Positions 1 through 18,332 of a DNA stretch of 18,332 bases are shown here, piece after piece. Positions within the stretch are counted from its first letter, which is position 1. Each line of letters starts with the position of its first letter. Made by a program: the position numbers and the translations under genes. Location: IMG/VR virus record IMGVR_UViG_3300006217_000549, positions 1 through 18,332 of that record; one strand, given 5' to 3'. This DNA is from a virus. The notes below the pieces were generated by a model. That model ran no database searches, was not told the DNA's origin, and saw only the letters and a list, made by a program, of their open reading frames with translations.

Positions 1-2
1 GC

Positions 3-179
3 GGAGACGACGACCAGTGGTACTTCCCTGCCATAGCCATGCGCGACACTATAATTCATATAAACGACCGGGTTTGTCAGTTCCGCATTGCCGAGCACCA
101 GCCTGAACTGACATTTGAGATAGTTGACACGCTGGGTAATGAAAACCGTGGCGGCTTAGGGTCTACAGGAGTGAGGTAA
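3..179 (+). CDS. dut: dUTP diphosphatase (dUTPase), C-terminal fragment; 5' end outside window
   Basis: Frame-3 ORF is open from the window edge to TAA 177-179. The translation ..DRVCQFRIAEHQPELTFEIVDTLGNENRGGLGSTGVR ends in the trimeric-dUTPase motif 5 pattern R-G-x-x-G-x-G-S-T-G. Confidence 0.6.
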   Translation, partial: GDDDQWYFPAIAMRDTIIHINDRVCQFRIAEHQPELTFEIVDTLGNENRGGLGSTGVR

Positions 180-184
180 CGAGA

Positions 185-535
185 ATGCAAACCGATAGAT
201 ATACAACTGTCTTTGAATATCTGCAAAATCTTCCCCAGCCACTTTTTGAAGCAACGCTTCTTGGCCTGATGGGATTCCCAATGAACGCTGACTGTGAGGA
301 ATGGTTTCATAAATGGATGCAGCGTCCCTACACTGACGTTTTTTCAGAAACTAATTCTCCACTTACAGACAGTGCGCTTACAATTCCCTTGGGCCGCATG
401 TTCACGATGCTCGGAAAAAGGATTTCCGATCTCCCTATAGATAAACAGGACAAGCTCAAAAATGCTATGAAAGACTACTGCGAGGTCTGTGACAGTATCA
501 ATCAGGACATCGCAACCCAAGAAAAAACAGGATAA
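185..535 (+). CDS. hypothetical phage protein (116 aa)
   Basis: ATG ORF with SD-like GGAGTGAGG a few nt upstream, packed 5 nt after the dUTPase stop. No motif recognised. Confidence 0.6.
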   Translation: MQTDRYTTVFEYLQNLPQPLFEATLLGLMGFPMNADCEEWFHKWMQRPYTDVFSETNSPLTDSALTIPLGRMFTMLGKRISDLPIDKQDKLKNAMKDYCEVCDSINQDIATQEKTG

Positions 536-554
536 ATAATTTAGAGGTAAAGAA

Positions 555-758
555 ATGGACATAAAGTACCACAGATTTTTGATTGGAACAAAAGAACGCC
601 CAACGGTGTTTCTTATGAAAAGCGGTGATGTCAGCGAGGATGCCGAGGACGCCCAATTATTTGAAACAATTGATGACGCAAATTCTGAAATTCAGAAATG
701 CGACGAGCCTGAACATTTTAAGCTGTATGGTGTTGAAGTAATCGTTAAGGGCGTATAA
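555..758 (+). CDS. hypothetical phage protein (67 aa)
   Basis: ATG preceded by AGAGGTAAAGAA SD. Same-strand operon context. Confidence 0.6.
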   Translation: MDIKYHRFLIGTKERPTVFLMKSGDVSEDAEDAQLFETIDDANSEIQKCDEPEHFKLYGVEVIVKGV

Positions 759-818
759 AAATAATTTGACGAATGCTCCAACACCACAAAAGATGATTTT
801 ATCGAAAGGAATCGCAGC

Positions 819-1229
819 ATGACCGCAGAAAATACCTTGCAGTGGATGATGGACTTTTATCCTGATATATTTCCAACACGGCAACAGTGTCTGGACCATC
901 TGTTTTGCACAATCGGAAATGGATACAAATGGATAAATGGCGAATTGGTTTATGAAGATTTTCTCAGCAAACGATACTCAATGAGAGAAAAAATTGAACG
1001 GGCTGAGGCGTGGTATGAAGACTTATATAAACAACGGCGCAGAATTGAACTTGAGTTAGCAAAAAAAGATCCAAATTATACGCCTAACCCAAAGTATTTC
1101 AATTCTTGGTCTTCTCCATCCAAGAAATATTCATTTTTATATAACTATCCGTCAGACATTAAGCCGGATTGGGCCAAAATCTTAAACGAATGCAAAGAGA
1201 TGCTTATTGCAGACGGAATTGAGATTTGA
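819..1229 (+). CDS. hypothetical phage protein (136 aa)
   Basis: ATG preceded by GAAAGGAA SD. Protein-like composition, no motif recognised. Confidence 0.65.
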   Translation: MTAENTLQWMMDFYPDIFPTRQQCLDHLFCTIGNGYKWINGELVYEDFLSKRYSMREKIERAEAWYEDLYKQRRRIELELAKKDPNYTPNPKYFNSWSSPSKKYSFLYNYPSDIKPDWAKILNECKEMLIADGIEI

Positions 1230-1272
1230 AACGGTATATATCAGGACAAAACAATAATTTTATTCAGATTTA

Positions 1273-1692
1273 TCACAGAATATCTTCCTTGAAAATTGGG
1301 AAAATCGGGAATATGTCATTCCAGTCAAAGATAATCTCGTCTGCTGAATATTCCGCTCCTTGACAAAGCGTAAACTTCTTGGATGTTTTCTTCAGTTCTT
1401 TACAAAGGGATATCACCTCGTCACGCGTGAGATGGGAAAGCCAGTAATCGTGGACCACGCACTCCAAATCCAACTGAAGCTGTTCCGCAATTGCCTGTGC
1501 TTCCCTCTCCATATCATCTCCCTGCTCGATGTCTCCGTCAAAAATCAGCCCAAAACCCAAGTAGGATTTATTGTTGTCGAAGTCTTCCTGATATTTCTCT
1601 TCCAAAGCGCTGACGCCATCCGGGTCAATCTGCATTGCGGCCTCTGTGACACCCCTGCCAAACAATCTATCTCTTAAAGCACAAATATCCAT
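1273..1692 (-). CDS. strongly acidic hypothetical protein (139 aa), opposite strand to the surrounding operon
   Basis: The track ORF 1273-1713 is trimmed to the ATG at 1692, which has GGAGGTG 6 nt upstream. 31 D/E versus 13 K/R residues by my count. Confidence 0.65.
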   Translation of the reverse strand: MDICALRDRLFGRGVTEAAMQIDPDGVSALEEKYQEDFDNNKSYLGFGLIFDGDIEQGDDMEREAQAIAEQLQLDLECVVHDYWLSHLTRDEVISLCKELKKTSKKFTLCQGAEYSADEIIFDWNDIFPIFPIFKEDIL

Positions 1693-1731
1693 ATTACGCA
1701 CCTCCAAGCTCAAATTATATTACCATCCTCT

Positions 1732-1762
1732 CCGATTTTCAACAGTATATTTAGAAAATCGG
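1732..1762. promoter_or_regulatory. perfect 9-bp inverted repeat CCGATTTTC-N13-GAAAATCGG in a divergent intergenic region (operator-like)
   Basis: Arms at 1732-1740 and 1754-1762 were read directly. It lies between divergent genes 1273-1692(-) and 1806-2393(+). No adjacent T-run, so it is not a typical terminator. Confidence 0.35.
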
Positions 1763-1805
1763 TAAATCTTGAACATATGTTACTAAAAAAGATTGGAGAA
1801 AGTCA

Positions 1806-2393
1806 ATGTTATACTTAGCAATGAACCTTCCTGATATTATCATGTTGGACTCAGGAAAGATGGCCTTGTTCCCTGTTCCGCTGACCAAAAAAGGAAACCC
1901 TTACAGGATTGGCGATGTTATAGGAATCAAGGAGCCATTCAAAAAAATCAGATGTCACATTGACAGATATGAAAACGGCAAGACAATCGACGAAGACAAT
2001 ATTATTGGTGTAAGGTATCGGTTTGACAGTGCTATGGCCTGGGAGTGTGGAGTGACACCACCTAATAATGAGTTCTACTTATCCACTATCGCAGATGCAG
2101 AGCATTGGAGTGCTGCGAGAACCATGCCTGAATTTGCTGTGCGCCGTCACATTCATATTGTAAAGGCAGAAGAAAAGTCTCTCGAGGAATTTACTGACGA
2201 AGATATCTGTCAGATGCACTTGAATTATAACCCTACTGATAATCAACAAACCATCATCAAGGAATATCTGCCAGCAAAAAACCACGAGCTTTTTCTGGAC
2301 TGGTGGAGAAATCACTATAAAGCCACTATGAAAGAATGCGATACCCCTATGGCGATAGCCCTTTACATAAAACCAGCAGAAACATTGAGGTGA
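1806..2393 (+). CDS. hypothetical phage protein (195 aa)
   Basis: ATG with TGGAGAA SD. The N-terminal segment ..YRIGDVIGIKEPF.. is vaguely ASCH/PUA-like, but I cannot support a family call. Confidence 0.65.
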   Translation: MLYLAMNLPDIIMLDSGKMALFPVPLTKKGNPYRIGDVIGIKEPFKKIRCHIDRYENGKTIDEDNIIGVRYRFDSAMAWECGVTPPNNEFYLSTIADAEHWSAARTMPEFAVRRHIHIVKAEEKSLEEFTDEDICQMHLNYNPTDNQQTIIKEYLPAKNHELFLDWWRNHYKATMKECDTPMAIALYIKPAETLR

Positions 2394-2395
2394 CT

Positions 2396-2614
2396 ATGAG
2401 AGAGTACGGATGCAGAATTCTTTTGGAGCACAAACAAGCTCAACGCTTTTTGGAGGAAGCAATGCACCCAGATATAGAGGTACTGCGGAGAAGAGACACT
2501 TTTCTTGCAAGACTTGATGATGAGTGTCCGATATGGATAGAGGGTTCAGAAATTGTAATGGAAATTCCCGATGTGGATGTAACTGCTTTAATGGACTTTG
2601 AGGGTACTTTATAA
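2396..2614 (+). CDS. hypothetical phage protein (72 aa)
   Basis: The track ORF 2336-2614 is trimmed to the ATG at 2396, preceded by GAGGTG. This avoids a long overlap with the upstream gene. Confidence 0.55.
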   Translation: MREYGCRILLEHKQAQRFLEEAMHPDIEVLRRRDTFLARLDDECPIWIEGSEIVMEIPDVDVTALMDFEGTL

Positions 2615-2988
2615 TGCGTATTATTATTGCTGGCGGAAGGGATTTCAACAACTACTCCGAACTGGCTAAAACAATGGATTACCTGCTATCAAATATCACA
2701 GACGATATCACAATCGTATGTGGGAAAGCCCGTGGAGCAGACACGCTTGGAGAGCAATACGTCAAAGAAAAAGGATATGCAATTCTCTACTTCCCTGCTG
2801 ATTGGAACAAATACGGACGTTCTGCTGGTTTTATCCGTAATGAACAAATGGCTAAAAACGCTGATGCTCTGGCAGCATTTTGGGATGGCCAGAGCGTTGG
2901 AACCAGACACATGATAGAGACGGCCAAGAAAAATAATCTGCTTGTCCGGATACATCGCTACAAAGCCAAACAAAACAAAGGTGAATGA
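2614..2988 (+). CDS. DUF2493 / SLOG-family protein (124 aa)
   Basis: MRIIIAGGRDF..IVCGKARGADTLGEQY..FPADW..YGRSAGFIRNEQM..ADALAAFWDGQSVGTRHMI matches the DUF2493 SLOG pattern (Rossmann-like GGR..G.A.GAD..G..RN..M). The start overlaps the previous stop (TAATG). Confidence 0.75.
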   Translation: MRIIIAGGRDFNNYSELAKTMDYLLSNITDDITIVCGKARGADTLGEQYVKEKGYAILYFPADWNKYGRSAGFIRNEQMAKNADALAAFWDGQSVGTRHMIETAKKNNLLVRIHRYKAKQNKGE

Positions 2989-2997
2989 GATATTGAG

Positions 2998-3402
2998 GTG
3001 ATGCAGTTGAGTAAAATCGATACATATATTGCTATGCGAGAATCTGGCATGACATATGAAAGCATTGCACAACAATTTGGAGTCAGCCGCCAAGCAGTAT
3101 TTGATGCCATCAAGAAAAAATCAAAGCCATACAAAATAAGTCCTTCTTCTGTAATTTACAGTGGCCTCCGGACCTGGATGAGCAAAAACCGTGTATCCGT
3201 ATCTAAAATGGAAAGAGAAACTGGTTTACGACTCAGATGTGGCTTAAAGGCAGGAACTTTAGACAACGACACCAAGAAAAAGATTGCAGAATATACAAAG
3301 TCAAATTATGAAGAACTTTTTTATGATGCAATAAAGGGCCCAATTGGTGTTTTTAATATCAGTGAAAATAATGTGGACATTATGGAGAGGTGTATAAAAT
3401 GA
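2998..3402 (+). CDS. helix-turn-helix DNA-binding protein (about 131-134 aa)
   Basis: The N-terminus ..RESGMTYESIAQQFGVSRQAVFDAIKK is a typical sigma-70 region-4/resolvase-type HTH. The start is ambiguous: GTG 2998, ATG 3001, or TTG 3007 (6 nt after GAGGTG). Confidence 0.6.
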   Translation: MMQLSKIDTYIAMRESGMTYESIAQQFGVSRQAVFDAIKKKSKPYKISPSSVIYSGLRTWMSKNRVSVSKMERETGLRLRCGLKAGTLDNDTKKKIAEYTKSNYEELFYDAIKGPIGVFNISENNVDIMERCIK

Positions 3403-3617
3403 CAATGCAAAACGCACAAGCGGAATACTTTGCGTTTATGGGAGACTCTTGCGAATCTGGGCCAGTGCCAAAGCTCAACGAAATTGAGCATAGTATCGAA
3501 GAATGTAAGGCAATGCTTGCTCATGCTATCTATCTGACTGACAAAAACGAAATCAGCTTTTGGAGACGAATGCTCCAAACATCCAAAGTGCAAAGAAGGG
3601 AGCATTTAGCAACCTAA
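3399..3617 (+). CDS. hypothetical phage protein (72 aa)
   Basis: ATG 3399 is preceded by GGAGAGGTG and overlaps the upstream TGA (ATGA). Confidence 0.55.
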   Translation: MTMQNAQAEYFAFMGDSCESGPVPKLNEIEHSIEECKAMLAHAIYLTDKNEISFWRRMLQTSKVQRREHLAT

Positions 3618-3728
3618 CTGTTTTGTGATGGCGAGTGGCGAACAAGTTACACTGAAGCCTTTGCGGATTGTAGGTCAATCTAATGGTAGTCAAGAGGTGT
3701 CGGGTATGTTGCTCAATACATACTCTTC

Positions 3729-4466
3729 ATGCACTATTCAGTCGGTTGGTCTGGCGGAAAAGATAGCACAGCAAGCATTATACTAGCTCATATACACAAT
3801 GAACCCGTTGATAGTATTGTGTTTGTAGAAGTGATGTTTGATATAGCAAATGGAATCAGTGGGGAGAACCCACAACATATTGACTTCATAAAGAATAAAG
3901 CAATACCATTATTTGAATCATGGGGATATAAAGTTGATGTCGTTCATTCTGACCGTGATTTTCTATCCGTATTCAACAGAGTGATTGAAAGACCTACAAA
4001 GCATCTTGAACACAAAGGTCTGAAATACGGGTTCCCTCCAAATGGTCTTTGCTCAATAAAGCGAGACTGTAAAATGAGAGCGATCAAGTCATATTATAAG
4101 AACATTGCAGAAGAGTACATTCAGTATGTTGGAATTGCGGTTGACGAGCCGAAGCATCTTGCAAGACTCCATAAAACAAAAAACATTTCTCTACTTGAAA
4201 AAAATGGCCTGACAGAATCTAATGCAATGCAATTATGTAAAGAATGCGATTTATTAAGTCCAACTTATAAATTATCCAAAAGAGGTGGATGCTGGTTCTG
4301 CCCTAATGCAAAGTTGACAGAACACAGAGACATACGAAATCGATATCCAGAAGTATGGAAGCAGTACATCAATCTTGAGTGTGAAAAGGTTGCGTTTGAT
4401 AAATGGAATACGTTTTCAGATAAGACTCTTCACGATATAGAGCAAATATTATCAAAAGAAGAATAA
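3729..4466 (+). CDS. phosphoadenosine phosphosulfate (PAPS) reductase-family PP-loop ATPase, phage type
   Basis: PP-loop motif WSGGKDSTA at residues 7-15 and the C-terminal GGCWFCP cysteine pair typical of phage PAPS-reductase-like proteins. There is no SD at the proper distance from the ATG (see findings). Confidence 0.85.
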   Translation: MHYSVGWSGGKDSTASIILAHIHNEPVDSIVFVEVMFDIANGISGENPQHIDFIKNKAIPLFESWGYKVDVVHSDRDFLSVFNRVIERPTKHLEHKGLKYGFPPNGLCSIKRDCKMRAIKSYYKNIAEEYIQYVGIAVDEPKHLARLHKTKNISLLEKNGLTESNAMQLCKECDLLSPTYKLSKRGGCWFCPNAKLTEHRDIRNRYPEVWKQYINLECEKVAFDKWNTFSDKTLHDIEQILSKEE

Positions 4467-4478
4467 AAGGAAGGTTTT

Positions 4479-4853
4479 ATGAAGATTATTGATTTTCTTA
4501 AATTGGTAAGAAGTATTCCTTCGCAAAATAGGGCTCCAGCTATTAGAGATGAGGACTTGGAGACTTTGATTAACCAAATCGACATGGCAAAGGATGATGA
4601 CCGATATAGCCCATATCCAATTCTTGGGACCAGACCGCAGCAATACATTCCTCTCGGGCTACTTACGATACACGAGGGACAGGCGTGGAAGAATCATATG
4701 CAATCTCTTAGTCAACTGGCAGAAAGAGGTGGGCTGAGTTGGGCCGAGGCGCTTGCTATTATAGAAGGCAAGAAATGGAAAGACGCAGAACACGATGAAA
4801 ATACTGCTGAGGTAATTATCAGAAAAATGGTGTCTGAGTACATGAAAGGCTGA
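4479..4853 (+). CDS. hypothetical phage protein (124 aa)
   Basis: ATG with AAAGGAAGG SD. No family recognised. Confidence 0.65.
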   Translation: MKIIDFLKLVRSIPSQNRAPAIRDEDLETLINQIDMAKDDDRYSPYPILGTRPQQYIPLGLLTIHEGQAWKNHMQSLSQLAERGGLSWAEALAIIEGKKWKDAEHDENTAEVIIRKMVSEYMKG

Positions 4854-4860
4854 TTATTGC

Positions 4861-5148
4861 ATGAATCTGAAATTAAAACCATGTCCATTCTGCGGTGGAG
4901 CCGGTAGAGTAAGAGCATTCAAAAATGGATACAGGATTGTTTGTAAAAACTGCGGTTCCACCTCACGTTACTTATTTATTCAGCCGTGGCATGACAGCAA
5001 ATCAGTTGCTCAGTGTCAAGCTGCAAAAGCATGGAATTCCCGTATAAAGCAATTTTCCAGTCCTTGTGATTTATGTATGTATAATCCCCCGTCAAGTACA
5101 GATGGAAAACCGTGCAGTATGTGTCCCGCAGGCGCAATTCACAAATAA
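4861..5148 (+). CDS. lar: Lar-family restriction-alleviation-like zinc-ribbon protein with an extra C-terminal CxxC..PPSS..GKPCxxCP module
   Basis: LKPCPFCGG..VCKNCG..AAKAWNSR is the Lar-family (Rac prophage Lar-like) pattern. The C-terminal CDLCMYNPPSSTDGKPCSMCPAG is shared with ORF 9905-10195. Confidence 0.7.
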   Translation: MNLKLKPCPFCGGAGRVRAFKNGYRIVCKNCGSTSRYLFIQPWHDSKSVAQCQAAKAWNSRIKQFSSPCDLCMYNPPSSTDGKPCSMCPAGAIHK

Positions 5149-5161
5149 AAGAAAGGTTAAA

Positions 5162-5341
5162 ATGGTGACAAAAATGGCAGAGTTTTGCAGGAAATGTTTC
5201 ATCAGTCGTTTAATGCCCAGCAAATATGATATAGACCATATTGTAATGAGCGAGGACGAGGACTTTTGCGAAGGATGTATGAAGTGGGGAAAATATGTAG
5301 ACCACATTGATTGCTCCGAACGCAAAGAAAATAAAGAATAA
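5162..5341 (+). CDS. small zinc-finger protein (59 aa), paralog of the N-terminus of 8856-9188
   Basis: The track ORF is trimmed to ATG 5162 (AAAGAAAGG upstream). It has CRKC and CEGC pairs. It shares ..HIVMS.D..FCEGCM....YVDHID with 8856-9188, including 15-nt and 18-nt identical DNA blocks. Confidence 0.6.
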   Translation: MVTKMAEFCRKCFISRLMPSKYDIDHIVMSEDEDFCEGCMKWGKYVDHIDCSERKENKE

Positions 5342-5357
5342 AAAAAGGAAGATTGTT

Positions 5358-5861
5358 ATGTATCAGGAACGACGTAGCGTATTTGAAACAAACTCAAGCA
5401 GCACACACAGTATTTGCATCACGAAAGACACGAGAGCAGATCATTCATATCCGAAAAAGTTGGTTTTCCGTTTGGGGGAATTCGGATGGGAGCATGAAGA
5501 ACTTTTCACGCCGGAAGAGAAGGCTGCATACCTGTATACGAGCATCTTATCTCTTCAAACCAAAGAAGAAGCAGAGCGTTCTAAAAACAAAATTTTCGCT
5601 GTGCTTGGAGAGGTCGGAATCGACTGCGAATTTGAGCAAGCGGAGTATTGGGGAGATGGCTGGCTCAGTAATGGCTATGTAGATCATGCTGGCGATGGTG
5701 ACCATTATGATTTTGTCAATAAAACACTGAATAACCGAAACAGGCTGTTACGATACCTGTTCAGTGAGCAGAGCTTTGTTCTGACCGGAAATGATAATGA
5801 CGATTATGGTGTCGGTATTGATGTAGATTACCCGCATGAGGAATACTACAAGGGAAACTAA
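5358..5861 (+). CDS. uncharacterised protein with N-terminal VFETNSSSTHSI motif (167 aa)
   Basis: The track ORF is trimmed to ATG 5358 (AAAGGAAG SD). The motif is at residues 8-19. Later acidic/His-rich segments: GYVDHAGDGDHYDF and LTGNDNDDYG. Confidence 0.7.
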   Translation: MYQERRSVFETNSSSTHSICITKDTRADHSYPKKLVFRLGEFGWEHEELFTPEEKAAYLYTSILSLQTKEEAERSKNKIFAVLGEVGIDCEFEQAEYWGDGWLSNGYVDHAGDGDHYDFVNKTLNNRNRLLRYLFSEQSFVLTGNDNDDYGVGIDVDYPHEEYYKGN

Positions 5862-5881
5862 ATTTCAGGAGGAAAAATCAA

Positions 5882-6160
5882 ATGAAGCAAATCAGAAGAG
5901 GTGTCTTTGAGACCAACAGCAGCTCCACTCACAGCATTACAATCTGCACGCTGGAAGATTACGAAAAGTTTAAGAGAGGCGAACTTCTCTATGACAGATG
6001 GGAGGAAAAACTTGTTCCGGCAGACGCAGAGCATGTTTCCAGCGACGACTGTGAGACATACAAGGAATTTGGCAGATATCTTGAAACCTATGCTGAAGGA
6101 TTTAGAACACCAAGTGGTGACGAGATTGTTGCCTTCGGGTACTATGGCTACGACGGATAA
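5882..6160 (+). CDS. uncharacterised protein with the same N-terminal VFETNSSSTHSI motif (92 aa), short paralog
   Basis: AGGAGGAAAAA SD lies upstream. Residues 8-19 are identical to those of 5358-5861 although 7 of the 12 codons differ synonymously. Confidence 0.65.
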   Translation: MKQIRRGVFETNSSSTHSITICTLEDYEKFKRGELLYDRWEEKLVPADAEHVSSDDCETYKEFGRYLETYAEGFRTPSGDEIVAFGYYGYDG

Positions 6161-6176
6161 ACGAGGTGGTAGTGAA

Positions 6177-7106
6177 ATGAATCTTCTTGGTACATATCAG
6201 AACGGGAACTACACCGTAAAAATTTATAGTGACGGCACCAAAATCCGTAAAAACGACCTGGATTTTTTCAAGCCGGAGTTCCCGGAGTCCATGGATATCA
6301 AGATTACCAATCAATGCGACAAGTTGTGCAAGTTCTGCCATGAAGCGTCGGTTCCTGATGGACGGCATGGGGACGTTATGAACCTTCCGTTTCTGGAGAC
6401 GCTGCATCCATACACAGAACTGGCCATCGGAGGCGGCAATCCTTTGTCGCACCCCGACCTGATTCCATTCCTTGAAGGGCTGAAGGAACGCAAGCTGATT
6501 CCAAGTATGACGGCCAATCAAACGCATTTCCTGGAGAATATTCCTCTGTTATCGATGCTTTCTGAACGCGAACTTCTTTATGGCCTTGGAGTTTCCTTTA
6601 TTTCAGGCACACCCCAGGATGAATTGAACAGAATGATTGGCGCACTGGAGAAATTTCCGAACGCAGTAATCCACGTCATTAACGGCATTGTGTCCGTAGA
6701 GGAACTGCGTGCGCTCGCTTTCCATGATTTCAAGGTATTGATTCTTGGGTACAAGAAATTCCGGCGCGGAGCACATAACTGGGCAGAAGACGAAGAAGAG
6801 ATTGTATCAAGGCAGCGCAATCTGTACGACGAGCTTCCCGCCATCATCCAGTCTGGGTGGTTCCATACGGTCAGCTTTGATAACCTGGCCGTCAATCAGT
6901 TAGGTGTCCGGCGACTGATGGATAGTGCATCATGGGAACGTTTCTATATGGGAGACGACGGCAACTACACGATGTATGTGGACGCTGTAAACCGCGAATA
7001 TGCAGTCTGCTCGGTATCACAGGTACGGTATCCTCTGACGGATAACATCAAGGAAATGTTTGATACGGTTCTAAAAGAGCCAGAAAGGTACAGGGCAGAT
7101 AAGTAA
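6177..7106 (+). CDS. radical SAM protein (309 aa)
   Basis: The track ORF 5901-7106 is trimmed to ATG 6177 (GAGGTGG SD). It has the CX3CX2C cluster motif ITNQCDKLCKFCHE and a GGE-like motif IGGGNPLSHPDL. No C-terminal SPASM-type cysteines are present. Confidence 0.85.
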   Translation: MNLLGTYQNGNYTVKIYSDGTKIRKNDLDFFKPEFPESMDIKITNQCDKLCKFCHEASVPDGRHGDVMNLPFLETLHPYTELAIGGGNPLSHPDLIPFLEGLKERKLIPSMTANQTHFLENIPLLSMLSERELLYGLGVSFISGTPQDELNRMIGALEKFPNAVIHVINGIVSVEELRALAFHDFKVLILGYKKFRRGAHNWAEDEEEIVSRQRNLYDELPAIIQSGWFHTVSFDNLAVNQLGVRRLMDSASWERFYMGDDGNYTMYVDAVNREYAVCSVSQVRYPLTDNIKEMFDTVLKEPERYRADK

Positions 7107-7127
7107 TTCGCTTCAAGAGGAGATAAG

Positions 7128-7499
7128 ATGTCAAAATTGTTTGTGCTTACATTGATGGTATTCTGCCACATTGTAGACGACTATTATCTGCAAGGAGTTC
7201 TTGCATCAATGAAGCAGAAGAACTGGTGGACGCAAAATACTCCGGGAAAATTATACCGGTATGACTATATCGTAGCCCTGGTTATGCACGGGTTTAGCTG
7301 GACTTTTATGGTTATGCTTCCCATAGCGGCCTTATACAGTCTAAATCCACCGTATCTGTTTTATTGGTGTTTTACTCTGAATGTTGCGATACACGCTTTT
7401 ACTGACAATGTGAAAGCCAATTTGCGAACAATCAATCTTATTATGGACCAATCGGTACATATTGAGCAAATCATCCTTACATTTTTACTTCTGACTTAA
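7128..7499 (+). CDS. DUF3307-like integral membrane protein (123 aa)
   Basis: AGAGGAGA SD. It has 3-4 hydrophobic helices. HIVDDYYLQG near the N-terminus and AIHAFTDN later resemble the H..DF.lQ / H..D signature of DUF3307. Confidence 0.6.
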   Translation: MSKLFVLTLMVFCHIVDDYYLQGVLASMKQKNWWTQNTPGKLYRYDYIVALVMHGFSWTFMVMLPIAALYSLNPPYLFYWCFTLNVAIHAFTDNVKANLRTINLIMDQSVHIEQIILTFLLLT

Positions 7500-7518
7500 A
7501 AGGTTTGGTGGTGATGTA

Positions 7519-7761
7519 ATGGCAGAATATCATGTAGGCTGTGGCGCATTTGCAATCTATACGGGCACATTAAACAGCAGAAACAAAAATCTGTGGCAGA
7601 ACAAAACTGAATGCACAGACGAAGCACTTTGCGCTGTAAGGGACTATATGGTGCAGGAGCTTCTTGGCGGTATTGACTGCCGTAAAGCCACCTCAAGCGG
7701 CTACGAATGGACGCTGAAAGACGGACGCACAGTGGAGCTTAGAGTCACAATAAAAGATTGA
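7519..7761 (+). CDS. hypothetical phage protein (80 aa)
   Basis: ATG is preceded by TTTGGTGGTG. The N-terminus MAEYHVGCGAFAIYTGTLN looks like a conserved small phage protein, but I cannot name the family. Confidence 0.6.
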   Translation: MAEYHVGCGAFAIYTGTLNSRNKNLWQNKTECTDEALCAVRDYMVQELLGGIDCRKATSSGYEWTLKDGRTVELRVTIKD

Positions 7762-7762
7762 C

Positions 7763-7792
7763 TTGATTGTAAACTATTTATTTGGCTATGAT
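7763..7792 (+). promoter_or_regulatory. candidate sigma-70 promoter TTGATT-N18-TATGAT
   Basis: -35 at 7763-7768 and -10 at 7787-7792, in the 69-nt gap before gene 7831-8082. Called by eye only. Confidence 0.3.
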
Positions 7793-7830
7793 ATTGAATT
7801 TCCAAAATCCATAATGGAGGTATATCAATA

Positions 7831-8082
7831 ATGGAGTATGAAATTGTGAATGTATACGATAGGTTCTATGATGACCAATCAAAACAGAAAAATGCAAAAT
7901 TGCTTGGGAGATTTCAGTTAATAGAGCAGGTCAAGGAAAACGAGGAATGGAGCGAACTCTTCATTGGGCGTAATATAGACACTGGGGAACTCTGTCTTAT
8001 CGAAGGATACGAAGTGCGGTATATCGACAGTGGAACCGCTTATATTGTCTACCCTCTCAAAAACATCTGTGTGAAGGAATGA
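7831..8082 (+). CDS. hypothetical phage protein (83 aa)
   Basis: ATG with TGGAGGT SD. Confidence 0.6.
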   Translation: MEYEIVNVYDRFYDDQSKQKNAKLLGRFQLIEQVKENEEWSELFIGRNIDTGELCLIEGYEVRYIDSGTAYIVYPLKNICVKE

Positions 8083-8087
8083 TTTTT

Positions 8088-8282
8088 ATGAAGGCACAAC
8101 GAATTAAATTTATCTGCATACCAGATGCGATTATCTTTGCAGATAGCAGAAAGGAAGCCATTTCTATGATTCACAAAGGAGTGTTCGAAAAATGTAAAAA
8201 TGTCATCGTATCTCTTAGCAGCGGCGAGCAATTCAATTTGCATTCTCCGCGAAGCAAAGAATACTTTGGATTGAGGATTTAG
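8088..8282 (+). CDS. hypothetical phage protein (64 aa)
   Basis: The track ORF starts at 8079 (ATGA overlap), but GAAGGA sits 9 nt before ATG 8088, so 8088 is preferred. Confidence 0.45.
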   Translation: MKAQRIKFICIPDAIIFADSRKEAISMIHKGVFEKCKNVIVSLSSGEQFNLHSPRSKEYFGLRI

Positions 8283-8344
8283 CTTTATGGGACTTGTAAT
8301 AGAAATATCTGCGTATGTTGGAGTGTGCATACTCTGGTGCAAAA

Positions 8345-8668
8345 ATGAACGACGACTTAGAAATCATGTGTCGCCTTTCAAGAGCAATTATTGCATTTAG
8401 CTACGACGATATTTTCGCCACTCCCACATGGGAACAGATGATGGAATCGTATACGATGAAAGGTAAATCCATTAACAAGAAGTATAACTGCGTTTATGCA
8501 GAGGACGGTGATATATACCTGAATCCATTCTTTGGGGATTTGTGGGTTGTTGATGGAAAATCGTTCATCAAAATAAATAACGGATATGCTATTGATATTA
8601 ACGAGCCTGAAGGATTCATCAAAGTAGGTCATATCAATGGTGTTGTCAACAAACGAATGAAAGGCTGA
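8345..8668 (+). CDS. hypothetical phage protein (107 aa)
   Basis: The track ORF 8315-8668 has an uncertain start (8315 or 8345; weak SDs for both). Confidence 0.5.
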   Translation: MNDDLEIMCRLSRAIIAFSYDDIFATPTWEQMMESYTMKGKSINKKYNCVYAEDGDIYLNPFFGDLWVVDGKSFIKINNGYAIDINEPEGFIKVGHINGVVNKRMKG

Positions 8669-8675
8669 TTTTATT

Positions 8676-8831
8676 TTGAAACAGGAATCATGGATTGCTC
8701 GAATTATAAATCGACTGTTAGAGCGTCTTGGAATAATCAAAATGTATGGAATTAGCAAAGAGGATATGTGCAAAGGTGCGCAATCTATTTGCAATAGAAA
8801 TTGTGATTCTTGCGCATGGAAAAGTGAATGA
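8676..8831 (+). CDS. possible small Cys-rich protein (51 aa, TTG start)
   Basis: Below the track's size cut-off. TTG 8676 lies 10 nt after GAAAGG. The translation ..MCKGAQSICNRNCDSCAWKSE fills an otherwise empty 187-nt gap in a tightly packed operon. Confidence 0.3.
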   Translation: MKQESWIARIINRLLERLGIIKMYGISKEDMCKGAQSICNRNCDSCAWKSE

Positions 8832-8855
8832 AAGGTTAATTTGGTGGTGGTATAA

Positions 8856-9188
8856 ATGGCAGAATTGTGTTTGAAATGTTTCCTTGAAACTTGGCGTCCA
8901 AACGCATATGACCGTGCCCATATTGTAATGAGCAAAGACAATGAGTTTTGCGAAGGATGTATGGATTGCGTTCCGTATGTAGACCATATCGACCCGTCTG
9001 ATTTGCGGCGCACTCCAACGGTAGCAGACTTTGTTCAGGTAGTGGTTCCAGAAATAAAGGCTGGGCGTAAAATTGCCTGCACAGAATGCGGTGCCACTTT
9101 TGAAGATGATGATTTGGCTTTTGCGCATGAAGTCGGTGAATGTCCATACTGCCACACACAAGTCAGGGCGCTTTGGATGAGAGAATAA
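8856..9188 (+). CDS. multi-zinc-ribbon protein (110 aa); N-terminus paralogous to 5162-5341
   Basis: TTTGGTGGTG lies upstream. It has CLKC, CEGC, CTEC and CPYC pairs, and shares ..HIVMS.D..FCEGCM with 5162-5341. Confidence 0.65.
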   Translation: MAELCLKCFLETWRPNAYDRAHIVMSKDNEFCEGCMDCVPYVDHIDPSDLRRTPTVADFVQVVVPEIKAGRKIACTECGATFEDDDLAFAHEVGECPYCHTQVRALWMRE

Positions 9189-9201
9189 TTTGGTGACGTG
9201 T

Positions 9202-9642
9202 ATGGTAAATGTACTGTTTGATAGGCTGTTGGATATGTCTGGAATTGATACAAAAGAAGTATGGTGTTGGCCCGACTCACAGCCATTTTCTCTTGAAGAT
9301 GTTTTGGAACAAAAGAAAATCGGACTCTTAGGGGATAAAACACCGTATGGAGATACATGGAGGCACCCAGTAAAAGAATCTCGTGATAGAGGATATCATA
9401 TAGCAAGGATAATTTACTTTATGGAGAATCCGCAAGAAATAGATGGAATCGAAGTAGACAATCCTTGTTTTGATAATGGTATTTTACCTGGATGTAAAAT
9501 TATTGATGGACGGCATAGAGTAGCAGCAGGAATTTTAATTGGCTTGAAAACTGTAAAAATTGAATATGGTGGTCGGTCTGATATAGAAGACTACTTAATG
9601 GGTATAAGCGAAGAACGACCGGAAGAAATTCTAACTTTATAA
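9202..9642 (+). CDS. ParB/sulfiredoxin-fold (ParB-like nuclease domain) protein
   Basis: KIIDGRHRVAAGILIGL is the ParB N-terminal-domain DGxHR signature. There is no HTH or partition-type C-terminus. The start could be TTG 9190, GTG 9193 or ATG 9202. Confidence 0.7.
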   Translation: MVNVLFDRLLDMSGIDTKEVWCWPDSQPFSLEDVLEQKKIGLLGDKTPYGDTWRHPVKESRDRGYHIARIIYFMENPQEIDGIEVDNPCFDNGILPGCKIIDGRHRVAAGILIGLKTVKIEYGGRSDIEDYLMGISEERPEEILTL

Positions 9643-9666
9643 AAGATTAGTTTGGTGGTGAGAACT

Positions 9667-9867
9667 ATGTTACAAAAGAAAAGTCTGTACTGTTTTGAGT
9701 GTGGTAAAACAACACCGCATTCTTAAATCGGGAGCAAATCAATGTATGAGGGAACTGGTCTTGCCCGTATTATTATGGCCGCTGCTTCATTTGGTATGTC
9801 AGAAACATCATGGGCAGACAAGTATTGGCAGTGTGAAGTTTGCGGTAACATCAAAAGGCATGGTTAA
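9667..9867 (+). pseudogene. zinc-ribbon gene interrupted by an in-frame TAA (9724-9726)
   Basis: ATG 9667 (TTTGGTGGTG upstream) gives MLQKKSLYCFECGKTTPHS, then TAA. The same frame continues IGSKSMYEGTGLARIIMAAASFGMSETSWADKYWQCEVCGNIKRHG to TAA 9865-9867. One CxxC knuckle lies on each side of the stop. Confidence 0.5.
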
Positions 9868-9904
9868 TAAAATAAAGTTTTCATAAAAAGTAGGAGGTTT
9901 TCTA

Positions 9905-10195
9905 ATGAATTGTGGCATATGCAAAAAGACCGATGGAATGTGTTACGCAAGCTACCCGCCTCAAGTCAGGTGTACCATTACAGGAAAATATCATCAATAT
10001 AATGATGAATGCGACGTGCCCGATAAGACTATGGAAAAGAGGGGTAAGTTAGCTGGATTTCTCACTGAAGAACTTTTGGAAGAAATTCGGCGGAGGCCAG
10101 GAGAGTCCGACCCATGTGAATTGTGTGCGTACTATCCTCCATCCAGTCTGGGCGGGAAACCATGTTCCGTATGTCCTGCTAGTGGGATAAGATAA
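9905..10195 (+). CDS. Cys-rich zinc-ribbon protein (96 aa) sharing the C-terminal module of 4861-5148
   Basis: AGGAGG SD. The C-terminal CELCAYYPPSSLGGKPCSVCPAS parallels CDLCMYNPPSSTDGKPCSMCPAG of the Lar-like protein. Confidence 0.65.
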   Translation: MNCGICKKTDGMCYASYPPQVRCTITGKYHQYNDECDVPDKTMEKRGKLAGFLTEELLEEIRRRPGESDPCELCAYYPPSSLGGKPCSVCPASGIR

Positions 10196-10264
10196 CTTCA
10201 TCTGTTTCCTTCTGGGACGCAGGGACAGTCTGAATCTATTTTGCAGGCGATATGTAAAAGGATA

Positions 10265-10295
10265 CCAGCCGTCGCACGTAATGCAGAACGGCTGG
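10265..10295. terminator. hairpin between convergent transcription units (CCAGCCGT-N15-ACGGCTGG)
   Basis: Perfect 8-bp GC-rich stem read directly. There is no clean U-tract on either strand, so terminator function is uncertain. Confidence 0.3.
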
Positions 10296-10337
10296 CAGAC
10301 AGACTTTCGCCGAATTTACGGAGTTGGAAACTACTCA

Positions 10338-10610
10338 TTACTGAGCAGCCGGGCGGACGATCACCCTTTCTTTAATACATTCTGATTTGAAGTAATCCCG
10401 TACAGTTCCATGCAATGATCTAGCCGTTTGGTCAAAAAATGTATCCATGTCACATTCAGCATCATCACTGGTATGTTCCCGATAATAACAGAATTTGACC
10501 GCCTGGATTACTTTGTCGATTTGACCGCATAAATTTTCGCAACACTTACTTCTATTGGTACAAGAACTTGTCCTTACCTCAGAAGCGTTTGTGGAATTTC
10601 TATTGGTCAT
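10338..10610 (-). CDS. hypothetical Cys-rich protein (90 aa)
   Basis: ATG ORF without its own SD. A strong SD (AAGAGGTG) instead serves a 17-codon upstream ORF (10653-10600) that overlaps this start. Confidence 0.45.
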   Translation of the reverse strand: MTNRNSTNASEVRTSSCTNRSKCCENLCGQIDKVIQAVKFCYYREHTSDDAECDMDTFFDQTARSLHGTVRDYFKSECIKERVIVRPAAQ

Positions 10611-10766
10611 GTTTACCCAAGCTGTTACTACACAAATTGTGTGGATGAGTCATTTCTGCTCACCTCTTACAGTCACCTGCAAGTTCAGACTGTGCCTTCA
10701 TCCCAGAGGGATGCTCCGTGTCCAGTCGTTAGATATTCAGTATCTACAAACAAAGCAGACTCTCTA

Positions 10767-11306
10767 TTAAAAAGGCCATTTTGTATATATACTATATGCA
10801 AAAAGGAATATTGAAAATGTAAGCATGACAGCAAACATAATCCTCCATACAGCGAAAGTTTGAATGCGAGCAAGTAGATTCTTATAAAGAAATTTAGTCT
10901 CTTGATCTAAATGCAATTTTAAATTATACTCTTCTCCAGAAATAAATATTGTACGCCTTTTTAATGTATGATGGGCAATCATTACCGGACGGTTTATCGT
11001 TGGGCCTGACATTTCCTTGATTATTTGCTCAATAGCATACAATTGTTCGGAATCTGCAATCTCCATCAATCTGCCACGTTCAAATTGCTGCCAGGATGCA
11101 AAGGCAACTAAAACCGAAATAAAAGAAATACAACAACATATTATGTCTGGTACATCACCAAAAGAGATTCCCCACAAAATTGATTCAGCTGTAAAAAGTA
11201 AAGCTGGTACATTCCAAACTAATTCATTATGAATTTGTTGCCTGTTTGACAATACTTGATATTGTATCTCAAGAAAACTGACATCTATACCGCTTTTATC
11301 GTTCAT
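10767..11306 (-). CDS. membrane protein (179 aa): N-terminal helix, 2-TM hairpin, amphipathic middle, C-terminal TM
   Basis: GAAAGGGA SD 7 nt upstream. Hydrophobic segments are VPALLFTAESILWGISF, IICCCISFISVLVAFASW and FAVWRIMFAVMLTFSIFLFAYSIY. It has its own strong promoter. Confidence 0.7.
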   Translation of the reverse strand: MNDKSGIDVSFLEIQYQVLSNRQQIHNELVWNVPALLFTAESILWGISFGDVPDIICCCISFISVLVAFASWQQFERGRLMEIADSEQLYAIEQIIKEMSGPTINRPVMIAHHTLKRRTIFISGEEYNLKLHLDQETKFLYKNLLARIQTFAVWRIMFAVMLTFSIFLFAYSIYTKWPF

Positions 11307-11383
11307 TCTAATGTCCCTTTCTATTTATTGTAACCATCTATGTAAAAGATTCGTCATAAGAAATCAAAGTAAAATACAATCAG

Positions 11384-11412
11384 AGTATAACATATTTTTG
11401 GATGAAATGCAA
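11384..11412 (-). promoter_or_regulatory. sigma-70 promoter TTGCAT-N17-TATACT with extended -10 (TGT), driving 10767-11306
   Basis: Read on the minus strand: -35 at 11412-11407, -10 at 11389-11384, 17-nt spacer ending in TGT. Confidence 0.5.
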
Positions 11413-11509
11413 CATCAATATGGAACATTCACATTTTCTGGTATATACGCAAAACCTACACTCATATAAAAGCCTTATCGGAAATAGAATATACAGGAGG
11501 TGGAGCTAT

Positions 11510-11653
11510 GTGAAAAGGCAAGAGTTAAAATACATCTTCATAAATCCTAATACACAAGAAGACACAACAAAAGCATTGCAAAAAATTATTGTAGATAAAA
11601 TATTGCAGCTCGATAACAATCGAAAAATGCAAACAACTGATCAGGCAACCTAA
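11510..11653 (+). CDS. possible small protein (47 aa, GTG start) upstream of the serine recombinase
   Basis: AGGAGGTGGAG SD lies 4-9 nt before GTG 11510. The longer track ORF from 11402 has no SD. Confidence 0.35.
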   Translation: MKRQELKYIFINPNTQEDTTKALQKIIVDKILQLDNNRKMQTTDQAT

Positions 11654-11680
11654 ACCCATATGACAGCAATGATAAAAGTC

Positions 11681-11709
11681 TTTATCTTTGCTGTCATTTA
11701 TGTTATAAT
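11681..11709 (+). promoter_or_regulatory. candidate promoter with extended -10 (TGTTATAAT) for the serine recombinase
   Basis: TGnTATAAT at 11701-11709, with a weak -35 TTTATC at 11681-11686 (17-nt spacer). Confidence 0.4.
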
Positions 11710-11752
11710 GATTATGGGTATAGGTTGGTTATTGAAAGGAGAACCAACGAAA

Positions 11753-13261
11753 ATGAGAATAGCCGCATATTGCCGTGTATCAACCGATGAAGAGAAACAG
11801 CTTGATAGCTTGGCGAACCAGAAAAATTTTTTTGAAGAGTATGCAGCAAAGAATGGTCACGTATTAGTACGTTTGTATGCTGATGAGGGCATTTCTGGGA
11901 CCAGCTTGAAAAAGCGTGACGAGTTTATTAGACTTCTATACGATGCCAAACTTGGATTATTTGACATGGTTGTTGTTAAAGACGTATCCAGGCTGGCAAG
12001 GAATACAGTAGACTTCCTGCAAAGCATCCGTACACTGAAAGGACTTGGAATAAATACACTGTTTCTCACTTCAAATATGGACAGCCTTGGTGAATCAGAA
12101 TTCGTCCTTACGTTATTTGGTGCTATGGCGCAGGAAGAAAGCGCTAATCTTAGCAAGCGAGTAAAATTTGGCAAAGAAATCAGCGCAAAAAAAGGCAGGG
12201 TTCCGCAGAGAGTTTTCGGATATGATAGAATCGACAACTTTACTCTCGTTATCAATGAAAAAGAAGCACAGATTGTTCGTGAAATTTACCGTATGTATAT
12301 TGAAGAAGGGCTTGGATGTCGCAAAATCAGTATTAAATTAAACGAATCTGGACATAAAACAAAATTTAATTGTGAATGGAACCCAAGAGGTGTTAGGCGT
12401 GTACTAGAAAATCCAATCTATAGTGGACACTATATCAATCACAAATATGAAGTTGGAGACTACTTAGTAGGAAAGGTAGTACGTACTCCAGAGGACCAGC
12501 ACTTTCACCATGATAGGCCAGAATGGGAGATCGTGTCTCCGGAAACATTTGCAAAAGCACAAAAACAGTTAGAAATGCGTCGAAAACAATATAATACCGG
12601 AGAACCATTTATGCAGGCACGATACAGTAGCAAGTACATATTTAGCACTCTAATCAAATGTGAACATTGCGGTCGTTCCTTTTCAAGAAAAGTCCACAAA
12701 TATGTTAATACTTATATATATTGGGTATGTCCAACAAATTATCAATACACAGCAGAAAAATGTGATAATAAAACTAAATTAAGAGAGGACATCCTTCTTT
12801 CTAAAGTCAAAGAATATCTTGCATCATTGATTCAAGACAAAAGCACTTTTGTAAATAAGATAATTGAAGAAATAGAGAAACAAAATCAAACAAAATGCAT
12901 CAAACATGATGCCTCAGATATAAAAATGAAGCGTAAACGTCTCATCGCAAAAAAAGAACGATACCAGGAAATGTACGCAAATGATGTAATGACCATGACC
13001 GAACTAAAAGAAAAGACAGCCGCAATTGCAGAAGAGCTAGAACGGCTTGACTGCTCAATGAAACAATATGCGCAAATGATTGCTTTTCAAAAGAATGGAG
13101 AAGATTACATAAGGCGTTATATACAAGATATCGAGCAATTCCTAAATATGGAGACAGTAACGAACATAGATATGCGAAAAGTAATAAGTCGTATCACAGT
13201 AAACAAAGACAAAACCATAAAAATTGAACTGAAGAAATTTGATATCGATGACATACTATAG
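11753..13261 (+). CDS. large serine recombinase (phage integrase type, 502 aa)
   Basis: The track ORF is trimmed to ATG 11753 (AAAGGAGAA SD). It has the resolvase catalytic domain MRIAAYCRVSTDEEKQ..., then the recombinase domain, the zinc-ribbon CEHCGRSF..WVCPTN..EKCDN, and a C-terminal coiled coil. Confidence 0.92.
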   Translation: MRIAAYCRVSTDEEKQLDSLANQKNFFEEYAAKNGHVLVRLYADEGISGTSLKKRDEFIRLLYDAKLGLFDMVVVKDVSRLARNTVDFLQSIRTLKGLGINTLFLTSNMDSLGESEFVLTLFGAMAQEESANLSKRVKFGKEISAKKGRVPQRVFGYDRIDNFTLVINEKEAQIVREIYRMYIEEGLGCRKISIKLNESGHKTKFNCEWNPRGVRRVLENPIYSGHYINHKYEVGDYLVGKVVRTPEDQHFHHDRPEWEIVSPETFAKAQKQLEMRRKQYNTGEPFMQARYSSKYIFSTLIKCEHCGRSFSRKVHKYVNTYIYWVCPTNYQYTAEKCDNKTKLREDILLSKVKEYLASLIQDKSTFVNKIIEEIEKQNQTKCIKHDASDIKMKRKRLIAKKERYQEMYANDVMTMTELKEKTAAIAEELERLDCSMKQYAQMIAFQKNGEDYIRRYIQDIEQFLNMETVTNIDMRKVISRITVNKDKTIKIELKKFDIDDIL

Positions 13262-13265
13262 AACC

Positions 13266-13311
13266 TACCTATTTGATGTCAATGACATCTACAACTGACA
13301 TCAAATAGGTA
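13266..13311. repeat. 46-bp palindrome: perfect 16-bp arms TACCTATTTGATGTCA / TGACATCAAATAGGTA with a 14-nt spacer (candidate att site or hairpin)
   Basis: Arms at 13266-13281 and 13296-13311 were read directly. It starts 4 nt after the recombinase stop. An inner alternative pairing GATGTCA-A-TGACATC is also present. Confidence 0.85.
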
Positions 13312-13350
13312 TGTACAATCACCAACCTATACCCTATTAAATAGTATAGA

Positions 13351-13392
13351 AAAAATTAGGGAAAACCAATCACAAAGACTGGTTTTCCCTAA
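13351..13392 (-). terminator. rho-independent terminator of the CoiA-like gene
   Basis: Minus strand reads TTAGGGAAAACCA-(11 nt)-TGGTTTTCCCTAA followed by TTTTT. It starts 5 nt after the stop codon. Confidence 0.7.
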
Positions 13393-13396
13393 CGAA

Positions 13397-14641
13397 TTAC
13401 AATTTATAACAAATCGAACACAATCCCAAGTTGATTTTTCCTGGGCCTCCATATTCAGCAAATTCAGAACTCTGTTTTACCTCCCCACAACACTCACATT
13501 GAATCCAGCGGCGTGTAAACTTATCATATGTAGGCATTTCCGCACAAGGGTTGAAAATCTTTTTTATTCTATTTTCCTCAGCGAGAAGTTCTTCTGCACT
13601 TGCCGTCTCTGGCCGTCTTATTTCAAGTTCAGGAATTTGTAGTGTTGTAATAGCCGGACGGTTTGCAGCCGTGCTACGACTTTGAAATTTCGCAAACATT
13701 TGCTGCTGTTCTATATACATTTGTCTGTTTCGTTTTCTCTTTTCCTCTTCTTTTTTTATATTCCAATCATTACGCTCTTGAATTTTTGCTATTTTATTCT
13801 GTAAAATTTTTGGGTCCTTATAGAAATCTTTATGTGATTGAATTCCTGATTTAGCTATACATAAAAAATAATCCTGTTCCCCAACATTAAAAGGACAATA
13901 TACACAATTTGTCCAGTGTACAGTATATCTACCCTGATATTTTCTAATATGAATTGGGCATTCCCAATCAGGGTCTTCTGCATCATGAGCCTTTTCAACG
14001 AAACGTTTTTTCCATTTGTCAATCAATTCACTTCTAATCCATTTTTGCTCTATGTCTTTAGATGCTATAAATTTTCTCAAATTATCCGGAAAAAAGAAAC
14101 TCTCATCGTCAATATTTGGGAAATAGCATAATAAAGACGAATAGTTTTCATTTCTTGATTCCTTTTCAAAGTTTTGTAAATCTTCTTTTGAATAATAGTA
14201 GTCAAACTCCAATAATATCCGTAATTTGCTTCCAGAGACAGTCAAAAACAGATTAGGAGGATACTGTAATGGTTCACAACTAAATTCTACATTTTCTATA
14301 GAGACATATCGACCTGGCTTCAACAGGTCACCACGTCTCCATGCAGGAAAAGAAAGTATAATTGGTGGGAGGTAAAAGCGGCGCAATTCGTCAAGGATAC
14401 CTGCAACTGCCTTATAAATTGAAACTTCGCTTGCATATAAGCAATCATAATTGGATACATGAGCGAAGTGGTGTTTCCTGACTGAACCTTTTCTTGCTTC
14501 CAACGGCTTGTTGCAAGCGCAGCAAACACAACCACATTTTTCTCCGCTTACTACCTCAGAAATATGTCTAATATTACCTGTAACAGAATCTTTTCCAAAC
14601 AGTATATTATGCGCGGTTCTCTTTTTTACATTGTTCCCCAT
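13397..14641 (-). CDS. CoiA-like protein with additional Cys/His clusters, a coiled coil and a C-terminal zinc ribbon (414 aa)
   Basis: The track ORF is trimmed to ATG 14641 (AGGAGAA SD). CVCCACNKPLEARKGSVRKHHFAHVSNYDC matches the CoiA N-terminal C..C..G....HFAH....C signature. Further features are CPIH..CVYCP, the K/E-rich segment IKKEEEKRKRNRQ, and the C-terminal CECCG..CSIC. Confidence 0.7.
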   Translation of the reverse strand: MGNNVKKRTAHNILFGKDSVTGNIRHISEVVSGEKCGCVCCACNKPLEARKGSVRKHHFAHVSNYDCLYASEVSIYKAVAGILDELRRFYLPPIILSFPAWRRGDLLKPGRYVSIENVEFSCEPLQYPPNLFLTVSGSKLRILLEFDYYYSKEDLQNFEKESRNENYSSLLCYFPNIDDESFFFPDNLRKFIASKDIEQKWIRSELIDKWKKRFVEKAHDAEDPDWECPIHIRKYQGRYTVHWTNCVYCPFNVGEQDYFLCIAKSGIQSHKDFYKDPKILQNKIAKIQERNDWNIKKEEEKRKRNRQMYIEQQQMFAKFQSRSTAANRPAITTLQIPELEIRRPETASAEELLAEENRIKKIFNPCAEMPTYDKFTRRWIQCECCGEVKQSSEFAEYGGPGKINLGLCSICYKL

Positions 14642-14674
14642 AATATTCTCCTGCAATTTTCAATCTATTTTATA

Positions 14675-14703
14675 ATCATACACATTTTTACAGGATATTG
14701 CAA
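14675..14703 (-). promoter_or_regulatory. sigma-70 promoter TTGCAA-N17-TATGAT for the CoiA-like gene
   Basis: Minus strand: -35 at 14703-14698, -10 at 14680-14675, exact 17-nt spacer. It lies between the endolysin terminator and the CoiA-like start. Confidence 0.5.
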
Positions 14704-14723
14704 TACATTTATTTTTGGAACTC

Positions 14724-14764
14724 AAAAAAATAGGGGAACCAATCAACTATGATTAGTTCCCCTA
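14724..14764 (-). terminator. rho-independent terminator of the lysis operon
   Basis: Minus strand reads TAGGGGAACTAATCA-(4 nt)-TGATTGGTTCCCCTA (15-bp stem, one mismatch) followed by TTTTTTT. It lies 25 nt after the endolysin stop. Confidence 0.75.
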
Positions 14765-14789
14765 CGTTATAATGAAATACTATTAACTT

Positions 14790-15410
14790 TTACACCTTGC
14801 CAACCAACTTAGCGAACCGATACAACATGGTACACATTTGTTGTTTAGTAATATTCTGAGCAAGACCGAGGTCTCCGTTTTGGTTTCCCTTGATAATCCC
14901 ATTTTTAACGGCCCATTCTACCGCATCCTTATGGGCAGGGCTTGGCACATTGTTCACAGGCTGAACCTCCTTTTTGTAATCTGGCCGGATATACGCAGTA
15001 ACAGTAGAAGTCTTTCGTGTCCGGCGGCAAACCATACCGCCGTTAGACTGACTCCCAACGGTCCCTGGCGATGTATTCCCTTCGATTGCTGTAATCGTAC
15101 CGTTTCCAACAGATTCTACAATCCCCGTATGTCCAAAATTGTAGATGATGATGTCTCCTGGAGCAGGTGTCTTGACTACACTGGATGGAAGATTCTTCTT
15201 ATACCATCCGAGAAGCGCGGAGCAAGAAGCTGTCTTATACGGCAAAGGCATTCCAGCCTGTGAAAAGCAGTAAAGGACAAACATCACACACCATGCCACG
15301 CCATTCCAGCCATACCAGACTCCATATTTCTGCTTATTAGAGTTTGCCGGGCTTTCCTTTGTTCCGATTTCTCTCCTGGCAATATCAAGAACTTCATTAA
15401 CCGTTGCCAT
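14790..15410 (-). CDS. CHAP-domain peptidoglycan hydrolase (endolysin) with a C-terminal SLH-like wall-binding repeat
   Basis: GGAGG SD. The CHAP catalytic Cys context is NGVAWCVMFV and the His context is FGHTGIVESV. The C-terminal HKDAVEWAVKNGIIKGNQNGDLGLAQNITKQQMCTMLYRF resembles an S-layer-homology motif. Confidence 0.85.
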   Translation of the reverse strand: MATVNEVLDIARREIGTKESPANSNKQKYGVWYGWNGVAWCVMFVLYCFSQAGMPLPYKTASCSALLGWYKKNLPSSVVKTPAPGDIIIYNFGHTGIVESVGNGTITAIEGNTSPGTVGSQSNGGMVCRRTRKTSTVTAYIRPDYKKEVQPVNNVPSPAHKDAVEWAVKNGIIKGNQNGDLGLAQNITKQQMCTMLYRFAKLVGKV

Positions 15411-15711
15411 TATACGCCTCCAATTGCCGATGGAGCTTCAGAACTGCCGCCTCGATAGCGTTGTCCACCTCTTTGTCCTCTAAGTAATATCCTTTTTCGG
15501 ACAGAAAATCCAAGACATACTGCTTTCTTTCAGCACCATCCAAATCATGAAAGAGCTGTTGGGCAGCGGCAACAGCAATCTCTACCCACTTCAACATATC
15601 CTCTCGTTCCTGCGCTGTGGTCTTCCGTCTAATCCACGGAATCAGAAATGCAGCGATAAGCGCTGAAACCAAAGTTACAATAGCTTCTACAACTGGCGTC
15701 AAATTGACCAT
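15397..15711 (-). CDS. holin, LL-H-family-like (104 aa)
   Basis: A single N-terminal TM (VVEAIVTLVSALIAAFLIPWI) is followed by a charged helical tail ending ..DNAIEAAVLKL. It lies immediately upstream of the endolysin and overlaps it by 14 nt. Confidence 0.7.
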   Translation of the reverse strand: MVNLTPVVEAIVTLVSALIAAFLIPWIRRKTTAQEREDMLKWVEIAVAAAQQLFHDLDGAERKQYVLDFLSEKGYYLEDKEVDNAIEAAVLKLHRQLEAYNGNG

Positions 15712-15767
15712 AAGATACCTTCTTTCCCCGGAATCATTCCGGCATCATAATTTTTAGCCTTAATTGT

Positions 15768-16028
15768 TCATATATCTTCGTTATACTGTGTATCTGTGCT
15801 ATCCGTATATCCAAAAATACCGCCGTTGTTATGTTCAAAAATATTTTCAACGACCTTCATGGCATTTACGCCAAAAAGCGTAGAAATTGCCTGCTGACTC
15901 AACTCCGTTACAGGAAACGGCTGTCCTAAGCAAACTGTCGAGTATATAGCAATAAGATATGATATGCTAACCCATCCCAGCGCAGCTATCTGCGTAGTAA
16001 TAAATAATCCCCTGGTTACGCTTTTCAT
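15768..16028 (-). CDS. small membrane protein (86 aa), translationally coupled to the tyrosine recombinase
   Basis: GGGAGG SD lies inside the recombinase 3' end, and the ATG overlaps the recombinase TGA (ATGA at 16025-16028). It has one clear TM (GLFITTQIAALGWVSISYLIAIY). Confidence 0.55.
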   Translation of the reverse strand: MKSVTRGLFITTQIAALGWVSISYLIAIYSTVCLGQPFPVTELSQQAISTLFGVNAMKVVENIFEHNNGGIFGYTDSTDTQYNEDI

Positions 16029-17062
16029 TCTGACCTCCCCAATTCACTCAAGGCAGTTGACTGAGGCGCAATAATCTCTCCGCCTGAAAAATACTTCCCT
16101 ATCTCTTCATCCTTATCAAGGTCAACATAAACGCGAACCATATCGGCGGAATCCCAGCCAACAATAGATTGAATCACGGAATCCGGAAGATTTGCTTTTG
16201 CCAAAGACGTAGTGAAGAAATGCCGGAGACTGTGCCAATAAATCGGAACACCCAAAATATTAGAGAACGTCTCCGCCCAACTATTCAATGTAGAAATAGG
16301 AACTGGACGTGTGGGGTCATTTCTATCAGGAAACAGCCATTCACTGTTAATGTGTTCCTCCTGACGTTTTTGCATCCATAAATCGAGATACGGACTGAAT
16401 GGTTTTGCCAGCACATAGCAAGTCAGCATTTTCCCATTCACTCCCCTTCCCTTTGTCCTGATTTTCTCAGGTGTCTTGTAAAGGGAGCCATAAATAATGT
16501 TCGCGTCGTCGAAGTACGAAACCTTGAATCTGACCAGTTCTGACTTACGTCGGCCAGAATACCGCGCCAAGGCGAAGCAGCAGGCTTTCTCATACTGGCC
16601 ATGCTCTACCAAATAATTCAGAAGCCTGTCTGCCTGTTCATCTGTCAACACAGTTTTTTCTCTTGCTGGCTCATTAACTGGATTCTCAATTTTTCTGATA
16701 ATTGACCGGAAGTTTGGCAGCTCATCGTCCAGAATCGCCTCAATATAGTTACTCATAGAGGAAAGCGTACTTTTCAACCGGCGCACGCGGGCGGGAGAGT
16801 TCTCGTTTGTTCTAATCAGCCAATTCTGATAGGCCACGATATCCCGCTTACTTATTTCAGGAAAATATTTATTTTCAGCATATTGAAGTACCCATACAAA
16901 GAAAATATTCAAATCACTTTCATACGCATGAACCGTAGTCTCTGCTTTTCCAACGCTCCGCAGATATTCCAGAAAATCGTTCATCAGCCTGATATTCTTT
17001 GGATTTATCTGCGAAACCAGCTCCGGAGTACAAATCCTATTTTGCTTTGTCTTACGTCCCAT
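16025..17062 (-). CDS. tyrosine site-specific recombinase (phage-integrase family, 345 aa)
   Basis: The track ORF is trimmed to ATG 17062 (GGAGGTGAGAGTT upstream). It has an N-terminal SAM-like core-binding domain (..TVHAYESDLNIFFVW..). Catalytic elements are ARYSGRRKSEL, HSLRHFFTT and MVRVYVD (Tyr). Confidence 0.9.
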   Translation of the reverse strand: MGRKTKQNRICTPELVSQINPKNIRLMNDFLEYLRSVGKAETTVHAYESDLNIFFVWVLQYAENKYFPEISKRDIVAYQNWLIRTNENSPARVRRLKSTLSSMSNYIEAILDDELPNFRSIIRKIENPVNEPAREKTVLTDEQADRLLNYLVEHGQYEKACCFALARYSGRRKSELVRFKVSYFDDANIIYGSLYKTPEKIRTKGRGVNGKMLTCYVLAKPFSPYLDLWMQKRQEEHINSEWLFPDRNDPTRPVPISTLNSWAETFSNILGVPIYWHSLRHFFTTSLAKANLPDSVIQSIVGWDSADMVRVYVDLDKDEEIGKYFSGGEIIAPQSTALSELGRSE

Positions 17063-17153
17063 AACTCTCACCTCCTAATACAGAGAGGGCCGCACCATTA
17101 AAGTACGACCCTAGGAATGCTCACAAAATAAGAGTTTTATTAACTTTTCTACC

Positions 17154-17447
17154 TCAGTCCAAAATCAGGGTGTCGCCTTTGACTTCATAGCATTTTCCCT
17201 TGAAGTAAACACGCGCAGGCATATTACCGACACTATAAACCAGCTTGCCACCCTTGACACGCACCTTGTCCAGAGAACCAGTACCGGTATCCAAAAGACC
17301 ATACGCATTTTCTTCACCGGGTTTAATGACATTCTTCTGTGGGTCGATGTAAAGCCCGCCGGGTAAAGCGGCAAGAGCTTCGTTGGCTTCCTCCAGAGTC
17401 TTTTCGCCAGTGGTGTAATCTCTGATGATTTCGTTAATTTGTTCCAT
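17154..17447 (-). CDS. hypothetical phage protein (97 aa)
   Basis: The track ORF is trimmed to ATG 17447 (GAAAGGA 8 nt upstream). Confidence 0.6.
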   Translation of the reverse strand: MEQINEIIRDYTTGEKTLEEANEALAALPGGLYIDPQKNVIKPGEENAYGLLDTGTGSLDKVRVKGGKLVYSVGNMPARVYFKGKCYEVKGDTLILD

Positions 17448-17492
17448 AGTATACATCCTTTCTTATTTGTTATGTATTATGTTTATAGGTTC

Positions 17493-17906
17493 TTACAGAA
17501 ATTCTTTCAACCCCAATGCAACGGCGATGATGGCGAAAACCACTCCCAAAATCCATCCGATGCCCTGCTTCTTAATATGTTCCCAGGTTTCTCCTGGCTT
17601 ACTGTTTATGGCATCGACTTCAGCCTCCAGTTTATTTACATCGTTTTCCAGGTCATCAACTTTATCAACTTTGGTGGTAATAGTAGTCAGCTTCTCAAGA
17701 ATATTCTTACTGTCACCCTTCACCTCGTTCAGGGTCCCCATAATCATTCCGAGCTGACCCCTCTGTTCCGCGTATTCGAGTTCGAGCTTATGGATGTCCT
17801 CACGCATCATTCGATGGTCTTCCCCGTTGCGCCGTTCGAGAGCTGCAAACCTGTCCTCCAATGATTCAAGTGCGCCGCATCCGTTTTTATCACAATTTTC
17901 AGACAT
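17493..17906 (-). CDS. xhlA: XhlA-like lysis-associated protein (137 aa)
   Basis: The track ORF is trimmed to ATG 17906 (GGAAGGAGG SD). It has a long coiled-coil region and a single C-terminal TM (GIGWILGVVFAIIAVALGL), as in haemolysin XhlA-family proteins of Bacillus/Clostridium prophage lysis modules. Confidence 0.65.
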   Translation of the reverse strand: MSENCDKNGCGALESLEDRFAALERRNGEDHRMMREDIHKLELEYAEQRGQLGMIMGTLNEVKGDSKNILEKLTTITTKVDKVDDLENDVNKLEAEVDAINSKPGETWEHIKKQGIGWILGVVFAIIAVALGLKEFL

Positions 17907-17932
17907 TTTTACCTCCTTCCTTTTTATGCAAC

Positions 17933-17973
17933 AACGCCGCCTGTACATTTTTGTAGGGACGGCGTTACTTTTT
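17933..17973 (+). terminator. imperfect hairpin followed by TTTTT on the plus strand (terminator-like; faces antisense to the lysis genes)
   Basis: AACGCCG (17933-17939) pairs with CGGCGTT (17960-17966), with extra inner pairs, then ACTTTTT. On the minus strand no U-tract follows. Confidence 0.3.
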
Positions 17974-18216
17974 GATTCAGATTTCGACCACCAGCTACTC
18001 AGCGACCTCCTTGGTGGGCATCCCAGCTTCCTTTGATTTCGTCAGGACTGCCCTCATAGAGAGCGGATGGAGAAGGTTTTCCTTCTTTTCTTCAAGAGTG
18101 GTAATTTCTTCTTGCTTTTTGGAATCTTGACGTCAATCATAGCACTGCCTGTCTTATAACGATGTCAGACGATCTTTTTCGATAAGCTGAAATGATAAAG
18201 TCTTCTTATTGTCTAG

Positions 18217-18332
18217 GGCTTGTTTGAAAAATCAAGGAAGGAGTGCTAAATCAATAAAACAGCGATAGAGGCAAGGTAAACAAAGGCAAGAAACGAAGCA
18301 TCCAGCTTGTCATATCTGGTGGCAATCCTGCG
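18217..18332 (-). mobile_element. terminal part of an IS5-family insertion sequence (continues beyond the window)
   Basis: It contains the transposase 3' end. The putative terminal repeat GGCTTGTTTGAAAAATC begins at 18217, directly after CTAG (18213-18216), a classic IS5 YTAR target. Confidence 0.55.
18246..18332 (-). CDS. IS5-family (DDE_Tnp_1) transposase, C-terminal 28 codons only
   Basis: Minus-strand translation RRIATRYDKLDASFLAFVYLASIAVLLI* matches the characteristic IS5/IS427-group C-terminus (F.RIATRYDK....FLA.V.LA). Confidence 0.7.
   Translation of the reverse strand, partial: RRIATRYDKLDASFLAFVYLASIAVLLI

Follow-up and report, generated by a model that had tools for sequence, protein, structure and literature searches.

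Two neighbouring genes in this viral DNA encode proteins that begin with nearly the same peptide, and directly behind them stands the gene of a radical-SAM (rSAM) enzyme. What holds two otherwise dissimilar proteins to this enzyme, and does the peptide that they share have a part in it?

A and B share an N-terminal block

The window, by which we mean the whole stretch of 18,332 nt that was analysed, carries four genes in a row on its + strand: those of an A-type tagged protein (A; 5358..5861, 167 aa, pI 4.7), a B-type tagged protein (B; 5882..6160, 92 aa, pI 4.65), the rSAM enzyme (6177..7106, 309 aa, a single cluster site) and a DUF3307-like small membrane protein (7128..7499). As an earlier, sequence-only reading of this DNA had it, the genes are closely packed, with gaps of 20, 16 and 21 nt, and a purine-rich SD-like stretch precedes each of them (AAGGAAG, AGGAGG, GAGGTGG and AGAGGAG, in gene order). 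The identical 12-residue block on which that reading turned, VFETNSSSTHSI, was found at residues 8-19 of both A (nt 5379-5414) and B (nt 5903-5938), and recounting its codons again gave 7/12 that differ synonymously, with 26/36 nucleotides identical. The block is not common to the two proteins by chance: when 229 six-frame ORF segments of the window were compared, no 7-mers were shared by different ORFs except the six that tile it. It is the latter part of what we call the tag, residues 1-19 of each protein: MYQERRSVFETNSSSTHSI in A (5358..5414, + strand) and MKQIRRGVFETNSSSTHSI in B (5882..5938, + strand).

That A and B are alike in the block only, as had been claimed, is borne out by profile-profile alignment, which stops after the first 27 columns: hhalign pairs columns 1-27 and nothing beyond. 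B is a separate family, with phmmer E-values of ~1e-20 to 1e-30 with B against ~1e-4 with A; after the tag it has an acidic middle that varies and a C-terminal TTPSGDxxVAFGxYGxD that is conserved (F85, G86, Y88 and G89 being the conserved tail residues), and its usual place is between A and the rSAM gene. The idea that B is a truncated A, with FGxYGxD answering to the EFGWE hairpin, was dropped because hhalign aligns the tag only. The Tyr/Gly-rich tails noted earlier in A and B are real, conserved motifs of each family.

Tagged proteins and the rSAM enzyme occur together

Coupling of A to the enzyme runs in both directions. The rSAM gene is present, on the same strand and mostly within 1 kb, in 76 of the 80 IMG/VR loci fetched by A, and one or more strict tag ORFs are present in 73/79 loci fetched by rSAM, three of the six tag-less loci having less than 700 nt of sequence upstream. 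The enzyme is also present in all 24 GenBank phage records that have A, from the Microcystis Ma-LMM01 group and Lak megaphages, and in 50/60 loci from 185,579 species genomes. Each of 41 non-redundant rSAM loci, most of them retrieved through A, has a tagged ORF that best matches A, and these 41 show no conserved neighbours besides the tagged genes and rSAM. Human-gut prophages, Lak megaphages, Microcystis bloom phages, Thermus phages and a culturable Salmonella phage are among the carriers. At E<=1e-3 the rSAM-family search returned at least 7182 90%-identity clusters, some of which may be other rSAMs, and the A-family profile matched 4111 50%-identity cluster representatives, of which the weaker may include other tagged paralogs; among the radical-SAM families of phage genomes that await an explanation, this one appears to be one of the larger.

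The partnership between motif proteins and enzyme that had been hypothesised thus finds support in a neighbourhood survey across phage loci, with near-obligate co-occurrence both ways, and in the A-rSAM fusion described below. The impression that neither the motif family nor the gene combination was a familiar one also held: nothing in Pfam, NCBIfam or PADLOC matches, PHROGs offers generic or unknown function only, neither A nor B belongs to a characterised family, and a full-text literature search, motif strings included, returned no relevant paper on the module or the tag. A, B and the rSAM enzyme are a conserved, previously undescribed phage module.

The tag holds a fixed position ahead of unrelated acidic proteins

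The tag has the consensus R-x3-F-E-T-N-S-S-S-x-H, or in longer form M-x2-3-R-x3-F-E-T-N-S-S-S-x-H-S. Its near-invariance exceeds what the search pattern imposed. In 292 unique tagged proteins, residues outside the pattern are conserved at 100% for R(-5), 99% for F(-1) and 97% for S(+5), and T(+1), N(+2) and S(+4) are each at 100%, though the pattern permitted alternatives. The Glu, preceded by V/T-F, is residue 10-12 in 287/288 ORFs with a single upstream ATG. What follows this constant start is acidic and of no fewer than 27 unrelated kinds: BLAST clustering of 388 unique proteins, after the tag had been trimmed off, gave 27 clusters, namely A-type (194), B-type (138) and 25 minor ones. With a median pI of 4.56, the tagged proteins are all strongly acidic; a locus has from 1 to ~10 of their genes, the paralogs forming variable tandem arrays, and Pfam detected no known domain on ten representatives of the other paralogs. 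From these patterns the tag would seem to behave like a recognition or reaction motif.

Of the identical core tag codons of A and B, 49.5% differ synonymously, which disfavours recent gene conversion. Of 14 flanking tag positions, A and B have 6.93 in agreement within a locus and 5.43 +/- 0.13 between loci, a degree of within-locus agreement that could be partly due to lineage rate differences, not co-adaptation.

The enzyme has one cluster site and resembles peptide maturases

The [4Fe-4S] cluster-binding CxxxCxxC of the enzyme is CDKLCKFC (6315..6338, + strand; residues 47-54). Its C47, C51 and C54 are invariant in 30 homologues, and the fourth Cys of the window enzyme, C277, is replaced in homologues by Ser or other residues. 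With just three conserved Cys, the enzyme lacks SPASM cysteines, as had been observed. SPASM/twitch maturases hold one or two auxiliary Fe-S clusters in a Cys-rich C-terminal motif, and identification as one of them was rejected because conserved Cys are limited to the cluster site. GGGNPL (6429..6446, + strand; residues 85-90) corresponds to 'GGE', the SAM-binding motif, but has Asn in place of Glu; an intein in one related locus, L131, interrupts exactly the motif at this position. In the AF2 model (pLDDT 91.7) a three-stranded sheet (residues 3-25), bearing the invariant Y7, N9, D19, G20, T21, K22 and R24, precedes a TIM-barrel-like core.

The protein matches phrog_16999 (E 1e-45) and scores 22.5 bits against PF04055, below the cut-off of 29.5, which many close homologues and ten of ten tested fused relatives pass. 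Foldseek pairs its model at probability 1.00 with rSAM structures, among them SuiB (E 1.3e-7, TM 0.53-0.56), BlsE, EpeE, SpeY, TigE, AbmM, QueE and PqqE; the model is closest in structure to the peptide-modifying maturases SuiB, EpeE, TigE and PqqE. The likeness is modest (TM ~0.5), and small-molecule enzymes (BlsE, SpeY, QueE) are among the matches too.

Known stand-alone identities were considered and set aside. NrdG, QueE and MoaA gave best NCBIfam scores of 12-21 bits against cut-offs of 170-650, NrdG2 at most ~23 bits against 131, and the viperin model pVip of PADLOC 19.9 bits (E 1e-4), below its cut-off and over residues 41-159 only, the cluster-proximal core. The enzyme therefore does not fall into a known stand-alone family of the NrdG or QueE type set in an unconserved neighbourhood, the outcome that would have undone the idea of a module. 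An NrdD/NrdG pair is encoded separately, upstream in this phage. Pfam found no PqqD/RRE match in the rSAM enzyme, A, B or the fused proteins, nor did Foldseek find an RRE-like fold for A.

A tag that may enter the active site

Tentatively, and with chances that we put a little under even, we propose that the tag enters the rSAM active site to be modified or activated. The core would be a self-contained phage module consisting of a single-cluster rSAM enzyme and co-encoded acidic tagged proteins, here A and B. The flexible N-terminal tag would serve as the handle by which each protein enters the enzyme, where the 5'-deoxyadenosyl radical from SAM would act on the small-residue stretch Thr-Asn-Ser-Ser-Ser and leave behind a post-translational modification or else an activated or radical state bound to the protein. 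A might be the obligatory first client or partner, fused to the enzyme in a sister clade, with B and the remaining tagged paralogs as additional clients; the matured acidic proteins would act in the middle (replication) phase of infection, the phase in which the Ma-LMM01 genes are expressed together. Physical contact via the tag, radical chemistry at it and any downstream role are what we infer; what the genetics point to is a defined, testable interaction of a 17-19-residue tag with the rSAM active site. A more far-reaching version, that a portable 17-19-residue tag lets one rSAM enzyme devoid of RRE and auxiliary clusters modify or radicalise the Thr-Asn-Ser-Ser-Ser of unrelated, new-fold acidic effectors for host takeover or anti-defence, strikes us as rather doubtful. 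Solving the module could reveal new radical chemistry on Ser/Thr/Asn-rich protein segments or a new radical enzyme architecture, and would give function to a gene set that is kept, and expressed during replication, by phages of very different hosts.

Three known kinds of rSAM system offer partial parallels. RiPP maturases provide the best structural matches of the rSAM model (SuiB/SuiA, EpeE/EpeX, PqqE/PqqA/PqqD, TigE) and share its arrangement of one enzyme gene beside substrate-like genes with a conserved N-terminal segment and a variable rest. In RiPP systems the PqqD/RRE partner is either a separate gene or fused to the N-terminus of the enzyme; the present module, unlike these, is phage-borne and has no RRE/PqqD-like domain and no SPASM/twitch cysteines. 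Its tagged proteins also differ from RiPP precursors in being folded, acidic and ~90-340 aa long, not short peptides, and their conserved segment is the extreme N-terminus and appears from the model of A to run into the first strand. Most peptide-crosslinking or oxidising rSAM maturases use an RRE and auxiliary clusters, and the want of both in this enzyme counts against modification of the tag.

In the anSME/AtsB systems the rSAM enzyme converts a Ser or Cys of a short invariant motif on the N-terminal side into a catalytic residue and serves several paralogous clients. The resemblance lies in an rSAM enzyme paired with a short invariant motif near the N-terminus of several folded paralogs; the differences are that C/S-x-P-x-R is absent from A and B, that our enzyme has one cluster site where those systems have a three-cluster rSAM, and that A and B, for which neither Pfam nor Foldseek gave a match, are not of the alkaline-phosphatase fold of sulfatases. 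The pairing of glycyl-radical enzymes with activases and with GrcA/YfiD likewise places a single-cluster rSAM beside proteins sharing a short small-residue motif, and B carries the motif only, much as GrcA carries the radical loop only. Glycyl-radical clients have an invariant Gly in an RVxG-type loop and activases of PflA/NrdG type; here the tag is N-terminal, not C-terminal, and has no Gly, and there is no GRE barrel. A glycyl-radical reading of the C-terminal YYKGN or GYDG was rejected: the Gly is not invariant (that of A varies, with KSC, KE, KWN and KKN variants), the tag lacks Gly, and NrdG profiles score far below cut-off.

In a sister clade A is fused to the enzyme

One large sister clade, gp146 of Salmonella phage Arash among its members, has a tagged A domain and the rSAM enzyme in one polypeptide. 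The alignment of Arash gp146 covers residues 3-141 with A (probability 97.6%) and residues 170-451 with rSAM (99.1%). There are 726 fused relatives, the best 120 of which are 435-570 aa long with query coverage of 92-100%. In six loci of the fused type or related to it, no ORF is clearly tag-like apart from the fused proteins, though YS40 has its divergent gp162; the primary role of the tag must therefore be intrinsic to the A-rSAM unit.

The main rival possibility is that the module is a multi-subunit radical enzyme acting on an external substrate such as a nucleotide, nucleic acid, metabolite or host protein. A would then be a subunit or domain, not a substrate, and would bind the substrate or carry out a second catalytic step; the tag would dock or complete the active site, and B and the other paralogs would be exchangeable subunits for retargeting or regulation. 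We regard it as possible but on the unlikely side. The size of the fused clade and its loci without further tagged ORFs speak for it, as do the A-type ORF in 41/41 non-redundant rSAM loci and the conserved Asp, His, Asn, Glu and Lys of A. Enzyme-substrate fusions are unusual and subunit fusions common, and the fusion and polar constellation of A count against A as a mere substrate. A multi-subunit enzyme also fits the gene context of the module in several phages, which is one of replication and nucleotide metabolism: L088 has DNA polymerase III, primase and NrdD there, L002 has NrdD/NrdG and dUTPase, and Ma-LMM01 has primase. No nucleotide-metabolism gene, however, is a conserved neighbour of the module, the tagged proteins are without exception strongly acidic, and no nucleic-acid- or nucleotide-binding domain was detected in A, B or ten other paralogs. 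Docking, moreover, hardly explains the near-total invariance of T-N-S-S-S over unrelated bodies.

A correlation between the clades bears on the same question. Fused-clade enzymes carry GGGEP, and their tags have Ala at the place of the split-clade Glu; split-clade enzymes lack the GGE Glu (GGGN, GGGD and NGND being the variants seen), and their tags have an invariant Glu. Such a swap would suit a tag that completes the active site, and that the tag Glu complements the missing GGE Glu may be taken as a lead, the correlation being at clade level and GGGD coexisting with a Glu tag. One or two transitions in evolution underlie it, however, and the GGE-counterpart motif retains an acidic Asp in 25 split-clade enzymes.

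A has conserved polar residues of its own

A is predicted to be the N-terminal tag followed by an alpha/beta domain. In an otherwise confident AF2 model (overall pLDDT 87.4) residues 1-12 have pLDDT <50, and S15-T22 form part of the first strand of the folded domain. Conserved residues are D109-H110, T143-G-N-D-N147 and Y158/H160/E162/Y164/K165, and this polar constellation (DH, TGNDN, H-E-Y-K) suggests that A may itself be catalytic or ligand-binding. A matches phrog_28997, of unknown function (E 3.6e-23), and no Pfam or NCBIfam family; HMM searching against PDB sequences gave noise only, its model had no Foldseek match in the PDB at E<=1e-3 (TM at most 0.25), and the sole return from BFVD was an uncharacterised family member. 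Assignment to Toprim (E...DxD), metallophosphoesterase (GNHD) or SGNH proteins was rejected, the motif likeness being accompanied by no profile or fold match.

SGNH/GDSL hydrolases are built on a flavodoxin-like fold, with block I (GDS) followed by block III (GxND) and then block V (DxxH). A looser likeness to them, in an invariant Ser-rich loop with His17, D109-H110, G-N-D-N and H160, is what would favour A and B as separate pathway enzymes, with the tag as catalytic loop in a new fold that resembles a hydrolase or transferase and uses Ser/His/Asp chemistry. A and B would process the product or precursor of the rSAM enzyme, and the tag would never enter it. The predicted place of S15-T22 in a first strand fits such a role, and consecutive pathway enzymes are commonly clustered. 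We nevertheless think it improbable: B, at 92 aa, and 25 other clusters have the tag but not the other motifs of A; there is no match in Pfam (Lipase_GDSL included), PDB sequences or Foldseek; DH precedes GNDN, unlike the SGNH order, which also told against A as an SGNH/GDSL hydrolase; and it gives no reason why the tag should keep a fixed distance from the N-terminus.

Neighbouring genes and time of expression

Membership of the module does not extend to the other genes that had been grouped with it. The DUF3307 label is itself below cut-off in Pfam (21.7 bits against 23 for PF11750, profile positions 1-106 of 127), with support for a membrane protein from phrog_2470 (E 4.8e-12). In place of the core role first supposed, this protein is an occasional accessory: in 230 loci, beyond this phage, homologues adjoin the module in about three lineages only (L110, L199/L200 and, weakly, L208). 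The PAPS-reductase-like, Lar-like and dUTPase genes described as sharing the operon are not conserved with the module, nor are the genes of a 124-aa protein and of DUF7446; for the dUTPase a small correction applies, the window holding just a C-terminal fragment of it (39-179) at its start and the identical contig L002 the full gene. A known defence or anti-defence component was discounted, as PADLOC models matched none of A, B and the DUF3307-like protein.

T4 internal proteins carry a 10-residue capsid-targeting sequence that the prohead protease cuts after hydrophobic-x-Glu. The tagged proteins resemble them as variable, tandemly encoded phage proteins with an N-terminal sequence of ~10 residues ending in hydrophobic-x-Glu (Glu at residue 10-12 after V/T-F; MKQIRRGVFE ends at residue 10), and the tag might accordingly sort variable arrays of acidic effectors into the virion, the rSAM enzyme being linked for some other reason; but this is very improbable, for the conserved block runs past the Glu, leaving the invariance of T-N-S-S-S-x-H beyond the putative cut site unexplained, as it does the near-obligate linkage and fusion to rSAM, the module does not adjoin head or protease genes, and Arash gp146 is missing from a very inclusive particle proteome of 116 proteins (PMC10585845). 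Expression in Ma-LMM01 also tells against targeting to the virion: gp130, gp129 and gp128 are all in the middle (replication) class, B5, and among the three a promoter was mapped before gp130 only (PMC5780444, supplementary file 4).

The radical-SAM gene and the tagged genes form one unit

Four genes of the window lie on the same strand: A (5358-5861, 167 aa) and B (5882-6160, 92 aa), whose products share the N-terminal block termed here the tag; the gene of the radical-SAM protein (rSAM; 6177-7106, 309 aa); and that of a small, DUF3307-like membrane protein (7128-7499, 123 aa). The gaps between them are 20, 16 and 21 nt and a purine-rich SD-like stretch precedes each, as the sequence-only reading had it. 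That reading had also proposed A and B as partners of the rSAM, and homologous loci bear this out from both sides. A same-strand rSAM gene is present in 76 of the 80 IMG/VR loci retrieved by similarity to A, and two of the 4 loci without one end right behind A; among loci retrieved by rSAM similarity, 73/79 have at least one upstream same-strand ORF with the strict tag pattern (R-x3-[FY]-E-[TS]-N-S-S), three of the other six having under 700 nt of upstream sequence. Grouping of rSAMs at 85% identity gave 41 lineages, with a tagged ORF best matched by A in 41/41 and a B-type ORF in most; this set was retrieved mostly via A, so that it is informative as to whether the rSAM is present. No other conserved neighbour gene was found in these lineages, the next "families" being antisense shadow ORFs. 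In GenBank, A occurs in 24 phage records, nine of Microcystis phages (Ma-LMM01 group) and 15 of Lak megaphages, and a close rSAM is found in the same 24. The order in Ma-LMM01 is gp130, an A homologue carrying VFETNSSSTHSI and an FFYKGN tail, then the untagged gp129, then gp128, the rSAM. These data establish rSAM and tagged proteins as one functional unit and A as the near-universal partner of the enzyme. The module is essentially phage-borne, since 185,579 species genomes yielded only 60 loci, most of them on phage-sized MAG contigs (rSAM in 50 of the 60).

The membrane protein, which had been counted in the set, does not belong to it: elsewhere, a DUF3307-like gene adjoins the module in no loci but L110 and L199/L200, and L208 has a weak homologue. 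The genes for PAPS-reductase-like and Lar-like proteins, likewise noted as operon companions, and those for the 124-aa and DUF7446 proteins each recur in zero to four other module loci. All of these are neighbours here, at most lineage-specific accessories.

Two Gracilibacteria-type contigs (L024, L097) have an A homologue, with no rSAM detected within 6 kb by table-11 ORF calling; their hosts may use genetic code 25, in which case the rSAM gene may have been fragmented by such calling. In a gut-phage lineage (L088), a NifS-like cysteine desulfurase (Aminotran_5; 10414-11529), followed by a DNA methylase, lies one 113-aa gene downstream of the rSAM, and may supply Fe-S clusters to the module.

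The tag is a portable N-terminal element

Residues 8-19 of both A and B read V-F-E-T-N-S-S-S-T-H-S-I, behind a basic lead. The identity of the two blocks, with synonymous differences at 7 of the 12 codons (26/36 nt identical), holds as first noticed, and a comparison of 229 six-frame ORF segments from the window finds no 7-mers common to different ORFs save the six that tile the block. Equally sound was the remark that A and B are barely alignable elsewhere: profile-profile comparison of the two families aligns the first 27 columns only (probability 99.2%). Across 292 unique tagged proteins, numbering from the Glu, R(-5), F(-1) and S(+5), positions left free in the search pattern, are conserved at 100%, 99% and 97%, and T, N and S at +1, +2 and +4 at 100% each, though the pattern permitted alternatives. 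Where an ORF has a single in-frame upstream ATG, the Glu is residue 10, 11 or 12 in all cases but one (287 of 288); the median distance from the preceding in-frame stop is 15 codons.

What follows the tag varies. With the tag stripped off, BLAST sorts 388 unique proteins into 27 clusters (lengths 33-343 aa): 194 proteins are A-type, 138 are B-type and the rest make up 25 minor clusters. No Pfam domain was found in ten representatives of the minor clusters. B forms a separate family, with a variable acidic middle and a conserved end, TTPSGDxxVAFGxYGxD. All the tagged proteins are acidic (median pI 4.56, D+E about 20%, aromatics about 15%), in contrast to the basic lead of the tag. A locus holds from one to about ten tagged genes (six in L128/L129 and L187, about ten in L135 and L142). 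The tag is accordingly an autonomous, extremely constrained N-terminal element carried on unrelated protein bodies.

Of 14 variable tag-flank positions, 6.93 agree between A and B when both come from one locus, versus 5.43 +/- 0.13 with loci shuffled, and 0 of 2000 shuffles reach 6.93; of the identical core codons of A and B, 49.5% differ synonymously within a locus. This combination fits co-adaptation to a common partner, rather than recent gene conversion, and differences in rate between lineages could add to the agreement.

The contigs with about ten tandem tagged paralogs come from Prevotella (L135) and Fibrobacter (L142) MAGs, at about 1390-10750; several paralogs have an unusual tag end, SSSAHC or SSSMHC, and the sole rSAM-like ORF, at the locus edge, gives a weak match (E about 1e-8).

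Searches with A and B gave no match in Pfam, NCBIfam or PADLOC; the sole match of A is phrog_28997, annotated as of unknown function. AF2 models A confidently (pLDDT 87.4, pTM 0.85) apart from residues 1-12 (below 50). Foldseek found nothing for the model in the PDB at E<=1e-3 (best TM 0.25) and, in BFVD, only an uncharacterised member of A's own family; the A-family HMM gave nothing meaningful against PDB sequences. The family itself is large, at 1226 relatives at 90% clustering, and its profile finds 4111 representatives at 50% clustering (E<=1e-3), 2068 of them at 1e-10. The membrane protein scores 21.7 bits against DUF3307 (threshold 23) and also matches phrog_2470.

The enzyme resembles peptide maturases

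The rSAM has CDKLCKFC at residues 47-54 and GGGNPL at 85-90, and homologue alignments contain no further conserved Cys, in keeping with its initial description as free of SPASM cysteines; neither an RRE domain nor an auxiliary-cluster motif is present. It scores 22.5 bits against PF04055 (threshold 29.5) and 12-21 bits against curated NCBIfam rSAM families (MoaA, viperin, ScmE, HxsC and others; cut-offs 170-650), matches phrog_16999, "Fe-S oxidoreductase", at E 1e-45, and has at least 7182 relatives. Its confident AF2 model (pLDDT 91.7) has a three-stranded N-terminal sheet (residues 3-25; invariant Y7, N9, D19, G20, T21, K22 and R24) and then the rSAM barrel. The top Foldseek match is SuiB (E 1.3e-7, TM 0.53-0.56), followed by BlsE, EpeE, SpeY, TigE, AbmM, QueE and PqqE: mostly peptide-modifying maturases, at modest TM and with small-molecule enzymes included.

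GGGNPL (window 6429-6446) is the counterpart of the SAM-binding GGE motif. Where tagged genes are separate, as here (the split clade), the rSAMs lack the GGE Glu (GGGN 72, GGGD 25, NGND 14 and others; almost never Glu) and the tags have an invariant Glu (F-E-T-N); where A domain and rSAM are fused, 108 of 120 proteins (P0378-P0497) have GGGEP and the tags have Ala (F-A-T-N). The comparison covered the window, loci L008-L230 and the fused clade. The tag Glu may replace the GGE Glu in trans, the correlation being at clade level only.

The rSAM homologue of a Paludibacter MAG contig (L131:3629-5704) reaches 691 aa through an intein with a LAGLIDADG-type endonuclease insert. The intein interrupts the conserved motif ELA|C...HN|CGGGNPL, at the GGE position, and this placement points to GGGNPL as a functionally constrained site.

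A sister clade fuses A to the enzyme

Salmonella phage Arash gp146 (476 aa, annotated "methyltransferase") begins MYLTQIRYGFATNSSSSHS. Its residues 3-141 align with the A family, GYIDH and ILGGNDN included (hhalign probability 97.6%, E 3.7e-12), and residues 170-451 with the rSAM family (99.1%, E 5e-19). The architecture defines a large sister clade of 726 relatives (E<=1e-5), and the top 120 are without exception 435-570 aa long, with query coverage of 92-100%; Methylobacterium, Thermoanaerobaculia MAG and Promethearchaeota MAG proteins are included. Their contexts are phage- or plasmid-like and hold no conserved neighbour, and the N-terminal 180 residues match no Pfam or NCBIfam family. The tag of this clade is R-x-G-[FLH]-A-T-N-S-S-S-S-H-S, and in six fused-type or related loci the fused proteins are the sole clearly tag-like ORFs (in Thermus phage YS40, the divergent gp162). 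In YS40, a 317-aa protein that begins ...LTSMTNSSSASM is encoded immediately upstream of a related rSAM. T-N-S-S-S is accordingly the deepest conserved core, and a tagged A domain plus rSAM the minimal unit.

Possible roles of the tag

We tentatively favour a reading in which the tag would reach into the active site of the rSAM and would itself be the site of radical chemistry there, be it modification or activation, because one enzyme goes with many tagged proteins, as putative clients, the run of small polar residues is invariant, the tag is flexible and at a fixed N-terminal place, and the rSAM is akin to peptide maturases. The main rival, somewhat less probable, would make A a true subunit whose tag docks on or completes the active site, the substrate of the enzyme being an external one. 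The fusion clade, the conserved polar residues of A itself and the placing of the module in replication-gene neighbourhoods all suit such a role, as does the swap of Glu between GGE motif and tag, at its clade level. Less likely, A, B and the others would be separate small hydrolase-like enzymes with the tag as catalytic loop, but B and 25 other clusters have nothing in common with A save the tag. A T4-like capsid-targeting signal, also less likely, would leave the rSAM linkage unexplained, and Arash Gp146 is missing from the 116-protein particle proteome (PMC10585845).

Literature and database searches found no curated family, structure or paper describing the tag, the A and B families or the rSAM clade, so the first impression of a motif family outside characterised systems stands. 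The module resembles known rSAM-plus-client systems in kind and fails the defining features of each: it lacks the RRE or SPASM domain of RiPP maturases, the client Gly loop of GRE activases and the client CxPxR motif of anSME. There is a real, if less than even, chance that the module represents a new kind of radical protein modification directed by a tag.

Expression

Transcriptome data from Ma-LMM01 infection put gp128, gp129 and gp130 together in subclass B5 of cluster 2 (PMC5780444, supplementary file 4), the middle class with the replication and nucleotide-metabolism genes, and the three have similar levels; a middle promoter was mapped before gp130 and none before gp129 or gp128 (PMC5780444). 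Positions 3300-10300 of the window have 7 sigma-70-like sites, fewer than the 18.6 +/- 4.1 expected by shuffling, a scarcity that fits one long co-directional transcription unit; no convincing terminator was found between the four genes.

Surroundings of the module

The surroundings are a temperate-phage region, with a serine recombinase, a tyrosine integrase, a CHAP+SLH endolysin, Lar-like and YAcAr/SLOG proteins and, at the left edge, a dUTPase fragment; contigs identical to the window have NrdD/NrdG and the full dUTPase upstream. The PP-loop/PAPS-reductase-like protein (3729-4466; SGGKDS) matches phrog_424, phage "PAPS reductase" (E 3e-30), and the PADLOC SspD model (E 1.6e-11), with no Pfam family at E<=0.1, and is not conserved with the rSAM module.

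Upstream in the same phage (L002:1-2772) the order is an NRDD piece, HNH_3, a second NRDD piece and NrdG; nrdD, the gene for the anaerobic ribonucleotide reductase, is apparently interrupted here by an HNH endonuclease ORF, in the manner of an intron or a homing-endonuclease insertion. The products of 5162-5341 and 8856-9188 are a paralogous pair of small Cys-rich proteins (MAEFCRKCF...FCEGCM...YVDHID and MAELCLKCF...FCEGCM...YVDHID; phmmer E 1e-16 in an identical contig) for which no family was found. The Lar-like (PF14354) paralogs 4861-5148 and 9905-10195 have a common C-terminal Cys-rich tail (PCDLCMYNPPSSTDGKPCSMCPAG and PCELCAYYPPSSLGGKPCSVCPAS). Between the serine recombinase and the endolysin, 13397-14656 (minus strand) encodes a 419-aa protein with a CoiA_N-like zinc-ribbon N-terminus (PF25164, E 9e-7).

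Follow-up and report, generated by a model that had tools for sequence, protein, structure and literature searches.

A CoiA-like multi-zinc protein, lacking canonical PD-(D/E)XK residues in its predicted core, encoded beside a phage attP

Recent work has identified CoiA as a D-loop resolvase of natural transformation, an activity exerted with RadA. Classical phage morons carry their own promoter and terminator and are inserted between conserved genes. The D95A or E105A mutation abolishes the function of CoiA (bioRxiv 10.1101/2024.02.06.579203). Among the experimentally validated anti-phage systems of E. coli is one made of a single protein with a CoiA domain (Vassallo et al. 2022, PMC9519451); it probably corresponds to the PADLOC model PD-T7-5.

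Here we describe a 414-aa protein with a CoiA-type N-terminal zinc finger, encoded in an 18,332-nt stretch of viral DNA (IMG/VR record IMGVR_UViG_3300006217_000549; hereafter the window). Our leading reading, to which we give somewhat less than an even chance, is that its gene is a moron, acquired horizontally as cargo, and encodes a DNA-binding protein without canonical cleavage that acts in mobile-element conflict, through exclusion or defense.

A one-gene cassette between the lysis genes and attP

A preliminary description of the window had placed a 414-aa ORF between two terminators after the lysis genes, and our analysis bears this out (Table 1). Both hairpins are strong and were accepted by a terminator scan, with a minimum free energy of -25.9 kcal/mol for T1 (z -8.1) and -25.5 kcal/mol for T2 (z -7.7), and in neither case did any of 200 shuffles fold equally well. 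An AGGAG at 14652-14648 precedes the ATG of the cargo gene, and this start codon is supported by the homologues, which begin at the same MxxNVKKR. The 150-nt gap that follows T2 holds this Shine-Dalgarno sequence and a promoter-like site, TTGCAA-N17-TATGAT. To call the latter near-consensus, as had been done, is an overstatement for a 9/12 sigma-70-type match of a common kind without a TG extension: 26 matches of this grade, this one included, occur in 5.5 kb, against 16.8 +/- 4.5 in shuffles, which is not significant alone, and the one thing that speaks for it is its placement between T2 and the Shine-Dalgarno sequence.

Table 1. Coordinates of the features at the cargo-gene locus, in window positions
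Feature	Position	Strand	Description
Large serine recombinase (integrase)	11660..13261	+	Pfam Resolvase + Recombinase + Zn_ribbon_recom; PHROG 95 integrase, E 8e-121
attP of the serine integrase	13258..13319	.	24-nt imperfect inverted repeat; crossover near 13288
T1 intrinsic terminator of cargo gene	13355..13393	-	17-bp stem + T6 run
Cargo-gene ORF	13397-14641	-	414 aa; ATG start at 14641
C-terminal zinc ribbon	13409..13510	-	RRW..C382xxC385 ... C408xxC411; invariant columns
Long K/E-rich helix, then disordered linker	13673..13813	-	Residues 277-323; AF2 secondary structure
Second zinc cluster	13859..13960	-	C228 ... C246-x2-C249 ... C261; invariant in subfamily and distant relatives
Alpha-beta-beta-beta-alpha-beta core	13991..14434	-	Residues 70-217; homologous to PD-(D/E)XK core; D->N130, E->L143
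CoiA_N zinc finger	14435..14545	-	Residues ~33-69; Pfam PF25164 match; invariant C36, C38, C40, C43, H58, H61, C67
Shine-Dalgarno AGGAGA	14647..14652	-	5 nt 5' of ATG; read from sequence
Promoter-like site TTGCAA-N17-TATGAT	14675..14703	-	Assigned by position only
T2 intrinsic terminator	14730..14765	-	Ends holin/endolysin (late) transcript; 16-bp stem + T7 run
CHAP/SLH endolysin	14790-15410	-	Upstream of cargo gene; late-operon end
Holin	15397-15711	-	Precedes endolysin; late-operon end

The likeness that had been noticed between the two terminators is present but modest. They share a 22-nt direct repeat at 73% identity and a common 9-mer, TGATTGGTT, and their global alignment scores 12 against -6.8 +/- 4.1 in shuffles, none of 2000 reaching 12, although these shuffles ignore the hairpin and T-run structure. 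The twin-terminator cassette is seen in the phage copy only and is absent at most other homologue loci, so copying of the gene with its own terminator as a cassette can be proposed for this locus only.

An integrase does lie beyond T1, as the preliminary description had it, with the correction that it is a large serine recombinase on the plus strand, convergent with the cargo gene, and that attP sits between the two. The cargo gene is the last gene before attP, 80 nt away. Three integrated copies (L001-L003) are 99.96% identical to the window over 13288 to 18215; their match ends exactly at 13288, the centre of the inverted repeat, and 56%-GC host DNA lies beyond. The cargo protein itself is 100% identical across several samples. 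A RadA-like gene is found in the host flank of an integrated copy, an observation of adjacency only. Rfam and tRNA scans of the window gave no matches, and an RNA element or a tRNA att site was rejected on that ground.

Related IMG/VR phages carry a variable slot of 2-4 kb, from the endolysin to a convergent serine integrase, with unrelated genes inside; its contents differ among L041, L044-46, L062 and L073. GC content is 36.1% in the cargo gene, against 46.5% in the endolysin, 43.8% in the tyrosine recombinase and 56% in the host flank, and the integrase region is also at 36%. The terminator of its own, the att-adjacent site, the GC content and the variable slot all agree with the earlier proposal of an independent moron unit, while the promoter is ordinary. 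In our leading reading, an attP-proximal cargo gene would have been gained horizontally by a temperate phage of an Oscillospiraceae-type host, a gut bacterium, and would be expressed in the lysogen from its own transcription unit, apart from the late operon.

Its location 80 nt from attP, convergent with the integrase, would also suit an accessory of the serine integrase, whether as a recombination directionality factor or as an architectural protein of the att site. The cargo protein carries several zinc modules and probably binds DNA, and a small HTH_17 (excisionase-like) gene follows the homologue in 7/24 loci. We nevertheless regard this role as very improbable: the cargo gene is absent from related phages with similar serine integrases, and most homologues have no serine integrase nearby but restriction/defense or T4SS neighbors. 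To our knowledge, a protein of 414 aa with a nuclease-fold core resembles no directionality factor. A recombination directionality factor was rejected on genomic context.

The preliminary description had also suggested looking for homologues in the post-lysin slot of related phages. Neither a tblastn search of INPHARED, with its 50,697 records of isolate phages, nor a scan of IMG/VR for a sequence pattern gave a homologue, so the post-lysin slot is not a general location and phage carriage of the family is rare.

Three zinc modules around a remodeled nuclease-type core

About 40 full-length homologues of the protein, at 36-84% identity, share 46 invariant columns that include all 15 zinc ligands, and the AF2 model of the full-length protein has a pLDDT of 85. 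The CoiA signature recognized earlier at the N terminus corresponds to a Pfam CoiA_N match above cutoff (PF25164; E 8.5e-7, 28.8 bits against 26.3, residues 37-69), which is found in 31/31 family members, whereas the CoiA nuclease domain (PF06054) is matched by 0/31 at E <= 1. In the CPxH..CxxCP cluster that had been described next, the four cysteines C228, C246, C249 and C261 are invariant but H231 is not. The predicted K/E-rich coiled coil appears as a single K/E-rich helix (residues 277-323), followed by a linker in which residues 326-343 have a pLDDT <50. At the C terminus, the CxxC..CxxC ribbon holds up, with C382, C385, C408 and C411 all invariant. No Pfam model matched the Cys4 cluster alone or the C-terminal ribbon alone. 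The three zinc modules may bind DNA, probably single-stranded or branched as with CoiA.

Between the first two zinc modules lies the core, for which a separate model (residues 62-225) reached a pLDDT of 92.7 and has the alpha-beta-beta-beta-alpha-beta topology, with helix 9-25, strands including 69-74 and 77-85, helix 91-104 and strand 107-113 in this order (core-model numbering; add 61 for the protein). Foldseek comparison of this core gave the Holliday-junction-type entry Hjc 2wiw_A (probability 0.97, TM 0.37/0.48), RecU entries, and the archaeal splicing endonuclease EndA 3ajv (probability 1.0, rmsd 3.2 A over 59 columns). Against BFVD, four unnamed structures matched at probability 1.0, and weaker matches were named 'Restriction enzyme', 'Competence protein' and 'PD-(D/E)XK nuclease'. 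In the PDB, the full-length model had no match at E <= 1e-3, only TDP2 at an rmsd of ~15 A and a TM of ~0.1, and the core again returned TDP2 noise (TM ~0.2) together with weak resolvase matches, all at E >1e-3; similarity to TDP2/EEP was rejected as spurious (rmsd ~15 A, TM ~0.1-0.2 in both Foldseek runs). A sequence-profile search of the PDB with the cargo protein found nothing.

What happened to the nuclease site emerges from comparison with relatives of ~285 aa (alignment A6) in which the motif is intact. Their signature reads ETSLH, PD (34/34), ExxVTH (33/34) and ..K, with the aspartate present in 34/34 and the glutamate in 33/34. An hhalign comparison of the window subfamily (A1) with these relatives gave 100% probability (E 1.5e-51, 268 columns, with the core free of gaps), and on these profiles we take the homology to be certain. 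The absence of CoiA-type acidic residues, suspected from the start, was confirmed by this alignment: E72 is the sole signature residue kept in the window protein, with D->N130, E->L143, H76->Y, TH->DY and K154->D, so that the canonical PD-(D/E)XK catalytic residues are, as judged from sequence, absent. The change is systematic in the subfamily. Position 130 is N/L/E/M/V and others, with D in 3/31 members, D or E in 10/31 and a hydrophobic residue in 16/31 (L 7, M 5, V 3, I 1), and position 143 is L/I/F/V in 31/31; E72 is present in 31/31. In addition, the subfamily has gained the invariant residues R141, D/E145, Y149, Y150 and D154. We suggest that the cargo protein belongs to an unnamed mobile-element branch of CoiA-like proteins, in which the beta2 aspartate and the beta3 glutamate were replaced and new invariant residues arose, and that it would not cut by the canonical mechanism.

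The gained residues sit at or close to the face that held the former active site and might make up a new catalytic centre, so that binding without cutting stays a proposal. Catalytic-residue migration is documented for the PD-(D/E)XK superfamily (PMC3424549, PMC1189080), and this precedent favors a protein that is still an enzyme, its scaffold rebuilt around E72, R141, D/E145, Y149, Y150 and D154 as a migrated-residue nuclease or for other nucleic-acid chemistry, acting as a single-gene defense or toxin effector. The replacement looks coordinated rather than like decay, since seven positions conserved in the relatives (E72, H76, D130, E143, T147, H148, K154) yielded to five new residues, invariant or nearly so, around a fully retained E72, and strand periodicity would place R141 and D/E145 on the side of beta3 from which the glutamate was lost; the validated CoiA-domain defense protein is likewise a single gene. 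Even so, the beta2 aspartate, which across the superfamily is the best conserved of the catalytic residues, varies here and is hydrophobic in about half of the members, no structural match points to another enzyme class, and the gene has no conserved antitoxin-like or immunity partner. On balance we consider an enzymatic role distinctly unlikely.

Loss of the canonical residues could also be read as the mark of a decaying nuclease gene, a remnant without present function, the more so as the family is without annotation in PHROGs, NCBIfam and PADLOC. This is extremely improbable given an intact 414-aa ORF, the full-length homologues with their invariant columns, confident AF2 models of both the whole protein and the core, and identical protein sequences in several samples. 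We argue from this strong conservation elsewhere in the protein that it is functional; a pseudogene was rejected on conservation.

Mobile-element neighborhoods and possible roles

The cargo protein falls into a large unnamed superfamily of 5,821 cluster representatives; 144 representatives are close to it at E <= 1e-30. Its distant relatives occur on 1,213 plasmids, 1,013 of them conjugative, and the unnamed relatives of ~285 aa include hypothetical proteins of IncHI2-type plasmids. In distant relatives, a Zn_ribbon_Top1 domain, which is DNA-binding, stands in place of the C-terminal ribbon. The subfamily of the window protein is carried on mobile elements of Oscillospiraceae/Clostridia. Two relatives carry fusions, with DUF4268 at the tail of P0054 and DUF7662 at the head of P0059; both look like read-through with neighboring genes and were left out of the analysis for this reason.

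Nearly all of the ~25 homologue contexts are prophages, conjugative or integrative elements, or defense islands (one, P0007, lies beside RecJ and was assigned to none of these classes), and none contains competence genes, in line with the earlier expectation of mobile or defense contexts rather than competence operons. Homologues were found beside GmrSD_N and IS200, beside Vsr-Z1-DUF4420, beside DUF4062/TIR, and beside SNF2/NOV_C with DUF1156; one lies within a T4SS module, on the opposite strand, and one in an element carrying AbiEii and ImmA/S24 genes. A Pfam census of 124 neighbors in 16 genomes was led by GmrSD_N (9), ResIII (7), N6_Mtase (6), HsdM_N (5) and HSDR_N (4), and PADLOC annotation of the same neighbors by mad2 (9), type I methyltransferases (6) and HEC-06 (5); both are raw counts without a background control. 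Clustering of neighbors at 24 loci revealed no general constant partner gene. Five of these loci carry an active 317-aa CoiA_N+CoiA_nuc gene, with intact HRAD / EFQHS motifs, 1-3 genes upstream in the same integrative element. In those integrative elements the homologue gene is part of a conserved block (Endonuclea_NS_2, DUF4317, OB-fold/HD, DUF7662, CoiA) that is followed by variable restriction/defense cargo. The family is thus mainly one of conjugative and integrative elements.

The role in defense or superinfection exclusion put forward in the preliminary description draws what support it has from these neighbors, and no known defense model matches the protein: PADLOC 2.0 returned only the DruB N terminus (E 0.0089, weak, in the zinc-finger region) and Cas1 (0.032), and PHROGs and NCBIfam gave no useful match. 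Since its relatives adjoin restriction and defense genes on mobile elements, we view the cargo protein as a candidate player in phage-host conflict. In our leading reading it would interfere with incoming or competing DNA to the benefit of the carrier element, with defense as the presumed direction. Because defense and counter-defense genes gather in the same hotspots, the neighborhood speaks for neither direction over the other, and counter-defense, or a new enzymatic activity at the rebuilt site, agrees with the data roughly as well as defense.

The same evidence can be read as counter-defense or interference with recombination. Here the protein would serve as a decoy or dominant-negative factor on DNA ends, D-loops or junctions, or would pair with active CoiA-like or other PD-(D/E)XK nucleases, thereby shielding the element, whether it is just entering or already resident, against host nucleases or against removal by recombination or transformation. 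The active nuclease gene upstream in 5/24 loci would supply such a partner, and the place of the gene in a conserved block ahead of variable restriction/defense cargo, the copy within a T4SS module and the predominance of conjugative plasmids among the carriers of distant relatives all favor this reading. Nuclease families often include non-catalytic paralogues that pair with catalytic ones, as in the subunits of archaeal splicing endonuclease, and the best local Foldseek superposition of the core, over 59 columns of 3ajv, is with a paired enzyme of this kind. On the other hand, no active CoiA-like partner is encoded in the 18-kb window, a prophage-end site behind a terminator and with a promoter-like site suits expression in the lysogen better than expression early upon entry, the protein bears no likeness to known anti-defense proteins, and heterodimerization is pure conjecture. 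We rate both the mechanism and its shielding effect as possible, though on the unlikely side.

A bolder view, which we hold to be unlikely, is that of a neofunctionalized CoiA-like protein whose nuclease site was rebuilt as a conserved pocket (E72, Y76, R141, D/E145, Y149, Y150, D154) on a triple-zinc DNA-binding scaffold, giving a single-gene conflict module of phages and conjugative elements. Such a protein could clamp or chemically mark D-loops, branched DNA or incoming single-stranded DNA and so block rival recombination, transformation or replication; it might also poison the active CoiA-like nucleases with which it shares its elements.

Taken together, our findings show that the N-terminal finger of CoiA also stands at the head of a very large superfamily without annotation, whose members occur on plasmids, on integrative elements and in a phage, and that in one branch of this superfamily the catalytic centre has been systematically replaced. 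Should this branch act in defense or counter-defense, the single-gene systems would gain a non-canonical and possibly non-nucleolytic mechanism, and a 'hypothetical protein' that is common on the mobile elements of gut Clostridia would acquire a function. For experiments the locus is convenient, being a single-gene cassette whose limits are defined, beside a mapped attP.

Comparison with known systems

The window gene resembles classical morons in its terminator flanks, promoter-like site, deviant GC content, variable slot and att proximity, and differs from them in belonging to a family that is otherwise found on conjugative and integrative elements and is not known from other phages. With competence CoiA (S. 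pneumoniae CoiA / B. subtilis YjbF; PF25164 + PF06054) its product has in common the HFAH zinc finger and the nuclease-fold core, and the first-helix E/H motif of CoiA aligns in relatives of the window protein. By contrast, the catalytic aspartate (beta2) and glutamate (beta3) that CoiA requires are replaced in the window subfamily, and the window protein adds the finger cysteines C36 and C38, the helix and the C-terminal ribbon. CoiA is encoded at a chromosomal competence locus, the window gene on mobile elements.

The CoiA_N+CoiA_nuc proteins of 317 aa (alignment A3) are carried by the same types of element as the window subfamily, sometimes by the same element. Zinc finger, core and CP..CxxC..C cluster follow in the same order as in the window protein, so the Cys4 cluster is no addition relative to these mobile-element proteins; they keep the HRAD + EFQHS catalytic motifs and are without the long helix and C-terminal ribbon. 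An hhalign comparison of CoiA_nuc-type proteins with the window family (87% probability, E 4e-6) owes its score solely to the finger and the Cys cluster, and likeness of the core between the 317-aa proteins and the window family is undetectable by profile comparison.

Clear relatives are the ~285-aa proteins that combine CoiA_N, PD-(D/E)XK core and Cys4 cluster (A6). They share with the window subfamily the invariant residues C36, C38, C40, C43, H58, H61, C67, P92, P129, W201, C228, C246, C249 and C261; unlike it, they have an intact ETSLH / PD / ExxVTH..K site, and their helix-plus-ribbon tail is absent or replaced by Zn_ribbon_Top1. Among enzymes with PD-(D/E)XK-type folds, Hjc, RecU and the archaeal splicing endonuclease are the best geometrically sensible Foldseek matches to the core, at <13% identity and without catalytic residues in common.

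As for defense systems, PD-T7-5 has a weak core match in the distant relative P0135 (E 0.0057) and none at E <= 1 in the window protein. The system of Vassallo et al. is a stand-alone CoiA-type gene on mobile elements or prophages with a phage-defense phenotype, and the window gene, too, stands alone and is CoiA-type.

Cargo position and attP

We report that the gene for the 414-aa protein makes up, by itself, a cargo cassette in a temperate phage, at its attP-proximal end. As the preliminary description had it, the ORF follows the lysis genes on the minus strand and is enclosed by two terminators, T2 on the endolysin side and T1 on the attP side, both strong hairpins (0/200 shuffles fold as well, each). 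They share a TGATTGGTT core, TAGGG/CCCTA ends and a 22-nt repeat (73% identity), and align with a score of 12 vs -6.8 ± 4.1 for shuffles, a control that ignores hairpin structure; the resemblance seen earlier stands, and copying of one terminator from the other is compatible with it. The promoter once described as near-consensus is an ordinary 9/12 match for the region (26 such matches in 5.5 kb vs 16.8 ± 4.5 in shuffles), supported by its location and not by its sequence. Scans of the window for Rfam families and tRNAs returned none.

Coordinates of features in the window and at related loci (L numbers)
Feature	Locus	Position	Strand	Remarks
GTP-binding domain gene	window	2614-2988	+	PHROG match
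PAPS-reductase-like gene	window	3729-4466	+	PHROG match
Fe-S oxidoreductase (radical-SAM-like) gene	window	5901-7106	+	PHROG match
Large serine recombinase	window	11660-13261	+	533 aa; Resolvase, Recombinase, Zn_ribbon_recom; PHROG 95, E 8e-121
attP of serine integrase	window	13258-13319		repeat arms 13258-13281 and 13296-13319; crossover near 13288
Crossover, integrated copies	L001; L002; L003	11354; 5501; 5404
Terminator T1	window	13393-13355	-	-25.9 kcal/mol, z about -8
414-aa ORF	window	14641-13397	-	between T2 gap and T1
AGGAG	window	14652-14648	-	in the 150-nt gap after T2
Promoter-like TTGCAA-N17-TATGAT	window	14703-14675	-	in the same gap
Terminator T2	window	14765-14730	-	-25.5 kcal/mol, z about -8
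CHAP/SLH endolysin	window	14790-15410	-	after holin
Holin	window	15397-15711	-	first in minus-strand order
Tyrosine recombinase	window	16025-17071	-	Phage_integrase, SAM-like N domain
Variable cargo slot, related IMG/VR phages	L041; L044; L045/L046; L062; L073	5630-8300; 1790-4139; 5625-9650; 5495-9373; 5543-7968
317-aa CoiA ORF	L008; L014; also L023, L035, L036	5439-6392; 5050-6003
Plasmid relative WP_033487958.1	L018 (pCE1537-A)	9010-10092		360 aa

Just past T1 lies an imperfect inverted repeat of 24 nt, which adjoins the serine integrase gene at its 3' end. An identical 414-aa protein is encoded on metagenomic contigs in which 4.9 kb of the window (13288-18215, 99.96% identical) is integrated into a chromosome. 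Identity ends at base 13288, midway between the arms of the inverted repeat, where ...GATGTCAGTTGTAGA|TGTCATTGACATC in the window becomes ...GATGTCAGTTGTAGA|AGCCGTGGACCCC in the integrated copy, and beyond lies host DNA (56% GC), in which genes of the Amidase_3, RadA-like and Crp types come next. It follows that the window represents the unintegrated (attP) state. After integration the 414-aa ORF is the terminal gene of the prophage, with the integrase at the other end; that its product is an accessory of this integrase, whose gene lies just across attP in the window, is very improbable. A 137-aa ORF with no Pfam match spans the junction into host DNA in the integrated form; the insertion site may therefore lie within a host gene.

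At 18215 identity with the integrated copies is again lost abruptly, close to DUF285/tail-type genes of L001; mosaicism, or a variable tail-fibre region under recombinase control, could explain this. A tyrosine recombinase, the second recombinase of the window, lies within the late region, immediately upstream of the holin. The three plus-strand genes of the early region listed in the table are candidates for a DNA- or nucleotide-modification module.

The cargo gene has a GC content of 36.1%, vs 46% for endolysin and holin, 43.8% for the tyrosine recombinase upstream of them and 36% for the integrase region. In IMG/VR phages whose endolysin is related (up to 68% identity), 2-4 kb separate the endolysin gene from a convergent serine integrase; this interval is filled with unrelated small genes and never with the 414-aa gene. 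Given this variable slot and the prophage-end position, the moron or cargo layout proposed from the gene arrangement is well supported, and the slot constitutes a cargo hotspot worth mining.

Homologues on mobile elements

The gene comes from a lineage whose other members travel on integrative and conjugative elements, in the company of restriction and defence genes. No homologue was found in 50,697 isolate phage records or in IMG/VR, and the post-lysin slot of the related IMG/VR phages, which the preliminary description proposed to examine, carried none. The 20 loci from species-representative genomes, one of them in a bin labelled Prevotella, are all clostridial, with hosts mostly in the Oscillospiraceae (Pseudoflavonifractor, Oscillibacter, Dysosmobacter, Lawsonibacter) and Ruminococcus. 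Homologues adjoin GmrSD_N and an IS200 transposase, or RecJ; they lie near DUF4062/TIR proteins, within a T4SS module on the opposite strand, or in an element having AbiEii, S24/HTH and ImmA-like genes; elsewhere a conserved element block (Endonuclea_NS_2, DUF4317, OB/HD, DUF7662, CoiA) occupies one side, and Vsr-Z1-DUF4420 or SNF2/NOV_C with DUF1156 the other. Among 124 neighbours (±4 genes, 16 genomes; raw counts), the leading Pfam families were GmrSD_N (9), ResIII (7), N6_Mtase (6), DUF4268, HsdM_N and GmrSD_C (5 each), HSDR_N and SWI2_SNF2 (4 each), and the leading PADLOC matches mad2 (9), type I methyltransferases (6) and HEC-06 (5). Clustering of neighbours at 24 loci yielded no general partner gene: the commonest, an 81-aa HTH_17 gene (7/24) and a 317-aa CoiA nuclease (5/24), are both confined to one family of related elements. 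Competence genes were present at no homologue locus examined, which answers the concern, raised earlier, that homologues might sit in competence operons. Carriers and neighbouring genes point to conflict between mobile elements.

A distant relative (25-27% identity over residues 2-210) occurs on 1,213 PLSDB plasmids, of which 1,013 are conjugative and most belong to the IncHI2 type of Enterobacteriaceae; on pCE1537-A it is a hypothetical protein beside hha and the tellurite (ter) operon. Two members of the window protein's subfamily (below) show apparent fusions, C-terminal to DUF4268 (P0054, 539 aa) and N-terminal to DUF7662 (P0059, 545 aa), domains otherwise encoded by neighbouring genes; these may be real or gene-calling read-through.

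A replaced nuclease centre

The encoded protein is a triple-zinc, CoiA-like protein in which the canonical nuclease centre is replaced. The CoiA signature recognized earlier at its N-terminus is the sole Pfam match above the gathering threshold (CoiA_N, E 8.5e-7, residues 37-69), overlapped by a sub-threshold DUF7830 match; PHROGs and NCBIfam gave no match, and PADLOC only a weak one of this finger to the DruB N-terminus. Among 5.8 billion proteins we found 49 matches, about 40 of them full-length (36-84% identity) and all unnamed. The alignment has 46 invariant columns, with C36, C38, C40, C43, H58, H61 and C67 in the finger, C228, C246, C249 and C261 in the second cluster and C382, C385, C408 and C411 in the C-terminal ribbon; the last two sets correspond to the CPxH..CxxCP cluster and the terminal CxxC..CxxC noted earlier. 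AlphaFold2 with the homologue alignment (pLDDT 85) predicts a finger of small beta-hairpins, an alpha/beta core (70-217) and a helix of 47 residues (277-323), from which a disordered linker leads to a beta-ribbon. The family is large, unannotated and clearly under selection; that the gene is a dead remnant is very unlikely.

A domain model of residues 62-225 (pLDDT 92.7) has alpha-beta-beta-beta-alpha-beta order. Foldseek returned no PDB match at E ≤ 1e-3, and its top matches, to TDP2, are meaningless (rmsd ~15 Å). Geometrically sensible matches, all at E > 1e-3, were the splicing endonuclease 3ajv (probability 1.0, 59 columns), the Hjc resolvase 2wiw (probability 0.97) and RecU. Viral models gave four unnamed matches (probability 1.0) and weaker ones named 'Restriction enzyme', 'Competence protein' and 'PD-(D/E)XK nuclease'. 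With structural matches this weak, the putative PD-(D/E)XK-type fold of the core is assigned mainly by homology to motif-bearing proteins.

Searched with a profile, 1.84 billion representatives yielded 5,821 proteins at E ≤ 1e-3 (2,511 at E ≤ 1e-10). Many are ~285 aa long, span finger, core and Cys4 cluster, match only CoiA_N in Pfam, and display textbook PD-(D/E)XK motifs: the first helix reads ETSLHLxAK, beta2 opens with I-I-P-D, and beta3 has L-L-I-E-I-x-V-T-H. The window protein's subfamily (31 members) aligns to these relatives with 100% probability (hhalign, E 1.5e-51, 268 columns) and a gap-free core, so residue correspondence is secure. D130 (34/34 relatives) becomes L, E, M, V, D, N and others in the subfamily (N in the window protein), E143 (33/34) becomes L/I/F/V (31/31), H76 (34/34) becomes Y (30/31) and K154 (33/34) becomes D (30/31), while T147 (30/34) and H148 (32/34) give way to variable residues. 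Conversely, the subfamily has R at 141 (31/31), hydrophobic in relatives, and D/E at 145 (30/31) and Y at 149 and 150 (31/31 each), all variable in relatives. CoiA itself needs the D of beta2 as well as the E of beta3 (bioRxiv 10.1101/2024.02.06.579203). The earlier remark that the acidic residues were missing is therefore correct, and can be sharpened: no member of the subfamily retains the canonical site.

Canonical cleavage is unlikely. Strand periodicity suggests that the new conserved residue set took the place of the canonical site on the same strand face. A rebuilt enzymatic site is a less likely yet serious reading of the protein, and a counter-defence or dominant-negative role another, slightly more probable one.

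Function and relation to CoiA

DNA is the likely ligand, because the finger is of the CoiA type, relatives carry a topoisomerase-type zinc ribbon in place of the tail, and CoiA prefers ssDNA and D-loops (bioRxiv 10.1101/2024.02.06.579203). We tentatively favour a role in exclusion or defence, in which the protein, predicted to be made in the lysogen, would exclude or defend against other DNA. Two things argue for this role: terminators insulate the gene where it sits at the end of the prophage, and in E. coli a defence system consisting of one gene with a CoiA domain has been validated (PMC9519451). What the preliminary description observed is borne out, and its interpretation holds in part.

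A 317-aa protein with both CoiA_N and CoiA_nuc is often present on the integrative elements that carry the family. In gut Clostridia this apparently active nuclease lies within the block of Endonuclea_NS_2, DUF4317, OB-fold/HD and DUF7662, which places CoiA-type nucleases on mobile elements, outside competence. The 317-aa proteins (20 aligned) retain intact HRAD and EFQHS motifs and share with the window protein a C-terminal CP..CxxC..C-type cluster. Profile comparison gives 87% probability (E 4e-6) against the window family, driven by finger and Cys cluster, and 95.9% against the intact-motif relatives, over finger and first helix only; the CoiA_nuc model matches 0/31 subfamily members. By these comparisons the protein is CoiA-like in architecture and falls outside the CoiA family sensu stricto: what is known is a CoiA-like member of the PD-(D/E)XK superfamily, and what is new is its rewired site and added helix-ribbon tail.

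What the first reader, a model, noticed from the sequence alone, without database searches (positions are those of the whole stretch)
15768..17153. A second, tyrosine-type recombinase embedded in the lysis cassette and coupled to a small membrane protein
The minus-strand gene order is XhlA-like, a 97-aa ORF, the tyrosine recombinase (17062-16025), an 86-aa membrane protein, the LL-H holin, then the CHAP endolysin. The membrane protein's ATG overlaps the recombinase stop (ATGA). The element already encodes a large serine integrase about 3 kb away, with a candidate att site next to it. So this is a second, mechanistically unrelated recombinase. It sits among late/lysis genes rather than in a lysogeny module, and composition looks the same as its neighbours by eye. 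One possibility is a Xer-like dimer-resolution function for an episomal prophage. Another is an invertase switching a late-gene segment that lies beyond the window. A third is a remnant of a nested element that brought the lysis genes. An 11-nt direct repeat TATTAACTTTT occurs at 14781-14791 (overlapping the endolysin stop) and at 17138-17148 (5 nt past the stop of 17154-17447). These positions bracket exactly the recombinase-plus-lysis block. This is weak evidence, because 11-mers recur by chance in 18 kb of AT-rich DNA.
Basis: partly seen in the sequence, partly recalled or inferred. Interest (0 to 1): 0.6.

Follow-up and report, generated by a model that had tools for sequence, protein, structure and literature searches.

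The report
Orphan Xer-like recombinase beside phage lysis genes
This gut phage carries an intact extra DNA recombinase just ahead of its cell-lysis genes; it belongs to a known family of "orphan" recombinases found in the same place in many large phages of Gram-positive bacteria, and its job is still unproven.

Summary
On the minus strand the order is XhlA-like, ORF100, tyrosine recombinase (17062-16025), an 86-aa membrane protein (ATGA overlap), LL-H holin, CHAP endolysin. A large serine integrase lies 3 kb away.

The recombinase is intact (R171-K204-H277-R280-W303-Y312, invariant across the family). It is a two-domain Xer/Cre-type enzyme with no arm-binding domain. It is 77-84% identical to a gene in the same slot, just before the endolysins, in about 100-140 kb Oscillospiraceae phages whose flanking genes are unrelated. 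More distant full-length homologues are Staphylococcus SEP9 gp30, Tyrovirus gp50 and the pBS32 "integrase"; those of SEP9 and pBS32 lie beside the lysis genes at the end of the late arm, while gp50 lies between the neck and tape-measure genes. Two papers call this role unclear.

- The 11-mer repeat is at chance level.
- The overlap with the membrane protein is incidental.
- I found no inversions or nested-element boundaries.
- Relatives have a separate lysogeny integrase next to the attachment junction.
- One complete relative lacks the gene, so it is accessory.
- Where present it is under strong purifying selection.

The best reading is a Xer/Cre-like recombinase acting on the phage's own replicating circles. 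Its target site was not found. This scan had already noted the same family on other DNA.

The parts
16025..17062 (-). Tyrosine recombinase, 345 aa. N-terminal SAM-like core-binding domain plus catalytic domain; no arm-binding domain.
   Evidence: Pfam PF13495 and PF00589 above cut-off. R171, K204, H277, R280, W303 and Y312 are invariant in 19 family members. AF2 pLDDT is 86 and the best folds are XerA, IntI, XerH and Cre.
17067..17075 (-). Ribosome-binding site GGAGGTGAG of the recombinase, conserved in relatives.
   Evidence: Read from the sequence; alignment of upstream regions.
17086..17112 (-). Hairpin (11 pairs) between ORF100 and the recombinase. An RNA terminator/attenuator that late transcripts must read through; the T-run is poor in this window.
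   Evidence: Consensus scan. In 9 relatives the stem is kept through 4 pairs with compensatory changes, and sense-strand G.U wobbles are frequent, although four stem positions hold occasional non-pairs; the loop sequence is not conserved.
17113..17143 (-). Conserved motif upstream of the hairpin. It is a decayed copy of an early-promoter family (GGTTAGCAA-N16-TGTAAT), oriented away from the recombinase and into the late operon. It is not a recombination site.
   Evidence: Upstream alignment. There are 25 copies of TTGCTAACC, all on one strand, in the complete relative G003 against about 1 expected; most of the 20 examined are followed by RBS and ATG on the opposite strand.
15768..16028 (-). 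86-aa single-pass membrane protein of the lysis cassette. Its start overlaps the recombinase stop (ATGA).
   Evidence: 30 homologues in other phages have no recombinase nearby; a few are followed by a holin or endolysin or preceded by XhlA.
15397..15711 (-). LL-H type holin.
   Evidence: PF09682 E 3e-12; phrog_6918.
14790..15410 (-). CHAP endolysin with an SLH-like C-terminal wall-binding domain.
   Evidence: PF05257 and PF00395; endolysin PHROGs.
14730..14765 (-). Terminator of the lysis operon.
   Evidence: 16-pair stem followed by TTTTTTT.
17154..17456 (-). ORF100 (97 aa from the second ATG), phage protein of unknown function upstream of the recombinase module.
   Evidence: phrog_23092. The homologue in L113 is followed by another cargo gene, a holin and the endolysin, with no recombinase.
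17493..17948 (-). XhlA-like coiled-coil membrane protein.
   Evidence: phrog_937 'hemolysin' E 1e-7 and phrog_689 holin.
11660..13261 (+). Large serine integrase, the probable lysogeny integrase of this phage.
   Evidence: PF00239, PF07508 and PF13408; phrog_95 E 8e-121. It takes the place that a 450-aa tyrosine integrase holds in relatives.
13258..13319 (.). 24-nt imperfect palindrome at the 3' end of the serine integrase gene; candidate attP (not tested).
   Evidence: Inverted repeat I4, 88% complementary.
14781..14791 (+). Copy 1 of the 11-mer TATTAACTTTT; chance repeat.
17138..17148 (+). Copy 2 of the 11-mer TATTAACTTTT; it overlaps the promoter-like motif. Chance repeat.

Best explanation
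The gene encodes a catalytically intact, simple (Xer/Cre-type, two-domain) tyrosine recombinase. It is an accessory gene, strongly conserved where present, of a lineage of large (about 100-140 kb) Oscillospiraceae phages. It belongs to the wider family of 'orphan' recombinases that sit in the late arm of large Firmicutes siphophages and phage-plasmids, in most examined cases beside the lysis genes (Sextaecvirus SEP9/6ec, Tyrovirus gp50, pBS32).

Shown:
- The active-site residues are intact.
- The family relationship holds over the full length.
- The same slot, just before the endolysins, is used in relatives with unrelated neighbours.
- Selection is strongly purifying.
- A separate lysogeny integrase exists (serine type here, a 450-aa tyrosine type in relatives), and in a Dysosmobacter prophage the host junction lies beyond the lysis genes.
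- A conserved RNA hairpin directly precedes the ribosome-binding site, and no sense-strand promoter lies in between.

Inferred:
- The gene is made together with the lysis genes, by read-through of that terminator, late in infection.
- It acts on a short site, not yet identified, in the phage's own circular replicating DNA. There it would resolve or interconvert multimers, or cyclise the genome, as Cre/loxP and Xer/dif do.
- It is not used for integration, for local inversion, or as part of a nested element.
For: - Intact enzyme: catalytic set invariant in 19 homologues of 49-84% identity; Pfam domains above cut-off.
- Xer-like type: best curated profiles are XerA, XerD and XerC. PDB profile and fold hits are XerA, integron integrase, XerH and Cre. 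The protein starts directly with the core-binding domain.
- Same slot in relatives: 60 viral loci and 12 genome loci, 77-84% identical in phages of Dysosmobacter, Hominicoprocola and other Oscillospiraceae. Neighbours are unrelated but are again a membrane protein upstream and lysozyme/amidase downstream.
- Selection: pN 0.11-0.15 with pS about 0.8 against the 77-84% relatives, and dN/dS 0.04-0.05 among relatives.
- Wider family: full-length BLASTP to Thrax4 gp50, pBS32, SEP9 and ATCCB gives E 1e-25 to 1e-32, but nothing to Cre, lambda Int or the relatives' own integrase.
- Same placement elsewhere: in SEP9 and pBS32 the homologue lies beside the endolysin at the end of the late arm.
- Plasmid hits: all 72 are non-mobilizable phage-plasmid-like replicons of Bacillus and Clostridium.
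- Other integrases: complete relatives have three tyrosine recombinases, including a 450-aa integrase 4.5 kb away on the other strand. In Dysosmobacter segnis BX15, host genes begin 3.2 kb downstream of the recombinase, after the lysis genes.
- Skew: the GC-skew switch (terminus-like point) lies 4-6 kb from the gene, both in the window and in the complete relative.
- Upstream hairpin: behaves as an RNA structure.
- Literature: the role of these recombinases is called unclear (PMC6507118, PMC9703825).
Against: - No recombination site was found. The only conserved non-coding DNA next to the gene is a terminator and a promoter-family motif.
- A complete 141-kb relative (G015) lacks the gene in this slot, so whatever it does is dispensable.
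- Two more complete records that share another window gene also lack it.
- The position near the skew switch is confounded by gene orientation.
- Scores against the Xer equivalog models are far below cut-off.
- Multimer resolution is not obviously needed by phages that package from concatemers.
Confidence: 0.45

Rival explanations
1. It is a second integrase. It integrates the phage, or lets it move between episome and chromosome, at an alternative attachment site, independently of the serine integrase.
For: Annotation pipelines call the family 'site-specific integrase'. Relatives are temperate and carry several recombinases. The Tyrovirus paper suggests integration as one option for gp50 (PMC9703825). 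The gene is accessory, as a spare integration function might be.
Against: - It has no arm-binding domain.
- In the Dysosmobacter prophage the junction with host DNA is 3.2 kb away, beyond the lysis genes and next to the slot of the other integrase.
- Homologues occur in phages described as strictly lytic (6ec, SEP9; PMC6507118, PMC4125762).
- It is co-oriented with late genes behind a terminator, not in a lysogeny module.
- No att-like conserved sequence lies beside it.
Confidence: 0.13
2. It is a selfish or moron-like mobile cassette (the recombinase plus about 80 bp upstream) that inserts into the variable slot of lysis cassettes. Alternatively, it is the remnant of a nested element.
For: - DNA similarity to relatives is confined to 16068-17141, that is the gene plus 80 bp upstream.
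- The flanks are unrelated in at least five contexts.
- L113 has ORF100 and the endolysin without it, and G015 has the empty slot.
- The native stop is replaced exactly at the junction with the next gene's ribosome-binding site.
Against: - Synonymous sites are saturated, so there was no recent transfer.
- It always lies in the same functional position and orientation, never elsewhere in the genomes examined.
- There are no terminal repeats or target duplications.
- The window phage shares early genes and overall layout with the relatives, so vertical descent with flank replacement explains the pattern equally well.
Confidence: 0.12
3. It is a DNA invertase (shufflon/Rci-like) that switches a late-gene or tail-fibre segment lying partly beyond the window.
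For: Relatives have hypervariable tail-fibre genes a few kb upstream, and an accessory fibre-like gene directly upstream in G003. Phage recombinase-driven fibre switches are known in general.
Against: - The fibre variability in relatives is explained by a diversity-generating retroelement (reverse transcriptase plus template/variable repeats).
- There are no inverted matches between any of 60 loci with up to 8 kb of flank.
- Inverted repeats in the window are at chance level and none flanks the gene.
- The self-comparison of the 138-kb relative shows no inverted repeat pair near the gene.
Confidence: 0.06
4. It is a DNA-binding regulator with a recombinase fold (like SPbeta MrpR/YopR or phi3T SroF) that controls late or lysis transcription without recombining DNA.
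For: The fold search also returns phi3T SroF bound to DNA (rank 42). The position at the head of the lysis unit, behind a terminator, would suit a regulator.
Against: All six catalytic residues, including the tyrosine nucleophile, are invariant down to 49% identity, which would not be expected if catalysis were unused. No repeated operator-like motif attributable to it was found.
Confidence: 0.06

Closest known systems
Tyrosine recombinase of staphylococcal Cluster D / Sextaecvirus phages (SEP9 gp30, 6ec; 'pham 1333')
   Same: Full-length homologue (26% identity, E 3e-28). Same two-domain size class. Same strand as the virion and lysis genes, directly beside the endolysin, at the point where the two genome arms converge. 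Its role is stated to be unclear (PMC6507118).
   Different: Those phages are reported as lytic, with cos ends and about 90 kb genomes. There the gene follows the endolysin; here it precedes the holin and endolysin. This phage also has a serine integrase.
Tyrovirus gp50 (Bacillus phages Tsamsa, Thrax1-5)
   Same: Best isolated-phage homologue (29.5% identity, E 1e-32). It is one of three tyrosine recombinases in a large genome, as in the complete relatives here. It is co-transcribed with late genes, a position the authors call 'especially curious' (PMC9703825).
   Different: gp50 lies between the neck and tape-measure genes, not at the lysis genes. The host is Bacillus. The proposed 11-6-11 'attP' downstream of gp50 has no counterpart here.
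pBS32 'site-specific integrase' (Bacillus subtilis NCIB 3610 plasmid prophage)
   Same: Full-length homologue (27% identity, E 3e-31). Gene order is tail spike, small membrane proteins, LysM lysin, recombinase, then opposite-strand genes.
   Different: It is carried on a stably maintained plasmid. Relatives of the window phage are found integrated in chromosomes.
Xer recombinases (XerA, XerD/XerC, XerH) and P1 Cre
   Same: Simple architecture (core-binding plus catalytic domain) and the full catalytic set. They are the best curated-profile, PDB-profile and fold matches. Tryptophan occupies the position of Cre W315 (my own knowledge of Cre, applied to the alignment).
   Different: Scores are far below the equivalog cut-offs (59.9 against 220 bits for XerA). 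There is no BLASTP similarity to Cre. No dif- or lox-like site was identified.

Membership tests
Tyrosine recombinase superfamily (Phage_integrase, PF00589) | Catalytic R-K-H-R-(H/W)-Y set and Pfam score above cut-off | tested here: met
   PF00589 scores 63.4 bits against a 27.1 cut-off. R171, K204, H277, R280, W303 and Y312 are invariant in alignment A1. The fold matches solved recombinases.
Late-arm 'orphan' recombinases of large Firmicutes siphophages and phage-plasmids (SEP9/6ec, Tyrovirus gp50, pBS32) | Full-length sequence similarity to these proteins, to the exclusion of lysogeny integrases | tested here: met
   BLASTP gives E 1e-25 to 1e-32 over more than 89% of the length. Cre, lambda Int and the relatives' 450-aa integrase give E above 0.01.
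Late-arm 'orphan' recombinases of large Firmicutes siphophages and phage-plasmids (SEP9/6ec, Tyrovirus gp50, pBS32) | Same strand as the late genes, beside the lysis genes, near the convergence of the two arms | tested here: met
   Window; SEP9; pBS32; Oscillospiraceae relatives. Tyrovirus gp50 is in the late arm but not at the lysis genes.
Xer family (XerC/XerD/XerA/XerS equivalogs) | Score above the curated NCBIfam cut-off | tested here: not met
   XerA 59.9 against 220 bits; XerD 50.3 against 329.6; XerC 44.2 against 335; XerS 28 against 267.
Xer family (XerC/XerD/XerA/XerS equivalogs) | A dif-like core site (two roughly 11-bp inverted arms around 6-8 bp) on the replicon, usually near the terminus or the gene | tested here: inconclusive
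   The only dyad beside the gene behaves as an RNA hairpin. No other non-coding DNA is conserved with relatives. The window holds only about 12% of the genome.
Cre-type cyclisation recombinase | A lox-like site close to the gene, and sequence relationship to Cre | tested here: not met
   No BLASTP similarity (E 0.14) and no lox-like repeat. Only the fold and a Trp at the Cre W315 position are shared.
Lambda-type (arm-binding) phage integrase | N-terminal arm-binding domain, and a gene adjacent to attP or the prophage junction | tested here: not met
   The protein begins with the SAM-like core-binding domain at residue 26. The model shows helices from residue 6. The prophage junction in Dysosmobacter lies 3.2 kb away, beyond the lysis genes.
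Shufflon/Rci-type or other DNA invertase | Inverted recombination sites bounding a segment found in both orientations | tested here: not met
   No significant inverted repeats around the gene. No inverted alignments among 60 loci or near the gene in the 138-kb relative. Reads were not available.
Integron integrase | Score above the TIGR02249 cut-off, and an adjacent attI site with a cassette array carrying attC sites | tested here: not met
   27.3 against 265 bits, N-terminal part only. No repeated attC-like elements in the flanks.
Recombinase-fold repressors (MrpR/YopR, SroF) | Catalytic residues degenerate; many operator copies in the genome | tested here: not met
   Catalytic residues are invariant. 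No repeated operator was found in the window. That these repressors have lost catalysis rests on my own knowledge.

The most novel reading that the evidence does not exclude
The recombinase itself makes its two borders recombination hot spots. It would capture or exchange cargo and lysis cassettes at a site overlapping its own gene ends, as an integron does. That would explain why both flanks are replaced by unrelated genes (five upstream and five downstream contexts) while the gene stays 77-84% identical and always heads the lysis unit.
Probability: 0.06. Interest if true: 0.8.

Novelty: new member of a known kind. Interest (0 to 1): 0.35.

Why it matters
Tyrosine recombinases embedded in the late or lysis arm of large Firmicutes phages, including strictly lytic ones, are an acknowledged and unexplained oddity (PMC6507118, PMC9703825).

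This window extends the family to abundant gut Oscillospiraceae phages and adds several constraints on what the gene can be:
- It coexists with a dedicated lysogeny integrase of either chemistry, serine or tyrosine.
- It is under strong purifying selection.
- It sits in a hypervariable slot behind a conserved terminator.
- It can be naturally absent.

These facts narrow the hypotheses and name tractable systems for a test: pBS32 in B. subtilis, SEP9/6ec, and isolate lysogens of Dysosmobacter and Hominicoprocola.

For this window alone the result is ordinary. It is a known kind of gene, not a new mechanism.

Tried and rejected
1. The 11-mer direct repeat as an element boundary. Rejected: it is at chance level and is not conserved.
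2. The upstream dyad (17086-17112) as a dif/lox-like core site. Rejected in favour of an RNA terminator: there are compensatory changes, many of the imperfect pairs are sense-strand G.U wobbles, and the loop is variable.
3. The conserved upstream motif as a recombination site. Rejected: it belongs to a family of 25 early-promoter copies in a complete relative and points away from the gene.
4. A search for any other short conserved non-coding DNA between the window and all relatives. Nothing was found.
5. A search for inversions among related loci. None was found. An apparent difference in L009 and L013 came from my own ORF picking on truncated contigs.
6. Self-comparison of the 138-kb relative. 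It showed only retroelement repeats and a 77-bp end overlap, which is most likely an assembly k-mer overlap of a circular contig rather than true terminal repeats.
7. A test of universality using an 80-aa gene shared with relatives. That gene is promiscuous, so the test is weak, but it led to the recombinase-less relative G015.
8. phmmer against the PDB gave nothing; a profile was needed.
9. No DNA match in the isolated-phage collection.
11. L080 (an Oscillibacter MAG) has a chimeric ORF joining the N-terminus of this recombinase to the C-terminus of the 450-aa integrase, beside host lysS. It is a single MAG contig, possibly an assembly chimera, and I did not use it as evidence.
Full report
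**What is there**

The window is a whole IMG/VR virus record, an 18.3-kb fragment that CheckV estimates at about 12% of a genome. On the minus strand, from 17948 down to 14790, lie these genes:
- an XhlA-like coiled-coil membrane protein
- ORF100 (phrog_23092)
- a 345-aa tyrosine recombinase at 17062-16025
- an 86-aa single-pass membrane protein at 16028-15768
- an LL-H holin
- a CHAP endolysin with an SLH-like tail

The ATG of the 86-aa ORF overlaps the recombinase TGA ('tcat' at 16025-16028 on the + strand). Next come a terminator at 14765-14730 and a low-GC CoiA-like gene with its own promoter-like site and terminator. A large serine integrase lies on the other strand (11660-13261), with a 24-nt palindrome at its 3' end. 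The first 10 kb are plus-strand early-type genes. The contig runs without a break from the lysis genes through the integrase region into the early genes. If attP lies beside the serine integrase, this DNA was therefore not integrated.

**The 11-mer**

TATTAACTTTT occurs at the two stated places. In 54 of 200 shuffles the pattern occurs at least twice. The window holds 131 exact 11-mer direct-repeat pairs. The repeat is not conserved in relatives. It carries no information.

**The enzyme**

- Pfam finds an N-terminal SAM-like core-binding domain and the catalytic domain, and nothing before them.
- In an alignment of 19 homologues of 49-84% identity, R171, K204, H277, R280, W303 and Y312 are invariant.
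- The best curated models are XerA, XerD and XerC, all far below their cut-offs.
- A family profile finds XerA, an archaeal Xer, XerH and XerD in the PDB.
- An AlphaFold model (pLDDT 86) is closest to XerA, the integron integrase, XerH, the Tn1549 integrase, the lambda Int core and Cre.

It is therefore a simple recombinase without an arm-binding domain. It is not a member of any curated Xer equivalog.

**Relatives and synteny**

- The protein has thousands of homologues.
- Sixty viral contigs and twelve genome contigs encode relatives.
- Those at 77-84% identity lie in phages of about 70-140 kb, found in isolates of Dysosmobacter segnis, Hominicoprocola fusiformis and other Oscillospiraceae.
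- None of the window's neighbouring proteins has a homologue next to those copies.
- The functional context is nevertheless the same. The order is tail fibre with a diversity-generating retroelement, small proteins, a membrane protein, the recombinase, a lysozyme and/or amidase endolysin, and holin-like proteins.
- DNA similarity to the window is confined to 16068-17141, that is the gene plus about 80 bp upstream.
- The window phage also shares a few early genes (36-80% identity) and the overall two-arm layout with the complete 138-kb relative G003. There the recombinase (81%) and one 80-aa protein are the best-conserved genes.
- Against the 77-84% relatives, synonymous sites are saturated (pS about 0.8) while pN is 0.11-0.15. 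Among relatives dN/dS is 0.04-0.05.

This is old divergence under strong purifying selection, not a recent transfer or a decaying remnant.

**It is not the lysogeny integrase**

- Five large relatives each have three tyrosine recombinases. In four of them a 440-450-aa integrase lies about 4.5 kb downstream of this gene on the other strand.
- In the window that place is taken by the serine integrase.
- In the Dysosmobacter segnis BX15 chromosome, host genes (a tRNA-binding protein, acetate kinase and others) begin 3.2 kb downstream of the recombinase, after the lysis genes.
- In the linear 141-kb record G015 the integrase is at one end and the lysis genes at the other.

The recombinase is therefore internal to the prophage.

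**It is not a local invertase or a nested element**

- No inverted alignment exists between any of the 60 loci.
- The window's inverted repeats are ordinary.
- The 138-kb relative has no repeat pair near the gene apart from retroelement repeats.
- The 86-aa membrane protein has 30 homologues in smaller phages with no recombinase within 6 kb. A few are followed by a holin or endolysin or preceded by XhlA. In several of those checked the start overlaps or abuts the end of the upstream gene, whatever that gene is. The ATGA overlap is therefore a habit of that gene family, not a functional coupling.
- L113 has XhlA, ORF100, a different 350-aa cargo gene, a holin and a 57%-identical endolysin, with no recombinase.
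- G015, a complete relative, has the membrane protein, a 67-aa acidic ORF and then the endolysin, and only two tyrosine recombinases.

The slot ahead of the lysis genes is thus a variable cargo slot. The recombinase is a frequent but dispensable occupant.

**The upstream non-coding DNA**

- The dyad at 17086-17112 is conserved in structure, not in sequence. Four of its pairs show compensatory changes, sense-strand G.U wobbles are frequent among the imperfect pairs, and the loop varies. This is the signature of an RNA terminator or attenuator, not of a protein-binding core site.
- The motif beyond it (17113-17143) is a decayed copy of a promoter family, GGTTAGCAA-N16-TGTAAT. In G003 the element occurs 25 times, all on one strand, and in most of the 20 examined it is followed by a ribosome-binding site and ATG.
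- Upstream of the recombinase the motif points away from the gene, antisense into the late operon.
- No sense-strand promoter lies between the hairpin and the ribosome-binding site.
- I therefore infer that the recombinase and the lysis genes are expressed by read-through or antitermination of late transcripts. This was not tested.
- No other non-coding sequence is shared between the window and any relative. The recombination site remains unidentified.

**The wider family**

In the collection of isolated phages the homologues are:
- the Tyrovirus recombinase gp50 (Tsamsa, Thrax)
- Geobacillus E3
- large Staphylococcus and Mammaliicoccus siphophages (SEP9, the 6ec type)
- Lactobacillus ATCCB
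- Enterococcus phages

On plasmids they are the pBS32 group of Bacillus subtilis and clostridial phage-plasmids. The latter include a 48.5%-identical copy on the Clostridium botulinum group III plasmid NC_015417, which I name but did not fetch.

BLASTP gives E 1e-25 to 1e-32 over the full length to these proteins. It gives nothing to Cre, lambda Int or the relatives' own integrase.

In SEP9 the order is receptor-binding protein, membrane proteins, holin, endolysin, recombinase, a terminator, then the opposite arm. In pBS32 it is tail spike, small proteins, LysM lysin, recombinase. Tyrovirus gp50 lies between the neck and tape-measure genes.

Two papers state that the role of these genes is unclear (PMC6507118 for the lytic staphylococcal Cluster D phages; PMC9703825 for Tyroviruses). 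Earlier notes of this scan describe the same family on other DNA and reached the same verdict.

**How it most likely works**

What the carriers have in common:
- They have genomes of at least 75 kb that replicate as circles. The Oscillospiraceae relatives and SEP9 have two convergent arms.
- The gene sits in the late arm. In the window, the Oscillospiraceae relatives, SEP9 and pBS32 it lies near the arm convergence.
- In G003 the cumulative GC skew peaks at 50 kb, with the gene at 43.6 kb. In the window it peaks at about 12 kb, with the gene at 16-17 kb.
- Homologues sit on phage-plasmids, which need multimer resolution.
- The architecture is that of enzymes that act on one short symmetric site.

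I therefore favour a Cre/Xer-like action on the phage's own replicating DNA: resolution or interconversion of multimers, or cyclisation. I put the confidence at 0.45.

Weak points:
- No site has been found.
- The gene is dispensable in G015.
- The skew argument is confounded by gene orientation.
- There are no read or expression data.

Rivals are a spare integrase (0.13), a mobile or moron-like cassette (0.12), an invertase (0.06) and a non-catalytic regulator (0.06). An integron-like role in cassette exchange at its own borders is the most novel reading not excluded (0.06).

**Verdict**

This is a new member of a known but functionally unexplained kind of phage gene. Interest is moderate to low for this window alone.

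Noticed in passing
window 13258-13319 and 11716-11734 / 13316-13334: A 24-nt imperfect palindrome overlaps the stop of the serine integrase gene; it is a candidate attP. A separate 19-nt inverted repeat, 95% complementary, brackets almost the whole integrase gene.
   Followed up: no
L062-L068 (relative G003), e.g. G003 107548-123568; a copy upstream of the recombinase in L023 7905-7945: A family of 25 near-identical promoter units (GGTTAGCAA-N16-TGTAAT, in many copies followed by AATAGGAGGTG and ATG) drives small genes of the early region. One copy sits in antisense orientation at the end of the late operon, just before the recombinase's terminator. It may produce an antisense transcript against late genes.
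   Followed up: partly
L198 16097-16800 (record G015, 141 kb, 100% complete): A natural relative lacks the recombinase. The upstream membrane-protein gene is followed by a 67-aa acidic ORF and then the endolysin. The record has only two tyrosine recombinases.
   Followed up: yes
L080 130-765: An Oscillibacter MAG contig has a chimeric ORF. It joins residues 12-63 of this recombinase to the catalytic C-terminus of the relatives' 450-aa integrase, next to host lysS and greA. This could be a rearranged prophage remnant or an assembly chimera. A 64%-identical serine integrase lies 7 kb away at the contig end.
   Followed up: partly
L023 1371-5951; G003 35910-36033, 37029-37152, 78144-78251: Relatives carry a diversity-generating retroelement 3 kb upstream of the recombinase: a reverse transcriptase (PF00078), a fibre protein with a variable C-terminus, and 108-124-nt repeats of 88-90% identity. 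One repeat copy lies 40 kb away on the other strand.
   Followed up: partly
G003 1-77 and 138130-138206: The 'direct terminal repeat' of this IMG/VR record is exactly 77 bp long and has the sequence of a tRNA gene ending in CCA. A 77-bp overlap is typical of an assembler k-mer on a circular contig, so the record is probably circular rather than terminally redundant.
   Followed up: partly
window 13397-14656: A 419-aa CoiA-N-like, Cys-rich protein of low GC (0.36) sits between the lysis operon and the integrase. It has its own promoter-like site (14703-14675) and terminator (13393-13355), an arrangement like that of a moron.
   Followed up: no
window 5143-5310 and 8822-8992: Two paralogous stretches 3.68 kb apart (87 nt at 77% identity, plus adjacent shorter repeats) mark duplicated small early genes with the same ribosome-binding-site context.
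   Followed up: no
window 3729-4466 and 5901-7106: The early region encodes a PAPS-reductase-like protein (phrog_424) and a radical-SAM/Fe-S oxidoreductase (phrog_16999). These may be DNA- or nucleotide-modification genes.
   Followed up: no
window 10207-10234 / 10684-10711: A 28-nt inverted repeat (86% complementary) flanks a 90-aa Cys-rich minus-strand ORF at the switch between the early plus-strand genes and the integrase region.
   Followed up: no
L024 6204-7820 (G003 41818-43434): In G003 and its close kin, a 3.1-kb insertion directly upstream of the recombinase replaces the membrane-protein gene and the promoter motif. It carries a 538-aa fibre-like protein. This shows that the upstream border of the gene is a cargo hot spot.
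   Followed up: partly
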